Shown here one piece after another: positions 1-64,000 of a stretch of DNA of 64,000 bases; positions within the stretch are counted from its first letter, which is position 1; each line of letters begins with the position of its first letter. The stretch lies in IMG/VR virus record IMGVR_UViG_3300050120_000213, positions 1-64,000 of that record; one strand, 5' to 3'. The notes beneath the pieces are model-generated. The model saw nothing but the letters and a program-made list of their open reading frames with translations, searched no databases and was not told the DNA's origin. Source of the DNA: a virus. A program made the translations under genes and the position numbers.

Positions 1-49
1 CGAGGCTGCTTGCCGGACTACTTTACCGCTGTTGCATAAGACAATGCTG

Positions 50-222
50 ACAGGTAATACGAAAATCATAAACTGGGTCTTTCCACATTCGCATGTGGGC
101 CTGTATCCACTCGGCCACCGTCCCGTCAAATGCGCGATCCGCAATCAATTGCACACTTGGCGGGACGGGCTGGATTCGAACCAGCGTAACCCGACGCCAA
201 CTATAACGACAACGCTACCTGT
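50..222 (-). ncRNA. Circularly permuted tRNA-like structured RNA (non-decoding)
   Basis: Minus-strand order: T arm GCTGG-TTCGAAT-CCAGC (185-169), CCGTCCC-G-CCA (168-158), extended hairpin linker, GGGACGG (124-118), D arm GCCG-AGTGGATAC-AGGC, hairpin CACAT-GCGA-ATGTG. Enclosed by pairings 188-192/75-79 and 216-222/50-56. Confidence 0.65.
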
Positions 223-236
223 TTCACATTTACTGC

Positions 237-1034
237 CTATACCGCGTTGTTGACCGGCGCTGCAAGCAGCGGCTCCATCAACAGCTTTTTGATCGCGTCG
301 CCAATCGAGGCGGCCTTGCTGACTTCGACCGAGTTGGCGCGTACCCGAGCAGACTTGACCGCGATAATCAGATCGTCAATGACCGCCAGCAAGTTGGCCT
401 TCTGAATCGCTGCCACCGCGCCGCTGGTGTGTTGGGTCGTGAACGTACCGACCACCTTATCTGCCGAACTGATCTTGACCTGGGCCGGGTGGTGTTGGGT
501 CGGCTGGACCATAATCACCGGGACTTCGACCTTTTCGGTCTTGGTCGTAACCGTTGCCTTGACTGCCCGATAGGTGCCCGGTTGCTCAGCGCTGGCGTCA
601 TACTGCCATTCACGGCTGGCGTCGAGCGTGGGGATGCGGAGCGCCAGCTTACGAAAATCTGTCAGCCGCACTTCCAGGCCCATCAATTCGTCAACCGGTA
701 CATCGTTGGCAATCGTGGTACCACGAAATTCGAGGTCGGCCATCGCACGGGTGTTCGTAACGTTCTTTTGCGCCAGCAACGTCTCGGCCTTGGCCCAATA
801 CGTCAGGTAATAATCGAGCGTTGCCACCACCGTGGTAGCCAGTTCCTTGTCTGCCCGGGCTGCGGCTTCGATGGACTTGTTGGCTTGGTCGTCGCCCAAC
901 ATCTCAAGGGTTTTTGTGCCCCCGGTGAAGAACGACTCCTGCTTGCCGAACTTGTTGTCTGTGTCTTCGGTCAGTCGATCACGAGCACTGGTAACCGTCT
1001 TTTCTGCCGCAAGCAATTCGTGTAACAAGGTCAT
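237..1034 (-). CDS. Hypothetical helical protein (265 aa) flanked by structured RNAs
   Basis: Long ORF; start moved to ATG 1034 behind the ATGGAG RBS; promoter at 1189-1216. Confidence 0.8.
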   Translation of the reverse strand: MTLLHELLAAEKTVTSARDRLTEDTDNKFGKQESFFTGGTKTLEMLGDDQANKSIEAAARADKELATTVVATLDYYLTYWAKAETLLAQKNVTNTRAMADLEFRGTTIANDVPVDELMGLEVRLTDFRKLALRIPTLDASREWQYDASAEQPGTYRAVKATVTTKTEKVEVPVIMVQPTQHHPAQVKISSADKVVGTFTTQHTSGAVAAIQKANLLAVIDDLIIAVKSARVRANSVEVSKAASIGDAIKKLLMEPLLAAPVNNAV

Positions 1035-1188
1035 AAAGCACTCCATTGTGGTGAAATGTGGTTAAGTAGACAGATTCTGCCAGTCATACAGCCCCTGGGC
1101 ATCCCCCAGGTGGGTATGAGTCCAACGAATCTATCCGCTTAACAACCCCCAACTTCTTTGGGGCCGTCGAGTTCCGCAGTGAGATTCC

Positions 1189-1216
1189 ATTATAGCAGTT
1201 CACTGCGGTTTGTCAA
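1189..1216 (-). promoter_or_regulatory. sigma70-type promoter TTGACA-N16-TATAAT with extended -10 TG
   Basis: Perfect consensus hexamers upstream of 237..1034. Confidence 0.85.
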
Positions 1217-1221
1217 ACGGT

Positions 1222-2079
1222 TTATTTGCCGACCGGCTTCAAATTGCCTAAATCCTGCAAGCTATTGACTGATAGCTTTATACTCCCTTCCAGCCAGGAG
1301 GTCAACCAGCGTTTCAGCCCCGACACTCCGCCGTTCAAACGCACAAACGGGGCATTAAGTTTCTTGGCGCTATGCTCCACATCATGCCCGATGAACTTGG
1401 TGATAGCGATCACCACATCGGCTTTGTCACTCTTTGCCAGCATCCCGTGGCCGCCACCCCCACCACTTTGCTGGGATTTGACGAACACAAAATCGATCCG
1501 CCCATCAAACGCGTGCTCTACATCAGCGGCCTGCTGATTGATCAGCCCCACGATTACCACGCGGGGCAAGCGAGTTCGTTCCGGTGGGCGTACCTTCTCC
1601 ACCACGGTCCTAGTTTCAGTAACTGGCCCACCGAAAACTAAGGGGTCTTTGGGTAACAGCGCCAGCAATTGCTGTTTCACCGACTGTTGGATGTGTTCGG
1701 TCAACGAAGTCAGCAGCGCCTCACCCACCTTGACCGCGAACAACTTGATGATGTCTTCCAAGCCCAGGTCTTTAACGACTGGCGGTTCGGGGGGTGCTTG
1801 TGGCGGCAAAACCTCTGCTTCCGTCTCCACTTCGGGGGGCGTGGCTGGGGGTTCTTCCACCACAGGCGGGGGACTAAGTTCCCGCAGGGCTGCCAGCAAC
1901 CCCTTAACTGTGTCCGTACTCTTGATGAACTTATGTCGCGTGGGGGGCAGCACATCGTCTTGCAGCTTGTTGACCTTGGCGATAAACCCATACTCGCTAG
2001 GGTCTAACTTCGTCTTAATGACCATTTCAGCCATCAAACGCGTTTCAGCTTGAGTCCAAAAAACTTTCTTTTTCATCAT
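1222..2079 (-). CDS. Hypothetical protein with Pro-rich linker and C-terminal DUF2325-like alpha/beta domain
   Basis: ORF; RVVIVG...ADVVIAITKFIGHD pattern; GGAG RBS. Confidence 0.6.
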   Translation of the reverse strand: MMKKKVFWTQAETRLMAEMVIKTKLDPSEYGFIAKVNKLQDDVLPPTRHKFIKSTDTVKGLLAALRELSPPPVVEEPPATPPEVETEAEVLPPQAPPEPPVVKDLGLEDIIKLFAVKVGEALLTSLTEHIQQSVKQQLLALLPKDPLVFGGPVTETRTVVEKVRPPERTRLPRVVIVGLINQQAADVEHAFDGRIDFVFVKSQQSGGGGGHGMLAKSDKADVVIAITKFIGHDVEHSAKKLNAPFVRLNGGVSGLKRWLTSWLEGSIKLSVNSLQDLGNLKPVGK

Positions 2080-2137
2080 GAGCTCCATTTCGTTACAACC
2101 AGCCCCCCAATTGCAATCAATTGCAACCCAGGGGAAT

Positions 2138-2785
2138 TCAATCTTTGGCGTTCTTTTCGATCAGTGCTGCGGCGTGCAGTTCGATATCCATGACTTTATC
2201 CGACACCTTGGGCGTCGCGGCCATCACGGGGGCGGCTTGAATCACCATGCCCGAGGTCACGGTCTGTCCCGTCATGGGGTCAACCATCGGCTCGCCCTTG
2301 GCTTCCCAATCTTTCTGGGACATAGGGCACCCGACACGTAGTACCGAGCCATCGCGTTGCTTGACCGGGTAGCCACCCGACACGGAAATAGCATAGCGCA
2401 TCTTGTTGTCGGTACAGAGCAGGGCAACCGCTGCCATCTGCTGACCCGAGTTACGCAGTGCCTGAGCATTTTCTCGCAAATCGCAACCGTCGTCTTTCCA
2501 GGTAGTGCCCAGGCTGAAGCCAAATTTTAAGGCTTCGACACCCCCAGTGCTGGATCCCATGCAAACGCCGGTCGCCAGCGGCGGCGCAATCGAAGACGAG
2601 GCGGGATACTTGACCGTGTTGGTGGATTCCGAAACCGGAGCAAACAACAACGCCCCGCCATTCGCTGACGAGGTAGATCCGACGCTTTGATTTTGCGTCG
2701 CTGCGGTACTAGCTGACTGCGCCATCGCGCTTGCAGCCACCAACATCACGGCAGATGCCAGCGACATCTTGAGACAGATATTCAT
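2138..2785 (-). CDS. Secreted/periplasmic Cys-containing protein
   Basis: Sec signal peptide ending ASAMA/Q; conserved-looking C-x-GS...GC...ALLC core. Confidence 0.7.
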   Translation of the reverse strand: MNICLKMSLASAVMLVAASAMAQSASTAATQNQSVGSTSSANGGALLFAPVSESTNTVKYPASSSIAPPLATGVCMGSSTGGVEALKFGFSLGTTWKDDGCDLRENAQALRNSGQQMAAVALLCTDNKMRYAISVSGGYPVKQRDGSVLRVGCPMSQKDWEAKGEPMVDPMTGQTVTSGMVIQAAPVMAATPKVSDKVMDIELHAAALIEKNAKD

Positions 2786-2871
2786 TGCAACCCCTTAGTT
2801 TTTTTATTGGTGGGTGGGAGTTTCCCCCCACCCAAACTACTCAGCTACGCAACTACTCGACCGACCAGAAA

Positions 2872-3684
2872 TTACTGCGATACGGTCGGGTCGTTGAAGT
2901 TACCCGACACGTTCACGGTGTTGTTGGCCGAACCGTTTTCCGTCGCGTTGTTGGCGATGGTTTGGAACGTCAACGCGTTGCCATTCGCATCCGTGCCCAT
3001 GCCCACATTGAGCACCGCAGCAGTATCGACGCTCGATACCGACGTCTTGTTGTCGTTGACTTGACCGTTGACGTTCACGCCGCCCGAGCTATTGGTATCG
3101 GCTTCGACCGTGCCATTGGCCGTGAAGGTGCCTGCCGAGTTGGCGGCAATCGCACCGCCGCCGTTGGTCGTGGCATTGACGTTGATCGAGGTTCCGACGA
3201 CTGCGGGGCCACCGTTGCCACCATTGAGGCCGGTGCCGATGCTGCCTTCGACGTTGAGCGTTTGCTCGGTACCGTAACCGTTGCCAATCGAGGCGACGCC
3301 ATCGGTGCCGTACGAACCCGACACATCCAGCGAGGTGTTGGCCGAACCGCTGGTGTTGGCCGTGCCGCTACCCGAACCGGTCGATACGTTGAAGGCGTTG
3401 CCGCTGTTGGAGGTCGAGGCTTGACCGGAAACGGTCATGCTGGCGGCGACGCTGTTCGGCGTGGTGGTTTGCGAGCCAAAAGCTTGGCCATTCGATACAG
3501 CGCTGGCGATACCGGTAGCGGAACTGAACGACGAACCGCTGCCATTGACTTGCGCGGACGTGGACAACGTGTTGGAAATATTACCGATATTGGTAAGGTT
3601 GAAGCTGGGGCCGCCTGCAAAGGCCGAAGTCGAGATCAAACCTGCTGCCAGCATACCTGCTGCCAAAAGATTACGCGTTTTCAT
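2872..3684 (-). CDS. Secreted low-complexity Gly/Ser/Asn/Thr-rich protein (beta-rich, adhesin- or fibril-like)
   Basis: Signal peptide ending SAFA/G; mature part almost devoid of charged residues; GGAG RBS. Confidence 0.7.
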   Translation of the reverse strand: MKTRNLLAAGMLAAGLISTSAFAGGPSFNLTNIGNISNTLSTSAQVNGSGSSFSSATGIASAVSNGQAFGSQTTTPNSVAASMTVSGQASTSNSGNAFNVSTGSGSGTANTSGSANTSLDVSGSYGTDGVASIGNGYGTEQTLNVEGSIGTGLNGGNGGPAVVGTSINVNATTNGGGAIAANSAGTFTANGTVEADTNSSGGVNVNGQVNDNKTSVSSVDTAAVLNVGMGTDANGNALTFQTIANNATENGSANNTVNVSGNFNDPTVSQ

Positions 3685-3789
3685 ATTTCACACTCCTTGT
3701 ATTATCAGTGTCCGACTGATCGCGGGTTTTTACTTCTTATTTCTACCGGCCAACCCCAATTTGTGAGCGGAGTTATTTAGTATGGATGC

Positions 3790-3817
3790 AGTTTAAGTCA
3801 CTAGATATATTTGTCAA
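3790..3817 (-). promoter_or_regulatory. sigma70-type promoter TTGACA-N16-TAAACT
   Basis: Same 16-bp geometry as the other promoters; upstream of the secreted-protein pair. Confidence 0.6.
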
Positions 3818-3841
3818 ATCATTTTTTATAAAGTGTGGTTT

Positions 3842-4243
3842 TCACTCCAATTTAGCCTGTTTATCGAGCGGGCAATGTCTTCCTGATCTCTCAGGCTCGC
3901 CGTCTGCCATTTGAGGACAACTCGTGTGAAAGCAGTCACCATCTTCCCCAGCCATGCAGTTGCTCAAGATTTTTACCACTACAGGAGGTTCTGATTTGGC
4001 AGTCAAATTCTCTAGCGCCACTTCCCCCCAAGTGCGAGGAATACTAGACAACCTACGTTGCTCCCGGCGCTCCATCGGCTCTCGTACTACCGTAGCGTCA
4101 AGATCTGCTTTAAAAAAAGCATCTCCGCGCTGAAAGCCAACTTTCCAGCCATTGATGGCGTCTCGGATATAGTCCTTGGTGTCAGTCACAGAAGCGCCGA
4201 CAGGGCGGCTTATTGTCACGTAATAACGTTCGCGTGGCATCAC
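3842..4243 (-). CDS. Hypothetical protein with C-terminal Cys/His motif
   Basis: ORF with GGAG RBS; C-x-AGEDGDC-x-H-x2-CPQ...HCPLD. Confidence 0.65.
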   Translation of the reverse strand: MMPRERYYVTISRPVGASVTDTKDYIRDAINGWKVGFQRGDAFFKADLDATVVREPMERREQRRLSSIPRTWGEVALENLTAKSEPPVVVKILSNCMAGEDGDCFHTSCPQMADGEPERSGRHCPLDKQAKLE

Positions 4244-4269
4244 AGCACTCCATTGCGGTTAGTTGATAT

Positions 4270-4297
4270 ATCTTACCACTAATCCCCTGCTTGTCAA
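4270..4297 (-). promoter_or_regulatory. sigma70-type promoter TTGACA-N16-TAAGAT
   Basis: Hexamers with 16-bp spacer. Confidence 0.65.
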
Positions 4298-4466
4298 AGG
4301 GATTTACCACGGTACAAACCCCAGCGTTCTTTATGACTGGCACTACGTTTTAGAGTGCGAACGCCAATACATTTTTGCCCCACTTCTGCGCCACATTTAG
4401 GGCAAGACACGGTTCTCACAAGCTGACGTAACGCTCTAGCTTCTGTGGTTGAAGTGTGGGCGTGAC

Positions 4467-4682
4467 TCATTTCTTAACCTTTTTCTTCAACTGTAGTTCT
4501 TCCAACAAACTCGCTGCCGCAATGCGCTGGCTGGCATTGGCGGATACGAGCCGTTCATAACGCTGTATCAGCAGCGTAAGGCCAGAAAACTCCCGGTTCA
4601 AGCGCTCGCCTTCTTGCTCCAGACGATCAAGTTCGGCGGTCAAACGGCCTTTCTTACCGTGCGGTGACTTGTTGGTGATCAT
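4467..4682 (-). CDS. Small coiled-coil hypothetical protein
   Basis: ORF coupled by ATGA overlap. Confidence 0.55.
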   Translation of the reverse strand: MITNKSPHGKKGRLTAELDRLEQEGERLNREFSGLTLLIQRYERLVSANASQRIAAASLLEELQLKKKVKK

Positions 4683-4867
4683 TTGTTACCCCCTAAGCCC
4701 CTCAGCGTTTGAATCGCCTTACGGCGGGACTTGATTTGTGCCAAACGTTTCTCGTGCTGGTCCATCAATCTACGTAGCACCTGACAGTTCTCGTTCAACG
4801 TGCGCTGCTCATTGATCAACCTAGCTTCCTCGTTATCTAGCTGGGCTAGACTTACCGTGCTGGTCAT
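4679..4867 (-). CDS. Small coiled-coil hypothetical protein
   Basis: ATG 4867 behind GGAGGAGG. Confidence 0.6.
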   Translation of the reverse strand: MTSTVSLAQLDNEEARLINEQRTLNENCQVLRRLMDQHEKRLAQIKSRRKAIQTLRGLGGNK

Positions 4868-5084
4868 CCCCTCCTCCTGCAATTGATTGCAAAACCCCGT
4901 GTGGCATCCAGGCGTAAATCGGTGCGCCATTGACCGTGACTTCTTCGGTTAAGGCGTAGTGGCCTTGGACGTTGTAAAACTTACAATCCTCAGTGCAGTT
5001 AATCACTGCCGGGGGGTTGATCGTGTCGAGGCCCCTGGTCTTCTTGTCGCGGGGGCCGCCCGTGAACTTGACACGCAATCTCAT
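4833..5084 (-). CDS. Hypothetical protein
   Basis: ORF; F-x-GGP-x-D motif common in small phage proteins. Confidence 0.5.
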   Translation of the reverse strand: MRLRVKFTGGPRDKKTRGLDTINPPAVINCTEDCKFYNVQGHYALTEEVTVNGAPIYAWMPHGVLQSIAGGGDDQHGKSSPAR

Positions 5085-5159
5085 TCTAGTGCCCCTTTAA
5101 AACGATATTTTTTAATAAACCGCAGTCCTTCCTTAAAGGCCATCCAACAGCGTTTCATA

Positions 5160-5525
5160 TCAACCTCTCCAATTCTTCATGGTTTCTGCACCCAACACGG
5201 GGTCGATCACTACACCGTCATCGACGGTCGTAAATCCTGGGAAAAGCTTTTCATAAGCCCTGTCCAACAGGGTAGCCTCTGCCCCGACTGCTTTAGTGTA
5301 GTCGTCGGAAGTCATCACGCCTTTTTCTATCAGAATGACTGCCATTGCATTAAGCTCCGCTCGCAGCAGCATCGACAACTCGCGGTGGTGCTTTACTGCG
5401 TCGCCTTCCGGGTCGCCTTTGGGGCGCAAGCCGAGTTGCCATCCCGCAAAGACTTGCCGCCACTTCGCCAGCTTGTTGACGGCGGCGTGAGTTATTTTTG
5501 CTATTTCATTGCTGTCCGCACTCAT
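5160..5525 (-). CDS. Hypothetical protein
   Basis: ORF; start moved to ATG 5525 (ATGA overlap, GGAG RBS). Confidence 0.65.
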   Translation of the reverse strand: MSADSNEIAKITHAAVNKLAKWRQVFAGWQLGLRPKGDPEGDAVKHHRELSMLLRAELNAMAVILIEKGVMTSDDYTKAVGAEATLLDRAYEKLFPGFTTVDDGVVIDPVLGAETMKNWRG

Positions 5526-5722
5526 ATCTTGATTCTCCCCGTTAGTCTTTCGAATAAGTACCATAACAACTCTTTCATGCGATCCGGTTCGTCGCTGGCG
5601 CTGATCGCTTCGCTGACAATATCGCATTCAGCGCTTTCCATATACTCTGACCACCTACTTTCGTCGCCATCGCTATGGACCGCCATAACCCGCGCCCGCC
5701 GTTCGATTTCGCTCTGCATCAT
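5522..5722 (-). CDS. Small hypothetical protein
   Basis: ATGA overlaps at both ends. Confidence 0.55.
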   Translation of the reverse strand: MMQSEIERRARVMAVHSDGDESRWSEYMESAECDIVSEAISASDEPDRMKELLWYLFERLTGRIKI

Positions 5723-5937
5723 GACCTCACTACTGGGTCGTACAATTCATCGACGCACCATACGGTAATCGTCGGTTTCTTCGGGTGGGGGCGGCGGGTG
5801 GCGCTGGCTTTCGCCGTGCGGGGGTCGCTCCACGTGTCATGCTTGACCCGGTACCGAAACACATCCCCCTTTACGATATCGCGCAGCCCCAGGAGGTACA
5901 CCCAACCCCCATTCCTCAATACTTGGATCGCGTGCAT
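5719..5937 (-). CDS. Small hypothetical protein
   Basis: ORF in a coupled gene chain. Confidence 0.5.
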   Translation of the reverse strand: MHAIQVLRNGGWVYLLGLRDIVKGDVFRYRVKHDTWSDPRTAKASATRRPHPKKPTITVWCVDELYDPVVRS

Positions 5938-6115
5938 CTAAACCCCTTATCTTAGCAACAGGTGCTGCAGGACCATGTAGAACAGTACGCCGACAAATAT
6001 GCCGGTGCCCAGGGAGATGATTTGACCACCCCAAAACATCTTGGTGCTGATCCCTAAGACTATCCCCAGGGGGAAGTAAGCATTAAAGCACACCAGCGCC
6101 AAGTAAGCGGCGAGT

Positions 6116-7036
6116 TTATCCCACATAGATCAGTGCCCCTAGTTGATCGGAAATTTGTACCCCAAGATTCAAGCGATGATAAGCTTGTACCAAAGCGTCT
6201 TCATGTACTTCTATCGGGCAATCCCAACCGGGGATGACTGTCCCCATCAGGTTACCAATGTTCGGGTGCACAATGCACGACCCCGACAACCGCGAGTCGA
6301 TCTCCATCACGCGGAGTTCGCCTCGGTAATAGCGCCACTGCACGTTGAAATGCAGTGGGTCTTCGATCTCGTGAAGCGTCCAGCTATTCAGTAGCTGTCT
6401 AATCTTCAGGTCTAGTTCGTGCCCCAGGGGGGTTTCATTGCCAAAAACATACACCTCGGTATCTCGGCCATCAACTCTAACCAAGGATTGCCGGTGGCAG
6501 CTTAAAAACACATCGCCACCCCCCATCACAAACACATCACTGATGTACTCCCTGGCATCGTCAGACCCCGCCTGAATCACATCGTCGTCAGCCATCGGGG
6601 GGGCTTCCTCCATCTTAGCGAAACGAATATTTTTCCCTCCTGACGAAACCGCAGGCTTAAGCACTACGCCGTGAAACGAATCAAAAATTGCCTTGTAGTA
6701 CTTAGCCAACATGTAGGGGATTTGTAGCCCAGCGGCTAGCTGGTTCAACTGGCGCTTATCATCGAAATAGCTCAGAACCAGCGGGTCCGTGGTCGGGGCG
6801 TAGCCATACCGCTGTAGGCGGGCTGCCGAACTACACGGCATTAGAATGGCGTCGCCGTACAAGGTCTTGGCTACGTGCAGTCCCATAGTACTGTATTCAG
6901 CGGCCACCCCTGGGTCGAAATCATCGACAACGAAAAACTGCACAGGTTGCTTAGTCATCTGCATCACGTGCTGAATGTACAGCGCCTTCAATTTGGCCGA
7001 ATAGCTTCCAGCATCGGGCATCAGAATTTGGATCAT
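6116..7036 (-). CDS. ATP-grasp fold protein
   Basis: DDK, VVLKPAVSSGGKNI, EYISD, FNVQ and MEIDSRLSG (E-I-N-x-R-like) motifs. Confidence 0.75.
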   Translation of the reverse strand: MIQILMPDAGSYSAKLKALYIQHVMQMTKQPVQFFVVDDFDPGVAAEYSTMGLHVAKTLYGDAILMPCSSAARLQRYGYAPTTDPLVLSYFDDKRQLNQLAAGLQIPYMLAKYYKAIFDSFHGVVLKPAVSSGGKNIRFAKMEEAPPMADDDVIQAGSDDAREYISDVFVMGGGDVFLSCHRQSLVRVDGRDTEVYVFGNETPLGHELDLKIRQLLNSWTLHEIEDPLHFNVQWRYYRGELRVMEIDSRLSGSCIVHPNIGNLMGTVIPGWDCPIEVHEDALVQAYHRLNLGVQISDQLGALIYVG

Positions 7037-7701
7037 AGGTAAAACGCCAGTAAGCTGTCAAAGGTCACTCGATCCCCTACCCCCACTGTGACGTTGAGAT
7101 TATCGGCAGGGATAAACAAATCTACTTGGGAGCCGCGCTGCACAAACCCCAGCACCATACGCTCGCCATAGGGGTAAAACAGGCTACTAAGTCGATTAAC
7201 GTACTTATCATAGATCAGGTCTGCAACGACGCCGTGACTAAAAAAGAACCGGGTACGGCGGTTGCCAGCGATGTACTTACTGATCTTACGCTCCCACCAA
7301 TCCCCCCACCACCGACTCGTGACCATGCGCCAGTCATCTTGGGCTTCCCACATCTTGTCAAACTTACCACCAATATCCAGGGTCTTCCATAACGTGTAAC
7401 TTTTACCTGGGCTGATTAGGTGGTGGTTATTCAGCGGGGTCATAAACACCCCAATCTGAATATAATCTAACGCGGTGTCGAGGTGACTCGGAATTGGGAA
7501 GTGCCGCCCCCCCTTATCGATTAAGCCTTTACCCGCTGCAATTGATTGCACGTAGACCACCCGGCCTTCGACTAAGCTGTAGATCCACTCCTTCCCCTCC
7601 AAGGGCGTGCCGTTTGCCACAGGCTTACGGTAAAAGTACACCGAACGTAGCCAAAAAGCGTACACATGCGCTATTGCCAGCAAAGCGAAGAACAATATCA
7701 T
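7033..7701 (-). CDS. Phosphatidylserine decarboxylase-like (pyruvoyl) protein
   Basis: N-terminal membrane anchor, EGRVV, IGVFMTPLNNH, and GSQVDLFIP resembling the Psd GS self-cleavage site. Confidence 0.65.
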   Translation of the reverse strand: MILFFALLAIAHVYAFWLRSVYFYRKPVANGTPLEGKEWIYSLVEGRVVYVQSIAAGKGLIDKGGRHFPIPSHLDTALDYIQIGVFMTPLNNHHLISPGKSYTLWKTLDIGGKFDKMWEAQDDWRMVTSRWWGDWWERKISKYIAGNRRTRFFFSHGVVADLIYDKYVNRLSSLFYPYGERMVLGFVQRGSQVDLFIPADNLNVTVGVGDRVTFDSLLAFYL

Positions 7702-8730
7702 CTAATAACCCTGAGAATCTAAAACTTTCTCGCGTAGTTTGTTGATCGCGCCATCTTCGATTAAGTGGGAAATCAAAGCCCGGAACTCGTACCAACGATC
7801 TATCGGCCAGCCCAATTGTGCCGCTTCAAAACGCTGTTCCAACTTATAGAGATTGGGGTTACCCCACCCTCCCGCAATCAGCACCCCTTCTTCGTAAAAC
7901 ACCGCGTCCCCGATTACGTTGGCTTTCGGAATCAGCGTAGGGGTGGCGTCGAAAAAATCTTTGATGATTTTGAATCCGGTCAGGCGAATCATCACGCCCT
8001 TACCAACTCGCGTATGCGTGTCATAGCAGTAGTCGGGTAACCCTTTCATCATTTGCGGTTCTGGTGCTTGCCACATACTTTGCGTCATCAACATGCTAGC
8101 TATAGGGCCATCAAGCATCTGGAACTTTAACATGCCTTCGCCACGCCAATTATTCTTTACCGCCCAATCCGTAGGTGCGCCGCATTCTTTGATACCGCTA
8201 AGCATTACCCCTTCTAAGTCGGATAAATTGTGCGGTAAAACCCCGCTTTTAAGTGCGTGTTCAATCACTGCCATCGAGCAGTAATCGTGGCTGCGCTCGA
8301 CTGCACACATCAACTCGGTCAGAAAGCATAGCACTTTGTACTGAAAGTCCGGGGCTTTTTTCGGCGTATAGATCGTGCCAGCGCAAATGACAAAGTTCAT
8401 CGCTTCGCGGCATCCAGGGCCAATGTCTTCCGCTGCAATACAACAGACTCGTTTCCAGGCGTAACCGAGTTCGGCGGGCAACGAACACATCGCGCTCACC
8501 AATCGCAACGCCAGCGCGGTATCGCCGCGTCGAATCGTCTTCTGATAAGCGGACATCAATTCCCATTTCCGCTCGGCGTGGGCCAATTTTAACGACATTG
8601 GTGGGGGTTCGTAGATCCGCAGCGCTTCACAAGCGTCGGTCCACCACTCTATACCTGCCATCCCCTCCCACGCTAATCTGGCTTTATACATCTGTTCTAC
8701 TGGCATATCGGGAAAAAGCTGATCAGTCAT
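7702..8730 (-). CDS. RarA/MgsA C-terminal-like helical protein
   Basis: SAYQKTIRRGD, WKR...AAEDIG, D-x-HT-x2-G motifs; no Walker A seen. Confidence 0.6.
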   Translation of the reverse strand: MTDQLFPDMPVEQMYKARLAWEGMAGIEWWTDACEALRIYEPPPMSLKLAHAERKWELMSAYQKTIRRGDTALALRLVSAMCSLPAELGYAWKRVCCIAAEDIGPGCREAMNFVICAGTIYTPKKAPDFQYKVLCFLTELMCAVERSHDYCSMAVIEHALKSGVLPHNLSDLEGVMLSGIKECGAPTDWAVKNNWRGEGMLKFQMLDGPIASMLMTQSMWQAPEPQMMKGLPDYCYDTHTRVGKGVMIRLTGFKIIKDFFDATPTLIPKANVIGDAVFYEEGVLIAGGWGNPNLYKLEQRFEAAQLGWPIDRWYEFRALISHLIEDGAINKLREKVLDSQGY

Positions 8731-8764
8731 GCTGACTCCATTCGGCGTTTAAATGCGTAGGTTC

Positions 8765-8792
8765 ATTATAGCAGAATGCGGTGGTTTGTCAA
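8765..8792 (-). promoter_or_regulatory. sigma70-type promoter TTGACA-N16-TATAAT with extended -10 TG
   Basis: Perfect consensus. Confidence 0.85.
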
Positions 8793-8793
8793 A

Positions 8794-9162
8794 TTAATGG
8801 TCTTGCCAAAACCCATCGTCTTTGCCAGCAATCTTCTTGAATTCCTCAATAAATTCGGCGTCTGTGCCGTGCAGCGCACGATCTACTGCCTTGGCGTACT
8901 TACGTCCAATCTCAAGAAGATCGTCATCGGAAACAATCTGGTAGGCAATTCCCTTGTCACGACTACAGTGGGCCGACCGATCCCAGGCATCTTGAAAAAC
9001 GTAGACGCCCGCATCCTCTATCTTAGTCGTGTAGCCACTACTATCGGGCCGCCACCATGCTTTATGTTCTCCCGACCAAATCACTACCAGATAGGGCTGA
9101 AAGAACTCCTTCAGCTTGGGGTTGGCCTTGAGATAGGTCAGGGTGCGTCCGAAGCGCTTCAC
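8794..9162 (-). CDS. Hypothetical protein
   Basis: Likely GTG start 9162 (GTGA overlap); WWRP-x-S-x-GYT-x4-AG-x-Y motif. Confidence 0.6.
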   Translation of the reverse strand: MKRFGRTLTYLKANPKLKEFFQPYLVVIWSGEHKAWWRPDSSGYTTKIEDAGVYVFQDAWDRSAHCSRDKGIAYQIVSDDDLLEIGRKYAKAVDRALHGTDAEFIEEFKKIAGKDDGFWQDH

Positions 9163-9353
9163 GATATAAAATCCAGTAGCGCCAGCGTGACTTCCTTGAC
9201 CTCGGTGCCATGCTGCACAAACAAGGTGGCGGGGTTGCCGTCGCGGGAATCGAGTTCTTTGCACTGGGCCGTGTACGTGACGACGCCCAGGTAGGTGTGC
9301 TCTAGCTGAGCGCCAGCTTCGAGGAAGGCTTTGTGAATCGGAGTGGTTCTCAT
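9159..9353 (-). CDS. Small hypothetical protein
   Basis: 4-bp overlaps at both ends. Confidence 0.55.
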   Translation of the reverse strand: MRTTPIHKAFLEAGAQLEHTYLGVVTYTAQCKELDSRDGNPATLFVQHGTEVKEVTLALLDFIS

Positions 9354-9652
9354 AGGTGGGTATGAAGTCCGGTAACTTTTTCAAAAATGGATTGCAATTG
9401 ATTGCAACCGACTGCGTGCTTACTATTGATCAGTTTGATCGACGTACCGTATATCGAATAAAACGCCATGGTGTACAAGTCATCCCCGGTCAATAAAATT
9501 TGTACTCGACGGATGTTTTTACTACGCGGAATAAAAAATTGCAGGCCATTTTTTAATGCAATAAATTTACTGGCACCGGTCATGACCGCAAAACGATTAC
9601 CACCTAACTGACGTAGGATGGTGGCCCCTACTTCTTTATCAATTATTTCCAT
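9350..9652 (-). CDS. Hypothetical phage protein
   Basis: TILRQLGGNRFAVMTGA...TGLHTHL; ATG 9652 behind ATGGAG RBS. Confidence 0.75.
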   Translation of the reverse strand: MEIIDKEVGATILRQLGGNRFAVMTGASKFIALKNGLQFFIPRSKNIRRVQILLTGDDLYTMAFYSIYGTSIKLINSKHAVGCNQLQSIFEKVTGLHTHL

Positions 9653-9685
9653 GATTTCGGACTCCATTCCGTTGATTTAGATTTA

Positions 9686-9713
9686 AGTATAGCACTGTTT
9701 GCTGGATTGTCAA
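9686..9713 (-). promoter_or_regulatory. sigma70-type promoter TTGACA-N16-TATACT
   Basis: Consensus hexamers, TG extension; lies just after the array terminator. Confidence 0.85.
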
Positions 9714-9716
9714 AGG

Positions 9717-9750
9717 AAAAATGCAGCTAACCCCGAAAGATTAACTGCAT
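9717..9750 (-). terminator. Intrinsic terminator closing the GGY-NN array
   Basis: ATGCAGTTAATCT-TTCG-GGGTTAGCTGCAT-TTTT: 13-bp stem whose G-U pairs work only on the minus strand, UUCG loop. Confidence 0.8.
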
Positions 9751-9759
9751 CCCGTTCCC

Positions 9760-10112
9760 GTACCTCACCCTACCCGACCAAACCTCACCGCACCTGGCCT
9801 AACCCTACCGCACCTGCCTTACCGCACCCAACCTTACCGTGCCCAACCGTACCTTGCCCTGCCTGCCCAACCCTACCACACCTCACCCTACCGAACCCCA
9901 CCAAACCGCACCTGCCTAACCCTACCTTACCTAACCACACCAAACCGGACCATACCTGCCGTACCTGACCGGACCACACCTTACCTAACCATACCGGACC
10001 CTACCACACCTGCCATACCTAACCTCACCTCACCACACCGTACCAAGCCGCACCATACCTGCCATACCAGACCTCACCGCACCTCACCTCACCGGACCAC
10101 ACCTTACCTGCC
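9760..10112 (-). ncRNA. Array B of GGY-NN pentamers, 7 GGCA-delimited units (candidate guide RNAs, VIPR-like)
   Basis: Plus-strand tgcc at 9815, 9864, 9913, 9957, 10011, 10060, 10109 (spacings 49, 49, 44, 54, 49, 49 = 4+5n); strict GGY-NN register between them. Confidence 0.85.
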
Positions 10113-10763
10113 TCAATCTACCGCCACTTCTATTGCCTCGCTGATCAACCCTAACTTAATATTGATTAAGTCCAATAAATCTTGCAAAGGGATGTCCGTC
10201 AGCGGGAAAAACTTATTGCTGTTAATTGCGCTGGTGATGTTGCCGCGTGCTGATAGCAAACAGTGACGTAGATTTGAAAGGGACTGATACTCGCTCTTAG
10301 CGATTTCTTCCGATTCTTTCACCCCCATAGCTAGCCCAGTTTTACTAAAGGCGGGCATAAGCGCCGCTATTTCATCTTTAGAACCCAGCGGGGTTGATTT
10401 TACTGGGAAGCTCAAGGTGGTGATTTTAGACTCGTGTTTAATCACCGTTAGGTAAAGCACCTTAACTTCTTTATACAGCAAACTAACCTGCATAAGCAGG
10501 TACTTTTCTTGAGCGTAGTCCTTATTCCACGCCTCTTTAAACAAGTTGTGGAGGATGTCACTCGGGTTTCTAGCGGCGTCAATTAGCGCCTTTTTGTTTA
10601 GCAGTTTCGTCTGGGGGTCCACAAAGCCCATGAAATACAGGATCTGGGCTTTTGACATCTTTTTGCTCTTACTACGGTAGAGCTTTTCCAGTGCCATATA
10701 TTCCTCAGACAGATGCCCTGCTTCTGAGGATGAGTGGTCTATGGTCGTTCCTTCTTGCAACAT
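10113..10763 (-). CDS. Partner protein of the RAMP-like/array module (function unknown)
   Basis: ATG 10763 behind AGGAG; stop codon abuts the first GGCA of array B; LIDAARNPSDILHNLF...W...AQEKY motif. Confidence 0.75.
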   Translation of the reverse strand: MLQEGTTIDHSSSEAGHLSEEYMALEKLYRSKSKKMSKAQILYFMGFVDPQTKLLNKKALIDAARNPSDILHNLFKEAWNKDYAQEKYLLMQVSLLYKEVKVLYLTVIKHESKITTLSFPVKSTPLGSKDEIAALMPAFSKTGLAMGVKESEEIAKSEYQSLSNLRHCLLSARGNITSAINSNKFFPLTDIPLQDLLDLINIKLGLISEAIEVAVD

Positions 10764-10824
10764 AGTAAGTCTCCTAAACAAAACACCGGGGGTGGGTGCC
10801 CCCGGAGAGCGCCACGGCCAATTC

Positions 10825-11628
10825 TTACCCAGCCTTCATTGCCTTCAGACCCACGGGTTCCAAAGTCTGCCCGCGCTTCTTGATTTCTTCCTCAAACCAC
10901 TTGTTGATGTCCGCCGTGTCCCTGTCGAAATACGTGGGGTTATCAAAAGCGAGTTCTTGTGCGTGTCGCCCTTGCTTTTCGATTATTTCCAACACCCGTG
11001 GGTCATCGGGCTGTGCCACCAAAAACTTGCCGTAAGGGCCGCCTTTCTGGGGACGCCAATCACCAATCCCTACGATCCGCCCCGCCGCGTGGGCTAAGTT
11101 GGCAATCGAAGTATCATTGAGGGGGTTGGCCTTGTATGTAATGCGGACTCGTGGGATCACCCACTGGCGGAAAATGGGCCGAGTGCGGGGATCGGGCACG
11201 CTAGTCATGCCTGAATTCTTTGCCATCGTAGTATACAGTTCCGGCACGCCAAACAGGTTCAACTGCATGTCTTCATCCTGACTGGTTACGCTAATCCAGC
11301 GTTGGGCTTCGGACTTCCTGATCCCCGGCAAATCCAGCGCCACCGAGGACAAAGCCCCTTGAATCATTGCCACCGGCACATGAAACAACGTGGGTTCATC
11401 ATCGTTGCTGTTCATGTAAAAGCACTCTTGGTACTCCTTAAGCGGATAGTGCTTAATGTTCTCCGCTTTCGCCTGCTTGTTCATCGGTGCTTTGGGCAGC
11501 ATCAATTCCTGAAATGCCTTGCGTGCATAACGGTGCATGATGAAGGGGGATTGCCCAATCAAAGCCAAGTCGATACTCTCGACTTTAACTTCTTCAATAC
11601 TGATCTCTGCATTTTTAACGACCATCAT
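10825..11628 (-). CDS. RAMP/Cas7-like RNA-binding protein (Vipr-like)
   Basis: N-terminal strand LIGQSPFIMH, VPVAMIQGAL (like RAMP IP-x-S-x2-KG-x-L), RTRPIF-x2-W, C-terminal Gly-rich loop AGRIVGIGDWRPQKGGPYGKF; arrays on both sides. Confidence 0.75.
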   Translation of the reverse strand: MMVVKNAEISIEEVKVESIDLALIGQSPFIMHRYARKAFQELMLPKAPMNKQAKAENIKHYPLKEYQECFYMNSNDDEPTLFHVPVAMIQGALSSVALDLPGIRKSEAQRWISVTSQDEDMQLNLFGVPELYTTMAKNSGMTSVPDPRTRPIFRQWVIPRVRITYKANPLNDTSIANLAHAAGRIVGIGDWRPQKGGPYGKFLVAQPDDPRVLEIIEKQGRHAQELAFDNPTYFDRDTADINKWFEEEIKKRGQTLEPVGLKAMKAG

Positions 11629-11668
11629 ATCACTCCATTGTTGATAACTGTAGCACCGATTGGTACTA

Positions 11669-11692
11669 GGAAGCCCACGTTAATAGGCTTCC
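11669..11692 (-). other. Hairpin at the 3' end of array A
   Basis: GGAAGCC-N10-GGCTTCC, no U tract; possible processing or stability element. Confidence 0.55.
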
Positions 11693-11698
11693 CACTAC

Positions 11699-11864
11699 TA
11701 ACCTTACCTGCCAAACCCGACCTTACCAAACCTAACCGTACCTTACCAAACCGCACCTGCCTTACCGCACCTTACCTAACCAAACCTCACCTGACCTCAC
11801 CGCACCATACCTCACCTGCCTAACCATACCCCACCCAGCCATACCTCACCTGACCATGCCTGCC
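11699..11864 (-). ncRNA. Array A of GGY-NN pentamers, 3 complete units plus a 2-pentamer stub
   Basis: Plus-strand tgcc at 11709, 11758, 11817, 11861 (spacings 49, 59, 44); 8, 11 and 9 NN dinucleotides in transcript order. Confidence 0.85.
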
Positions 11865-11892
11865 ACACAAAAATTGCAATCAATTGCAACGC

Positions 11893-12360
11893 TTACGCGC
11901 CCATGTCGTCACGACGGTTCTTGTACTCAGCAGCCAACTTGGCTTCGGCCAGTTCGCCTTGCCACACCATCGCGTTCATTTGCTGCTCATCCGACTCGGT
12001 AAAGTCATCCGGGGTCGTGGGTTGCTTCGGTTCTGCTGGCTCAATCGGACGGATTTCGCGGCCATTCTGTGCGGCAATTTCCGCTAGCTGAGCCCAGTAC
12101 TTCGGCATTTTTTTCCTGGCAATCACCATCTGTTTCGGTGTCAGCGAGCCGTACTTGAGGATGCCCTTGGCAAACGAGGTGAGTATTTCTGCGTCTGTGC
12201 TATTAAACCCAACTCCATTTGCATCATGGGTGGCCTCTGACGATTGCTCTGCTGCTGTCTGCCGTTCGTAGATCCGCAGCACCCCGCGAACTACGGCACG
12301 ATCATTTGTTTGCAAAAGGGCCTGAATCGACTCTTTAACTACTTGTTGGGCTTTGTTCAT
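11893..12360 (-). CDS. Hypothetical phage protein
   Basis: IYERQT...NGVGF...DAEILTSFA...KYWAQL motifs; ATGGAG RBS. Confidence 0.75.
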   Translation of the reverse strand: MNKAQQVVKESIQALLQTNDRAVVRGVLRIYERQTAAEQSSEATHDANGVGFNSTDAEILTSFAKGILKYGSLTPKQMVIARKKMPKYWAQLAEIAAQNGREIRPIEPAEPKQPTTPDDFTESDEQQMNAMVWQGELAEAKLAAEYKNRRDDMGA

Positions 12361-12393
12361 TTTGCGGACTCCATTCCGGTTGGTAATGAATGT

Positions 12394-12421
12394 AGTATAG
12401 CAGCGTGACGCAGTTTGTCAA
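12394..12421 (-). promoter_or_regulatory. sigma70-type promoter TTGACA-N16-TATACT, nearest upstream promoter of the array/RAMP unit
   Basis: Consensus hexamers, TG extension. Confidence 0.85.
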
Positions 12422-12427
12422 ATAAAA

Positions 12428-12940
12428 TCAGCCCTGTACGGCTTTTAGTTGCTCGGCCAGCGAGACGACTTCGGCGTGTACATACTGTTGATCGCGGTAG
12501 ACCCCTGTATCACCAAAAGACAGGTAGCTCGGGTTGTGGCACAACCCGGGCATAAAGTCGCCGTAGTGGGCGCAGTCGAAACCAAAGTACCAAAGAATAT
12601 TCTTATTTTTCTTGGTCAGCCATCCCGAGTACGTCAGGCCACCATGGACTTGGATCAGCGTGTCAATCGATTCTTCACCGTCTTTGCCGTCCGCCATCGC
12701 AATCTTAAACAACGACAGTATGCTGGTTTTATCCAGATCGATAGCTCGATCTTTCCAGTTACCCACGATGGTGGATGTGGGCACTGTCTCACCATAATCC
12801 TTTTTAAACCACGGATGGTCTTTCTGCACACCCACATAACCGCACCATGTGCCGGTTTCCATGTTACGTCGCATCACACACCCCATACGGCCCATGAGCC
12901 AGATCTGCACGTCGGGTTCGTTTTCCCAAGTCTTAATCAT
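12428..12940 (-). CDS. Hypothetical phage protein
   Basis: WCGYVGV, VHGGLTY, FGFDCAH motifs. Confidence 0.75.
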   Translation of the reverse strand: MIKTWENEPDVQIWLMGRMGCVMRRNMETGTWCGYVGVQKDHPWFKKDYGETVPTSTIVGNWKDRAIDLDKTSILSLFKIAMADGKDGEESIDTLIQVHGGLTYSGWLTKKNKNILWYFGFDCAHYGDFMPGLCHNPSYLSFGDTGVYRDQQYVHAEVVSLAEQLKAVQG

Positions 12941-13149
12941 GTTTTCTCCACGTTGCGATATTCCACGACAACTGGCACATCATGCCATGCGCCAATGGAT
13001 TCGTATTTGAATTGCAGCACAGGCCCAAACTCGTTGACAAGTTGCTTCTTGGCCGCTGCCATCGTGCAAGGCAAACTTGCCGCAAGTTCTACAACTTGTT
13101 CCGCTGTGACTTTATTCTTTCTAATAAGCCAGCGTAGTTCCACAATCAC
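12937..13149 (-). CDS. Small hypothetical protein
   Basis: GTG 13149 in GTGA overlap, GGAG RBS. Confidence 0.5.
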   Translation of the reverse strand: MIVELRWLIRKNKVTAEQVVELAASLPCTMAAAKKQLVNEFGPVLQFKYESIGAWHDVPVVVEYRNVEKT

Positions 13150-13382
13150 ACTCCATTGATAACAGGTAAGGATTTCAGCAGCGCCCAGGCGGACTCCACT
13201 GCTGCCTCGACGTCTACCTTCATTTGCCGGTACTGCTCCGGCCACACGATACACTCGTAGCCCTTTTTCAAAGCTTTGCGTTGTTCGGTGGTAATGCCGC
13301 CTCGAAAATCACTTGCCATCTTCAGAGCGCCCTTGCGGTCGCCAGCGGCAATTAGGGATTGGACTTGTGCGGTTTTGGTCAT
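13146..13382 (-). CDS. Small hypothetical protein
   Basis: TAATG coupling with the upstream gene. Confidence 0.65.
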   Translation of the reverse strand: MTKTAQVQSLIAAGDRKGALKMASDFRGGITTEQRKALKKGYECIVWPEQYRQMKVDVEAAVESAWALLKSLPVINGV

Positions 13383-13678
13383 TACATCATGCCCAATTCG
13401 CGGGCTTCGTTGAACAAACGGAACTGGTCGCGGGTGCGGTTGGTGGCCTGGAGTTCGGTAGCGCCGTTGGCGATCAATTCAGCGATTACATCAGCGCGGA
13501 ATTCAGCCGAGGTGAAGTATTCTGAATCAGCCTTGACTGATTTGGCGGTTTTGATTTCCGCCAGGGCGTTGATTGCCTTGCCGCTGTAAAGGGTGGTGCG
13601 CCCTTGGGTAGTCATGGGGGCGAGGTTAAACTCCTTGACCAGCTTAAGTTCGGTAGCAGTGAGAGGGCGGTTTGACAT
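13382..13678 (-). CDS. Hypothetical protein
   Basis: ATG 13678 behind ATGGAG RBS. Confidence 0.7.
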   Translation of the reverse strand: MSNRPLTATELKLVKEFNLAPMTTQGRTTLYSGKAINALAEIKTAKSVKADSEYFTSAEFRADVIAELIANGATELQATNRTRDQFRLFNEARELGMM

Positions 13679-13714
13679 TTTGGACTCCATTCCGTGTGTC
13701 GTTTCAGTGATTCA

Positions 13715-13742
13715 AGTATAGCACTTGGCACTGATTTGTCAA
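13715..13742 (-). promoter_or_regulatory. sigma70-type promoter TTGACA-N16-TATACT
   Basis: Consensus; 14-bp motif copy at 13760. Confidence 0.85.
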
Positions 13743-13774
13743 AGTATTTACTGATTTTTTGCAATCAATTGCAA

Positions 13775-13939
13775 TTAGCGCTGTGATTTCCAAAGGGCCA
13801 CCAGGGCTTGCTTTAGCTGATCAGCGACTACTTTACCTCGTACTGCCTCAACTTCCTTGAGATAGCTATGCCGTTGCCAAGACGGTAGCACATAAATGGC
13901 AAGCAGTTCTTTATGTTGCGCTTCTTGTTCGGTCATCAT
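13775..13939 (-). CDS. 54-aa hypothetical protein (below ORF-track cutoff)
   Basis: MMTEQEAQHKELLA...LWKSQR with GGGAGG RBS. Confidence 0.55.
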   Translation of the reverse strand: MMTEQEAQHKELLAIYVLPSWQRHSYLKEVEAVRGKVVADQLKQALVALWKSQR

Positions 13940-13976
13940 AGCCTCCCAGCGTTAGACTATTGTAACTAGCTAGAGG

Positions 13977-14537
13977 CTAACTGCCTACTGATAGTGCAGC
14001 ACCCATATACTGGGGTGTACGAACCTTAGAATTAAACAACATTCGCCCCGCGTTACAGCCATTACAAGACGGTACTACATTACTCCAGGCGTTGTTATGC
14101 CGGTCATGATCTAAGTGATCAACATGAATAGGCTCACACTTACCACTTTCTTCTGGAAACCACTCCAGTGGGGCTGCGCACCAAAAACAGGGCACTCTAG
14201 CATTACCAATTTGCTCATACAGAGCTACTCTGTGAGCGTATACACGTCCACGTACATCTGCTAAAAAATGCCCGTGTAACGTTAGCTGTTTGTATCTTTT
14301 TGGATTTAGGGTTCTTAGATTGCCATCAAGGGGCAGCCCTTTACGGAATCTTCGTAGATGGGTTTGGCATAAACCATTACTCTTATGCCTACTAGAACAG
14401 CCCTCTACAGAACATATAACTACAGGACGAGTGTAATTTACGTCACCGTAAAAACGTAAACGCCAACTATGCATTTGGCACAGCCCGCCTTTCCTACAAC
14501 TAGGCTTTACGCAACCATTAACCGAACAAGTTTTCAT
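13977..14537 (-). CDS. HNH endonuclease with N-terminal Cys/His repeats
   Basis: C-x4-C...GLC-x2-H twice; HVDHLDHDRHNN...NVVPSC-x2-CN. Confidence 0.8.
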   Translation of the reverse strand: MKTCSVNGCVKPSCRKGGLCQMHSWRLRFYGDVNYTRPVVICSVEGCSSRHKSNGLCQTHLRRFRKGLPLDGNLRTLNPKRYKQLTLHGHFLADVRGRVYAHRVALYEQIGNARVPCFWCAAPLEWFPEESGKCEPIHVDHLDHDRHNNAWSNVVPSCNGCNAGRMLFNSKVRTPQYMGAALSVGS

Positions 14538-14848
14538 GTACCCAATACCGGTCCAATGCTACCATCCCGCTCAACCCAGTTAAACTCCACTACTGGATAG
14601 TGGCTATCGCATATACAACAAAACGTACCATCGTAAAACTGTATGTCGTGCGCCCAGGTTTCAGCCAAGTCTTGACCCATTCGAGTCTGTGACCCACATT
14701 TCGTGTGTATGTATGAGCGGCGCACCGGTCTAATGAATCCCTTAGCGCGTTCTTCTTCAGACAGTACAAGGTACTTGTTCTGCATACCCGGCTCGCCAAA
14801 ATCTTTGCGAACCAACTCAGGATCATTCGGGTCAGTAGTCAGGCTCAT
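14534..14848 (-). CDS. Zn-binding hypothetical protein
   Basis: YIH-x2-CG...TFC-x2-C-x2-H motif. Confidence 0.65.
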   Translation of the reverse strand: MSLTTDPNDPELVRKDFGEPGMQNKYLVLSEEERAKGFIRPVRRSYIHTKCGSQTRMGQDLAETWAHDIQFYDGTFCCICDSHYPVVEFNWVERDGSIGPVLGT

Positions 14849-14857
14849 TTTCTTACC

Positions 14858-15364
14858 TTAGTCGTAATCACTGTTATTCATGGCGCGTTCCGACGCCCCG
14901 AGTGCTTCTTTGATACGCTTGGACAAACTACTAGTGGCCTTAGTCGCGCCACCCTGCGGGACTTTTTTAAGCTGGGCTGCGTCAAACTCGATCTGTGCTC
15001 GTTGCAGTGCTGCCAAGGTAGCCTGATACCCTTCGATCAGCTTGTTGGTGGCATCGAGCGGGATCGGCATGTCCTTCTCTTTTTCCATCGCCTTATCGAC
15101 GCGAGCTTTTTGCAGCCGCGCCAGCGCCAACAACTCGTCAAGAGGGCTGAATGGCGCTAAGACCAGATCATCCGGCGTAATCTTTTTTGGAATCAGACTT
15201 TTGCGGTATGCCGTAATCAATTGAGCCACTGAATCCCGCACCACATCGGTGAAGTGTCCTTCTTTCTGGAGGTGTTCTGCAATAGCCAACGAATCCAATT
15301 GGCTGGTCTTAATCACCAATAACGTGACTTCTGGAAGTTCTTCAATGCGGTTAAATTTCGACAT
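14858..15364 (-). CDS. Hypothetical helical protein
   Basis: 168-aa ORF in the operon. Confidence 0.65.
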   Translation of the reverse strand: MSKFNRIEELPEVTLLVIKTSQLDSLAIAEHLQKEGHFTDVVRDSVAQLITAYRKSLIPKKITPDDLVLAPFSPLDELLALARLQKARVDKAMEKEKDMPIPLDATNKLIEGYQATLAALQRAQIEFDAAQLKKVPQGGATKATSSLSKRIKEALGASERAMNNSDYD

Positions 15365-15860
15365 TTACATGCCCCCATGTAGCCCCACGCTTTATATCAC
15401 TAACCGTCATTACGTGAACGCCGAACTCTTTTGCTAACACGTTGCCACGTTCCCCGCCCAATAACCTAATTTTAATTTCTCTGACTTGGATTTCGGTCAA
15501 TTTAGACGGGCCTGCATCTTCTCCAATAGGGAGTCTTCCCCGAATAATTTTATCTTTGCAATTATCTCCGTGTGTCCCAGCAACTAAATGATTAGGGTTA
15601 CAACACGGAGGATTATCGCAAGTATGTCTAATTACTATCCCCTCAATATCTTCTAGTGATAATTTATGGGCCACTGCATAAGATAGTCGGTGAGATAAAG
15701 TGTTTCCAACCCCCTCCCATGAACACCTACCGTAGCCATTTCTATCTATTCGGCCAGGGTATAGCATACATTCTCCGTACCCTTCTGCAATCAATTGCAC
15801 GGATTTAATAACATTAAGCCAATACCTTACTTTCTTACCAGCATTTCTAATCATTCTCAT
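15351..15860 (-). CDS. HNH endonuclease with C-terminal HTH
   Basis: HRLSY, RHTCDNPPCCNPNHL-x-AGT-x2-DN, SKLTE. Confidence 0.85.
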   Translation of the reverse strand: MRMIRNAGKKVRYWLNVIKSVQLIAEGYGECMLYPGRIDRNGYGRCSWEGVGNTLSHRLSYAVAHKLSLEDIEGIVIRHTCDNPPCCNPNHLVAGTHGDNCKDKIIRGRLPIGEDAGPSKLTEIQVREIKIRLLGGERGNVLAKEFGVHVMTVSDIKRGATWGHVNVEI

Positions 15861-16689
15861 CTATACTCTCCAGAGTAGGCAATTCAATCCCCTCTGAAAT
15901 TATAACTTTCTCGCCATTCTCAATTAATTTATTCAGTATCTGACTACCTTTTTCTGATAGTGAGAAATCAATCAATCCGTTTAGAACAGCATCTAATGCC
16001 ACTGCTCCGTCGATGCACTTGTGCCCCAACGCGATTAACTTTTTCCTCTCAGCCGACGCCATCCTTATCCACACACTATCTCTGCCACCATAATCCAACA
16101 GCATGAAATTGTAGTCGAGGGTATTTCCGTATTTGCTGAACATCCCGTTAAGTAACTTGCTTAGGCCATCGATGGTTTTAAGTTCTTTGGCCGCCTTCTC
16201 GAAATCTGCCTGCAACTCCTTTGGCAAAGATTTCGACATTTGTTTAGTCAGTTTCTTAAAGGCTTCTTCGTCTGCGAAGCCGAAGGCTTCGGCCATGATC
16301 TCAGCTTCGTACTTCTTGTCCAGAGAGTTGTACAACGCCATGAACTTATCCGGCGACATCTTACCGCGTATCACATTCATCCTGACGACTTGGAATTTTT
16401 CTTGATCGTCGTCAAACTCGGGATCATCAATGATTGTGCAAGGCACTTCCTCAAAACCATGTAGCTTAGCCATTTCCCAACGATGGTGACCACCGACAAT
16501 CCGGTACACGTCTTCCGCGATACGCCGTACAAAAATCGGATCGGTTATCCCGATCTTGTCGAAATTGTCACTGAGCATATTAAACTCAGCGTCCGACATC
16601 GTGTTAGGGTTGTCTTTGTTCGCCACCAACTGACCAATAGGCAGGTTGCGGCGCTCTAAGGCGTTGGTCTTCGAAAGTGCGTCACTCAC
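15847..16689 (-). CDS. ParB/Srx N-terminal domain protein
   Basis: NPN-x-MS, PIFVR, YRIVGGHHRW, RMN-x-IRG. Confidence 0.8.
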   Translation of the reverse strand: MSDALSKTNALERRNLPIGQLVANKDNPNTMSDAEFNMLSDNFDKIGITDPIFVRRIAEDVYRIVGGHHRWEMAKLHGFEEVPCTIIDDPEFDDDQEKFQVVRMNVIRGKMSPDKFMALYNSLDKKYEAEIMAEAFGFADEEAFKKLTKQMSKSLPKELQADFEKAAKELKTIDGLSKLLNGMFSKYGNTLDYNFMLLDYGGRDSVWIRMASAERKKLIALGHKCIDGAVALDAVLNGLIDFSLSEKGSQILNKLIENGEKVIISEGIELPTLESIDEND

Positions 16690-18100
16690 GGATCATCACT
16701 CCTACATCCTTAGTGTCGGTCCAGCCTAACTGGGCGGCCACAATTTTCAACATGATCGTGCTGGGGGTGCGCCCTAATACCCGAGACTCAGTGTTCTCTA
16801 TGGTAGTCCCCATTTTGAACATTGTCTCATTTATTACCGCGTTGAGATCCAAGGTTGGCCCTGCAATTGATTGCAACCGTTCCCGATAGGTTTGGCCCAT
16901 GTCAGACGTAAGCACGTTGCGTCGTGCCTCAAAATCTGCCACCAACTCCACCAACTTATCGCCTGTGGTGACGTTCTTAGCCGGATCCGCCACATAGGCC
17001 GCCCAGTAATTTTCTTCCCAGGTTTTGAACTGCTCGTACATAAAAAAGTAGTCGTCGGCAAACTTCTTTAACAACGTATAGGCTTCGAGTTCGTTCTTGA
17101 CTCTAAACGGGTATTCTTTGCCCAAAAATGCATTCCAGGGCCGTTCATACAACACCATAGGCACGCCTGCCAACAACGTTTCCCAGGTAGACAACGAAAA
17201 ATCCTCGGTGTCTACCATGGACACCACTACGTGCTGGGTGTCTAGGTACTTCCAGAATTTCTCCCGGTCGTTTAGCTGAATGTCCATAAACGACATATCG
17301 AGCACTTCCGCCCCACCCGTCGAATTGGAGTTGGTGCTCACACTAAACTTCATAGACTTGTTCGGGCCGATGGGGTAGCTGAAATGCTTTTGAAAAAGCT
17401 CTACCACGTCATTGAAGTTGCGGCCCGAAGTCATACGCCCCACAAATCCCACGTTAAAATCAGCAGCGGTGACTGTGGGTACATTACGCATATTCAGCCG
17501 CGTCAGGCGCACCGGCACCACCTCATGGATCTTATCCAATACCTTTTTCTGCCATGCTGGCGACAACATCTCCTTCAACACCGGGCGTAGCGCGGTCTTA
17601 GTCCACTGATTATTAATCAGAGTGGCATCCACCAGCCCATACGTCGCCAACGTATCTGCCCACAAATGCTCGTGCCAAGGCACCGTATCCCTAAATGGCA
17701 GGATCGGCATTTCTTCCAGGCCGATATACAGACGCTGCCACGGCATCTTGTCGGACAGCGGGCGGGCTGCATGAACCGGAAAGTGCTTAAGCATCGGGAT
17801 GCGACTACTCACTACCACATCGACGTCCCAGGCCAGCCCGCACCACGGGTTGAGGTAGGTCCGCAACTCGTTGCGAATCATGTACAACTCGCTGAGTCGA
17901 TCCGTGGGATCGGACGGCAGATCTAGCAACGTGACGCGATCCGGGTGTCGGGAGAGAAAATCGAGATCTTCTGGCTCGCAGCGGTCTGCGGGGTAGGTCA
18001 GATAAATAAATACATCGTCGCGCCACGCGATTAACTGCTCTATCAGTTCCCAGGCAAGGTAGCTCGTGGAACATATCCGGGGCCGCTGGGTGTAAACCAC
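16682..18100 (-). CDS. Glycosyltransferase (GT-B/GT4-like)
   Basis: VGFVGRM-x3-RNF and EDFSLSTWETLLAGVPMV (E-x7-E) motifs; true start may be about 18 nt upstream. Confidence 0.7.
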   Translation of the reverse strand: MVYTQRPRICSTSYLAWELIEQLIAWRDDVFIYLTYPADRCEPEDLDFLSRHPDRVTLLDLPSDPTDRLSELYMIRNELRTYLNPWCGLAWDVDVVVSSRIPMLKHFPVHAARPLSDKMPWQRLYIGLEEMPILPFRDTVPWHEHLWADTLATYGLVDATLINNQWTKTALRPVLKEMLSPAWQKKVLDKIHEVVPVRLTRLNMRNVPTVTAADFNVGFVGRMTSGRNFNDVVELFQKHFSYPIGPNKSMKFSVSTNSNSTGGAEVLDMSFMDIQLNDREKFWKYLDTQHVVVSMVDTEDFSLSTWETLLAGVPMVLYERPWNAFLGKEYPFRVKNELEAYTLLKKFADDYFFMYEQFKTWEENYWAAYVADPAKNVTTGDKLVELVADFEARRNVLTSDMGQTYRERLQSIAGPTLDLNAVINETMFKMGTTIENTESRVLGRTPSTIMLKIVAAQLGWTDTKDVGVMIRE

Positions 18101-18105
18101 GTCGA

Positions 18106-18723
18106 TTAAGCACTTAATTTTAGGGCCTCTCTTGGGTCAATTTTACGTTTAACGATACGTTGATAAGCGGTATTGTACTTGACACCAGTTTGCTCACACC
18201 ATTCACGTAATGTCTTAGTAACCCCATCAATTGTCACCTGATGTACATTACGTCGATTTATTCCTTGTTCTATCTTGGTGGCCCAACGCACGTTCCCTGG
18301 CTCGTAATTGCCATCGTTGTTTGGAAAACGGTCTAAAGTCATGCCATCTGGCGGCGAACCTACGTCCTCAAAGAAATTCTCAAATACCATCCACCTCTCA
18401 CAAACAGTTATACCTCTCCCACCGTAATCAGAATATGCGGGGCAATTAACATCAAAACATCTCTGTTTCATGCTCATCCACGTATTATGGATTGAGGTGT
18501 GGGACATACCATGCCGGTACTGAGAATTAACAATTCCCGTTACTCGACTACACCCACAAGATTTGTGGTAGCCAGCACGTACATACTTTGCTTCAATCCA
18601 TTTCTCTGCACCACATTCACAACGACACAACCACCAAAGCCAGCCAATGCCTTTCCTATTTTCATGCTGTCTACGTTCAGACTTTATTACGGTCAATTTA
18701 CCGTACACTGTCTCTGAAATCAT
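18106..18723 (-). CDS. HNH-family homing endonuclease-like protein
   Basis: WLCRCECG, SCGC, MKQRC, YGGRGITVCERW, LDR...GNYEPGNVRWAT. Confidence 0.8.
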   Translation of the reverse strand: MISETVYGKLTVIKSERRQHENRKGIGWLWWLCRCECGAEKWIEAKYVRAGYHKSCGCSRVTGIVNSQYRHGMSHTSIHNTWMSMKQRCFDVNCPAYSDYGGRGITVCERWMVFENFFEDVGSPPDGMTLDRFPNNDGNYEPGNVRWATKIEQGINRRNVHQVTIDGVTKTLREWCEQTGVKYNTAYQRIVKRKIDPREALKLSA

Positions 18724-19796
18724 TCTGCCCTCATCCAGTGACGGATTTCCTTGCTGGTCATGCCTTCAAAGGTCTTTTCCCCTATGGGCAAGCACATATG
18801 CCCTTGCGCCCAGGCTTGGCTGTTATGCAGCGGCACCGGGTATTCAACAAAATGGGCTTTAGCCGCGCATCGAACCTGATCAGTCAAACTGTAAACTTTA
18901 CCGGTTTGCTTGAAGCCACCTTCCGCCACGACGGGGTACTTGTAGTAATTCGAATGAGTATTGACTTCACCCATCAGGCAGAGGAACCCAGCGTCTTGTA
19001 ATTGGGTTGCAGCGACTAGCCGGTTCGCCAGTACCTCGTCTAAATAATTCATCTGTACGCCCAATACAGCGGCGTCGAACTCACTCATGCGCAAGTTAAA
19101 ACCCCGCCCATACCGAATTACGCCTTGGCTATCTTTAAACTTGCCATAACTACGAAACTCTAAGGAGAATTCTGGTATAGAACATTGCCAGTCGCGCCAG
19201 ATCAATACACCCCCCTCGCCACCCGGGACTGCCTTAGTAGGGTAAAAACTGAAACATGCAGCGGTAGAGAGATCTCCTGCAGCGTGGCCTTGCGCGTTGC
19301 GCACCCCAAACACATGAGCAGCGTCCTCAATCAACACTATTCTATGCTCATCGCACCACGTTGCAATCGCCTCATAGTCTTGGGCAACCCAGCCGCCAAC
19401 GTGGGTTAAGCACACCACGGTAGCCTTGCTGGCCGTAACGGCGGCAATCATGCTATCCACGCCCATACTAGGGTCAGTAGGGGAGGAATCACAGACCACG
19501 GGAGCTAGGCCAGCCTCTACCGCCATCGCCACAGTGGCGTAAAAAGTATTGTTCTGCAGCACAATCTTGTTGTGGCCCAGAGATTGCAACCAGCTAAATA
19601 TTGTATAAAGCGCTGCACCACAGTTGCTAAAGCTAACCGCCCCAGCAGAATGGTAGTGCTCACACACTTTAATCTCGAATTCCGAGGTATGTTCACCCTC
19701 GCTGTAGCACCCGCTACGCATGATACTGTCCACCGCGCCCATCACATCATGGATCTTACGCTCGTCGTTAAGACTATCAACTATGGGGCGGTTCAT
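18720..19796 (-). CDS. DegT/DnrJ/EryC1/StrS-family PLP sugar aminotransferase
   Basis: LIEDAAH, FSFYPTK, GEGG, GFNLRMSE motifs. Confidence 0.9.
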   Translation of the reverse strand: MNRPIVDSLNDERKIHDVMGAVDSIMRSGCYSEGEHTSEFEIKVCEHYHSAGAVSFSNCGAALYTIFSWLQSLGHNKIVLQNNTFYATVAMAVEAGLAPVVCDSSPTDPSMGVDSMIAAVTASKATVVCLTHVGGWVAQDYEAIATWCDEHRIVLIEDAAHVFGVRNAQGHAAGDLSTAACFSFYPTKAVPGGEGGVLIWRDWQCSIPEFSLEFRSYGKFKDSQGVIRYGRGFNLRMSEFDAAVLGVQMNYLDEVLANRLVAATQLQDAGFLCLMGEVNTHSNYYKYPVVAEGGFKQTGKVYSLTDQVRCAAKAHFVEYPVPLHNSQAWAQGHMCLPIGEKTFEGMTSKEIRHWMRAE

Positions 19797-20797
19797 GCAA
19801 CTTTACTCCGAATCTTCTGACGTAAGAGGTCCGTAAATGCGGGGGCGCTCTTGCCGTAAAAATGCAAGGCGTTCTGTCTGTGATATTCGGGCATACGCAT
19901 GATATACCTCACCGTATTTGCAATTGATTGCACAAACGGAACTTCAGTTTTCATCCCTACGGATTCCCAGTAGCTCATATCTGCTTTGAGCATGATGTCA
20001 TCGCCTTCTCCTTCCCGCATTTTTATATGCTGAATCTCACTAAATGACTTAGTACCCAAAGACGCCAATTCGTGGTCAACAGCATTCAAAATCAATGCAC
20101 AAGCATCATTGCAACTAATGTCGTTACCACTACCAAGATCAACGACAACAGGATGCTTGCCAAGATTACGGCAGGCGTGAAGGGTAAAGCGTGACATGTC
20201 TTCCACATCAATCGGGTCAATCGTTTGATTACCACTACCATAAATTTCAAGAGGGAAGTCATAGAGGGCTAGCAGAACCATCATAGGCAAGAACTTGCGT
20301 ACTGGGTACAAATGTTGGTGTGGCCCGACGGCATTCAGCCACCGCACCGTCGCCACGTTCATGTCGTACTTGTCACGGTACAGCAGCCCCAGCAACTCCC
20401 CGGCGTGTTTGGTCAGAGTGTATGCGTTCTCCGCGTAGCCTTCGAAATGGGGCTTCGCAACGTTATACACGCGTCTAACGCCTTGGATTCGGGCAGCGTC
20501 GAGCACATTTGCGCATCCAACCACATTCGTTTCAACGGCCAAACTGACGCAGGCCAATAGCTCGCTCGTACCGAGGACTCCAGCCAAGTTATAAACTTCA
20601 TCTACGTCCTCGAAGGCGTCAATCAACGATTTTAAGTTACGGATATCGGCGTACACGTACGTGGTTTTCGGCCCTAGTGGTATGCAGGGGGCCACCAAAT
20701 CAATCAGCACGATTTCCGTATCCGGCTCTTTGCGCTGCAGATAATCAGTTAGGTTACTTCCGATGAAGCCTGTACCACCCGTTATCGCTACGCGCAT
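19793..20797 (-). CDS. NAD-dependent nucleotide-sugar epimerase/dehydratase
   Basis: ITGGTGFIGS, YNLAG, Y-x3-K (YTLTK), NAVGP. Confidence 0.9.
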   Translation of the reverse strand: MRVAITGGTGFIGSNLTDYLQRKEPDTEIVLIDLVAPCIPLGPKTTYVYADIRNLKSLIDAFEDVDEVYNLAGVLGTSELLACVSLAVETNVVGCANVLDAARIQGVRRVYNVAKPHFEGYAENAYTLTKHAGELLGLLYRDKYDMNVATVRWLNAVGPHQHLYPVRKFLPMMVLLALYDFPLEIYGSGNQTIDPIDVEDMSRFTLHACRNLGKHPVVVDLGSGNDISCNDACALILNAVDHELASLGTKSFSEIQHIKMREGEGDDIMLKADMSYWESVGMKTEVPFVQSIANTVRYIMRMPEYHRQNALHFYGKSAPAFTDLLRQKIRSKVA

Positions 20798-20805
20798 AGA
20801 ACACC

Positions 20806-21405
20806 CTATTTTTCCAATTTATACAAAGTACCGCGTTGGTGACGATTGTACAACGCCGGGTAAGAGATTCCCAGCTTTTCTGCAAGCTCTACAAGAGCTA
20901 TTTTGTCTCTTTTGAAAATAACCATAACTGTATTTCTTCTATTTCTATTTTGCTCTGTATCCGTGGCCCACCGACAGTTGTGCGGTTCGTAATTCCCATT
21001 AACATCAGGGTATCGATCTAAAGACAATCCCTCCGGTACTTCTCCCATGTCGGCTAGGAAGTTCTCGAACTTTAGCCAGCGGTCGCAAACAATTATCCCT
21101 CTGTCACCATAGTCTTTATAGGATTTGTGCTTGGAGTTGTAGCACCGTTGCTTCATGTGGTCCCAGCAAAAATATGTTGGGGTTTTACTATACCCATGCT
21201 TCATTACTCCGGTTGCCAATTCTTTTTGAAGGCAACCACAAGATCGGGTATTCCCGCTTCTTAGCCCATTTGAACGTGCTGAAATCTCAGTCCCGCAAGA
21301 GCATTTACATCTATAGCGCACCCTACCCCCGGCGCCATTAGCTACTCGATGTAACACCAAAAGACGTCCATAGGTATGCCCAGTTAAATCGATAATCTTT
21401 GTCAT
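20806..21405 (-). CDS. HNH-family homing endonuclease-like protein
   Basis: DLTG-x2-YGRL, CKCSCG, SCGC, MKQRC, GNYEPHNCRWAT; start 21405 by ATGA overlap. Confidence 0.8.
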   Translation of the reverse strand: MTKIIDLTGHTYGRLLVLHRVANGAGGRVRYRCKCSCGTEISARSNGLRSGNTRSCGCLQKELATGVMKHGYSKTPTYFCWDHMKQRCYNSKHKSYKDYGDRGIIVCDRWLKFENFLADMGEVPEGLSLDRYPDVNGNYEPHNCRWATDTEQNRNRRNTVMVIFKRDKIALVELAEKLGISYPALYNRHQRGTLYKLEK

Positions 21406-22091
21406 TTTTGCAGCCACAAAGTATAAGGCTCCGCCAGAGCCTCCCCTATAACGCTACCACATTGCATAGCATGTGCTCTAATATTTTCAGGAGAACGTGG
21501 GTGTGGGTGCGCCCTTATTTCATCCACATATGTAGCAACAGCTTTTTGTTTCACTTCCAATTGGTCCTCAGTCATCAACTCAAACCAATTTGCCCCTGTA
21601 GGGGTGCCACCATCGTGTGCGTGAGCTATTAGTACTCTTTTTACGCACCTCAAATTTGCGGGCCGCAAAGCAATTTTGCATATCCGACTTAAGTGTTCGT
21701 GATCTTGATTCAAATCTGAGGGACTAGGGATTACCACTTCATCATAGAAGCCGCCGCCCAGCGCCAACGTACCTTCGATGTGGGATAGCAGCATGTAGTG
21801 GCCGTGCTGGTATGGCTCGCCTTCTGCCAAACCCAAATACGTGGATATGATTGGGCCGTTTTTACTGTCTTTCGCCAGCACGGCTAAACTTTCTGAGAAA
21901 TTCTCCTTTTGGCGTCTCGCTAGGGCCACCGAAATGATTGAGTCGGGGTCATACTCAGGGTAAGCCCTTCCATGCACCACTAGCACCGTAACCAGCCCCT
22001 CGGGGTTTTGTAAGCGGTTCTGGATTAACCCCCCGCAAGAAAGAGCCTCGTCATCCGGGTGTGCGGCGACGATAAGTGTTTGAAAAGACAT
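21402..22091 (-). CDS. PIG-L/LmbE-family deacetylase
   Basis: AAHPDDE-x3-CGG and DLNQDH motifs. Confidence 0.85.
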   Translation of the reverse strand: MSFQTLIVAAHPDDEALSCGGLIQNRLQNPEGLVTVLVVHGRAYPEYDPDSIISVALARRQKENFSESLAVLAKDSKNGPIISTYLGLAEGEPYQHGHYMLLSHIEGTLALGGGFYDEVVIPSPSDLNQDHEHLSRICKIALRPANLRCVKRVLIAHAHDGGTPTGANWFELMTEDQLEVKQKAVATYVDEIRAHPHPRSPENIRAHAMQCGSVIGEALAEPYTLWLQK

Positions 22092-22097
22092 AGTTTT

Positions 22098-22298
22098 CTA
22101 CCCCAATGTGGCGGTCGTTTTATTGCAATTGATTGCACCCGCCGTCAACGCTTTGTGCTTCTTTAACTCTGCCAACCGTTGTTCATTACGCTGGCGTAGA
22201 GCGCGAAGTTCTTCGTTTAATGGCGTGGTGTCTTTGCTAGCTGTGACGTCACGTAAGGCTGGAAAAAATGTGAAATCTGTTTCTAGTTCTGTTCCCAT
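22098..22298 (-). CDS. Small hypothetical protein
   Basis: ORF with GGGAG RBS. Confidence 0.5.
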   Translation of the reverse strand: MGTELETDFTFFPALRDVTASKDTTPLNEELRALRQRNEQRLAELKKHKALTAGAINCNKTTATLG

Positions 22299-22318
22299 TT
22301 ATAACTCCCAGCACCCAA

Positions 22319-22582
22319 TTATCGCCACACAGGGGTGTAGTAAGCACATTCCCGTGCGCCAACTTTGGGATGCAATAATTGGCCGTGATTCCCTTTTAAT
22401 TTTACTTTTCCACTAACTGGGTCATACGACAACACTCTATACCCCTCCCCAGTTTCTCTATGTACCAACATCAATGTTTCTTTACGGGTATGCAATTCGG
22501 CCAATGCCGACAGAATCGTGTATTCAGCAGGGTCTACCGGCACTGCTACAGCTACACTTTTTTTGATAAAAACGACTGCCAT
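22319..22582 (-). CDS. Small hypothetical protein
   Basis: ORF with ATGGAG RBS. Confidence 0.6.
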   Translation of the reverse strand: MAVVFIKKSVAVAVPVDPAEYTILSALAELHTRKETLMLVHRETGEGYRVLSYDPVSGKVKLKGNHGQLLHPKVGARECAYYTPVWR

Positions 22583-22608
22583 ACTTTCTTACTCCATTAG
22601 CAGTAGGC

Positions 22609-22639
22609 AAAAAAAGGCAGAGACAGTTAGTACTCTGCC
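22609..22639 (-). terminator. Intrinsic terminator
   Basis: GGCAGAG-N10-CTCTGCC followed by T7. Confidence 0.7.
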
Positions 22640-22685
22640 CAAAAAAACCACGCGGCGAATGGGGGATAAGCCGCGCTTGATGCTC

Positions 22686-23489
22686 TTACGCTTCAGGCGT
22701 TTCCGGCATGGTGACTTGAAGATCGATCGTCGGGTACAACTCGCCAAACAACGTCAGGACCGCTTCCCAGCCGCTTTCTGCCATCGCCGCTTTGAGGTCA
22801 CCCCCCGTGCCAGCCGCGCCCATATTGCCGCTCAGATACAGCGCGCAAATGTTTTCCAGCGCCACGGTGTCGAATTCGGTCTGACATTCGCCCTTGGCCT
22901 TTGCCAACGCGTGGTTGATGGTTTCCGCCTGATCGTTCTTGACCTTGTACTTCAGGGTCACGATTTCGTCGGTGGTGGGCGTCGAGGATGCATTGTCGGG
23001 CTTGGCCTTGAGTGCGGCTTGCAACTCCAACACCGTCATAATTTCGGCCTTCGCCACCCATTCTTCGAGGTTTTCCAGCGTCAAGATCGGCGCGAGATCC
23101 TTGAGTTTGGTCCAGCCGAGATGATGGACTTTTTCCCAGGGGATCTGCTTGGTGACGAGATCTTCATAGATCTGCATCAGGTAGCGGGCCTTGCGGCTTT
23201 GGAAGCCGAATTTTTCGAACACGAACACGTCGAAGGATTCGAAACCTTCGAACCAGCTATTGTCGCTGATCACCTTCAGCACGCCGCCGAGCTTGAAGTA
23301 ATTCGCTTCAATGTTTTCGCTCAAGCTGGCCGCCAAATTCAGCGCCTTGGTCTTGTTCAGGTGTTCGATCTCGAATGCGACATCGGCAATCAGGTCGCCC
23401 GTGGCCTTGGCTTTGCCCTTGACCTTTTCTTCTTGAACCGCTTCCGGTTTCGCTTCTTGTTCTTGCACTTCGTCTTGATCTTCGCTCAT
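22686..23489 (-). CDS. Acidic helical protein, probably abundant; possible DNA-binding protein
   Basis: Strong codon bias, own promoter and terminator; ATG 23489 behind ATGGAG. Confidence 0.7.
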   Translation of the reverse strand: MSEDQDEVQEQEAKPEAVQEEKVKGKAKATGDLIADVAFEIEHLNKTKALNLAASLSENIEANYFKLGGVLKVISDNSWFEGFESFDVFVFEKFGFQSRKARYLMQIYEDLVTKQIPWEKVHHLGWTKLKDLAPILTLENLEEWVAKAEIMTVLELQAALKAKPDNASSTPTTDEIVTLKYKVKNDQAETINHALAKAKGECQTEFDTVALENICALYLSGNMGAAGTGGDLKAAMAESGWEAVLTLFGELYPTIDLQVTMPETPEA

Positions 23490-23532
23490 GTTCAACTCCA
23501 TATATTTCGTGATGTATGCGTTACGTGTATCC

Positions 23533-23560
23533 AGTATAGCGCATTCCGGGGGTTTGTCAA
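23533..23560 (-). promoter_or_regulatory. sigma70-type promoter TTGACA-N16-TATACT
   Basis: Consensus; 14-bp motif copy at 23568. Confidence 0.85.
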
Positions 23561-23595
23561 AGGGAATTGCAATTGATTGCACCCCTACCAACTTC

Positions 23596-24270
23596 CTACG
23601 ACTCCGCGTGCTCTGCGGCGGCGTCTTCCACTACGGGCGCTGTCTTGGCGTGTTTTTCAGCCAGCGCGGCAGCTTCCATCGCTTTCAACTGCTCAGCAGC
23701 GACCTTGTACGCGTCCTTGTCCGCCGAAAACAGTCCGGTCGGGTAGCCCGCTTCGAGGCGTGCGCTATAGCTTTCGAACACCACGGACGGGGTTACCGCC
23801 AATAGGTCGTACGTCAGCGGCCACAACACTTCGATCACTTGGTCGATCACCATCTTGATGGCTTCGGTGTCCCACACGCCACCGTTAAACACGCCCATGG
23901 CTTGGTACAACAGTTCCACGGACAGGCTGTTCAATTTCAGCAGCGCTTCGGTCTTGGTGTAGTGCTTCAAATGCACCTTCTTACCCGAGCCAGGGATCTT
24001 GACTTTCAAGGTCTTGGCGAGCATCACGGTGTAGTAGCTCACGCCGCCCAGCGAGGTGAAGGTGTTTTGCAGCAACGTATCGTTCAACTGCTCGCCCAGC
24101 AGGTAGGGGTTAAGCCCTTGCAACAGCCCGCCGACCTCCGTGTTGAACCCGATAATGCCGTGAAACAGGTTCGTGGTGGGACTGGTACGCGCAGTGTCCC
24201 GTAAGCCGACCTTAGCGGTCTTTACCAGCACCGTTCTAAAAACGTTACGTTTAAAAATTCCGGTGTCCAT
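23596..24270 (-). CDS. Hypothetical protein, degenerate MazG-like helical fold possible
   Basis: ATG 24270 behind GAGG; HGIIGFNTEVGGL...LGGVSYY resembles MazG but lacks the acidic ligands. Confidence 0.55.
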   Translation of the reverse strand: MDTGIFKRNVFRTVLVKTAKVGLRDTARTSPTTNLFHGIIGFNTEVGGLLQGLNPYLLGEQLNDTLLQNTFTSLGGVSYYTVMLAKTLKVKIPGSGKKVHLKHYTKTEALLKLNSLSVELLYQAMGVFNGGVWDTEAIKMVIDQVIEVLWPLTYDLLAVTPSVVFESYSARLEAGYPTGLFSADKDAYKVAAEQLKAMEAAALAEKHAKTAPVVEDAAAEHAES

Positions 24271-24304
24271 TTCTAACCTCTGCTGGTAATTGATAAGAAG
24301 GGCA

Positions 24305-24826
24305 TCATACCGCAATTTCACCCAAAGGGCCGTACCCATATGCAACACCCTTGGGGTATTTCTCTACTTCTACTGCTAACAAATGCTGGCCCATCCGTGC
24401 CAAAGCGTAAGCATCTACGATATCGTTGGACTTATTTTTAAAACCCCAGCGGGCCGCAACATATTCCGCCATCCCATCTTTGTTCATCCCTCCCTGACCA
24501 GGGCCGCCTACCCACAGCTTTAGGGTTGATGGTCGAATCATGCGCCAGGGGATACCGTGGTGGTGCAACCCTACCCGTAAAATCGTACCAATTTCAATCT
24601 GGGTGATAATTGTACTACCACTTTTCTGCAACCCCAAAGCGTATTCTTCGATAAACGCCACATCGGGCTTGCGGGCTTCTAAAAAGTGGTCGAAGTTCAC
24701 TGCAATCAATTGCAACCGCTCAAACCCCTCGATGCCTTCGATATGCAGCAGCTTCACAAAGGATTCGTCGCCATCCAGCACGGCTAGTCCGGTTTTCGTT
24801 GAAGCGTCGATCCCCAGCACCCTCAT
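24305..24826 (-). CDS. ruvC: RuvC-like Holliday junction resolvase
   Basis: MRVLGIDAS, AFIEE, PSTLK, NDIVDAYALA. Confidence 0.85.
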   Translation of the reverse strand: MRVLGIDASTKTGLAVLDGDESFVKLLHIEGIEGFERLQLIAVNFDHFLEARKPDVAFIEEYALGLQKSGSTIITQIEIGTILRVGLHHHGIPWRMIRPSTLKLWVGGPGQGGMNKDGMAEYVAARWGFKNKSNDIVDAYALARMGQHLLAVEVEKYPKGVAYGYGPLGEIAV

Positions 24827-25287
24827 ACGTGACTCCACGCTTTTCCGTACTTTATATCTGTAACTATGTAATAACCCACTCCCAATTCCTTTGCTATATG
24901 AGTCATTTTCTCTTTCTGATTAAGAAGGGCTTTTATGCGTCTAGCAGTATCCTCATTGATTATCGCGTTACCGTGAGTCTCGCCGTGGCAATGCCGCCCT
25001 TTGGTAACTGCGTCTTGGACGTTTTCTTTTTGAGTTCCCGCCAATAGATGATCTGGTCTAACACATAAAGGAGTATCACAAATGTGGCGAATAACATACC
25101 CTTCAGGAACAGGGCCATTAACAAGTGTGTAGCTGTATATATGGGCACGGATGCCTTTTCGCTTCACAGCAAACTGCCCATAACCCTTACACTGGCCTGC
25201 TGTCCATAACCAACACTCACCAGTCTTGTCTACTTTAGTCCAAAACAATTCTTCTGGGGACATACGAAGGTAAACACCGCTAGGCAT
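24823..25287 (-). CDS. HNH endonuclease
   Basis: FWTKVDK-x3-CWLW, RHICDTPLCVRPDHL-x-AGT-x2-EN. Confidence 0.85.
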   Translation of the reverse strand: MPSGVYLRMSPEELFWTKVDKTGECWLWTAGQCKGYGQFAVKRKGIRAHIYSYTLVNGPVPEGYVIRHICDTPLCVRPDHLLAGTQKENVQDAVTKGRHCHGETHGNAIINEDTARRIKALLNQKEKMTHIAKELGVGYYIVTDIKYGKAWSHV

Positions 25288-25308
25288 ACTAATCTCCCAG
25301 TACGCGCA

Positions 25309-26217
25309 TCACAACTCCAACGCCGGTTGGGTCGCCGGGTAGTTGCCGCTGAAACAGGCGGCACACTCACCACAGTTCTTGGCGTATTTGTCAGTGGGTA
25401 GTTTGCAAATACCGGACGGCATATTGATTGCCCCGCTAGGCAAACTTTCCCGAAAGACTTTTACTTGCTTCGCCATATCCAACAGGGGCTGTATCCGTTT
25501 GTCATCGCGTTTAACAATAAATTCCCTAAATGGCAAAATTTCCCCGTCGTGGTCTAGGTTTTTCTTGCCGTAACCCCGGCTCACATACACCACCCGGGCT
25601 TCGTGCAGATTAATTCGGTCCTTATACACACTGGCGCTGTCAGCAATCAGCTTCAGGTAAAGCTGGGTTCTCTGGCTGTGCTCGGGCAGCGGGGTAGTGA
25701 TTTTCTCAAAATCTTCTACCCGGATGATTTTTAACTCCGTCACCGCCACCATCAGCACGCCTAGATCGACCATGACATCGATGCTGCCCGACACGCCGTA
25801 CTGCTGTGATTCGAAGACCACTTCGGCGTATTCCCAGTTGCACATACCTTGCTTCTTACAGCCGTTGGCTGGCTTGGAACAGAAGGTCCGCTGATCGCCA
25901 CAGCTACGGCACTTCCAGTTACCAACAGCCGCATCGCCCAGCCATTCATCGGTAACCAGCTTCGCGGTCGCATTGCCGATGTCAAACGTGGTTTGAAGCG
26001 CGGTGGCAATGTACTCATCTTTTTTCTTCTTTGCCAATAAATCGAGCAATGCCCATTGACGCGGGCAAAAATTGGGCTTGGTCACGTCTGAGGCGTGCAC
26101 CACATCCCGGGAGCGCGCAGGTTGATACCCCCCAACGTGCATCTTCAATCGCGTGATGATGGACATTGTGGGGGTTGCGCTGTCTAATACTGCATTTTTA
26201 AGCCATCCGGTCGCCAA
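25309..26217 (-). CDS. Cas4-like PD-(D/E)xK exonuclease with Zn-ribbon insert
   Basis: HASD...CPR, SGSID, ELK, Q-x-QLY, C-terminal Cys cluster. Confidence 0.75.
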   Translation of the reverse strand: MATGWLKNAVLDSATPTMSIITRLKMHVGGYQPARSRDVVHASDVTKPNFCPRQWALLDLLAKKKKDEYIATALQTTFDIGNATAKLVTDEWLGDAAVGNWKCRSCGDQRTFCSKPANGCKKQGMCNWEYAEVVFESQQYGVSGSIDVMVDLGVLMVAVTELKIIRVEDFEKITTPLPEHSQRTQLYLKLIADSASVYKDRINLHEARVVYVSRGYGKKNLDHDGEILPFREFIVKRDDKRIQPLLDMAKQVKVFRESLPSGAINMPSGICKLPTDKYAKNCGECAACFSGNYPATQPALEL

Positions 26218-26228
26218 AATTCACTCCA

Positions 26229-26459
26229 TTAATGCAGCGTGCCATTATCGCGCATCACTTCAACTTCTTCGTGGTTGAGAATGTATTCAGTTAATACGGT
26301 GTTCACCGTAGGGTTATCGAGACTGCTTACATGTACCACTTTTGCGTGGGGGCCGTCTTGGGTCGCCAGCACTAGAATAAAGTCCCACGCGGGGTCCATC
26401 ACACCAGTAAGGGCTTCCACGCAAACTTGCAAATGTTTTAACGCTTGGTCCTTGTCCAT
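26229..26459 (-). CDS. Small hypothetical protein
   Basis: ATG 26459 directly after the upstream stop. Confidence 0.55.
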   Translation of the reverse strand: MDKDQALKHLQVCVEALTGVMDPAWDFILVLATQDGPHAKVVHVSSLDNPTVNTVLTEYILNHEEVEVMRDNGTLH

Positions 26460-26460
26460 A

Positions 26461-26832
26461 TCAATCCCCGGTGAGTTCGTCAAAGGCGCTACGGGGTAGC
26501 ATAACCCAATCTTCCTTGATACCCCGTAACTTTCCTGCCGAATCAACAAAACTCACCGTCAGTAAGGGTTTGGCCCCTTGGCTAAGTGCTTCCGCCGTGA
26601 TTTTGGTCAGCCACCCTAAGTCTACCTTCAGGGTATCACCAGTAGTCGATTTAGCCTCCGCCAAAAACTTGGTGTTTCGCGCCAATTTAAAGTCGCCTTT
26701 GGCCGACGCTAGTGCCCCGCTGGCCGGTTGCAGACGCCCACCCATAGCCTTGGATAGACGCTTCTCCGAAGCCCGCCCTGAGTCGCCTATATTCGCGCCC
26801 TCTATCCGCTTCATGAATGGGTTATTGGGCAT
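26461..26832 (-). CDS. Small PD-(D/E)xK nuclease (Hjc-like resolvase)
   Basis: G-x2-SE, SGA...KGD...EAKST. Confidence 0.7.
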   Translation of the reverse strand: MPNNPFMKRIEGANIGDSGRASEKRLSKAMGGRLQPASGALASAKGDFKLARNTKFLAEAKSTTGDTLKVDLGWLTKITAEALSQGAKPLLTVSFVDSAGKLRGIKEDWVMLPRSAFDELTGD

Positions 26833-28048
26833 CAGCTTGTTCTTCTTCCGACAACGAGGTTTTTTCGCTATGATCAAGTACCATCTTTTGCCCTGCATAG
26901 AGGGCAATCACTTGCGCCTGTAATTGCATGGCAAATTCCTTCTCAGCGGCGTAAGTGTCCCCGATGGTGGACAAGGTGCCGTAAGTCTTGCCATCCAGCA
27001 CCCAGCCCGTACCCTTCTGGGCTTTTACTAATTTCCCTGCCGCTTGTAGTTCATTCTTAACCAGCGTCCAGCTATCGCTTTCACCACACGACAAATCACC
27101 ATGCTCAACCAGGGCCATGTCGTAATTGAAGTTGGCGCGGATAATGCCCACTTTAGCTTTCTTGATTACCGCCACGGTTTCCTTCAGCATGGGGACATCG
27201 GGGCCGCATTCCTTAATATATTTCGGCTTACCGTAAACTCGTACCGTCAGGGAAGACAAGAATTTCATTGTCTGCCCCCCTGGCATCGTTTCAGGGTCGC
27301 CAAACATAACGCCAATTTTCATTCGGGTTTGATTGACGAAAATTACAGCCGGGTCGTGGTCCCGCTTGGCTTCTTCTGACAAAGCAATCGTCACCTTGTT
27401 GCACAGCCGCTTAACTAAAATTGAGGCTGTACCCACATCGAACTTTTCGACAGATTGCTCAACTTCTTTGCTCGATACCACCATCGCCAATGAGTCCACT
27501 ACAATCAACGCCACATCATCAGCGTGAATTAGCCCATCGATAATATCGACCGCTTCTTCGCCATAGCCGGGTTTAACTACCACCAGCCGGTCAACATCTA
27601 CTCCCATACGGGCTGCCCACTTCGGATCGAAAGTGTGCTCAAGGTCGACCCAAATAACCACATTACATTCTTCTGGGCCTTTCTGCGCGGTGGCTGCCGC
27701 CAGATAGCACATATTTGATTTACCCGACGATTCGGGGCCGTAAATAATCGAGTACCTCCCACGTGGAAAACCACCCCCGGTTGCAAAATCAAACTCAAAT
27801 AGCCCCGTGGCAATCCGCCGAACATCTGGCACTTGATTGCCCATAATAATGGTCTTTTCCCCTTTGGCTTTCTTAATAGCCGCGATCACCGCCGCCACCT
27901 CAGAGCCCTTCTTCTTTATCACTACTGTCTCTGCCACCACGGCTTTGACAGGGGCGGGCTTAGCCACCGCAGGGGCAGTAGGCGCTGCTGGGGTCTTGAG
28001 TGAGGGTGACCCCGTGGTCGCTGCGTGATTAGCTATTTGGACGGCCAT
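26822..28048 (-). CDS. recA: RecA-like recombinase
   Basis: GGFPRGR, YGPESSGKS, DLEH-x-FDP, IVVDS, FVNQ-x-R-x-KIGVMFGDPET-x-PGG. Confidence 0.92.
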   Translation of the reverse strand: MAVQIANHAATTGSPSLKTPAAPTAPAVAKPAPVKAVVAETVVIKKKGSEVAAVIAAIKKAKGEKTIIMGNQVPDVRRIATGLFEFDFATGGGFPRGRYSIIYGPESSGKSNMCYLAAATAQKGPEECNVVIWVDLEHTFDPKWAARMGVDVDRLVVVKPGYGEEAVDIIDGLIHADDVALIVVDSLAMVVSSKEVEQSVEKFDVGTASILVKRLCNKVTIALSEEAKRDHDPAVIFVNQTRMKIGVMFGDPETMPGGQTMKFLSSLTVRVYGKPKYIKECGPDVPMLKETVAVIKKAKVGIIRANFNYDMALVEHGDLSCGESDSWTLVKNELQAAGKLVKAQKGTGWVLDGKTYGTLSTIGDTYAAEKEFAMQLQAQVIALYAGQKMVLDHSEKTSLSEEEQADAQ

Positions 28049-28049
28049 A

Positions 28050-28415
28050 TCAATTTTGTCCTTTGGCGTCTTTGACTGCTTTCTGAATGCGCTCTGACAC
28101 CCAATCAGATGCCCAATCATAAGCCTCCGTCAATTCTTCCTTGGTGCAAGGCACGGTCAGGCGCACATCGATTCGTGCACTCTCATAGTTGCCCAGGTTG
28201 ATCGTCATCCCGCCGCCGACTTCTACCTTGTGCAACTCTTTGGTTGCCACCACCAAGCCCTTGCTCAGTTGCTCGTCTACCGACGACATCAGTTTTTCTT
28301 CTTTCACCCCTGCCCCCTTGCTGGTCACTTTCGTGGTGGTAGTTGTCGCATTGACTGCCGTGCTCGACAAATGTTCGGCGTAGGGGTTTGGTTTGTTCTT
28401 AATACTGATTGCCAT
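28050..28415 (-). CDS. Hypothetical phage protein
   Basis: TINLGNYESARIDV motif. Confidence 0.7.
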   Translation of the reverse strand: MAISIKNKPNPYAEHLSSTAVNATTTTTKVTSKGAGVKEEKLMSSVDEQLSKGLVVATKELHKVEVGGGMTINLGNYESARIDVRLTVPCTKEELTEAYDWASDWVSERIQKAVKDAKGQN

Positions 28416-28417
28416 GA

Positions 28418-28837
28418 TTAGCCCCACTCTGCGTAGATTTGCTTAACGATAATTTGGAGTTCAGCGCGTTGAACTGCGCTAAGCCGTTTGATGCTGTTGC
28501 TGTCTAGGTAGTGCTGAATACGGGCCAACAATCGCACTTGGGCTTCGGTGAACCACAACTCCCAGTGATCAAACTTATTCGGCTCGGGGAAGTACTCCAT
28601 TTTTCGCCAGTTACGCAGCGTCCAAATCGTCACCCCTAATTCTTCCGCCGCCGCCACAAGACTGACGTTGTAACCAGGGGGCTTGGGGTTTTGTTTGCGT
28701 CGGTCATCACGGGCCTTGCGTGCCGATGCCAGCACCCGGGCCTTATACTTGGGATCGTTTTGGTAGCGCTTACGCCGTTGGGAGTTGAAATCTTCCTTAT
28801 GGGTCTTGTACCACTTATCAAACGCTTCGTTAGCCAT
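28418..28837 (-). CDS. MerR-type HTH DNA-binding protein
   Basis: AAEELGVTIWTLRNW...FPEP...FTEAQV; ATG 28837 in TAATG overlap behind GGAGG. Confidence 0.7.
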   Translation of the reverse strand: MANEAFDKWYKTHKEDFNSQRRKRYQNDPKYKARVLASARKARDDRRKQNPKPPGYNVSLVAAAEELGVTIWTLRNWRKMEYFPEPNKFDHWELWFTEAQVRLLARIQHYLDSNSIKRLSAVQRAELQIIVKQIYAEWG

Positions 28838-29337
28838 TACAACCACCTCCAAATGCGCCCTGTATTTATATCTGAAACTGTCATTTGGTGAATTCCGAAT
28901 AAACTCGCTATCTTTGTCTGTGGTATTTTTTGTCTTAGTAGCTCTCGTATTTCTAATACTTGAGATTCTTTGAGTTTGCACTGGGAATTTTTCTTCCCAC
29001 GGGTGGAATTTCCATTCCTAACCATATCGGACCCATTCTCTTTTGAAGTGCCATAGCGCAAATTACTTAAACAATCATTACTACCAATGTCATCCCAATG
29101 TAAGACCATCCTACCTTCTGCAGGGCCTAAGAAGGCTTCAGCTACCAACTTATACGGGTAGCGTTTGTAGCCTACCCCGTTAACAAAAAGTCGAACAAAT
29201 TTACGACCATTTCCATTATCTTGCGGGGTTAAAATATTTCCACCTAGACGCACCACTTTCGTGGATCTAACCCTACCTAGGCTAGAAATTTGATAGCGTC
29301 CTTCAAAACCAACAACAGGCTTCCATAATTCAATCAT
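28837..29337 (-). CDS. NUMOD4-HNH homing endonuclease
   Basis: WKPVVGFEGRYQISSLGRVRS; VLHWDD-x3-N-x3-NLRYGT. Confidence 0.88.
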   Translation of the reverse strand: MIELWKPVVGFEGRYQISSLGRVRSTKVVRLGGNILTPQDNGNGRKFVRLFVNGVGYKRYPYKLVAEAFLGPAEGRMVLHWDDIGSNDCLSNLRYGTSKENGSDMVRNGNSTRGKKNSQCKLKESQVLEIRELLRQKIPQTKIASLFGIHQMTVSDINTGRIWRWL

Positions 29338-30671
29338 TTTAACCTCACAATCTCCGCACCGACCCCGTAGTACTGAGTTAAGCGTGACATGTGGAACCCA
29401 GCGTATATCTTATCCCAGTCCACTAAATCAAGAGCAACTGGCTGTTTCTTTCCTTCCATCGCCCTCAATATTCTACCCAGTGATTGCCTTATATCCGACC
29501 TGGGAGTAGCAAAAACTAGAGAATTCCAATGCGGGACATTTGTTCCGGTTGAAACCATAGCATACGTCGCCAGCACCACCTTGGCTTTCTTAGTGGTTTC
29601 GTACTCGTGCTTCTTCATGCCGCCAATGTAGTAGCCAATTTGCTCCCCAGGCACGCCATTTTCAGTCAGCAGCAGAAACAACCGCTTGAGGTGATTATCG
29701 ATCAGGTCGCTGAGAACGAGGGTAGTCCGACCGGCTTTATAAGCCGCCTGGACAAACTCCACTATCTGCATGTTGCGGGAGTTGCTGGCACACATAGCGC
29801 GGGTAACCAGCGTCATATTGCCGGGGGTGTAGGGTATCGGCGTTTCTATCAAATCACCATTCAGATACTGCTTACGCCGTGGGATTTTCCAGCCGGTCTG
29901 CTTGACCAGAATCTTTGGGGTCATTGGCACCATTACACCGTGAATCAGCACGGGGCCAATGTTGCAGGTCACGATCTTCCACTTACCATCTTTGCGGTCG
30001 GTGGTGGCCGAGAAACCCAAGCGGTACTTAGCTGGAAATAACTTGAATACCACCGAGAAAAAATCGGGGGCCATCTGATGGACTTCATCCACGATCAAGA
30101 GGCCAAAATGTCGAAACATCTCTGGGGGGTAGCGATCCGGGATACACACGCTATGCGCCATCCCAATCACAATGCGCTTACCCTGCCAGTCACAAGTGTC
30201 TTGTTGTACTTTACCTACCAGATGCGGGGGCACGCCCAGTACATTAACGATAGCGTCGTACCAACTGTCCATCAGGTCAGTTTTATTGACAATAATCATT
30301 GTCGGCTGACCCAATGCACAGGCAATCACTCCGCCCGCTATCGACTTACCCCAGCCCGTGGGGGCATTAAAAATGTGGTTCTGCCCACTTTTTAATAACT
30401 CCAAGGATTTAAACGGTAGGATCTCTTGTTCTTTGTGCCGGGGGACAAAATTGCAATTGATTGCAACGGGGGGATAAGACTTCCGGTAGTCTACTTTCCC
30501 CAGGGGGACGCATTCACGTGGCACATACAAATTCCCGCCATCCCGGTACGACATATTCACGGGGTCGCCATACTTACTTATGAACTTGAATTCTTTTTCC
30601 AGCGTCGCACTCCACGGGTACGCTGCCATGGCTGCGGTAAATTCAGGTTGGGTATTTACGAGATAAACCAC
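29334..30671 (-). CDS. Superfamily 2 DNA helicase
   Basis: APTGWGKS, IVDEVH, GFSAT, QSLGRILR. Confidence 0.88.
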   Translation of the reverse strand: MVYLVNTQPEFTAAMAAYPWSATLEKEFKFISKYGDPVNMSYRDGGNLYVPRECVPLGKVDYRKSYPPVAINCNFVPRHKEQEILPFKSLELLKSGQNHIFNAPTGWGKSIAGGVIACALGQPTMIIVNKTDLMDSWYDAIVNVLGVPPHLVGKVQQDTCDWQGKRIVIGMAHSVCIPDRYPPEMFRHFGLLIVDEVHQMAPDFFSVVFKLFPAKYRLGFSATTDRKDGKWKIVTCNIGPVLIHGVMVPMTPKILVKQTGWKIPRRKQYLNGDLIETPIPYTPGNMTLVTRAMCASNSRNMQIVEFVQAAYKAGRTTLVLSDLIDNHLKRLFLLLTENGVPGEQIGYYIGGMKKHEYETTKKAKVVLATYAMVSTGTNVPHWNSLVFATPRSDIRQSLGRILRAMEGKKQPVALDLVDWDKIYAGFHMSRLTQYYGVGAEIVRLK

Positions 30672-30804
30672 ATGCACTCCATTGAAGGTAAAGGGGGCTG
30701 GGCGGTGTCGAATCTATTTAAGCACACACCCACTCGACTTAGGTGCTGAACCCATCGCGGGCAGTTACGCCCACGATGTCTGCTCTATTGCCCAGCCCTT
30801 GATC

Positions 30805-31572
30805 TTACAACTCGGCTGAGTAATCCGTAGCCGTACCTTGACTTGCTGCAGCCGGGGTGCTGTAGCCGCTGACGTTAGGGCTACCCAGGCCCATCTTGGT
30901 CAATTCTTCGCCCGTGCGGAATACGATTTCCACCTCGTAATTGGCTGGGACGAAAATCGACTTGCTGGACTTGACGTTGGTTTTCGGATCAGTGTACTCG
31001 CGCATGTATTGCTGCACCAATTCTTCCACCGGGGTCTTCTTCACGAAGTCAAACATCGACCCGACTGCCGGTGATTTATCGCCGCTCCGCGTCACATCGA
31101 AGGTTGCCCCCGCCAGCCCGCCGCGCTTAATGGCGATCTTGTTCAAGATCTCCATGGTGCCTTTCTTGGCAACGAACAACTTTTGAGTGTCCTTGTACTT
31201 CTTGGACGGATCTTTAACCCCCGTGAATTCGCGGTGATCGATAATGGTGAACAGCGATACCAAGGTCGGGTTATCGCCACTCGCACAAATCGGGCAAGTG
31301 TCATTCAGGTGTGGCGTGGTCTTTTGCGGGCAGACAAACGTATTACCCCAACGGCCATTCAGGTACAAATTATGCTCATAATACCGGGGCGGGACCAAAA
31401 ACCCGTCTTTGGACAACTCGCCGTCCACAAAGGTGACTGCAGCTTCCTCACCTTCCTTGATGAAGAACCGGAACATCTTGCCCTGTTCTTCTTTACGTAA
31501 TTCGGCTTCAACTTGTTCTTGCTTAGCGATAGCGGCAGAATCAGCGCCTTGTTTGAGCCAACTGACGGACAT
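30805..31572 (-). CDS. Single-stranded DNA-binding protein (gp32-like, Zn-binding)
   Basis: EH...C...CPIC, aromatic-rich, position in replication cluster. Confidence 0.65.
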   Translation of the reverse strand: MSVSWLKQGADSAAIAKQEQVEAELRKEEQGKMFRFFIKEGEEAAVTFVDGELSKDGFLVPPRYYEHNLYLNGRWGNTFVCPQKTTPHLNDTCPICASGDNPTLVSLFTIIDHREFTGVKDPSKKYKDTQKLFVAKKGTMEILNKIAIKRGGLAGATFDVTRSGDKSPAVGSMFDFVKKTPVEELVQQYMREYTDPKTNVKSSKSIFVPANYEVEIVFRTGEELTKMGLGSPNVSGYSTPAAASQGTATDYSAEL

Positions 31573-31636
31573 GGTGGACCCCTGAGTAATAATGTGGACT
31601 AAACCACGGTTGAGTACCTCATACGGTACTGCTTCT

Positions 31637-31664
31637 ATAGTATAGCAACGGGGGAATTTGTCAA
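31637..31664 (-). promoter_or_regulatory. sigma70-type promoter TTGACA-N16-TACTAT
   Basis: Hexamers upstream of the SSB gene. Confidence 0.6.
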
Positions 31665-31670
31665 ATGGAA

Positions 31671-32669
31671 TTAATCGAACAACGCGGTAATTTGATCGTA
31701 CAAATACGCGGAGCAGGCTTCGTCTGCGTCCTTGACGGTATCGGGCAGACGCAAGACTTTGAGGGGGTGGGAGTGTTTGTCGTGAAACGCCCGATACTTA
31801 GTGATACTAGCTTCTCCCGTGGCGTCATTATCGGGAATGAGTATCGTGCCTTCGGCTTGCAAAAGCTTATTCAGCTTAACTAACGAGGGCTTGGCCGTCA
31901 GGTTCGCCACAACTTTGGGCCACATTTCCGCCACACGCATACAATCCATCTGCCCTTCTACCACCACGACCCAGCCGGGTAGCTGCAGAGCTTCTTCGTT
32001 GAACCAAACTAATGATGCGTTATTGATGCCATTCCATGTGTAATCATAGTGGCTCTTGCTAGTAATGGACCGGCCACGCATTCCGGCAAGGCGGCCATAA
32101 GCATCACGATATGGGAATACAACCATCCCTTTGCCGTGGTCGTATCTAAGATCAAAATTGTGTGCCGATTTAGGCGTATGCCCACGACAACTTTGCCCAA
32201 ACTCGTTGTGGTGTTCCCGGTCACTAAGTAAGTACTCGTTCGCCAAGAAGACATTGGTGGCCTTTACAAAAGAGGACAGATATTCTTCGGGCCAAGGCTT
32301 AAACGTCTTGGTGTCCACGTGTCCAAATTCTTGGTACTCGGGCAATTCCAGCATCACCAGTTCTTGACCGGCGAGGATCTCATGGGCTTGCTTGAAATTG
32401 TAGGCAGGGGCGTTGGGGGTTTGGCTGGCGTACAGTTCTAGGATCTGCAGTAGCTCGGCAGCGGTACCGCTACGGCAACTAAAACAATGAAAAAAGGGCT
32501 CGTCATGAACCCCTAATGCCAAGGCAAAAGACGGGTTAGCGTCCTTGTGGTTTTGATGCGTCCAAAACGCTAAAGGACAACTGCAGCGTAGCCACTTATT
32601 ATCAGCTTTTATATTTGAGCTTTTAACACCCAAGCACTCTAAAAATAATTTACTTTGTTCCGGAGTCAC
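31671..32669 (-). CDS. DNA primase (Zn finger plus TOPRIM)
   Basis: CP...H...D-x2-PSF...HCFSC; VVVEGQMD; PDND-x2-G. Confidence 0.85.
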   Translation of the reverse strand: MTPEQSKLFLECLGVKSSNIKADNKWLRCSCPLAFWTHQNHKDANPSFALALGVHDEPFFHCFSCRSGTAAELLQILELYASQTPNAPAYNFKQAHEILAGQELVMLELPEYQEFGHVDTKTFKPWPEEYLSSFVKATNVFLANEYLLSDREHHNEFGQSCRGHTPKSAHNFDLRYDHGKGMVVFPYRDAYGRLAGMRGRSITSKSHYDYTWNGINNASLVWFNEEALQLPGWVVVVEGQMDCMRVAEMWPKVVANLTAKPSLVKLNKLLQAEGTILIPDNDATGEASITKYRAFHDKHSHPLKVLRLPDTVKDADEACSAYLYDQITALFD

Positions 32670-33111
32670 GTATGAGCCTGTGTACGTAAGATTTTGAAAC
32701 GCCAGTTAAAGCAGCAATTTTTCTAGTTGTTAGACCTGTCTGACTAAGTTGTTTAATTTTATCTCTAAATGCATCAGCAATTGGGGTTGGCTGCACTCCG
32801 ACACGCTTATTTTCATTTTGTTCTTTAGGAGTGGCCCACCGGCAGTTACCCGGTTCGTAATTACCATCTTGGTTTGGGTAACGGTCTAATGACTTACCTT
32901 TAGGGCACTCGCCCATATCGGCATAGAAATTTTCAAATACCCACCACCGGTCACAAACTTTGACCCCTCTACCCCCGTAATGTACGTATTCTGGATCTTT
33001 CCTGTTATAACACCGTTGTTTCATTCTGGACCATCTACCATAAGTCTTAGACTGAATACCATCAGCGGTGCGTGTCATTCCATGGGTTCGATGTGCCATG
33101 TCTACATCCAA
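32650..33111 (-). CDS. HNH-family endonuclease-like protein with C-terminal HTH
   Basis: MKQRC, YGGRGVKVCDRW, GNYEPGNCRWAT. Confidence 0.75.
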   Translation of the reverse strand: MDVDMAHRTHGMTRTADGIQSKTYGRWSRMKQRCYNRKDPEYVHYGGRGVKVCDRWWVFENFYADMGECPKGKSLDRYPNQDGNYEPGNCRWATPKEQNENKRVGVQPTPIADAFRDKIKQLSQTGLTTRKIAALTGVSKSYVHRLIRDSGTK

Positions 33112-33359
33112 GTCTCGACTATCACGGGGTCATCGTCGGGGTGGCGGGGGAAATAGCTTAGGTCTGGGTAGTTAAATGCCAGCAACACCCGCAAACCCCC
33201 CAGCGTCTCGGCTTTCAGAATCACTTCAGTGGGCGCTCCGTTATCAAACCGGCGTGCCACGTAATCTTCGGGGAAGTCGCTGGGGCACTTGTACACCACC
33301 CACAGGTGGAGAATACGCCGCTGGTATTCTGCCACCACCTGTTTAAGATTGTCTTTCAA
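33102..33359 (-). CDS. Small hypothetical protein
   Basis: P-x-DFP-x2-YVAR...DDPVIVETW motif. Confidence 0.6.
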   Translation of the reverse strand: MKDNLKQVVAEYQRRILHLWVVYKCPSDFPEDYVARRFDNGAPTEVILKAETLGGLRVLLAFNYPDLSYFPRHPDDDPVIVETWM

Positions 33360-33688
33360 AAGTTGATATACTCCTGCGCCTTATCACCATTGGGACGCCT
33401 ACGGCCCGTGCTGGGGTGGCGGTGCCAGCCCTCGGGTTCGGTGTCGTCCTCGCCACTCCAGGCCATCAGCGCCCGCTTAGCCGTCGCGTAGTCACAGAAG
33501 CACCACCGGTCCCCATACCCACAGTTCGACAACTCGCTAAGGATCGCATAGGTAAAAGCGAACTTGTGAATACAGGCTTCTCCCCCACTAGGGAACTCGG
33601 TGTAATCGCTATAGCCCCAGTGTTCGCTGTACAACTCTTGCAGTTCCGGGTGGCGTAGCGTGCCTTCTACGGTAGCTTCTTCACTCAT
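33356..33688 (-). CDS. Small hypothetical protein
   Basis: DRWC...EPEGW-x-RHP-x-TGRRR motif. Confidence 0.65.
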   Translation of the reverse strand: MSEEATVEGTLRHPELQELYSEHWGYSDYTEFPSGGEACIHKFAFTYAILSELSNCGYGDRWCFCDYATAKRALMAWSGEDDTEPEGWHRHPSTGRRRPNGDKAQEYINF

Positions 33689-33712
33689 TTTGGCCTCGTG
33701 CGGTTAACGATA

Positions 33713-34585
33713 TCAATCTTCCGTCGAGACAGGATCGGTACCAAGTACGACGGCCTTCATCGTGCGGGCACCCGGCACCGTCGCCGTGAAGTGGCTCAGT
33801 TCATTTTCCGACAATAGCTTCTTCGCTTCGGTCAGCGTGATTGAAGCCACGACGTTAAATATTTCTTGGCCCACCGCCGCAATCAAACCGTTTTTATCGA
33901 CAATCTTAGTCGAATTGACTTGCGGAGAGAACTCCACATAGTTCTGGTGGGTGCCCCACAACTGCACCGATTTGTTCGAAGGGAAGTGGTCAGATTTTGC
34001 AATCAATTGCAATTTCTTCTTCAATTCCTCCTGGCGCTTGAGCAACGGTGTTACGTCCACCTTATTGAGTTCGCGCTGAATTTCCACGTACTCGTCTACC
34101 AACGTTAAAACCTCGCTGCTGGCTTCTTCGGTAGCAATCAGCGATTGTGGCTCTTGCTGCTGCGAGACCTGTGCAGGTGACAGTTCCTGCACTTGGCTGC
34201 CGCCCTGCTGAGCAGTTTGATGCAATTCGTCAATGACGGCGTGAGTAAACGTGTTGCCCTGGATCTTGACAGACACAATAGGCTTCTTTTTTACACCATC
34301 GGCATGGGTCACATGCATCACTGTACCGTCTACCCCATATAGAGTTTCAAACGAACTTGAAAGTGCCTGTATCGGCATCTTTGCGGTATCGCTAGGAATG
34401 GGAGCCACGGTTTGGTCTACTGCGACCTTAACTTTGGCTTCTACATCCTTTTTCATTTTTAGGAGATAGTCTGCATTTTGTTTTTCAAAAGCGGCATTTT
34501 CTGCAGGGGTAGAACTCGGTACCGGCTTATCAATCGTGGGTTCCACGACCTTCACCGGCTTACCTTTTACGAATGATAAAGCCAT
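33713..34585 (-). CDS. Hypothetical protein
   Basis: ATG 34585 behind AAGGAG; own promoter. Confidence 0.7.
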   Translation of the reverse strand: MALSFVKGKPVKVVEPTIDKPVPSSTPAENAAFEKQNADYLLKMKKDVEAKVKVAVDQTVAPIPSDTAKMPIQALSSSFETLYGVDGTVMHVTHADGVKKKPIVSVKIQGNTFTHAVIDELHQTAQQGGSQVQELSPAQVSQQQEPQSLIATEEASSEVLTLVDEYVEIQRELNKVDVTPLLKRQEELKKKLQLIAKSDHFPSNKSVQLWGTHQNYVEFSPQVNSTKIVDKNGLIAAVGQEIFNVVASITLTEAKKLLSENELSHFTATVPGARTMKAVVLGTDPVSTED

Positions 34586-34613
34586 TTTGCACACTCCTTG
34601 TGGTCCTGAATTG

Positions 34614-34641
34614 AGTATAGCACTAATATATGTACTGTCAA
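34614..34641 (-). promoter_or_regulatory. sigma70-type promoter TTGACA-N16-TATACT
   Basis: Consensus with TG extension. Confidence 0.85.
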
Positions 34642-34661
34642 ATATATATTGCTATAGATTG

Positions 34662-35954
34662 CTATAGAAATTCCTCAGACAGCTTATCGACGGGCTGTTC
34701 TTCCCCGTCTATGGTGATCTGGTTGAAATTCATATTCAGGAAGTTCCACTCAATCTCGAACTCCCCTACCTCGCCGCCCCGGCCCTTCAAGACCCGTATC
34801 CGTTTGCGGTTCATTGTCTCGACGCCATCCTCTTGAAAGAGGCCCAGCACGATACTACTAATCTGACCAATCGCATCCGAGTAACCGATGTCATCTAGGG
34901 TGCCACCCGCTGGCTCGCCCTTGGCCTTCTTCTTCGACGCCTCACGGTTAAACTGCCAGCTACTGAATGTCCCTACCTGAAGATCTTCACTAAAGCGCTT
35001 CATCAGTTCGCAATTTTCCGCAGCGCGGGTAAATCGATCTAACCGAGTGTTCTTGTGCCGTGCCAGATACGCACCATCAATGATAATCGATGCACATTTC
35101 AACTGGTCAGCCAGGGTGTACATATCTTCCACATCAGCGGCCAAATTGCCATTCACGATGTAGAGTTTCGGTCCAGGGCTATCGCTAGGGGCCGCAACAC
35201 TAAACATGGAACTGGCGAACTTATCGTAGGTCTTACTTGCGTAGGCCCCTTGTTTCAATTGGGTCAGGTTGGTCCCGGCAATCATTGCTGCTGCGCGTTG
35301 GGCCATCGGCAAATGGCTCATCTCCATACTGACCACCAATACGCTTTGCTGACGCACCCGCCAATTATGCAACGCGGTATATAACGATAAAAAGCTCTTG
35401 CCCGCTTGTGGCCGCCCAATAAAACTTGCTACGTCCCCTGGCATCACCCCACCCATCTTGTCCATGTACGGCCAGCCAAACTCACTGACATTCTCCAGGG
35501 AATGGATATTGTGATACGCCTGTAACAGCATCGGGCCTGCTTCCGCGCCAAAGTCCATAATCTTGGTGCGATAATTCTGCAAGGTAATCCGATTAATTGT
35601 CCCCCGCAAGATATTAACAGCCGGTTCCCAGGCATTTTGATCGGCCTTTAGTACCTTGGTGGATTCAACATTCGCGTAGTTGATCTGGCTGTAAAAATAT
35701 GCGTTCTCCAAAATCTGCACATAGTAGCTAGCAGGTTCCGGGGTGGGTGCATCCATAACTTCAGGAAACATCTGGGAAAGCGTCTCAATCTGAGGCAAAT
35801 TATGGTGCTTTCGGACATGCTCATCCACCCACTGAAACACTGGGAGTTCGTTAGGTTTGAATAGTGCTGGTGTTAGCTTTGCTCTAAACCATTCTATTGA
35901 TTGCTGTTGTTCGCATAGGCGACGGATCGCCTTAAGGCCGCTGTTATACGACAT
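34662..35954 (-). CDS. dnaB: DnaB-like replicative helicase
   Basis: GRPQAGKS, SMEM, IIIDG, QFNR, SDAIGQ, KGRGG. Confidence 0.88.
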   Translation of the reverse strand: MSYNSGLKAIRRLCEQQQSIEWFRAKLTPALFKPNELPVFQWVDEHVRKHHNLPQIETLSQMFPEVMDAPTPEPASYYVQILENAYFYSQINYANVESTKVLKADQNAWEPAVNILRGTINRITLQNYRTKIMDFGAEAGPMLLQAYHNIHSLENVSEFGWPYMDKMGGVMPGDVASFIGRPQAGKSFLSLYTALHNWRVRQQSVLVVSMEMSHLPMAQRAAAMIAGTNLTQLKQGAYASKTYDKFASSMFSVAAPSDSPGPKLYIVNGNLAADVEDMYTLADQLKCASIIIDGAYLARHKNTRLDRFTRAAENCELMKRFSEDLQVGTFSSWQFNREASKKKAKGEPAGGTLDDIGYSDAIGQISSIVLGLFQEDGVETMNRKRIRVLKGRGGEVGEFEIEWNFLNMNFNQITIDGEEQPVDKLSEEFL

Positions 35955-35974
35955 GTTCTTATTGCCCCGGTTTT

Positions 35975-36526
35975 TCAGGCTATGGTCTGAAAATGTTCTT
36001 TTATGTGTTCCGCAAACACTGGCCCATATGCAAGCTTCAGCCCCTCCAGGGACTCCACACACACCACCGTGGGCTTGTTAGCGGTTAACCGATTTAATAA
36101 AACGTCATATACCGACTGCACTTGCCATGCGGTCAGTTGTTTACCAAAGCTATTCAGATACAAGTTAGGTACCACTAATACGGTCGGCTCCATGGCTTCG
36201 ACAGGGTGACTGACTATGGTATTCAACGAGATCACCCGGGCATCAATAAAATTGCGAACCAATGTCCCGGCAATCGCCATGCACCGGGTTTCTGCGTGAT
36301 CAGCCCCGACGAGCGCCAGCCCGCCCAAGCCGTCTTTACGGCTGACATTAAAACTACGGACCCACTCAATTTCGCCGTCTTGGCAAAAACTTTTCATAGA
36401 ATGACGGATGAACGAAGCGGGGACATTGGCGATCTCGCAGACGCGTTCCATATCTGCAATGATTCGCCCATGCACCACTGGGTCTAACACCACCACCGGT
36501 GCGGTCGCTTTCACGGTCGCATTCAC
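35975..36526 (-). CDS. DnaC-like helicase loader (degenerate ATPase)
   Basis: Between initiator and helicase; R-x4-KPTVV sensor-like motif; Walker A eroded. Confidence 0.55.
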   Translation of the reverse strand: MNATVKATAPVVVLDPVVHGRIIADMERVCEIANVPASFIRHSMKSFCQDGEIEWVRSFNVSRKDGLGGLALVGADHAETRCMAIAGTLVRNFIDARVISLNTIVSHPVEAMEPTVLVVPNLYLNSFGKQLTAWQVQSVYDVLLNRLTANKPTVVCVESLEGLKLAYGPVFAEHIKEHFQTIA

Positions 36527-36529
36527 GAT

Positions 36530-37627
36530 TTATCCTTTTGACTTCACTAAAGCCATCATCTGCTCAAGGGCCGTCTGTTGTTGGGCTTCAGAAGCCAGAT
36601 CAGGCGGGTGGGCAACAAGCTCCTTAATAGGATTATTAGAAGCTTGTGGCACTGTACCTGATTTAATCGGTTTCAGCGAGGTAGGTATGTTCGGTGGCGC
36701 ACCATGTTTCTCTTTCTGCTCTGCAATCAATTGCAAAAGGATAGGGTAGTGGTTCCTGAAAAATTTCAAGGTGGGTTGGGTAGGGGGCTCCGCTACAGAC
36801 TTTCTAATCTTGCACTCCCAGATAAACGTGCCCCAATCAGACAGGGCAAACAGCATACACTCTCGCGTTTTTTCTTCACCAATGTCCGCTTGAATATCTT
36901 TCAGCCAGCGCTGCTCTAATCTACTCATGGAGAGCTGCCTTACCCCAGTGAGTGCAGACATCTCATTCAACCAAGTAAATTGTAGAGGCTTACCCTGTTT
37001 TTTCTTCTCTGTAAGTCGCTTTAACACTTCTACGAGGTTTGTCATAGCTACATCAGAGGGTGTTGCCTCTGCCTCATTTTCATTCTGCCCTGAAAGCATT
37101 ACCAGGGGTGGGGGGGTTTGTATTTCTGTGGCTGGTTTTTCAGCCACCAAAGAATCTTCTTTTAAATCTTTTCTTTTAATTAGGCATGTGGTCGTTATGC
37201 CCGAATCCATCTGGGCGTTATGCCCGGTTGCAGCCGTACCAAGGGCGGCCATGAGTTCTTCTTTGATATCCTTTTCAATGATGCGTTCGATCACTGCTAG
37301 TACATCTATCCGAAGATGGGTCACCGGCTTACCCCGACTATTTTGATAAATAGCTTTGTGCAATAGCCCTTCGTCAGCGAGGCGTTTCATCGCGGTGCGA
37401 AGACTGCGCTCGGAGAGTCCGGTTTCCTCACACCACTCTTGGCGTGAACGCCCTACCCATTGTTGCCCATCGCGTTCAATCCATGCCCGCGTCTTACCGG
37501 CTTTAGATTGGGTGCCGTAATAGAGCAGTTGGGAAGCCAGCCGCCCTCCTTGCAGCCCAAACAGGGTATTGAGTTCGGAAAGAACGTAGCCGCCCCGGCG
37601 CTTACTTATTTCTGTCCAAGGGGTCAT
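36530..37627 (-). CDS. Replication initiator-like winged-HTH protein
   Basis: SQLLYY, WCEETGLSERSLRTA-x3-L-x3-GLL; upstream of loader and helicase. Confidence 0.7.
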   Translation of the reverse strand: MTPWTEISKRRGGYVLSELNTLFGLQGGRLASQLLYYGTQSKAGKTRAWIERDGQQWVGRSRQEWCEETGLSERSLRTAMKRLADEGLLHKAIYQNSRGKPVTHLRIDVLAVIERIIEKDIKEELMAALGTAATGHNAQMDSGITTTCLIKRKDLKEDSLVAEKPATEIQTPPPLVMLSGQNENEAEATPSDVAMTNLVEVLKRLTEKKKQGKPLQFTWLNEMSALTGVRQLSMSRLEQRWLKDIQADIGEEKTRECMLFALSDWGTFIWECKIRKSVAEPPTQPTLKFFRNHYPILLQLIAEQKEKHGAPPNIPTSLKPIKSGTVPQASNNPIKELVAHPPDLASEAQQQTALEQMMALVKSKG

Positions 37628-38247
37628 TCTGCTTCCTCGTCAGCCATCTCGGCGTAGAGTTCTTCTATCAGGGTATTTTTTGGCACCTCTCCAAATTCGA
37701 ACCTAGCTTCGGTCGCATCTTTGATAGCTGCGCTTATCCACTCTTTATCAAATTCCGTAAGCCCACCATCTAGTAAAGCCATAGCGTCCCCCATAATATG
37801 GGCTACTAATTCCTCAAACATTGACCCATTCTTGCCCTCAACTGCCCCAAATTCTGGGTGCACCATATAAACGGTATGCTTGCCGGGAGTGCCACATAGA
37901 AAGTAAGCGTGTGGGAATTTGCCTAGTGCTGCGATGGCTTGTAATTTTTTTATTTCTTCATCGGATGGGGGGGCAGGCTTTATTTCTACAAATAAAAAAT
38001 CCCAACACCCTAAAGGAATCTGTGCCTTGTACACCCAACCAACACTCCAAGTCTCTGTGTACTCCGGTGGATACCTATTTGATATTTTAAAGTCAGGCAG
38101 ATAGCAACTACTATCAGATAGTTTGTATCCTTCGTCTTCGTACACCCATTTGATGTCGCCTAGCGACTCAAAAAACACAGCCCAACGGGCTTCGAGCCGT
38201 GAGCGGAAACGGTAACCTTTATATTTAGTTTCTATGGCTGTGACCAC
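37624..38247 (-). CDS. PD-(D/E)xK-like nuclease domain protein
   Basis: YRFRSRLEARWAVFF...YLPDF...VEIKP; GTG 38247 behind AGGAG. Confidence 0.7.
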   Translation of the reverse strand: MVTAIETKYKGYRFRSRLEARWAVFFESLGDIKWVYEDEGYKLSDSSCYLPDFKISNRYPPEYTETWSVGWVYKAQIPLGCWDFLFVEIKPAPPSDEEIKKLQAIAALGKFPHAYFLCGTPGKHTVYMVHPEFGAVEGKNGSMFEELVAHIMGDAMALLDGGLTEFDKEWISAAIKDATEARFEFGEVPKNTLIEELYAEMADEEAE

Positions 38248-38399
38248 AACAAGACTCCTAACGAAAAAAGTCCCACCTGCTCGCTCCCTCTCATTGTTTA
38301 GAGAGGGTTGGCCGACACGGACCAAAGAACCGTGCAGCGAGCATGTGGGACTTCCTTTGGGTTTTCCTAACGGCCAAGCTAGGCTGTACTGAGGTTTCC

Positions 38400-38427
38400 A
38401 GTATAGCACACCCGTTAAGGAATGCAA
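38400..38427 (-). promoter_or_regulatory. sigma70-type promoter TTGCAT-N16-TATACT
   Basis: Extended -10, weaker -35; precedes a structured leader. Confidence 0.65.
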
Positions 38428-38436
38428 TAGGGTTGT

Positions 38437-38964
38437 TTAGGCTGCAACAGCCCCGGCAGTGAAGTTCGGCAGTGCTACAGGCGGCGTAAACGGCAGTTGC
38501 GGGCGCTTGCCGCCCCGAGTCGGGTGTAGCGCACTGGCGACCTTAGCGCGCAGCGCACGCGGCATTTCGAAGGCGGACTGTACACCTTCAGCGGGGCATA
38601 CCGTGACGTTGCGGGTTTGCTCCAGCGCGGCCAGCAATTTTTCCACGCCCTTACGGGAGGTGTAATAGCGCTGGTACCCCGCCGATTCCTTGTGGCGCGA
38701 AAGGAAGTCCCTGGCGTCGTACTTGTCTTCCAGACCGGCCTTGGTAAAACCCCAGTCTTCGAACTTGCCGTACATCTTGACCTTGTAACTATCCTGGCCG
38801 AACTTGCCGATCACGATGGCTTGGTAGTCATCAGCGCTGGTTTTCGTGGCCGCGATCAGGTAGAACAATTCGTGTGATAGCCCGTCGATAAATACCGGGT
38901 GAGTTGACAGCCCCGCCGCCCATGCGCCCTGTTTTTCGAACAAGGGCTTTTTTGCTTTTGCCAT
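38437..38964 (-). CDS. Hypothetical protein
   Basis: 175-aa ORF with biased codons. Confidence 0.65.
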   Translation of the reverse strand: MAKAKKPLFEKQGAWAAGLSTHPVFIDGLSHELFYLIAATKTSADDYQAIVIGKFGQDSYKVKMYGKFEDWGFTKAGLEDKYDARDFLSRHKESAGYQRYYTSRKGVEKLLAALEQTRNVTVCPAEGVQSAFEMPRALRAKVASALHPTRGGKRPQLPFTPPVALPNFTAGAVAA

Positions 38965-39039
38965 GTCGTTCTCTCTTGTTAGGTAATGACGGAAAGCCCG
39001 TCCTACTGCCCTCTACAAGAAAGGGCAGTGAGCCGAGTC

Positions 39040-39225
39040 CTACCGGAAGTGCTTCTCGTAAATCTGGTCAAGTACGTCTAGTTGCTTATCGGTCAAGTCA
39101 CCGATCTTTTCAGCCAGCGCCGCCCGCTCTACCGATTCCATGAACTGCTTTTCCCAGTTCGTCAGATCGTGGGGCGTGAGCGACCGGCACTTTTCGACTT
39201 TTTTGTTGGTCGATAGCAACTCCAT
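39040..39225 (-). CDS. Small hypothetical protein
   Basis: LT-x-WE-x2-F...LT-x-KQ...IY motif. Confidence 0.6.
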   Translation of the reverse strand: MELLSTNKKVEKCRSLTPHDLTNWEKQFMESVERAALAEKIGDLTDKQLDVLDQIYEKHFR

Positions 39226-39226
39226 T

Positions 39227-39808
39227 TCAGGCCCCTTCCTCGTCGTCGGATTCGCTGGGCGGCGTGGGGTTCTGGCCGTACTTGGAGTAGTCGATCTGCG
39301 TTTCTTTGGCGGCGTACTCGCCCAGGGGTTTCAACGCCAGCGGGTAGTACTTGGCGTCTGCAGTGGCCGTGTTACCAAAGAACTGGTTGAATATGTCCGA
39401 CGAGTTATTGAAGGTCGGCACAATTGCGGCGGCCTCCAGCGTTTCATCGAGCCACTTTTGCAAGACCGGGAGTTGAGTCTCCAAATAGGCCGACAGTTCG
39501 AAGCTGGACAAATTTTCACCCAGCACAACCATGATTTTGTTCAAACGGTGGCCGGGATGTATCGGCAACTTGCCGGTGGGCTTTTCGTTGAAGGCCACCA
39601 GGAAACTACCGCCGTGCCGTGATTTGAACGGGCTACCTTCCGGGGGATCATTCAAGCAGGCCAGCGCCAAAATCAACGACACTTTATTTTCCTTGCCGCT
39701 GATTTCAACGTTCAGGCCATAAATCGTTTCGCCCTGTACGCCGACCACGCTATAGATGCGGCTTTCGCCTCGGAACATGTACGGAATTGCGTTTTGTGCA
39801 TCAGACAT
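39227..39808 (-). CDS. Hypothetical protein with acidic tail
   Basis: ATG 39808 behind ATGGAG. Confidence 0.7.
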   Translation of the reverse strand: MSDAQNAIPYMFRGESRIYSVVGVQGETIYGLNVEISGKENKVSLILALACLNDPPEGSPFKSRHGGSFLVAFNEKPTGKLPIHPGHRLNKIMVVLGENLSSFELSAYLETQLPVLQKWLDETLEAAAIVPTFNNSSDIFNQFFGNTATADAKYYPLALKPLGEYAAKETQIDYSKYGQNPTPPSESDDEEGA

Positions 39809-39847
39809 TTTAAACACTCCATTGAGTAAAAAGATGTTTCAGGGGTA

Positions 39848-39875
39848 AGAATAGCACTTATTGCTAGTTTGTCAA
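39848..39875 (-). promoter_or_regulatory. sigma70-type promoter TTGACA-N16-TATTCT
   Basis: Consensus; 14-bp motif copy at 39885. Confidence 0.8.
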
Positions 39876-39936
39876 AGATATTTTTGCAATCAATTGCAAT
39901 TTCTTCTTCAAGGGGCTAGGGGCCAATCCTCTGGTT

Positions 39937-40440
39937 TTATTTTAACCACCCCCAGTTCTTTTTTAGGTGTATGCCAAGTACAGTACTACGTGTCACACCG
40001 TATATTTCTGCAATTTTTGACTGTGGCATTTTTGTAAGTAGTAGCTTACGGATTTCTACCACATCTTTAGGAGAAAGTTTTGCCATACCATGCCTAGCGC
40101 CCCTACGTATTCTGCCATTTCTAATGGCGTCATCTAAGTTATCTTTCCTGCCACCATACCGTAAATTACCAGGGGTGTTATTAGTGGGGGTGTCATCCCA
40201 ATGCAGAACCATTCTGCCATTCCTAGGGCCAATAAAAGCCTCCGCCACCAAAACCGAAACAAGCTTATGCCTACGCTTATTATGTTTGTACAAACTTACT
40301 TGTGGGCGTCCCCCATCTTTTATACTCGTGGCTATTATTCCTCCTGGGGTACAGGGGCGTGGAAGTGAACGAACTCGACCCTGGTTAGACACCTCATATA
40401 GCCCTTCATAACCCTCTATAGGCAACCAATTTTCAATCAT
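39937..40440 (-). CDS. NUMOD4-HNH homing endonuclease
   Basis: WLPIEGYEGLYEVSNQGRVRS; VLHWDD-x3-NN-x3-NLRYG. Confidence 0.88.
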   Translation of the reverse strand: MIENWLPIEGYEGLYEVSNQGRVRSLPRPCTPGGIIATSIKDGGRPQVSLYKHNKRRHKLVSVLVAEAFIGPRNGRMVLHWDDTPTNNTPGNLRYGGRKDNLDDAIRNGRIRRGARHGMAKLSPKDVVEIRKLLLTKMPQSKIAEIYGVTRSTVLGIHLKKNWGWLK

Positions 40441-40766
40441 ATGCCGAGCGCCACACAGCGTTTATGGAAGTTAACCAAAAGTGACCTAATACCGAACCAC
40501 CCAGAGCCTTTGTAGGTGTCAGCGGCTGCGCCAGCTTCTTCTAACAATTGCTGATCGTTGCCAGGGTATTGGTACTTCTTGGGGTCGCGCTTCATCAGCG
40601 TCATAAGGGCTTCCCTCAGATAGAACGGGTCAGGGTTTCTCTTGACTAAAAAAAGTCGTTCTTCGTGTGGCAAGCGCACAAAAAAATCCCAACAGTCTTG
40701 AGATTCCTTAAGGTCTGTCACCTTCTGCTCTAACTCTCGCAGACGTAGTTCTTGTTCGGGGGTCAT
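40437..40766 (-). CDS. Hypothetical protein
   Basis: ATGA overlaps at both ends. Confidence 0.6.
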   Translation of the reverse strand: MTPEQELRLRELEQKVTDLKESQDCWDFFVRLPHEERLFLVKRNPDPFYLREALMTLMKRDPKKYQYPGNDQQLLEEAGAAADTYKGSGWFGIRSLLVNFHKRCVALGI

Positions 40767-41944
40767 AATTTTAACCAATTACCTTTTTTGATCGCATCGT
40801 ACACGATATCGGCCACTTCACTATGGGCCAACTCCGCCTTGCCCGTGGCTTCAATTGCCTCACGCAATTTATTCTGTACCGCCATGGCGGGGGCGTGGCC
40901 CGAAATGTCTTTGAACACTTCCAAACAAAATTGCTTGGCGTCTTTCAACGACAGTTTGGGTAAGTGCAATACCATATCCAAGCGCCCCGCCCGATACAGT
41001 TCCGGGGGAATTTTTTCTATGGCGTTGGTGGTCATGACAGTAAGTACCCGACTACGGTGCTCATTAAGCCACCACAGCAACGTGCTGAGTATCCGGGTAA
41101 TCACCCCCGTGTCATCAGAGTGATTGAAGATCTTTTCGATCTCATCCAGCAGAATCACGCACGGACTTTCCTGTTCGGCCAGGATTAGGCTGCGCTGCAC
41201 GCGGTTTTCTGATTCACCGATGTAGCGGTTGAGCGCTTGAGAAATATCAAGACGGTAAAGTGGGGTGCCTAAGCGCCGCGCTACCGCACGGGCCGCCATC
41301 GTCTTACCTACTCCCGGGGGGCCAGCCAGCATCACGCCGCGTGGCACCAGCTTATGGGGAGTGTTTTCAGATTCGAAGAATTTCTGATTCACCGTGAGCC
41401 ATTCTTCTAGCTTAGGCGGCCACACGTAAAAATCGTCGGAATCGGTGTCTAACGGAATTAACCCCTGAATTCCCCCCGTCAACGACAGGCGGGTTTTACG
41501 CACTTCGTGCGGGAGTAGTCCACTGGTGCGGGCAATCGTCAGATCCACCACTTCACTGGCAGTCTTTAGCGATAGCCCCTTCAGAATCTTTATTAGCGCT
41601 TCACGCTGGCTGGCCTGTGTGAAGGGCTTCAGGTAGTCATGCAGCATGTCGGGTGGCGCTGGCAACATACCACCATCAAACATCAGGCTGGAGGGCTTGG
41701 AGGGATTGATCACCACCAAACTAGCTTGGGCCTTCTTGAGCCTCTGATAGCTGTGTAGGGTTGCTACCTTTTCATCCAGCGTCCAGTAGACGTTGGGAAG
41801 TACCACGCCCTTGTCACCAACGTTGCCCCAGTCGTGAACTTTCTTGGGGCCTGCAATTGATTGCAAAACTTCCTCGCAATGCACCAGATCATCGGTAGTG
41901 CAGGAGATGAGGGGGATACGGGCTTTTATCGCGTCGTGAAGCAT
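40763..41944 (-). CDS. AAA+ ATPase (Ycf46-like architecture)
   Basis: GPPGVGKT, ILLDEIEK, TTN, PPELYRAGRLD. Confidence 0.88.
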   Translation of the reverse strand: MLHDAIKARIPLISCTTDDLVHCEEVLQSIAGPKKVHDWGNVGDKGVVLPNVYWTLDEKVATLHSYQRLKKAQASLVVINPSKPSSLMFDGGMLPAPPDMLHDYLKPFTQASQREALIKILKGLSLKTASEVVDLTIARTSGLLPHEVRKTRLSLTGGIQGLIPLDTDSDDFYVWPPKLEEWLTVNQKFFESENTPHKLVPRGVMLAGPPGVGKTMAARAVARRLGTPLYRLDISQALNRYIGESENRVQRSLILAEQESPCVILLDEIEKIFNHSDDTGVITRILSTLLWWLNEHRSRVLTVMTTNAIEKIPPELYRAGRLDMVLHLPKLSLKDAKQFCLEVFKDISGHAPAMAVQNKLREAIEATGKAELAHSEVADIVYDAIKKGNWLKL

Positions 41945-41956
41945 GGGTATCCATGT

Positions 41957-41974
41957 AAAAGCCCCTTGCGGGGC
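41957..41974 (-). terminator. Intrinsic terminator
   Basis: GCCCC-GCAA-GGGGC-TTTT. Confidence 0.65.
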
Positions 41975-41979
41975 AGAAA

Positions 41980-42156
41980 TTACTTCGCTTTACGACGATA
42001 CAACTCGGTCGCGGCGTCGTTGATTTGGTCAAGGTATTTGCACTCAGCTTGCTCGTTGCCTAGCTCGCGTGCGCAGGTTGCGGCCTCGTGGGCATCGCTC
42101 ATGATATAGCGAAGCTCGGCTTCTGATTTGGCACGCATCATTTGAAGGTTGGTCAT
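41980..42156 (-). CDS. Small hypothetical protein
   Basis: ATG 42156 behind ATGGAG; own promoter and terminator. Confidence 0.7.
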   Translation of the reverse strand: MTNLQMMRAKSEAELRYIMSDAHEAATCARELGNEQAECKYLDQINDAATELYRRKAK

Positions 42157-42188
42157 GTCGCACTCCATTGCGGTTTGGGTATGAGTTA

Positions 42189-42216
42189 ATTATAACCCAT
42201 TTTATCGCTTTGTCAA
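42189..42216 (-). promoter_or_regulatory. sigma70-type promoter TTGACA-N16-TATAAT
   Basis: Perfect consensus. Confidence 0.85.
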
Positions 42217-42220
42217 AGGA

Positions 42221-42301
42221 TTAATACGGCCACAGCACAATAAAAGCCGCCCCACAGAGCGTAACCGCGAATCCTATGGTCATCCAAAAGAGCTTATCCA
42301 T
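42221..42301 (-). CDS. 26-aa hydrophobic peptide MDKLFWMTIGFAVTLCGAAFIVLWPY
   Basis: Translated by hand; GAGG RBS; single TM helix; below ORF-track cutoff. Confidence 0.5.
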   Translation of the reverse strand: MDKLFWMTIGFAVTLCGAAFIVLWPY

Positions 42302-42454
42302 GCTGAGACCTCAGAGGATTTCCCTTCATGGAGGGGCGCAGACTAAAGCTGTCAACTCGTGATGGAGCACGAGGATCGCTCTATACCGTTGCGGCGAGCG
42401 CCGCAGGGTGTCTACGCCCTTTCACGAAGGGGCTGGGATTGCCCCAACAAATTC

Positions 42455-42482
42455 AGTATATCGCATTTGCGGCAATTGTCAA
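42455..42482 (-). promoter_or_regulatory. sigma70-type promoter TTGACA-N16-TATACT
   Basis: Consensus; precedes the structured RNA at 42322-42431. Confidence 0.8.
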
Positions 42483-42488
42483 AAGAAT

Positions 42489-42962
42489 TTACACCGTTGC
42501 TGGGGGAATTACGTCAAGAGCCTGTAGGCCGTGTTGCGCAATGATCTCACCGATCTTCTGCCCATATAGCGGGTCCGTCGCGTAATTAGCAGCGGCCACC
42601 GCGTTGGCGAAGCTAGGACCATCTGTACAAGCGAAGGCCGGGGCATAACGTGGGTTGGTAATCAGGAACTGTGCGTGATCATTCAGGCTGGCGAGCCACG
42701 TGCTGTACTTACGAAACAGCGCTGGCTCCATCACCCAATGGCCTTTAAGAAACTCCCGAGTTTGGATCGCATACGTAGGTCCGGTCCAACTCGGGTCCGC
42801 CTTTACCCCAAACAAGTTCATTGCAGCTTGGGTCAGTTGCGAACCCCCCCACCCGCTCTCTAGCGCAGCATCAGCAATAACAAAACTGGCCGGGATGTTG
42901 GTGGCGGCCATGGACTGCTGAGCCGGGGCCGTCAACATCTGAATGAAAAATTGCGGGGTCAT
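42489..42962 (-). CDS. Endolysin, GH73 glucosaminidase (FlgJ-like)
   Basis: AALESGWG, NLFGVKA, FRKY, YATDP; ATG 42962 behind AGGAG. Confidence 0.88.
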   Translation of the reverse strand: MTPQFFIQMLTAPAQQSMAATNIPASFVIADAALESGWGGSQLTQAAMNLFGVKADPSWTGPTYAIQTREFLKGHWVMEPALFRKYSTWLASLNDHAQFLITNPRYAPAFACTDGPSFANAVAAANYATDPLYGQKIGEIIAQHGLQALDVIPPATV

Positions 42963-42992
42963 CGCCACTCCTAGTTTTGCAATCAATTGCAA

Positions 42993-43481
42993 TTAGCGCT
43001 TGGTGCTGCCGCTCCACCACAGCCATTTGTCTTGTGTTGGGGTAGGCACAACGGGGGGTGCTTTTACTGTTGAGGCAGTTTCTGCTACTTTTGCAGACAA
43101 ATAATCAGTTTTTGCTGAATTGATCTTAGCTTCCTTTAAAGCGTCTTGAGCAACAGCCTGGGCCTTATCTACAGTAGCGGCGTGCTTATCAACCTTACTC
43201 GATAAGCCACCAACCTTTTCCGTTAGGGCTGTCACAGCTAGACTTAGGGTATCCAGTTCCCTATCGGACCTCGATAATTCTTGCTGGCTATGGGCATCCT
43301 GATCACTCAAACGCTTCTCATAATCTGAGCGTAAATCTGAAATCGTCTTGGCATTGTGTTGTTCTGTTATAGACGCTCCTGTGTATAGGCCGGTGATACC
43401 GCTACACAGACCAGACATCACGATCACAGTAACCCATAGCCATGGGCGGCAATCCAGAGTCTTAGTGGAAGGGGTAGACAT
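42993..43481 (-). CDS. Membrane-anchored coiled-coil protein (i-spanin-like)
   Basis: N-terminal TM plus coiled coil next to the endolysin; no o-spanin identified. Confidence 0.45.
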   Translation of the reverse strand: MSTPSTKTLDCRPWLWVTVIVMSGLCSGITGLYTGASITEQHNAKTISDLRSDYEKRLSDQDAHSQQELSRSDRELDTLSLAVTALTEKVGGLSSKVDKHAATVDKAQAVAQDALKEAKINSAKTDYLSAKVAETASTVKAPPVVPTPTQDKWLWWSGSTKR

Positions 43482-43646
43482 AGGGGGTTCCTTGTTACCG
43501 AAGCACGTCTAACAAACGAAGTATCATCGGCAAATTAAAATTATGGGTTTCAGCAGCGAAAAATAAATGTAGCCCATTCGCTGCAAAGAGAAACAGTATA
43601 AATAGGGTTACCACCCAGCATTCTTTACACTCACGTATAAATTGTC

Positions 43647-43853
43647 TCATTTCAAACCCAAATGGCCGATTAAGGAAATGATTACCGAAGTCAAGATGAT
43701 TCCGGTTAATCCGTATGTAATAAGCTTTACGGGGATGAATTCTTCGCGGGTGACTAGCGTATCAACGGTATTGGACAAATTCTCATAATTCGCTTCCAAC
43801 GTTGCTAGTCTTTCTCGCTCGCTCGGTTGCTGCTGGTACCCAGGCACGGTCAA
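43647..43853 (-). CDS. Small membrane protein, holin-like
   Basis: ERLATLE coiled coil plus C-terminal TM, in lysis position. Confidence 0.5.
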   Translation of the reverse strand: MTVPGYQQQPSERERLATLEANYENLSNTVDTLVTREEFIPVKLITYGLTGIILTSVIISLIGHLGLK

Positions 43854-43899
43854 ACCCCTATAAAAATAATGAATTCTTTTGCAAAAAACTCCCTTCTAA

Positions 43900-45252
43900 T
43901 TACGCACCAATTCCCGTGTACTCGATGAAATACAAGGCATAAAAAGGCGGAAGAATGCTAAAAGGGGTACCAGAACCTACTGCCCCTGAACTAGCAGTTA
44001 TCCCTGTCCCAGAAAACGTAGTTTGGGTACCCCCCGCGCTTTGCTGAACGGCATTCGGCCCTGGGGAACCTTGCCCGATACCCGCCGCACCTGCCGATAA
44101 GTGAGCGTGTGTAGGGTCAGAAATAAAAATTGGGTGATTATGCGACGCCATATTCGCTAAACTCAGCGCTGCTGTGCTAGATCCCCCCGTCTGATTAAGG
44201 GTAAAGGTTGTGCCAGCCCCAATCGGCACCTTACCACGGTAATCCCCCGTACCATTGGTCCCGTCAGCAAGTTGCCAACCCGGTCCCCATACCGCTGCAA
44301 TGTTAGCGATAATGCCGTGCCACAGCTTTACTTCACCCACCTTGTACACATTCTGCAATTGCTGTCCGGTCACGACTTGGGTACTGGCGCTGTTCACTGC
44401 CCCATTTGCCGCCGTAACCGTTTCTAGCGCAGAACCCCCCACGTTTGTAACCTTGACCCCACCATTGGCTTCCAAGGTCAATGTAGCTGCCCCAGAAGTC
44501 GGGGACGCCACAACGGGGGTATTCAACTGTGATGCGGCAAACGCTTGGGTTGATAATCCGGCTAGCTGAGCGTAGTTGGTATTGGCTTGGCCCAGTGTGA
44601 TGGCCTGATTGCTGGCAGTGGCCGCCGCTGTTTGCGTTGCGCCGCCCGAACTATACAACAACACGTAGCTAGCCAGTGCCGCATCAAAAGTCATACAGCT
44701 AAACGCGACAACCTCCCCGCCTTGCAAAGCGCTACGGGCTTTACCCAGCAGTGGGTAAGTAGAGCCACCATTAACCACCACCGTGGAAAACGTGGTGTTG
44801 GGGTTAGCCGCCAGAAAGTAGATCAATGCCCCAGGCACCGGAGTGGACAACGAGGTGGGGTTTAGCGTAATGGCGTACGCGTTAGCTGAACCCGTATCCA
44901 CGGCGTAATTAAGCGTGTTTTGCTGAACTTGCTGCTGCTGAGTCAAGTTAGCCATAGCCCCACCAGTTGGGCCGCAAAATACCCTATCCCCGGACGCCCA
45001 TGCCAACGCGGTCGTATTTTCCTGCCCACGCAAAATCGTGCACACGTCCCCCCCGCGGGAGGTCACATAAACAATCTCGAATTCCAACCCCGTCAACACG
45101 TCGTTGAACGTCATACGGAAAAACTGCCCTGCAGCGGGGTTAGGAAAGGTTGCCCCTGTGCCGGATAACAGTGTTACGGACACCGCAGTTGGGCTAATAC
45201 CCGAGGCAATTGTCGTTTGATCATTATTGCCATAGATCTCCAAAGCCATCAC
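43900..45252 (-). CDS. Tail fibre protein with collar domain
   Basis: RGQE-x-T-x-A-x2-W, YAVDTGSANAY, GWQLADGTNGT-x-D-x-RG, PPFYALYFI. Confidence 0.8.
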   Translation of the reverse strand: MMALEIYGNNDQTTIASGISPTAVSVTLLSGTGATFPNPAAGQFFRMTFNDVLTGLEFEIVYVTSRGGDVCTILRGQENTTALAWASGDRVFCGPTGGAMANLTQQQQVQQNTLNYAVDTGSANAYAITLNPTSLSTPVPGALIYFLAANPNTTFSTVVVNGGSTYPLLGKARSALQGGEVVAFSCMTFDAALASYVLLYSSGGATQTAAATASNQAITLGQANTNYAQLAGLSTQAFAASQLNTPVVASPTSGAATLTLEANGGVKVTNVGGSALETVTAANGAVNSASTQVVTGQQLQNVYKVGEVKLWHGIIANIAAVWGPGWQLADGTNGTGDYRGKVPIGAGTTFTLNQTGGSSTAALSLANMASHNHPIFISDPTHAHLSAGAAGIGQGSPGPNAVQQSAGGTQTTFSGTGITASSGAVGSGTPFSILPPFYALYFIEYTGIGA

Positions 45253-45338
45253 AACCCCCTAGTATCTTTATAAAAACCCTGCATTACCATTTCTAAAAAA
45301 TGCAGGGGGTGCCTATTATTTTTTCGGCGGTTGGAATC

Positions 45339-45989
45339 TTAAAGTGTAACGGTGTACGTGTATTGAAAGGGCAAATTCAACGCCTGAGATTGCAGGGCGG
45401 CTTGAAAAATGGTGGGCAACTGAGACGAAGGCTGTGAAGCAATATACGCGGTTAAATCAATCGTGATCGCCCTAGACCCACCATAAGTGACGCTAATCAA
45501 ATACGTCTGATCAATACCCGGGTCGGTGCCATTTAGTCCATTTAAAAACCGCAACACCCGGCGCTTTAACCACGCGGGATTGAAAATCCTCCCATCGCCT
45601 TTGTACAAGTTCCACGTCAAAATACGCTTAAAAATATCATCTGATGTGGCGATTGTGGTAACAGACCCGAGAGACTTCAGCGTGTCATACGGCACGGTGT
45701 CGTAAGGGGTGCTGTCATACCCCCCAACCACCTTCAAATTGCTAAACGACAGTACAGGCCGGTCTACCCCGTAGATCCCCTTAGCCACCCAATCTAACAC
45801 CGGGCCAACGATTAAGTCGCTGGTGTATATCGGTAAATTGAGCGCATTAAACGTGTTGAGAATCTGCTGGGCCAGGGTGTTGTACGATGCCACAAATGCC
45901 TGCAAATCCACATCATCGTTGTACTGCCAGTACAGATAGCTGGGGATGACCTGCTGCACAGTAGTCGGAGCGGTCGGCAAGCTGGTCAT
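45339..45989 (-). CDS. Baseplate wedge protein
   Basis: LDWVA-x-GIYG-x2-RP, SDD-x-FKRIL; follows the baseplate J-like gene. Confidence 0.7.
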   Translation of the reverse strand: MTSLPTAPTTVQQVIPSYLYWQYNDDVDLQAFVASYNTLAQQILNTFNALNLPIYTSDLIVGPVLDWVAKGIYGVDRPVLSFSNLKVVGGYDSTPYDTVPYDTLKSLGSVTTIATSDDIFKRILTWNLYKGDGRIFNPAWLKRRVLRFLNGLNGTDPGIDQTYLISVTYGGSRAITIDLTAYIASQPSSQLPTIFQAALQSQALNLPFQYTYTVTL

Positions 45990-47410
45990 AGCTGCACCAC
46001 GCTAATAGCTGCAGCCGTGGTAGAAAACGAGGATTCTAGGTCACCCACAATAATGTCGGTACCAGATTCCGGGGCCGTGATAACACCATTGACCGTTACA
46101 AGGAAGGTCAAGCTGATCAACAGTTGGGCTGGCAGAATGCTCGCCACCGCCGTCTGGAATATGCCCTGCAAATCCAACAAGTTTAGCGGCTGGCCCACCG
46201 TGATGTTATTGATATACGCAACCATCGCGGGCTGAGCTAACGAGGCCACCGCAGCAGGGGCCACAAAATTACTGGAAATAGTGTTCCACGTCGCAGTCAA
46301 TCCCACGACTTGCTGGGGTGGATTAACAAACGGCACGGTGTAGGTGTTGGGGTAATCGTTTATGCTGACAGTGATATTCCGCAAGTTCGGGGTTACAACC
46401 CCACCACTCACATACGCCCCGAAACTTGTAGTGTTCTCCCCAACGCTAAAGGACGTCAGAGACAACACAGTGATTGTCAGATTGACGCCATTCAAGGCGG
46501 TCATACCAACAATGCCGTTGATTTGAATCACCTGACCGGTAGCGAACCCGTGGGTTATGTTGGTGGTCACCACCCCAGGGTTTGCTTGGGTGATGTTAGA
46601 CACCGTGAGGGTGGATCCCACCAAATTCGAGATGTCACCTATCCCCGTAAATATGGCGAACGCCACCTGATAGGGATCCCCACCACCGACAATCACTTCC
46701 CACTGACCAGTCTTCTGTAAGACTGACACAAGGTTAGGTTGCACTCCAGGCACGGCCTGAATGGCGGTACGTAGGGTCGTAGCCATGCCTTGGCATTGAG
46801 CTAACCCGGCTTGTACCACTCGGGCTTGGTAGGCTTCAATACTTTCCCCACTTGACCCAGGTACCCCAGCAATCGGGTTGGTTACCGTCAACGTGATGCC
46901 AGCAGGCACCGAACTTTTGATTTGTACCACAGTGTTGGCGGGAACCGCGAATGACCCGGACAAGATAGCTAAGCAAAAAACTGCCCCAGTTTGCCCAGAA
47001 CTCGCAATAATGGCCGCATCCTGCACAACGTACTGGTAAGAGCCGTCACTAACGGTAAAACCTTTTGATATAACAAAGCCAGCGGGGCCAGTAAAAATGA
47101 CGTTCACGCCGGTATTAAACCCAACCCCCTGGGGGATTCCTGCCTGTTGACCGAGCTGAGTCAGGATAAACGGGTTAGCCGAGGTGGGGGAGACCGAATT
47201 AATTGTCTCAACAAACGCAGCATCACAGAGCGCAAGCGCCCCTACATCGGTGCTGCTGATGTCTTCGATCAGCGTACCCGGTAAATTGGCGGTGTATCCA
47301 GGGTTAGAAGCGGCAACGTTAGCCAACAGTTGTGCCAACAAACTGGTCGGACTCTGGGGTTGCACACCAGCAGGTGTCATTACGATAGGGATCGTGCTCG
47401 GTGTGCTCAT
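45986..47410 (-). CDS. Baseplate J-like protein with inserted beta module
   Basis: Size, position and TVTNP...G...ES-x3-Y-x2-R motif. Confidence 0.75.
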   Translation of the reverse strand: MSTPSTIPIVMTPAGVQPQSPTSLLAQLLANVAASNPGYTANLPGTLIEDISSTDVGALALCDAAFVETINSVSPTSANPFILTQLGQQAGIPQGVGFNTGVNVIFTGPAGFVISKGFTVSDGSYQYVVQDAAIIASSGQTGAVFCLAILSGSFAVPANTVVQIKSSVPAGITLTVTNPIAGVPGSSGESIEAYQARVVQAGLAQCQGMATTLRTAIQAVPGVQPNLVSVLQKTGQWEVIVGGGDPYQVAFAIFTGIGDISNLVGSTLTVSNITQANPGVVTTNITHGFATGQVIQINGIVGMTALNGVNLTITVLSLTSFSVGENTTSFGAYVSGGVVTPNLRNITVSINDYPNTYTVPFVNPPQQVVGLTATWNTISSNFVAPAAVASLAQPAMVAYINNITVGQPLNLLDLQGIFQTAVASILPAQLLISLTFLVTVNGVITAPESGTDIIVGDLESSFSTTAAAISVVQL

Positions 47411-47504
47411 TAAGATGGCCCGATAGTTATGGTCTTCCAAGTGTTAGGAGCATAACATTTACGGCATCTCGTCTGGAAGCCCCGCTGCAATTGATTGCAA
47501 ACGC

Positions 47505-47846
47505 CTATCCCGGAATAACGGCGTTGAACGTAGTACCGTTAAACATCAATATTTGGATGTTATACGTGGGAGTTGGGGACGCCACTTTGCTAATGATCAA
47601 GCTGGCGAAGTACTGTTGAAATTGTGCCTGTACTTGGGACACGTACCAATCGGGAAATATTTGCTGAATTACGGACTGGACTGCGGGGATGCCCCAGTTG
47701 GCGTAGAACGGGCTTTCCCCCGTCACCAGCTTAAGGACTTGGATAAGCTGGGTGATGTACACGTACTCATTGCTGCCCTGGGCGTCCGTTTGGACTATTT
47801 GCCACGTGGGCACGCCATTCACAAGGGATCTTCCATATACGCGCAT
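47505..47846 (-). CDS. Baseplate sheath-initiator-like protein
   Basis: L-x3-GESPFYANWGIP. Confidence 0.65.
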   Translation of the reverse strand: MRVYGRSLVNGVPTWQIVQTDAQGSNEYVYITQLIQVLKLVTGESPFYANWGIPAVQSVIQQIFPDWYVSQVQAQFQQYFASLIISKVASPTPTYNIQILMFNGTTFNAVIPG

Positions 47847-47892
47847 AGTGGCTCACCAAATCTTGGTTAGGTACTTTTGCAATCAATTGCAA

Positions 47893-48381
47893 TCAGGGGT
47901 TGACGGCGAACATACCACTGTCAGGCAAGTAGATAAAAGTGCTATTAAAGTACCCTGCTGTCATGCTCTGGTTATAAATCACCGACCCACCCACAGAAGA
48001 CGGGTCCAATTCCGCTGGAAGTTGATAGCTGAATTGCGTGTTAGTTAGGATCGAGCAATTAAACGCCCCGTTGTACCCAGAAGGAGTTGCCCCAGAAATC
48101 ACCAGGGGCACAATAGTACCGATCCTAAACGTGTGGGGCACAGTCGTAGTCGCCACCGCAATATTAGCGTTAGCTGTAATCGAGCTTATAACATACCCTA
48201 GGGTGGACCCAATCAATGGCCTGCTGACTATTAGCGTTCCCGCCACAGAGTAAATATTGACGTAATATCGCGCCCCAAACAAATTCCAGGTAACCACCAC
48301 GTTATAAAGCTGGTTGTCGAACGTGGCTGGAAACTGAAAATTCTGGTTTACCGAGGGAGTAAAAGGCGTGAAAGTAGTCAT
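47893..48381 (-). CDS. Baseplate plug-like protein with inserted beta module
   Basis: WN-x4-RYYVNIY...PLIGS; synteny. Confidence 0.55.
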   Translation of the reverse strand: MTTFTPFTPSVNQNFQFPATFDNQLYNVVVTWNLFGARYYVNIYSVAGTLIVSRPLIGSTLGYVISSITANANIAVATTTVPHTFRIGTIVPLVISGATPSGYNGAFNCSILTNTQFSYQLPAELDPSSVGGSVIYNQSMTAGYFNSTFIYLPDSGMFAVNP

Positions 48382-49130
48382 ATTATGCTGCTCACTGAAC
48401 CAATAGCTGACGACACAGTTGAACTCGCGGACCCAACCAAACCACTCACAGTGGAGGTGATGCTACCCGCCGCGCCTGTTACGGCGCTAGTGACTGTCGA
48501 AGCCAGCCCAGACCACGAGGGGGTTAGGGACGTCGGCAGACCGCCAGCAATCTTATTCATTAACGAATTATAGACTTGCTGGGCTTGATTAAGCGTCACC
48601 AGGGGTTGCACAAAATCAAACTGCCACGTGTGCTGTACCTGTTTCGAATCGCCGCCCGACACGTCGCGCACGCTCACCAACAAGCAGTTGGTCCAAATCT
48701 GTGACGGGGTAGCAATCGTATATGTTCCACCAGCGGCGTTATGTTGCAACAACGTTTGTTGCAGGACGGTCAGGGTGGCGAGCTTCGTTGTGTAACCCCC
48801 GCTAGCTTGCACGGGGCAGTCCATCAACATGGAAACCGTCAAAGGCTGGGCAATGATCGCGTTGCCAGCCACCGCCTGATTAGCAAACGGGTACGTGGCA
48901 ACTTGATTTGATATCAAAGTCGTGCCCGGTAGTGGTTTCCAGTGTGCAAAAAACTGATCTAAGTCAGGCACGCCATTACCACTGAGTAGCCCCAACGTGA
49001 AATTGGCGGCCTCGGTAATAGCTACGATAGGCAGCATTTGCCCCGGGATCTGCGACGCAATCCCATTCACCATGATAATTGGGGAAATCTGATACCCCAA
49101 CTTGAAGATTTCCATCCCTAGTGAACTCAT
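48378..49130 (-). CDS. Tail/baseplate protein (tube-initiator-like)
   Basis: Synteny; C-terminal WQFDF-x-QP. Confidence 0.55.
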   Translation of the reverse strand: MSSLGMEIFKLGYQISPIIMVNGIASQIPGQMLPIVAITEAANFTLGLLSGNGVPDLDQFFAHWKPLPGTTLISNQVATYPFANQAVAGNAIIAQPLTVSMLMDCPVQASGGYTTKLATLTVLQQTLLQHNAAGGTYTIATPSQIWTNCLLVSVRDVSGGDSKQVQHTWQFDFVQPLVTLNQAQQVYNSLMNKIAGGLPTSLTPSWSGLASTVTSAVTGAAGSITSTVSGLVGSASSTVSSAIGSVSSII

Positions 49131-49162
49131 TCCTGCCCCTAGCTAAATTGCAATTGATTGCA

Positions 49163-49894
49163 CTACGTTCCTGCTACTGGTGCACTGGTATCTGTACCCG
49201 GTGCCGAGGAAACATGTACGTGATCGATTAGGGAAATCCCCCCAGCAATCACATCTCCTATCACCGTAAGTGGGCCATTTAATGAGGCGTTATAGGCGGT
49301 TGCCCCTTCGCCTTGACTAAGCTGCCCATCTAAAACAATGGAGGGCACTTTAAGCGTAACGGTAGAGGGGGCAGTCATCGTAATACTACTCCCGTCCATT
49401 GCTACCGAGGTACTACCAATCGTCGCCACAATCGAAGTCGGGTGTAGCACCACTGTAGCCCCACTCCCAGTATCACGAATCGTCACCCCATTAGGGGCAT
49501 AGATTGTTACTTGAGCCGGATCGACCGCTACCCAATTCTTATTGCCTAGGGGCATAAAGAAAATCGATTCTAAATTCCCAGGGGTGGAGAGATCAGGAAT
49601 ACCGCCACCTTGTCCACTGGTATATCCGAGTCGCGCATCACAGGGAATAACAACCCCGAGATCGGTAGCTTTAATCGGGTAGCGAACGTACTCAGGCCCA
49701 AACAGGGGAATCGTCACGGTGGGCAGGGTATAAAGCCCACTAACATCAAAGGCCACTGTGATTAGAGCACCCTCTACTGCTATGACGTGGCAAGGCAGTG
49801 CTTTCCCCGTCAACTGCACGGCGTCCATAATCTGGGCCGTTACGCCTGCTGGCAAACTGCGAGCAAGCGGGGTTTTTAGATGGTCGGTTGCCAT
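49163..49894 (-). CDS. Baseplate spike protein
   Basis: N-terminal OB-like region, beta repeats, terminal ISL-x2-HVH...T-x2-P. Confidence 0.75.
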   Translation of the reverse strand: MATDHLKTPLARSLPAGVTAQIMDAVQLTGKALPCHVIAVEGALITVAFDVSGLYTLPTVTIPLFGPEYVRYPIKATDLGVVIPCDARLGYTSGQGGGIPDLSTPGNLESIFFMPLGNKNWVAVDPAQVTIYAPNGVTIRDTGSGATVVLHPTSIVATIGSTSVAMDGSSITMTAPSTVTLKVPSIVLDGQLSQGEGATAYNASLNGPLTVIGDVIAGGISLIDHVHVSSAPGTDTSAPVAGT

Positions 49895-51117
49895 TATTGA
49901 GTAAACCCATAAATGTTATTGCTGGCGTTCTTATAAACAAAAGGCAGCGCCGCCACGGGAGAAGTCGAAGCCTGCAAAAAAATTAAATCATACAATGTGC
50001 ACCACGCAGTACCGGAGGCATTACGACTGTCGCCAACGTGCCGCACGCTTTTTACAAAGAAAACCCCAGAAAACACGGACCCGTCTTTCTGGGTGCTGTT
50101 AAACGGGTTCGTGCCCGCCTGAGAAGCCGCGCCACCTGTAATGGTGCCTTGTGCTGGCGGTAGCTTGATGTAATCCCCAGCTTGAATATCAGCCCTTAAC
50201 ACCGTTGTAACTTGTACCTCCCCTGGGGAATTCCAAGTCGGCTGCCCGATCATGTCTTGGAACGCAATGGGGATTGGCGTTGTCTGGGTGCTGTTATCAT
50301 TAACGTAAAGAACCCCACCTTGTAGGAGGATACTTATCCCACCATACGTGGAATTCTGTGCCGTGAAATAGATGTTATTCGCTGGGGTAGGGCCAGCAAT
50401 AATGGAAACGCTCACGTCGTTAATAAACTGTGCGAACTGCTGCAACGTCTGGAAATACCCGACCTTCGCAGCGCCTGAATTCCAAACCAGATTTGCATTT
50501 ACTTCCCCCGCCACATTCAGTTGGGGAAATGCAGTGCTCAAAGTCGTGGTGATAGCCTGCATGATGGGCTGGCCTTGCTGCCAATTGAAAATCAAATTGG
50601 CCGGGGTATCGCCAGTTACCGGGATCAGACCAGCAGCCCCACCAGCAGCTTGGCTATAGGCTGTAGCTGATCCCCCCGGGATGATGTACGCACATAACGA
50701 TTGCTCGGTGCCGATCCAGTTACCAAAAGCCCGTAAGATCTGCCCGCTAGTAATCAACCCTGTTTGTTGCGGGTTCGCCAACGGCAGGCCCTTCGCCATA
50801 CCGGCTTCTACCGATATAAATTTTCCATTCAGGTACGAAGCTTGATTGATCTGAGCCAGCGGCACGCCGTAAATCTTAACGTATGGGCTAGCCTTAGTAT
50901 AAGGAATGTGCATAGCGGTTGTGGATATATCCACCTCCACACGCTGCGCAGCCAAGTTACTACCACCCACGGAAAACACCGTGGCTTGAGGATTTAGCGT
51001 GGTCCAAGTACTAGCGTTTGGGTCGGAGCTAAGAGAGAACCCCACGTTTTGCACAGGGCTAGGCACCAGAATTTTTCCGGTGGAGGGGTCAACAACCTTG
51101 ATTCGATAATAACGCAT
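49894..51117 (-). CDS. Baseplate hub protein
   Basis: MRYY-x-I, AGM-x-KGLPL, IGQP, VRHVGDSR...W-x-T. Confidence 0.7.
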   Translation of the reverse strand: MRYYRIKVVDPSTGKILVPSPVQNVGFSLSSDPNASTWTTLNPQATVFSVGGSNLAAQRVEVDISTTAMHIPYTKASPYVKIYGVPLAQINQASYLNGKFISVEAGMAKGLPLANPQQTGLITSGQILRAFGNWIGTEQSLCAYIIPGGSATAYSQAAGGAAGLIPVTGDTPANLIFNWQQGQPIMQAITTTLSTAFPQLNVAGEVNANLVWNSGAAKVGYFQTLQQFAQFINDVSVSIIAGPTPANNIYFTAQNSTYGGISILLQGGVLYVNDNSTQTTPIPIAFQDMIGQPTWNSPGEVQVTTVLRADIQAGDYIKLPPAQGTITGGAASQAGTNPFNSTQKDGSVFSGVFFVKSVRHVGDSRNASGTAWCTLYDLIFLQASTSPVAALPFVYKNASNNIYGFTQ

Positions 51118-51124
51118 AGTGTTT

Positions 51125-53023
51125 TTATTGAACTAGGCTTGCGCCAGTCACAGAAACATCGGCACCAGGGGCGGTGTTTACCGTTACCCCGATGTTTTGC
51201 TGGGGTGTAACGGTGTTATTTGCTTTTCTAGGGGCGTCTTGGTCATTGTTCATACGCGGGCCGAAAATCTGATTGCCACCCCCCTCACGGAACAGGCTCT
51301 TGATGTAGTTGGCGTATTCCGTCATCTTTACGGACGCGGCACTAGGTGGCACTCCGGTGTGGTTGGGAGTTTGCGTAGCTGGCTGCACTCCGGTAGGAGT
51401 GGGAGTTTGCGTAGCTGGCTGGGCGGCAGAATTAGAGGGATCGTAATCCGCTAAGTTTAAGTCCACCCCATACGCGTCATACTTATTCAAATAATCTGAG
51501 GTTTCTTTCGGCAAAAACTGATCCCACTGGTCGCCATGCCCAGCGTGCCACACACCTTTCTTATCCTTGTACCCGTTGATATCCTTGTCGAGATTGCCCT
51601 CACCCCAATCGTAAGCGGCGAGAGCTTTTCTCATATCCCCGAACTTGGCAAGATCGTGCTGCAACAACTTTTGGGCAGCACCCCGTGAAGCCTTTTCATC
51701 AAATGGGTCAACTCCGTACTGCTTAGCAGTATCGTCCATTAACTGATAGGCCCCCTTAGCATGGCTATTGGGGTTTTCTGCGTTGGGATTATTGTCACTC
51801 TCAATGCCCTTGACCGAATCGAGCAGTGCGTTCCAGCTACTAGTAGCCCCACCAGCCGAGGGGGCAAGCCCTTCTGGTTGTCCCGCTTCAGTGTGATTTT
51901 TCTTCCATCCACCCAATACGTTATCCCAGATCCAGTCCCCAGCTTTTTGAAATCCACCCACTACGCCAGGGGCGTAAGGCTCGCCCTCTTTGTGGGGTGG
52001 AGACGCAACGGCATCAACTAAATTTGCAGCGCCTGCTATCAAGCTGACGCTAAGTTTAGTGGCAGCATCAGACCAGCGATCTAATGCGGGGGTGAGCTTA
52101 ATAACAGCAGCATCAAACGCGGTTTCGATTTCTTTGAAATTGGCAGCTTGGTGCGTGTCAAACGCGCTAGCTTCGTCAGCCTGTGATTGGCTAACCCCCA
52201 TTTCTTTCCAATGCGAATTGAATTGATCTTGCGCTTTGTCAAGTTCGCCGCTATTAGCGTACGAACCCAGGTTCCGCATTTGGTCGGGGCTGTAGAAATT
52301 CGTGTAGCCGAACGCCTGCGCTTGTGTCAGCGCAAAAGCAGGGCTGGTCTTTTCCCATTCGGAATACTGCTTGCCTACGCGCTTAGCGAAGTCAAACTGT
52401 AATTCTTCAGCGTCTTCGCTGTTGATTTGCTTGCTGGTGATGCCAGCATTCAAGAGTGGAGTTTGCTGAGTAACGTCTTCCTTAGCGTTTTCCATTGACT
52501 CTAGATCATTGGAATTTAAGCCAAATCTCTTGAAAAATGTGTTGAAAGCGGATTCTTTGCCGAGTTCGAGACCTAGACCACGACTGGAGGAATTCTGGGC
52601 GGCCACGCTACTGGCGGAAAGTAACGTGCTGCCGAATATCGTCGCGCCCAGCCCACCAATAGCCCCGGCCAAACCACCAAACGCCGAGAAATTGATCGAG
52701 CCGCGCACCAGACCTTGCATGAATTTGGAGCTTTTCTCGATTTCTTTCGAGATATTGCCCCACGACTTCTCGCTGGCCTTAGCGTTCTTGGTGATGAGAT
52801 CGAAAGCACGGGGTACAGCAGGGTCTTTCGCACCCTTTTGTACCCTATCAAAAGCAGTCCCCGCCGACTCAAACGCGTTCTTAACCCCGCCGATTTCTTT
52901 ATTGACGGATGCCCAGGCTTCGGGGTTGTTCTTTAAATGTTCGCGGTAGGCGTTGAATTTATCCGCAAACACGTCAAAGTCTTCGCTATCGACTTCGATC
53001 TTGATAATTGGTTTATCAGCCAC
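51125..53023 (-). CDS. Tape-measure protein with lytic transglycosylase domain
   Basis: IES...AKGAYQLM-x2-TA, ALAAYDWG-x-GN, ET-x2-Y; follows the chaperone. Confidence 0.8.
   Translation of the reverse strand: MADKPIIKIEVDSEDFDVFADKFNAYREHLKNNPEAWASVNKEIGGVKNAFESAGTAFDRVQKGAKDPAVPRAFDLITKNAKASEKSWGNISKEIEKSSKFMQGLVRGSINFSAFGGLAGAIGGLGATIFGSTLLSASSVAAQNSSSRGLGLELGKESAFNTFFKRFGLNSNDLESMENAKEDVTQQTPLLNAGITSKQINSEDAEELQFDFAKRVGKQYSEWEKTSPAFALTQAQAFGYTNFYSPDQMRNLGSYANSGELDKAQDQFNSHWKEMGVSQSQADEASAFDTHQAANFKEIETAFDAAVIKLTPALDRWSDAATKLSVSLIAGAANLVDAVASPPHKEGEPYAPGVVGGFQKAGDWIWDNVLGGWKKNHTEAGQPEGLAPSAGGATSSWNALLDSVKGIESDNNPNAENPNSHAKGAYQLMDDTAKQYGVDPFDEKASRGAAQKLLQHDLAKFGDMRKALAAYDWGEGNLDKDINGYKDKKGVWHAGHGDQWDQFLPKETSDYLNKYDAYGVDLNLADYDPSNSAAQPATQTPTPTGVQPATQTPNHTGVPPSAASVKMTEYANYIKSLFREGGGNQIFGPRMNNDQDAPRKANNTVTPQQNIGVTVNTAPGADVSVTGASLVQ
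51342..51421 (-). repeat. 36-bp tandem duplication in the tape-measure gene
   Basis: Encodes QPATQTPTPTGV-QPATQTPNHTGV. Confidence 0.7.
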
Positions 53024-53185
53024 GGCGGTTTCCTATTCGTGCAATCAATTGCAAAACTTAGCGCCCCCGCTTAGACTTCAACGCCGCCAAAATGTAACGC
53101 TGTCGGTACTGCTGGGCCTCTATAAAACCAAAATCATAAATGGACTGGCCGAAGAACTGTTCGAATCCTTCCTCACTTACCCATG

Positions 53186-53746
53186 TCAGGATGGTACTGA
53201 CGAGACTATCGGCGTCACGCCAGTACTGTCTACTGGTGTCAAGGTCGGCAAGGAAGCTTTGTACGCGGTACAGTCCAACGACGTAGTTTGCCCATCCCAG
53301 AATTTCGTCATCCCAGCTAAAGCTTTTACCTTTTCTGGCGTTCTGTGCATGACAGAAGCCAAAGTAAAAAAAACTAACGCATTAGTGACCTCCGACACTT
53401 CGCTATCGTTCAACAGGTTTTGCCGGGTAGCCTCGTACATGGGCAATGTGTTCCACCCGTTATCGCTGGGTAGCATCACGTTAGTCAGGCGATAAATTTC
53501 ATTCATCAAACCCTTCTCGACACCCTCGGGGCCTCCCCACAAACCGTCTTCGATGGAGACTTGCTTTAAGATCATGTACGCCACGCGGGGGCCAGCCAAC
53601 GAACCCAGCCCCTCGGCGTACACGCGCGCAAAGGCTTTCGAGATTGGCAGAAAGTACTTTTCGAAAATCGCATACGAAATCGGGGTTGCGTGTACCCAAC
53701 CGCTCTCTAGCGGGATAACGAGATTCAGGGCTTTGTCGATTTTCAT
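53186..53746 (-). CDS. Tail assembly chaperone, probable -1 frameshift extension to 53058
   Basis: Between tube and tape measure; -1 frame open from about 53380 to TAA at 53060-53058. Confidence 0.65.
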   Translation of the reverse strand: MKIDKALNLVIPLESGWVHATPISYAIFEKYFLPISKAFARVYAEGLGSLAGPRVAYMILKQVSIEDGLWGGPEGVEKGLMNEIYRLTNVMLPSDNGWNTLPMYEATRQNLLNDSEVSEVTNALVFFTLASVMHRTPEKVKALAGMTKFWDGQTTSLDCTAYKASLPTLTPVDSTGVTPIVSSVPS

Positions 53747-53772
53747 TTGGTCTCACTCATTGAGTACGAAGT

Positions 53773-53792
53773 AAAAACCCCCGTTAGGGGGC
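53773..53792 (-). terminator. Intrinsic terminator after tail tube gene
   Basis: CCCCC-TAAC-GGGGG-TTTTT. Confidence 0.7.
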
Positions 53793-53822
53793 TTATGGAC
53801 TGCTGCCCAACTGCAGGCTATG

Positions 53823-54269
53823 TTACAGCAAATTCCAGAGCGCGTTATTCACCAGCCAGTAGCCGCGAATCGTGACGGCAAACCCCGCATCTTCACCGCT
53901 AAGATTCAATTCACGAACCCCTTCGAGGGCGCAGTTCACAATCGGAAACACCGGTAGCGAGGTGGTGTCGGTAATCACCGTACCATTGCCCAGAACCGTG
54001 GTGTCCTGCATCTGGGATTGGTACTGTGCGGCGAGACCATTGGTTTTCAAGATGTTCATGGTGAGCGTGATCATCTGATACGGCTCGGGGGACGTGACCG
54101 CCCCCGTCATCGTCTGCACAAAGGTCGTCGCCTCACCGTCAAGGGCCAACCGGATGCCTTCTTTATTCAAGAATGGCGCGGTGACGTTGAGGTTTGGAAA
54201 ATCAGTCCAAACCACACTCGCCCGCAACCGGTTAAGCGTGCCCTGGGGGATAAGAGGATTCGTAGCCAT
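53823..54269 (-). CDS. Tail tube protein
   Basis: 148 aa directly after the sheath; biased codons. Confidence 0.65.
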   Translation of the reverse strand: MATNPLIPQGTLNRLRASVVWTDFPNLNVTAPFLNKEGIRLALDGEATTFVQTMTGAVTSPEPYQMITLTMNILKTNGLAAQYQSQMQDTTVLGNGTVITDTTSLPVFPIVNCALEGVRELNLSGEDAGFAVTIRGYWLVNNALWNLL

Positions 54270-54283
54270 GATCTAGTTACCCT

Positions 54284-55663
54284 TTAAGCGATGTTCGAAA
54301 CATTCAGGTTGAACAAGATCTGTTCAAATCCGCGAGCAGGCGTGTACAGGGCAGCCATACCCCCGTAGATACCCTCAGAGAACGTGCTGGGGTTAGCCGC
54401 CGTCCACGTTGCAAACGGTATCGCATTGACCACCACGTTACCGACGTACAACCCTGCCGACACGTTGTTAGCAAACGTGGTCGGGTCAAGCTGGGTTTGT
54501 ATCAACTGACCCAGTGCCAGCCCGAACGAAATGGCTTGCTGCATAGTCTGCACCGCCGACGCCTGCAAGCGATTCACGCCTTGCTGGTCGTAGTACAGCG
54601 GGTTGATCGTGGTATTCGAACCGTTAATGATCGTGTTCGAAATATTCAGGTCAAGGTTAATCTGTGTCCAATCAGCCGAATACCAGTAGTTCCACGGGTT
54701 GCCGTCAGGCATATTGCCCCACTGCAACATGGTATTGCTGATACCCCCTTCGGCACCGGTCGCCACGAAGTTGACGTTGCTCGACTTGAACGAGGTCAAT
54801 TGCGGCCCAGTCCACGTACCAGCAGTCACACCCACGAGGAACGTGAAGCACAGCGGCGGTACTTTGTTCGAAGACGAGGGATTCGCATTCAGCGTGGCCC
54901 AAAACATCGCCGCCATACTGTACTCATCAGCGGGCAGTGCCGGGGTCACCGATTCGATCATGACCGGGCAGCACTTGTTCAAGCCGTTGCTGGTCAGGCT
55001 GGCGAAAGTGCTGAGCGTCACCGTGGTGTAGAAATACACCTTGGCGGTGGTGGAATTGAAGTTAGCCACGAACGGGGCGTACGTCGCATCGGCATCCCAA
55101 CCACGCGGGATTAGATACGAGTAGAAGAAACCCGGATTTGCGATGATGTACGCGTCGAGCGCGGCAATACCAGCGGCGGCAGTGTTCGGACCCAACTCCA
55201 GCACATACACCGAAAGCTGCCCCGGCTGGTCATAAAACGTGTTGACCATCGCGCTCAGCACCGAAGTGTTCGTCGCTACCACCGTGCCTGCAACAGTCTG
55301 CGTGCCCGGGTTAGCCACCAACGCGTAGGTGAAGGTCGTCGTGCTGGCAATCGTACACGCGAACGTGCCGTTATAACCAGCAGGGGTTACACCAGCGACC
55401 GTAAGGTTGATAGTCTCCCCGACAGGGTATCCGTGGGCCACCGCGCACGTGGCCGTCACCACAGACGAGAGCCACGTCAAACTGGTAATCGCCTGTGGTG
55501 TAGGTAACAGCGGCGTCAGGTCGCCTTGTGCGGTTAGCAGGCTGTACGTGCCCGTGGGCAGATTAGTACCCCCCTGCGAGATCAACGCGCCTGTGCGCTG
55601 CAGCTTATTCGGAGCAGGCGCAATCGTCTGTGATACGTTAACTTGTACGATGGCGTTAGTCAT
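54284..55663 (-). CDS. Tail sheath protein
   Basis: 459 aa; WY-x2-DW-x-QI, NPLYYDQ-x-G-x2-RL; synteny. Confidence 0.7.
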   Translation of the reverse strand: MTNAIVQVNVSQTIAPAPNKLQRTGALISQGGTNLPTGTYSLLTAQGDLTPLLPTPQAITSLTWLSSVVTATCAVAHGYPVGETINLTVAGVTPAGYNGTFACTIASTTTFTYALVANPGTQTVAGTVVATNTSVLSAMVNTFYDQPGQLSVYVLELGPNTAAAGIAALDAYIIANPGFFYSYLIPRGWDADATYAPFVANFNSTTAKVYFYTTVTLSTFASLTSNGLNKCCPVMIESVTPALPADEYSMAAMFWATLNANPSSSNKVPPLCFTFLVGVTAGTWTGPQLTSFKSSNVNFVATGAEGGISNTMLQWGNMPDGNPWNYWYSADWTQINLDLNISNTIINGSNTTINPLYYDQQGVNRLQASAVQTMQQAISFGLALGQLIQTQLDPTTFANNVSAGLYVGNVVVNAIPFATWTAANPSTFSEGIYGGMAALYTPARGFEQILFNLNVSNIA

Positions 55664-55701
55664 TGCCGATCCTTATATAGTGGGGGGTTCTAAGCTGGGG
55701 C

Positions 55702-56067
55702 TTAAGCAAACGAAACTGAAGCCACGCCCGCCGTACCGACCACAACCACAATACCGTTTGCGCACGGCCAGTCGAGATCAACGATCTGTCCTTCGGTGGT
55801 GGTAGCTGCTTGCCAAATCAGCGTGGCGGCACCAATACCTCCCACAGTGGCGGTGTCATAAACACCACACACACCGGTAGCAGCGGTGGTAAAACTCACA
55901 CGCGCTACACGACCAGCAGCGGCCTTGACCACGTTGTTGCCAGCGGCAAGATTAAGCTTTGAGCTAGTACCACCACGGGTCACGCGAAGATCACCAGCCG
56001 CGCCAACATTGGTGGTAACCAGTGCGCCAGCGGGATTCTTGGAATTCAGATTCAACGGGGTTTGCAT
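55702..56067 (-). CDS. Small beta-rich virion protein
   Basis: Composition and position. Confidence 0.55.
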   Translation of the reverse strand: MQTPLNLNSKNPAGALVTTNVGAAGDLRVTRGGTSSKLNLAAGNNVVKAAAGRVARVSFTTAATGVCGVYDTATVGGIGAATLIWQAATTTEGQIVDLDWPCANGIVVVVGTAGVASVSFA

Positions 56068-56100
56068 TTTGTGGCTCCTAAGAAAATACTAATGAAATTA

Positions 56101-57087
56101 CTAGTCAGCGAAACCGAAGGTCGGGATGCACTTTAAGATCAGTTGCCGAGCGATGTTACGTGCCCGAACCTGATAGTAATTGATCTCCAACTCAAACACC
56201 TTTTTCTGCGCCAGGATGGTTAGCTCGGACTGCGTTCGCTTCTCATCCTGCATCACTGGGGTGTTGCACAGACCCCAAACACTGGGGTTATCAAGACTGT
56301 TCTGAAACAGGTAGTCTTGAAAGTCCAAGGCGTTGTAGTTCCTTAAACCGTACAGCGTGATCTTAACCTTTTCACGTACTAACTGGGAATGCGTACCTGT
56401 GCGATCCCAAAATGGGGCTGCGCCGATTGCTCGTGTGCTATCAGGGGGAATATGCACCGAGGCATAGGGCGGTTCTAGGTTTTCTTGCACTAAAAATGAC
56501 GGATACATCGGCATGAACTTATTCAGTGCCAGCCAAATCGGCAAGCTATTACTCACCACCACATTGGTGGCATCAAAATCTTCTAGGCAATCGACCAGTT
56601 GGGAAGCCAGCGCGGGGTAAACAGCGTCCCCTGTGTAGTGGAACAGGCCCGCTTGCTGGTAGAACGACTCACGGCGATTGAAGGCAAAACGTAGCCCTTC
56701 AAACTCACCGATATACATCACGCAGGGGCCTACCTTATTGAAGTCTTGTACCTCGCTTTCAGCGGTAAAGGTCACGCTTCTTACGGCGATGCTCTCATCC
56801 TCATTCTGCTTGACTTGAGTGGCGTAGTGCAGCGACCCAGGCACGCAGATAACTGGCGCGGGGGGCGGGCCACCCCCATCCGGCACAGAGTAGGAATACG
56901 CGCCACCCAGCGCCATGTCACTCACTAAGTCCGAGCGCACCCAGAATACATAGCGGTCTAGCGGTAGAATCAGCTTCACATACAACGTGAATGTGATTTG
57001 TTGGCTAGCAGAAAGCGTATCCAGCCCCTCTTTTAGCGGGCCTTGGAGAGGGTTGGCACTATTGATACTTTCTGCTATGGAGGGCAT
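56101..57087 (-). CDS. Head-closure/tail-completion protein
   Basis: Synteny between neck and sheath genes. Confidence 0.5.
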   Translation of the reverse strand: MPSIAESINSANPLQGPLKEGLDTLSASQQITFTLYVKLILPLDRYVFWVRSDLVSDMALGGAYSYSVPDGGGPPPAPVICVPGSLHYATQVKQNEDESIAVRSVTFTAESEVQDFNKVGPCVMYIGEFEGLRFAFNRRESFYQQAGLFHYTGDAVYPALASQLVDCLEDFDATNVVVSNSLPIWLALNKFMPMYPSFLVQENLEPPYASVHIPPDSTRAIGAAPFWDRTGTHSQLVREKVKITLYGLRNYNALDFQDYLFQNSLDNPSVWGLCNTPVMQDEKRTQSELTILAQKKVFELEINYYQVRARNIARQLILKCIPTFGFAD

Positions 57088-57115
57088 GTTAGCTCACTGC
57101 AATTGATTGCAAAAT

Positions 57116-57616
57116 TTAGTCGTCTTCAATCCACGCTTTCATGGAATTCTGATATAGCCCTGTATCGATAAAAGACGGACGTGGCGAGCCACGACTGATC
57201 TTGAGGCGGTGATTGACCCCCCGCTGGGCGGCCTTGGTTGGGACGCCTGCCACCCCAGCAGCCTCGACTTCGTTCTCATCTAGGAAGGTGCGGAATTCCT
57301 GCTGCAAATTTTCCATTGCAGACTCAAGCGGGAAAGCGGTAGGGGGAGCGCCCAAACTGAGATTAACAATCGCCCCCGAGATCGCCTTCTCAAACTCCAT
57401 GGTAATCACCGGCATCTGTTGCTCTACGAAGGTATCCATGATGTGGTACTCATCTTCGAGCCACTCTGCTACATCCCCGGTGGTTACTTGCTTGTCACTG
57501 CCAAAACTTTTGGCCTTGTGGGGCTTGTTACGCTTTCCAGGCTTAGCATGGGAAACTTTCTGCGTAGGTGTGTCGTGAGCGTAGGGCAGTACCACCACCC
57601 CCAGAACGAGCTTCAT
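57116..57616 (-). CDS. Neck/tail-completion protein
   Basis: C-terminal RPSFIDTGLY-x2-S motif. Confidence 0.6.
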   Translation of the reverse strand: MKLVLGVVVLPYAHDTPTQKVSHAKPGKRNKPHKAKSFGSDKQVTTGDVAEWLEDEYHIMDTFVEQQMPVITMEFEKAISGAIVNLSLGAPPTAFPLESAMENLQQEFRTFLDENEVEAAGVAGVPTKAAQRGVNHRLKISRGSPRPSFIDTGLYQNSMKAWIEDD

Positions 57617-58068
57617 TACGAGAGACCCCAGACCGCGCCAAACTTTTGCGCTATCGATAGGTACGTCCGCCCGTAGGGGGTCTTCAGCAATTGCAGGTCG
57701 AACAGCGTCAAGTCGCCCAGCGAATCGGGTACTTTAAGTGAGGTGGAAGTCGATACGTCTGCCGTAGAGGCCACCACCCCTGAGACGAACCCGGTGATGT
57801 TGAACTTCTTACGTAGATCTTCAAAATAGGTGCTACACATCTGGTCATTAGCCCAGTTGATCAGGTAGTCACCCGCGAAGTTATACACCGCGAGGTTGTA
57901 ATACGTGAGGCTGTGGATCTTGATTAACGGGTTCACCGTGTCCAGCGCTATGCAAAATGCCGTGGTGATATCGGGGGACGTCAAAGGCAAAGCTGCTACC
58001 GGTACCCCCATCACACTCTGGATGAAGTACTCAAAGTCTGTAATGTTGGCAAAGGTAGCAGGGTACAT
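57616..58068 (-). CDS. Head-tail adaptor protein
   Basis: V-x-STAD-x-S-x-S and TPYGR-x-YL motifs. Confidence 0.65.
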   Translation of the reverse strand: MYPATFANITDFEYFIQSVMGVPVAALPLTSPDITTAFCIALDTVNPLIKIHSLTYYNLAVYNFAGDYLINWANDQMCSTYFEDLRKKFNITGFVSGVVASTADVSTSTSLKVPDSLGDLTLFDLQLLKTPYGRTYLSIAQKFGAVWGLS

Positions 58069-58077
58069 GATGAGCCT

Positions 58078-58599
58078 TTAAGCGTTAGCCGCACGTTCGG
58101 CACCGCGAGCAGCGGCCTTGCTACCGGGCTTAGCCACTTGGATGGTTTCAACCATCTTGGGATCATTGTTGCCCACCTTTTGCTGCTCTTGGATTTCAAC
58201 TTCCATGCCCTGCAGCTTGCTTTCCGAACCCATCAGATTGTTGTCGATCTTGTCGCTCAAGCTGGCCGCCTGATACTTGCGTAGTTCATGGCCGCGTAGT
58301 TCCAGTGCTTCGTCGTTATGCTGGATCGCGTTCATCATCTTTTCGACGTTGATTGGGGTATCGAAGCTATAGCACAGACCGAAAAAACCTTTGGTGCGGT
58401 CGATCTCGCTAACGGGGATCAACCCATACTTGAGGTGCTGGTCAACAATCGCCTCCAGAATCTCGCGGCTGGTGTCTTTGTACACCTGATTTTGCCCACC
58501 CACGGCAATCGTGGTTTTGAACAGTTGCTGCACTTCCGGCACGCGAAAGATGAAATCTTGGACAAACTTAGAGCAGTTCGCAATATACAGCTTGGTCAT
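58078..58599 (-). CDS. Hypothetical virion-associated protein
   Basis: Follows the capsid gene. Confidence 0.6.
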   Translation of the reverse strand: MTKLYIANCSKFVQDFIFRVPEVQQLFKTTIAVGGQNQVYKDTSREILEAIVDQHLKYGLIPVSEIDRTKGFFGLCYSFDTPINVEKMMNAIQHNDEALELRGHELRKYQAASLSDKIDNNLMGSESKLQGMEVEIQEQQKVGNNDPKMVETIQVAKPGSKAAARGAERAANA

Positions 58600-58640
58600 G
58601 TTATGTACTCCGTTGTTTATAAAGGTGCGGTTTTAAATGC

Positions 58641-58674
58641 AAAAGCCCGACGCCCATAACGGGAACCGGGCTTT
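58641..58674 (-). terminator. Intrinsic terminator after major capsid gene
   Basis: AAAGCCCG...CGGGCTTTT. Confidence 0.6.
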
Positions 58675-58700
58675 CACATTGTACAGCTACTTTTGGTAGC

Positions 58701-59720
58701 TTAGAACGGTGCGCTGATAATGGTCAGAGCTTCAGGGCGAAGCGTCCAACCGCTGGTGATGCGCAGTTCCGACAACACATCAATCGCGCCACCCGGCAAC
58801 GGCGTGGGAATCTCACGCGGGGCTGCCATGTCGCACAACTGGATGTTACAGCCTTCGAATCCCGGTGCCAAACGAGCGAACTCGTTGGTGTTGATCGGGC
58901 TGCCAACTGGCTTCTTTACTTCCGGTGCGGTCATGATGATAGCGTCCGTACCGCCAGCACCTTGGCCGATCAGGGTGTCGTCTGCTACCCAGATAACCTT
59001 GTCACCCTGATTAGCTGCGACAGCGCTCACCACGCCAGCGGTCACGTCAGTACCTGCACCCACGCGTTGGTATTGCACCAACTGTACGATACCGACATAC
59101 GACATCTGAGCAATGACCCGTTGCGGGGCAAGAATCGTGATCGCGGTCGGCTGACCGATTTGCAGCGTGCGGGTCTTCAATGCGCCAAGTTGGGTCAAGA
59201 AGAAAATCGCAAGCTGGCCGTTGTCGTACGTGCTGATCGATACATCGCCGTTGCTGTCTGCCGGGAGCGTAACTGCGGTTGCCCCTTGGGTATTCAGCAA
59301 ACCTTCGCCGTTGGCGGCATTGAAGCCGTACAACAGCGCGGTACGCATTTGCTGGAAAATACCCTGACGCACGCCGAGGCGTTGTGCGTCTACCAGCGAA
59401 GCGCCCCACTGACCGAAGGCAGCGATGTCGTGGTGATCGTACTCAGCGCGCACGCGCACCAAGTAGGTCGCCGTGCTGATCATGCGCGGCGTGATCGAGA
59501 CGGACGGCAGTTGGTTGTATGCGCTTTGACCCGAAGCCGTGGCCGTGCGAATGTCGAATGCCTTGACATAAGCAACCAAGTCCCCTTGTCCGAGGCGCGT
59601 CAACGGCTCGCCGCCCTGCAGGGTTTCGAATGCTCCCGAAGCCTGCTGATACTGCAGGATAACTTCGGGCATGACATACGACGGGTGAAGCTGGACGTAT
59701 GAGGGGGTTACACCGGCCAT
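58701..59720 (-). CDS. Major capsid protein
   Basis: 339 aa, LYG...GLLN, terminal G-x3-RPEA; biased codons; synteny. Confidence 0.8.
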   Translation of the reverse strand: MAGVTPSYVQLHPSYVMPEVILQYQQASGAFETLQGGEPLTRLGQGDLVAYVKAFDIRTATASGQSAYNQLPSVSITPRMISTATYLVRVRAEYDHHDIAAFGQWGASLVDAQRLGVRQGIFQQMRTALLYGFNAANGEGLLNTQGATAVTLPADSNGDVSISTYDNGQLAIFFLTQLGALKTRTLQIGQPTAITILAPQRVIAQMSYVGIVQLVQYQRVGAGTDVTAGVVSAVAANQGDKVIWVADDTLIGQGAGGTDAIIMTAPEVKKPVGSPINTNEFARLAPGFEGCNIQLCDMAAPREIPTPLPGGAIDVLSELRITSGWTLRPEALTIISAPF

Positions 59721-59732
59721 GGTAAGGCTCCT

Positions 59733-60611
59733 TTAGATCAATGCGATGGCCGTGGAGCCATTGTTAGTCCAGTGGACCAGATTATTCACCGCATCGTAGG
59801 TCACGATTTTGCTGTTGCCGATGTTCAGCTTCAGGATCTTGACCGACAGTGCACCCGTGCCGTAATTCAGGAGCAACGTGCCACCCAGCGCACCCGTAGC
59901 GATAGCACCCGAAGCTGCCGTCACTTGGAACGAGAAGTGTTGGTTGTCAGTGAACGCCGTAACGATCTGGTTACCGTTCACAAGGCTCGCGCCCGTGCCG
60001 GTCACACCGCTGATGTTGATCGCGTCACCGACTGCGCCGACCGGGGTAGCGACCGCGCCAACCACCGCGAAGGTGTACACGCCGTTGGCAAACGACGAGG
60101 TGATCGACGTAAGCGAGTAGGTCGCGGTAGCTGCATCGAACGGTTGCAGGCGCTGGTTGTTGAAGTCCCACGAAACTTGCTGGGTGATCAAGCCACCATC
60201 CAGCGTGACCATCGACGGATCGATTGCCAGCGCGATGCGCGCACCGGAACCCAGGCGGTAGAACGGCACGGTGGTGCCGACACCAGCACTCGGGCATTCC
60301 GACTGCGGGCTGGTAACCCACGCGGTAGCCTGATTGAGCACCGAGAACCCGGTAAGGTTCGTCAGCGAGGTAGCGCGACCGATGTTGCTGCCGACCGAAC
60401 TGTTTTGCGTCGAAGTCGGGATATTTTCGAAGATACCCACGCCACCCCACATCGGGAGTGATTCGGTCGCAGCTAGCGGGCCACCCGACAGGGCAAACCG
60501 GATTGCCGGATCGTCAAGGGCGACGCCCTGTACGTAACCGTCCGATTGGATCGAGAACGAACCAGCGGCGTTCGTGGTCGCAAACGGTTGGAAAGAGATA
60601 TTCGCGGCCAT
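59733..60611 (-). CDS. Capsid decoration/cement protein with inserted beta module
   Basis: Between scaffold and capsid genes. Confidence 0.6.
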   Translation of the reverse strand: MAANISFQPFATTNAAGSFSIQSDGYVQGVALDDPAIRFALSGGPLAATESLPMWGGVGIFENIPTSTQNSSVGSNIGRATSLTNLTGFSVLNQATAWVTSPQSECPSAGVGTTVPFYRLGSGARIALAIDPSMVTLDGGLITQQVSWDFNNQRLQPFDAATATYSLTSITSSFANGVYTFAVVGAVATPVGAVGDAINISGVTGTGASLVNGNQIVTAFTDNQHFSFQVTAASGAIATGALGGTLLLNYGTGALSVKILKLNIGNSKIVTYDAVNNLVHWTNNGSTAIALI

Positions 60612-60612
60612 T

Positions 60613-61494
60613 TTAGTTGAACTCCTTGTTGATACGAACTTGCAGTTGAGCAGGCGACTTGAACTGGTCCATCCACGCGCTCGGGGAACCTACGAACTCG
60701 CTGATACGGCGGCCCGTGCGGTCATGCTTGACGATCTCGCGCAGCGTGCCTGGGGCAATGTCTGCCGGGTGAGCGGCGACGCGTTCTGCGTCAGCGTAGA
60801 TTGCCTTTTCGGCCACATCGAGCATCGAGTCAGGCACGACGGACAGATCGCGGTCTTTCCAGTCCGAGCTATGCGGCTTGAACTTGGCGGCCAAACGGCG
60901 GCGGTAATTCACCGGGGTTTCACCAGCCAGGGGGCCGGGAGCGCGGTCACCGAACGCATTTGCGACACCATCGGCACGGGCTTGAATTTCAGCCAGCGCC
61001 ACGCGGTCAGCGTCCGAGATGTGCACAGCGCCGGTCAGCGCGGCGAGGCGGTCTTGCATGTCCTTGAATTCAAGGTCACGCTTGGCCGAATCGGCTTTGG
61101 CTTCAGCTTCCGCATCGGCACGCATTTTGTCGGCCTTGGCTTTTTCTTCAGCTTCTGCGTCGGCCTTGGCCTTATCGGCAGCGGTTTCAGCGGGCTTTGC
61201 AGCAGCTTCGGCTTCAGCATCGGCACGAGCTTTATCAGCTTTTGCCTTTTCTTCAGCTTCAGCGTCAGCGCGGGCCTTGTCAGCCTTAGCCTTTTCTTCC
61301 TTCTCTTTTTCTTCGGCATCGGCGCGCATTTTGTCAGCGCGTGCCGCATCGTTCTTGAACACGTCCATCACCGCGTCACACTTGGCGGAGAGATTCTTTG
61401 CCCACGCAGGTTCTGCATCAGCGCGAGCCGCATCGGCCTTTGCCTTTTCAGCAGCTTCCGTATCAGCTTTGGCCTTCAACTCTGCTTCAGTCAT
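60613..61494 (-). CDS. Capsid scaffolding protein
   Basis: Repeated KAKADKARADAEAEE helices; follows the protease. Confidence 0.7.
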   Translation of the reverse strand: MTEAELKAKADTEAAEKAKADAARADAEPAWAKNLSAKCDAVMDVFKNDAARADKMRADAEEKEKEEKAKADKARADAEAEEKAKADKARADAEAEAAAKPAETAADKAKADAEAEEKAKADKMRADAEAEAKADSAKRDLEFKDMQDRLAALTGAVHISDADRVALAEIQARADGVANAFGDRAPGPLAGETPVNYRRRLAAKFKPHSSDWKDRDLSVVPDSMLDVAEKAIYADAERVAAHPADIAPGTLREIVKHDRTGRRISEFVGSPSAWMDQFKSPAQLQVRINKEFN

Positions 61495-61521
61495 TTCAAC
61501 TACTCCTTGGTGGTTTCAGAA

Positions 61522-62871
61522 TCAGGCTTGGGTTGCGGTGGCGGATTCAGAAATAATTCCGTATGGATCGCCACCCTTATCCCACACCCCTTGCTCACAA
61601 ATCGCCAGATGGTCAAGCAGGCTGGGTTCGCCTTCAATTAACAGTACCGAACCATCATTGAGTGCAATAGTACTATTTACCGTTCTATCGTGGAACACCA
61701 CAGAAGGTGAAGTTGACATATTTTCGTTATCGAGAATTGTCACCGTGTCTTCGTCATAGATCTTGGCGATACCCCATACCTCTTTTCCCAGGATAAACGG
61801 GCAAACCATCATACCTACCAGTCTTTCACTGAACTCAATCGAGTTCAAAACTTTCTTCTCGGGGTGTTGAAAAATCACCGCTAGACCTTGGCACCGGTCC
61901 AGAAAATCTTGATTCAGGTAGCTCTCTGGCCGACGAAAAACGTACTCGTCTTTGATTTCCACCTGAGTAACCTTGCCGTCCTTATCCTTTTTCTCGGGCT
62001 GGCCACGTCGAAAAGCCTTACCAGTGCCAGTGATACGCATCTTGTACATCGACACGTTGGCATATTTCTGTGGCGACGGCAGTGAACCATTCGTCATGGC
62101 CCGTGCGATGTGTAACTCGTTCATCTTGGTCAGACGCAAGGCCGTGACTTCTGGGGAATTGATCACTTCGAGCAGGCCGGGGATTACCGGGCCGCCCATC
62201 AACTCACCCATCGACAACCATTGATAGCTGACGTGTTCTTCATTCAGCACCACTTCGAACGGTTTGCACACGTTGACGAAGTAGGTGAACTCTGTGCCGT
62301 CCACCAGCGTCTGTGCAATCAATTGCAATCGGCCTTCGACTTCATGGCCGGTTTCTTCCAGCACCTCACGGATGGCGGTAAATTCCAGCGTCTCACCTTC
62401 CTCGTGATGGCCGCCAAAAATTCCCCAGTGGCCCTGGTATTCGCCTTGTTCCGCCCGCAGGCCCACTAGCACCTTGCCCCCGCTGGTAATAAACAAGATG
62501 CCCGCCGCCTGCTTCTTTACTGCCTCGTCATCTTTCTTGATGATGGGGGTGGGGTCGGCAGAAAACTCCACGTCATCAGCGCGGGTTTCCGCTGAATCAG
62601 CTTTTACGTCTGGTTCAAACAGGCATTCAGTTTCTTGGATGGTTTGAATCCCCAGCGACTGCAAAAACACGAGTAAGGGCCACCGACCTTCCCCGACGCA
62701 GTATTCCTCTAACGACTGGGCGGTGTCACCGTGAGTTTCCAGAAAGCGGTCTCGCGCTGCAATCACTTGCAGTGCGGAACCCGAACCCAAATTGGCGTGC
62801 GCAATGGCCCGCTTGGCGTATTCAGCCGGGGTGAGCTTCGAGGTTTCCATAATCTGTTCGGCGGTGCTCAT
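61522..62871 (-). CDS. NUDIX hydrolase fused to a DUF2213-like prohead protease
   Basis: Nudix box GGHHEEGETLEFTAIREVLEETG; C-terminal QHP...STSP...DHLAIC-x2-G. Confidence 0.75.
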   Translation of the reverse strand: MSTAEQIMETSKLTPAEYAKRAIAHANLGSGSALQVIAARDRFLETHGDTAQSLEEYCVGEGRWPLLVFLQSLGIQTIQETECLFEPDVKADSAETRADDVEFSADPTPIIKKDDEAVKKQAAGILFITSGGKVLVGLRAEQGEYQGHWGIFGGHHEEGETLEFTAIREVLEETGHEVEGRLQLIAQTLVDGTEFTYFVNVCKPFEVVLNEEHVSYQWLSMGELMGGPVIPGLLEVINSPEVTALRLTKMNELHIARAMTNGSLPSPQKYANVSMYKMRITGTGKAFRRGQPEKKDKDGKVTQVEIKDEYVFRRPESYLNQDFLDRCQGLAVIFQHPEKKVLNSIEFSERLVGMMVCPFILGKEVWGIAKIYDEDTVTILDNENMSTSPSVVFHDRTVNSTIALNDGSVLLIEGEPSLLDHLAICEQGVWDKGGDPYGIISESATATQA

Positions 62872-63674
62872 GCTGTGGCCTTTGCAAGTGCGTTGCGACC
62901 TTTCTCGGTCAACAGTTCGGTCGGCACATCTGTGATGTTGTACACGTACCTATAGTTGCAGCTACAAAACGGTTCCTCGGCGGGTTGGGTGATATCATCG
63001 GTATAACCATCGGGGCCGACTTTCATCAAGCCCTTTTCCATCGCCCAGTTGCCCTTGATTACATAGAACTTCAAATCACGTTCTTTGTGGTCCTCCCGGT
63101 AGTTATACCCGGGCCGCCGCCAATGGCTATGCCACACCGCACCTAATGCGGCGCGATCTGTAGCGATGATGCTATTCAGCGACGAAAGAAACTTGTGGCC
63201 CTGGTCAATTGCGACCCGGCGTTCTTCAAACGGTAGTTGCGCCAGCGACTTACGGATGTTGGTTTTCACCTCCACCTTTTCCACTACGTCGCTACCACCA
63301 GCAGGAATACTGGTGCTCCAGCCCGCAAAGCGCTGCAGGGTTTTCTGTATCGCCGCTTCACGATTGAGTTTGATCAAGTTGGCGTTCGCCATGATGCGCC
63401 GATCTAACTCGTTACGTAGCTTGGGCCGCAACATATCCAGCGTGTAGCGGGCCACCCCAGGGTGGTGCTCCAAGATGTTGCCTTTGACCACCATGCGTTG
63501 ATAGACCGCACGTAGGTTATTCGCCACATCCTTTTCTACCTGGGGGAGTGGAATCAACGACGCCAGTGCCGCTTGGCGCATATTCGACAACCACTTATCA
63601 ACCCGGGCTTGCGAATCGTAGCCATGCAGGGAAATATCTTTTACCGCAGCGGTAACCGTCTCGTAGAAATTCAT
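62868..63674 (-). CDS. Head morphogenesis protein (Mu gpF/SPP1 gp7-like)
   Basis: IDQ-x2-K, W...R-x2-H, P-x-EEPFC-x-C. Confidence 0.75.
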   Translation of the reverse strand: MNFYETVTAAVKDISLHGYDSQARVDKWLSNMRQAALASLIPLPQVEKDVANNLRAVYQRMVVKGNILEHHPGVARYTLDMLRPKLRNELDRRIMANANLIKLNREAAIQKTLQRFAGWSTSIPAGGSDVVEKVEVKTNIRKSLAQLPFEERRVAIDQGHKFLSSLNSIIATDRAALGAVWHSHWRRPGYNYREDHKERDLKFYVIKGNWAMEKGLMKVGPDGYTDDITQPAEEPFCSCNYRYVYNITDVPTELLTEKGRNALAKATA

Positions 63675-64000
63675 TACTTAAACGCCATTTTTACACCGGG
63701 TTTAACCGGCACCACCCCGGCGCTGCCTTCTGGGGCCAATATTGGGGCGGGCATCGTATTCACGGAATCCGACCGGCTCAACTGATCAAGTGGCTTAGGT
63801 TCCGCTGTAGGCTCTGGCGGAACGTAATTGCGTAAAGCCTCTATATCCAGACTCATCTCATGCTTGAACAACAGTTTCTGTTCGTTAAAGTTGTCCTGAA
63901 TCCACTGCACCATGGATGCCTTGTTGTCCGGGTCGAGTACCGGGAGCATTACTTCGGCTGCAGTTACAATAGCCTTGATTCTGGCCTCGTCTACCTTAAC
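63674..64000 (-). CDS. Probable portal protein, C-terminal end (truncated by window)
   Basis: Frame open to the window edge; position upstream of the gpF-like gene. Confidence 0.5.
   Translation of the reverse strand, partial: VKVDEARIKAIVTAAEVMLPVLDPDNKASMVQWIQDNFNEQKLLFKHEMSLDIEALRNYVPPEPTAEPKPLDQLSRSDSVNTMPAPILAPEGSAGVVPVKPGVKMAFK

What the first reader, a model, noticed from the sequence alone, without database searches (positions are those of the whole stretch)
11669..11888. Array A in the leader of the RAMP-like gene, bracketed by the 14-bp motif and a hairpin
Seen: units AT CA GA AT TG GG AT TA; GA AT GC GA CA GA TT TA AA GC AA; GC TT AA AC TA TT AA CG TT; then a stub (AA, TA) and the hairpin GGAAGCC-N10-GGCTTCC about 40 nt before the start codon. 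A copy of the dispersed motif (11875) lies 10 bp upstream. Inference: guides are co-transcribed with the effector mRNA, so binding or processing could autoregulate it. The stub may be needed to define the 3' end of the last guide.
Basis: partly seen in the sequence, partly recalled or inferred. Interest (0 to 1): 0.7.

Follow-up and report, generated by a model that had tools for sequence, protein, structure and literature searches.

The report
VIPR guide-RNA array upstream of vipr
The repeat tract is a real set of three guide RNAs of a phage VIPR system, a CRISPR-like RNA-guided DNA silencer first described in 2026, so it is a new example of a known kind rather than a new kind of system.

Summary
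On the minus strand, 11864-11699 reads GGCA+8, GGCA+11, GGCA+9 GGY-NN pentamers, then GGCA plus a 2-pentamer stub. A stable hairpin follows (z -5.3), 40 nt before the ATG. The palindromic motif ends 9 nt upstream.

The 267-aa gene is a Vipr protein. A profile of its homologues hits SUSP1 Vipr at E 1e-9, with the GGY-binding R and GDWRP residues conserved. The fold matches Cas7/Csm3 at Z 9.1. With a vap-position gene and a second array (10112-9760), this is a VIPR locus as described in bioRxiv 10.64898/2026.04.26.720920. It has tail-less arrays that probably match that paper's "staggered" arrays.

In 160 related loci, the 4-nt GGCA is the family-wide punctuation (438 of 507 phase breaks). Arrays start with it, and 68% of upstream arrays end in GGCA plus a stub.

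Co-transcription with vipr fits the promoter and terminator layout. Autoregulation is untested, no self-target exists, and no natural target was found.

This scan has already noted VIPR loci on other DNA: 315 notes in at least 250 genomes.

Verdict: new member of a known kind, modest interest.

The parts
12394..12421 (-). Consensus sigma-70 promoter (TTGACA-16-TATACT with TG). Likely start of the transcription unit orf155 - array A - vipr.
   Evidence: It is one of about 22 near-identical promoters in the 99.5-kb genome.
11893..12360 (-). orf155 (phrog_21015, function unknown). First gene of the unit; not conserved next to vipr in relatives.
   Evidence: No tblastn hit in 160 related loci.
11874..11889 (.). 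Copy of the dispersed palindrome TTGCAATCAATTGCAA, 4 nt after the orf155 stop and 9 nt before array A.
   Evidence: 40 exact 14-mer copies in the genome. As RNA it is a weak hairpin, z -0.6.
11821..11864 (-). Guide unit A1: GGCA plus 8 GGY-NN pentamers.
11762..11820 (-). Guide unit A2: GGCA plus 11 pentamers.
11713..11761 (-). Guide unit A3: GGCA plus 9 pentamers.
11699..11712 (-). Terminal punctuation: GGCA plus 2-pentamer stub (GGTAA GGTTA). The second pentamer already forms part of the hairpin's 5' arm.
   Evidence: Family comparison.
11658..11703 (-). Stable hairpin with core GGAAGCC/GGCTTCC and no U tract. Lies between the array and the vipr ribosome-binding site.
   Evidence: I3; -25.7 kcal/mol, z -5.3.
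11633..11636 (-). Ribosome-binding site GGAG, 4 nt before the first ATG (11628) and 7 nt before the second (11625).
   Evidence: The same context CAATGGAGTGA occurs in L081.
10825..11628 (-). vipr: stand-alone Cas7-like RAMP, 267 aa, core residues 12-209 plus a C-terminal helical extension.
10786..10805 (-). GC-rich hairpin followed by a U-rich run, between vipr and the next gene. Possible attenuator.
10113..10781 (-). vap-position gene (222 aa from TTG, or 216 aa from the ATG at 10763). Fold unknown.
9760..10112 (-). Array B: seven GGCA-punctuated guide units of 9, 9, 10, 8, 9, 9 and 11 pentamers. It starts at the stop codon of the vap-position gene.
9714..9752 (-). Intrinsic terminator (15-bp stem, UUUC loop, U5) that ends the unit.
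   Evidence: z -3.5

Best explanation
Array A is the upstream guide array of a phage VIPR system.

Shown by sequence and homology:
- The 267-aa gene encodes a Vipr protein, a stand-alone Cas7-like RAMP that keeps the residues holding GGY in the SUSP1 structure.
- The three units (8, 11 and 9 GGY-NN pentamers) have the make-up of vrRNAs.
- The 4-nt word GGCA, one base short of a pentamer, is the punctuation between guides. It is conserved across this whole Vipr clade.

Inferred from the published SUSP1 work:
- One Vipr protomer binds per repeat and hides GGY.
- The NN pairs are presented to read double-stranded DNA with one skipped base per pair (24-33 bp targets), silencing transcription of a rival element.

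Inferred from the layout here:
- The array is transcribed from the promoter at 12421 on one RNA with orf155 and vipr.
- The -1 phase slip at each GGCA ends one Vipr filament and starts the next. The RNA is then cut or trimmed there into separate guides.
- The final GGCA plus stub gives the last guide (A3) the same 3' boundary as the inner guides.
- The hairpin then caps either the 3' end of that guide or the new 5' end of the vipr message.
For: Vipr identity:
- phmmer to PDB 36pp_D (SUSP1 Vipr) gives E 0.006; the 27-sequence profile gives E 1.1e-9. These align R150 with R138 and G189-D-W-R-P193 with D177/W178/R179.
- BLASTP to the VpaE1 Vipr gives E 4e-8.
- The AlphaFold model has pLDDT 86.6.
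- Every top structural hit is a Cas7-type RAMP: Foldseek E 1.7e-5 and below; VIA Z 9.1, rmsd 3.3 A over 155 residues to Csm3.

Array:
- 95 of 95 pentamers in arrays A and B are GGY. NN carries 3.73 of 4 bits.
- The arrays occur only on the vipr strand.
- The array RNA is unstructured, z -0.2.

Family (160 loci):
- Phase breaks are 4-mers. GGCA accounts for 305 of 348 in close relatives and 133 of 159 in distant ones. 3-mers and 6-mers are nearly absent.
- GGCA-to-GGCA spacing peaks at 49-54 nt, the same as here.
- Arrays begin at GGCA, and upstream arrays mostly end with GGCA plus a stub.
- 36 of 141 dereplicated loci have an upstream array.
- The type II phage VpaE1 also carries vrRNAs upstream of vipr.

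Operon.

Mechanism: from bioRxiv 10.64898/2026.04.26.720920 and .720927.
Against: - There are no RNA data for this phage. Transcription, cutting at GGCA and Vipr loading are all inferred.
- No natural target was found. Exact 1-nt-skip patterns of A2 (full and core), B3 and B7 gave nothing in IMG/VR, and A2 gave nothing in the GTDB genomes. The two A3 hits are at chance level, with the skipped base off the wobble position.
- The closest relative with upstream sequence (L081) lacks both stub and hairpin.
- The palindrome followed by T5, just before the array, could act as a weak terminator or a regulator site and so separate array A from orf155.
- The paper's "staggered" arrays were not confirmed by RNA sequencing. 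Their figure is not held, so the match to this architecture is my reading of a legend.
Confidence: 0.8

Rival explanations
1. Array A is mainly a cis-regulatory leader. Vipr binds its own message's GGY-NN tract as a decoy or titration site and so sets vipr expression. The real guides would come from array B.
For: - The array sits in the leader, between the promoter-proximal orf155 and the vipr ribosome-binding site.
- A terminator-like hairpin after vipr would make orf155 - array A - vipr a unit of its own.
Against: - Units of array A have the same lengths, punctuation and NN diversity as those of array B and as guides in 160 related loci.
- In SUSP1 an upstream vrRNA is a working guide.
- The ribosome-binding site is about 70 nt from the last repeat and is not paired.
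- A decoy role and a guide role are not exclusive.
Confidence: 0.1
2. Array A is transcribed on its own, from a non-consensus promoter helped by a protein bound to the palindromic 16-mer 9 nt upstream. It is not co-transcribed from the orf155 promoter.
For: - 7 or 8 of 44 motif copies lie 7-20 nt upstream of the -35 of the phage's consensus promoters, as an activator or operator site would.
- Here the motif lies at the same distance from the array start.
- In type II loci each vrRNA has its own flanking elements.
Against: - No -35 or -10 match follows the motif here.
- Most motif copies have no promoter next to them, and some lie inside coding sequence (7537, 9393).
- Even then the RNA would run on into vipr, because the hairpin lacks a U tract.
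Confidence: 0.15
3. The tract works as DNA rather than RNA, for example as iterons of a replication origin or as a G-rich strand that forms G-quadruplexes. The link to the RAMP gene would be coincidence.
For: The run of GG every 5 nt on one strand could in principle form two-tetrad quadruplexes.
Against: The same GGY-NN arrays with GGCA punctuation accompany Vipr homologues, always on the gene's strand, in nearly all of 160 loci from unrelated phages down to 24% protein identity. vrRNAs of this make-up co-purify with Vipr in the published system.
Confidence: 0.02

Closest known systems
VIPR type II system of Escherichia phage SUSP1 and its clade, e.g. vB_EcoM-VpaE1 (bioRxiv 10.64898/2026.04.26.720920, .720927, 2026.10.15.759431)
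   Same: - Stand-alone Vipr RAMP with the same G-loop (GDWRP) and thumb arginine.
- A vap-position gene directly downstream.
- GGY-NN pentamer guides on the gene's strand, both upstream and downstream of vipr-vap.
- A phage genome.
   Different: - Type II guides each carry a conserved 3' tail of about 40 nt (hairpin plus pseudoknot) and about 35 nt of spacer sequence. This is seen in VpaE1.
- Here the guides abut, separated only by GGCA, and have no tail.
- Vipr here is 267 aa with a conserved C-terminal extension of about 58 aa, against 195-202 aa in type II.
- The proteins share only about 31% identity over 55 residues.
- The vap-position gene has no detectable similarity to anything named.
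"Staggered" vrRNA arrays of VIPR systems (same preprint, fig. S18 legend)
   Same: [quoted passage not shown] This fits a 4-nt GGCA word within a 5-nt repeat.
   Different: - Only the legend could be read, so the identity of the two architectures is inferred.
- The preprint says this architecture was not among those confirmed by small-RNA sequencing.
- The GGCA consensus, the unit-length distribution and the terminal stub are worked out here.
Cas7 backbone of class 1 CRISPR effectors (Csm3/Cmr4, type VII Cas7, Cas7-11)
   Same: Same fold: RRM core, thumb hairpin and G-loop, at Z 8-9. In both, the protein polymerises along a guide RNA with a fixed step.
   Different: - No CRISPR repeat-spacer array, no other cas genes and no Cas6.
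- The step is 5 nt with 3 hidden bases, against 6 nt with 1 flipped base.
- The specificity is written inside the repeat itself.

Membership tests
VIPR system | Vipr protein: a stand-alone RAMP (RRM core, thumb, glycine-rich loop) homologous to characterised Vipr | tested here: met
   Profile against PDB hits SUSP1 Vipr 36pp_D at E 1.1e-9. BLASTP to VpaE1 Vipr gives E 4e-8. Fold matches are all Cas7-type RAMPs, best Z 9.1, rmsd 3.3 A over 155 residues.
VIPR system | Residues that hold GGY in the SUSP1 structure (H17, R138, D177, W178, R179) | tested here: met
   R150, D190, W191 and R192 align with R138, D177, W178 and R179, and are invariant or nearly so in 27 homologues. H32 aligns with H17 only in a sub-threshold segment.
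VIPR system | vrRNA genes: tandem GGY-NN (YNNGG) pentamers with constant GGY and hypervariable NN, about 9-16 per guide, on the vipr strand | tested here: met
   95 of 95 pentamers are GGY. NN carries 3.73 of 4 bits. Units have 8-11 pentamers, and all lie on the vipr strand.
VIPR system | Minimal locus of vipr plus vap flanked by non-coding arrays, outside any CRISPR-cas locus, typically in a virus | tested here: met
   The order is array A - vipr - 222-aa gene - array B. No CRISPR-like repeat appears among the tandem repeats of the window. The record is a 99.5-kb virus genome.
VIPR system | vrRNAs are expressed, processed and bound by Vipr | not testable with these tools
   Needs small-RNA sequencing and a pull-down.
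VIPR system | Guides match natural targets by the 1-nt-skip rule | tested here: inconclusive
   No self-target was found and none in 160 related loci. Exact patterns of A2, the A2 core, B3 and B7 gave nothing; A3 gave two chance-level hits. Only exact matches could be searched in the large collections, whereas the preprint accepts 80% or more.
VIPR type II (SUSP1 clade) | Each vrRNA ends in a conserved structured 3' tail of about 40 nt | tested here: not met
   Units abut with only GGCA between them. In VpaE1 the tails are plain to see. The single hairpin after array A is not repeated after each guide.
VIPR with staggered arrays | Tail-less array; the end of one vrRNA is the start of the next, with a 1-nt offset | tested here: met
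   A 4-nt junction sits in a 5-nt repeat. Spacing between junctions equals 4 mod 5 in 66% of 961 intervals family-wide and in all intervals here. The comparison rests on a figure legend only.
CRISPR-Cas class 1 | CRISPR repeat-spacer array with several cas genes | tested here: not met
   There are no direct repeats of CRISPR type. The neighbours have no Cas families in Pfam or PHROGs.

The most novel reading that the evidence does not exclude
In this tail-less VIPR class, guide boundaries need neither tail, ribozyme nor Cas6. A one-base-short repeat (GGCA) breaks the register of the Vipr filament, so the protein itself measures out each guide. Because array A lies in the vipr leader, cutting at its last GGCA and stub also creates the hairpin-capped 5' end of the vipr message. 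Vipr supply would then feed back on vipr expression.
Probability: 0.2. Interest if true: 0.55.

Novelty: new member of a known kind. Interest (0 to 1): 0.3.

Why it matters
VIPR was described only in 2026, and only type II has been worked out at the bench.

This locus is a clean, AT-balanced example of the tail-less architecture, with ten sharply delimited guides. That makes it a convenient model for asking how guides are cut out when there is no tail, ribozyme or Cas6.

The family-wide rules found here give testable handles for that question:
- GGCA as the punctuation word.
- 9-10 pentamers as the commonest guide length.
- Arrays that open with GGCA, and upstream arrays that mostly close with GGCA plus a stub.
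- A constrained first repeat after the junction (GGC-R-N).

The rules could also help annotate such arrays. This finding does not change the picture of what VIPR is.

Tried and rejected
- My first idea was a TRAP-like ring protein wrapping triplet repeats. I dropped it once the VIPR preprints were read and the protein matched Vipr.
- Target search gave nothing beyond shuffled-guide controls in the phage's own genome or in 160 related loci.
- Exact 1-nt-skip patterns in IMG/VR: A2 none, A2 core none, B7 none, B3 none. A2 in the GTDB genomes: none.
- A3 gave two hits, L161 in a portal gene and L162. About one or two hits are expected by chance, both are in AT-rich unrelated phages, and the skipped base falls on codon position 1 or 2 rather than 3. 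I rejected them.
- Rfam found no family in 9300-12600, hammerhead ribozymes included.
- The host could not be identified. There is no tRNA in the window and no DNA match to cultured phages apart from pentamer-repeat matches to the Felixounavirus vrRNA arrays.
- The vap-position gene stayed unexplained. Pfam gave nothing significant. The word-based search found only the protein itself. Exhaustive HMMER found one relative at E 2e-9. The ESM Atlas gave nothing at 0.9 or above, and its own model is poor. I therefore did not fold it.
- My first count of pentamers after the last GGCA was unreliable, because many relatives have degenerate repeats. I replaced it with in-phase GG counts measured against inner junctions.
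- The plus-strand ORF at 11302-11823 is set aside. It is antisense to vipr, and its tail is just the array read as low-complexity peptide.

Full report
**1. The observation**

- GGCA plus 8 pentamers, GGCA plus 11, GGCA plus 9, then GGCA plus two pentamers (the stub).
- GTAGT follows, then the inverted repeat GGAAGCC-N10-GGCTTCC (11692-11669).
- Forty nucleotides further on lies the ATG at 11628.
- The palindrome TTGCAATTGATTGCAA ends 9 nt before the first GGCA.

Every pentamer is GGY-NN. The NN positions use 11 different dinucleotides in array A and all 16 in arrays A and B together.

A search for four phased GGT words finds 71 matches against 0.35 expected. All lie in this tract or in a second tract at 10112-9760 on the same strand.

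The array itself has no significant structure, z -0.2.

**2. What it is**

A note on the same window used the word "VIPR-like", which led me to three 2026 preprints. They describe Viral Interference Programmable Repeat systems:
- a small stand-alone RAMP protein (Vipr), usually with an accessory gene (vap);
- guide RNAs (vrRNAs) made of 9-16 GGY-NN pentamers;
- one Vipr protomer binds each repeat and hides GGY;
- the NN pairs read double-stranded DNA with one skipped base per pair, which silences transcription of rival phages or satellites.

I tested each defining feature.
- The 267-aa protein has no Pfam family. Its best PDB sequence match is the SUSP1 Vipr protein, at E 0.006 alone and E 1.1e-9 with a profile of 27 homologues.
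- That alignment places R150 on the thumb arginine R138 and G-D-W-R-P 189-193 on the G-loop D177/W178/R179. These residues are invariant or nearly so in the family.
- BLASTP against the Vipr of phage VpaE1 gives E 4e-8.
- The AlphaFold model (pLDDT 86.6) matches only Cas7-type RAMPs at the top of both structure searches. The best is Z 9.1, rmsd 3.3 A over 155 residues, to Csm3.
- The record is a complete 99.5-kb virus genome. No CRISPR-type repeat is present.

The locus is therefore a VIPR system: array A, vipr, a 222-aa vap-position gene, array B.

**3. How this array differs from the characterised type**

In the type II phage VpaE1, each guide carries a conserved tail of about 40 nt and its own flanking sequence. 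That phage has three guides upstream of vipr and two downstream. An array in front of vipr is thus a known arrangement.

Here the guides have no tails and are separated only by GGCA, a repeat one base short. This most likely corresponds to the "staggered arrays with overlapping vrRNAs" that the preprint mentions. The preprint did not confirm those by RNA sequencing.

I fetched 160 loci encoding relatives at 24-53% identity. Nearly all carry GGY-NN arrays on the gene's strand. Within those arrays:
- Phase breaks are almost always 4-mers, and 438 of 507 are GGCA.
- GGCA-to-GGCA spacing peaks at 49-54 nt, that is 9-10 pentamers.
- The repeat after GGCA is constrained to GGC (91%) followed by a purine (81%). 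In this window, every unit opens with a purine at that position, including the stub.
- Arrays usually begin with GGCA.

**4. The stub and the hairpin**

- Upstream arrays occur in 36 of 141 dereplicated loci.
- 17 of 25 upstream arrays end with GGCA followed by at most a short stub. The figure is 35 of 85 for downstream arrays (Fisher p 0.02) and 13% for inner junctions.
- In at least eight loci the last GGCA lies only 29-54 nt from the start codon, which leaves no room for a further guide.

It is not universal: L081, the closest relative with upstream sequence, has neither stub nor hairpin.

A hairpin between the array and vipr is frequent among relatives but is not conserved in sequence. Here it lacks a U tract, so transcription should run on into vipr.

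**5. Transcription**

The phage has about 22 near-identical consensus promoters, almost all on the minus strand.
- One lies at 12421-12394, before orf155.
- The next lies at 9713-9686, just after the intrinsic terminator that closes array B.
- None lies between them.

Co-transcription of array A with vipr is the simplest reading, but it is an inference. A GC-rich hairpin with a U-rich run between vipr and the next gene (10805-10786) could attenuate transcription before the vap-position gene and array B.

The dispersed palindrome has 40 exact 14-mer copies in the genome, in both orientations and sometimes inside genes. Seven or eight copies lie 7-20 nt upstream of a consensus -35. It is probably a protein-binding site. 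Here it has no promoter next to it.

**6. Function and targets**

Autoregulation is untested.
- No guide matches the phage's own genome by the 1-nt-skip rule better than shuffled guides do.
- No guide matches the 160 related loci.
- Exact-pattern scans of IMG/VR and the GTDB genomes gave no credible target.

The targets remain unknown. Only exact matches could be searched in the large collections.

**7. Verdict**

This is a genuine VIPR guide array, a new member of a kind published in 2026. This scan has already noted that kind on other DNA (315 notes in at least 250 genomes). Its modest added value lies in the punctuation rules for tail-less arrays and in the comparative support for the terminal stub.

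Noticed in passing
whole genome, e.g. window 2112, 13760, 23568, 39885: The 14-mer TGCAATCAATTGCA occurs 40 times exactly in the 99.5-kb genome against 0 for the reversed control. Copies lie in both orientations, about every 2.5 kb, and some are inside coding sequence (7537, 9393). Seven or eight copies sit 7-20 nt upstream of the -35 of consensus promoters. It is likely the site of a dimeric phage DNA-binding protein.
   Followed up: partly
window 1189-42482 and genome 75166-98339, minus strand: About 22 almost identical promoters (TTGACAAA, then N, then TGCTATACT), nearly all on the minus strand. This is a very stereotyped promoter set for an uncultured phage.
   Followed up: partly
window 10786-10805 (-): Terminator-like hairpin (7 G-C pairs followed by UGUUUUGUUU) between vipr and the vap-position gene. 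It could make expression of the vap-position gene and array B depend on read-through.
   Followed up: partly
window 10825-11000 (-), residues 210-267 of Vipr: This Vipr clade has a conserved helical C-terminal extension (Q224, A227, P231, D235, W244, F245, E248, R252 nearly invariant). It is absent from the 195-202-aa type II Vipr and from the 192-aa homologue P0027. Its function is unknown.
   Followed up: no
L001-L160, junction contexts: The first repeat after each GGCA is constrained: GGC in 91%, and then a purine in 81% with C in only 4%. The punctuation word is therefore effectively GGCAGGCR.
   Followed up: yes
L163 (KM657822.1 57780-59770): Phage vB_EcoM-VpaE1 has three tailed vrRNAs upstream and two downstream of its vipr-vap pair. 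All lie in stretches with no annotated feature.
   Followed up: partly
window 10763-10781 (-): The start of the vap-position gene is ambiguous: TTG at 10781 gives 222 aa, ATG at 10763 gives 216 aa. The protein collection holds the 216-aa form. Only residues about 57-110 are weakly similar to the genes that follow vipr in L011, L040, L050, L074 and L075.
   Followed up: partly
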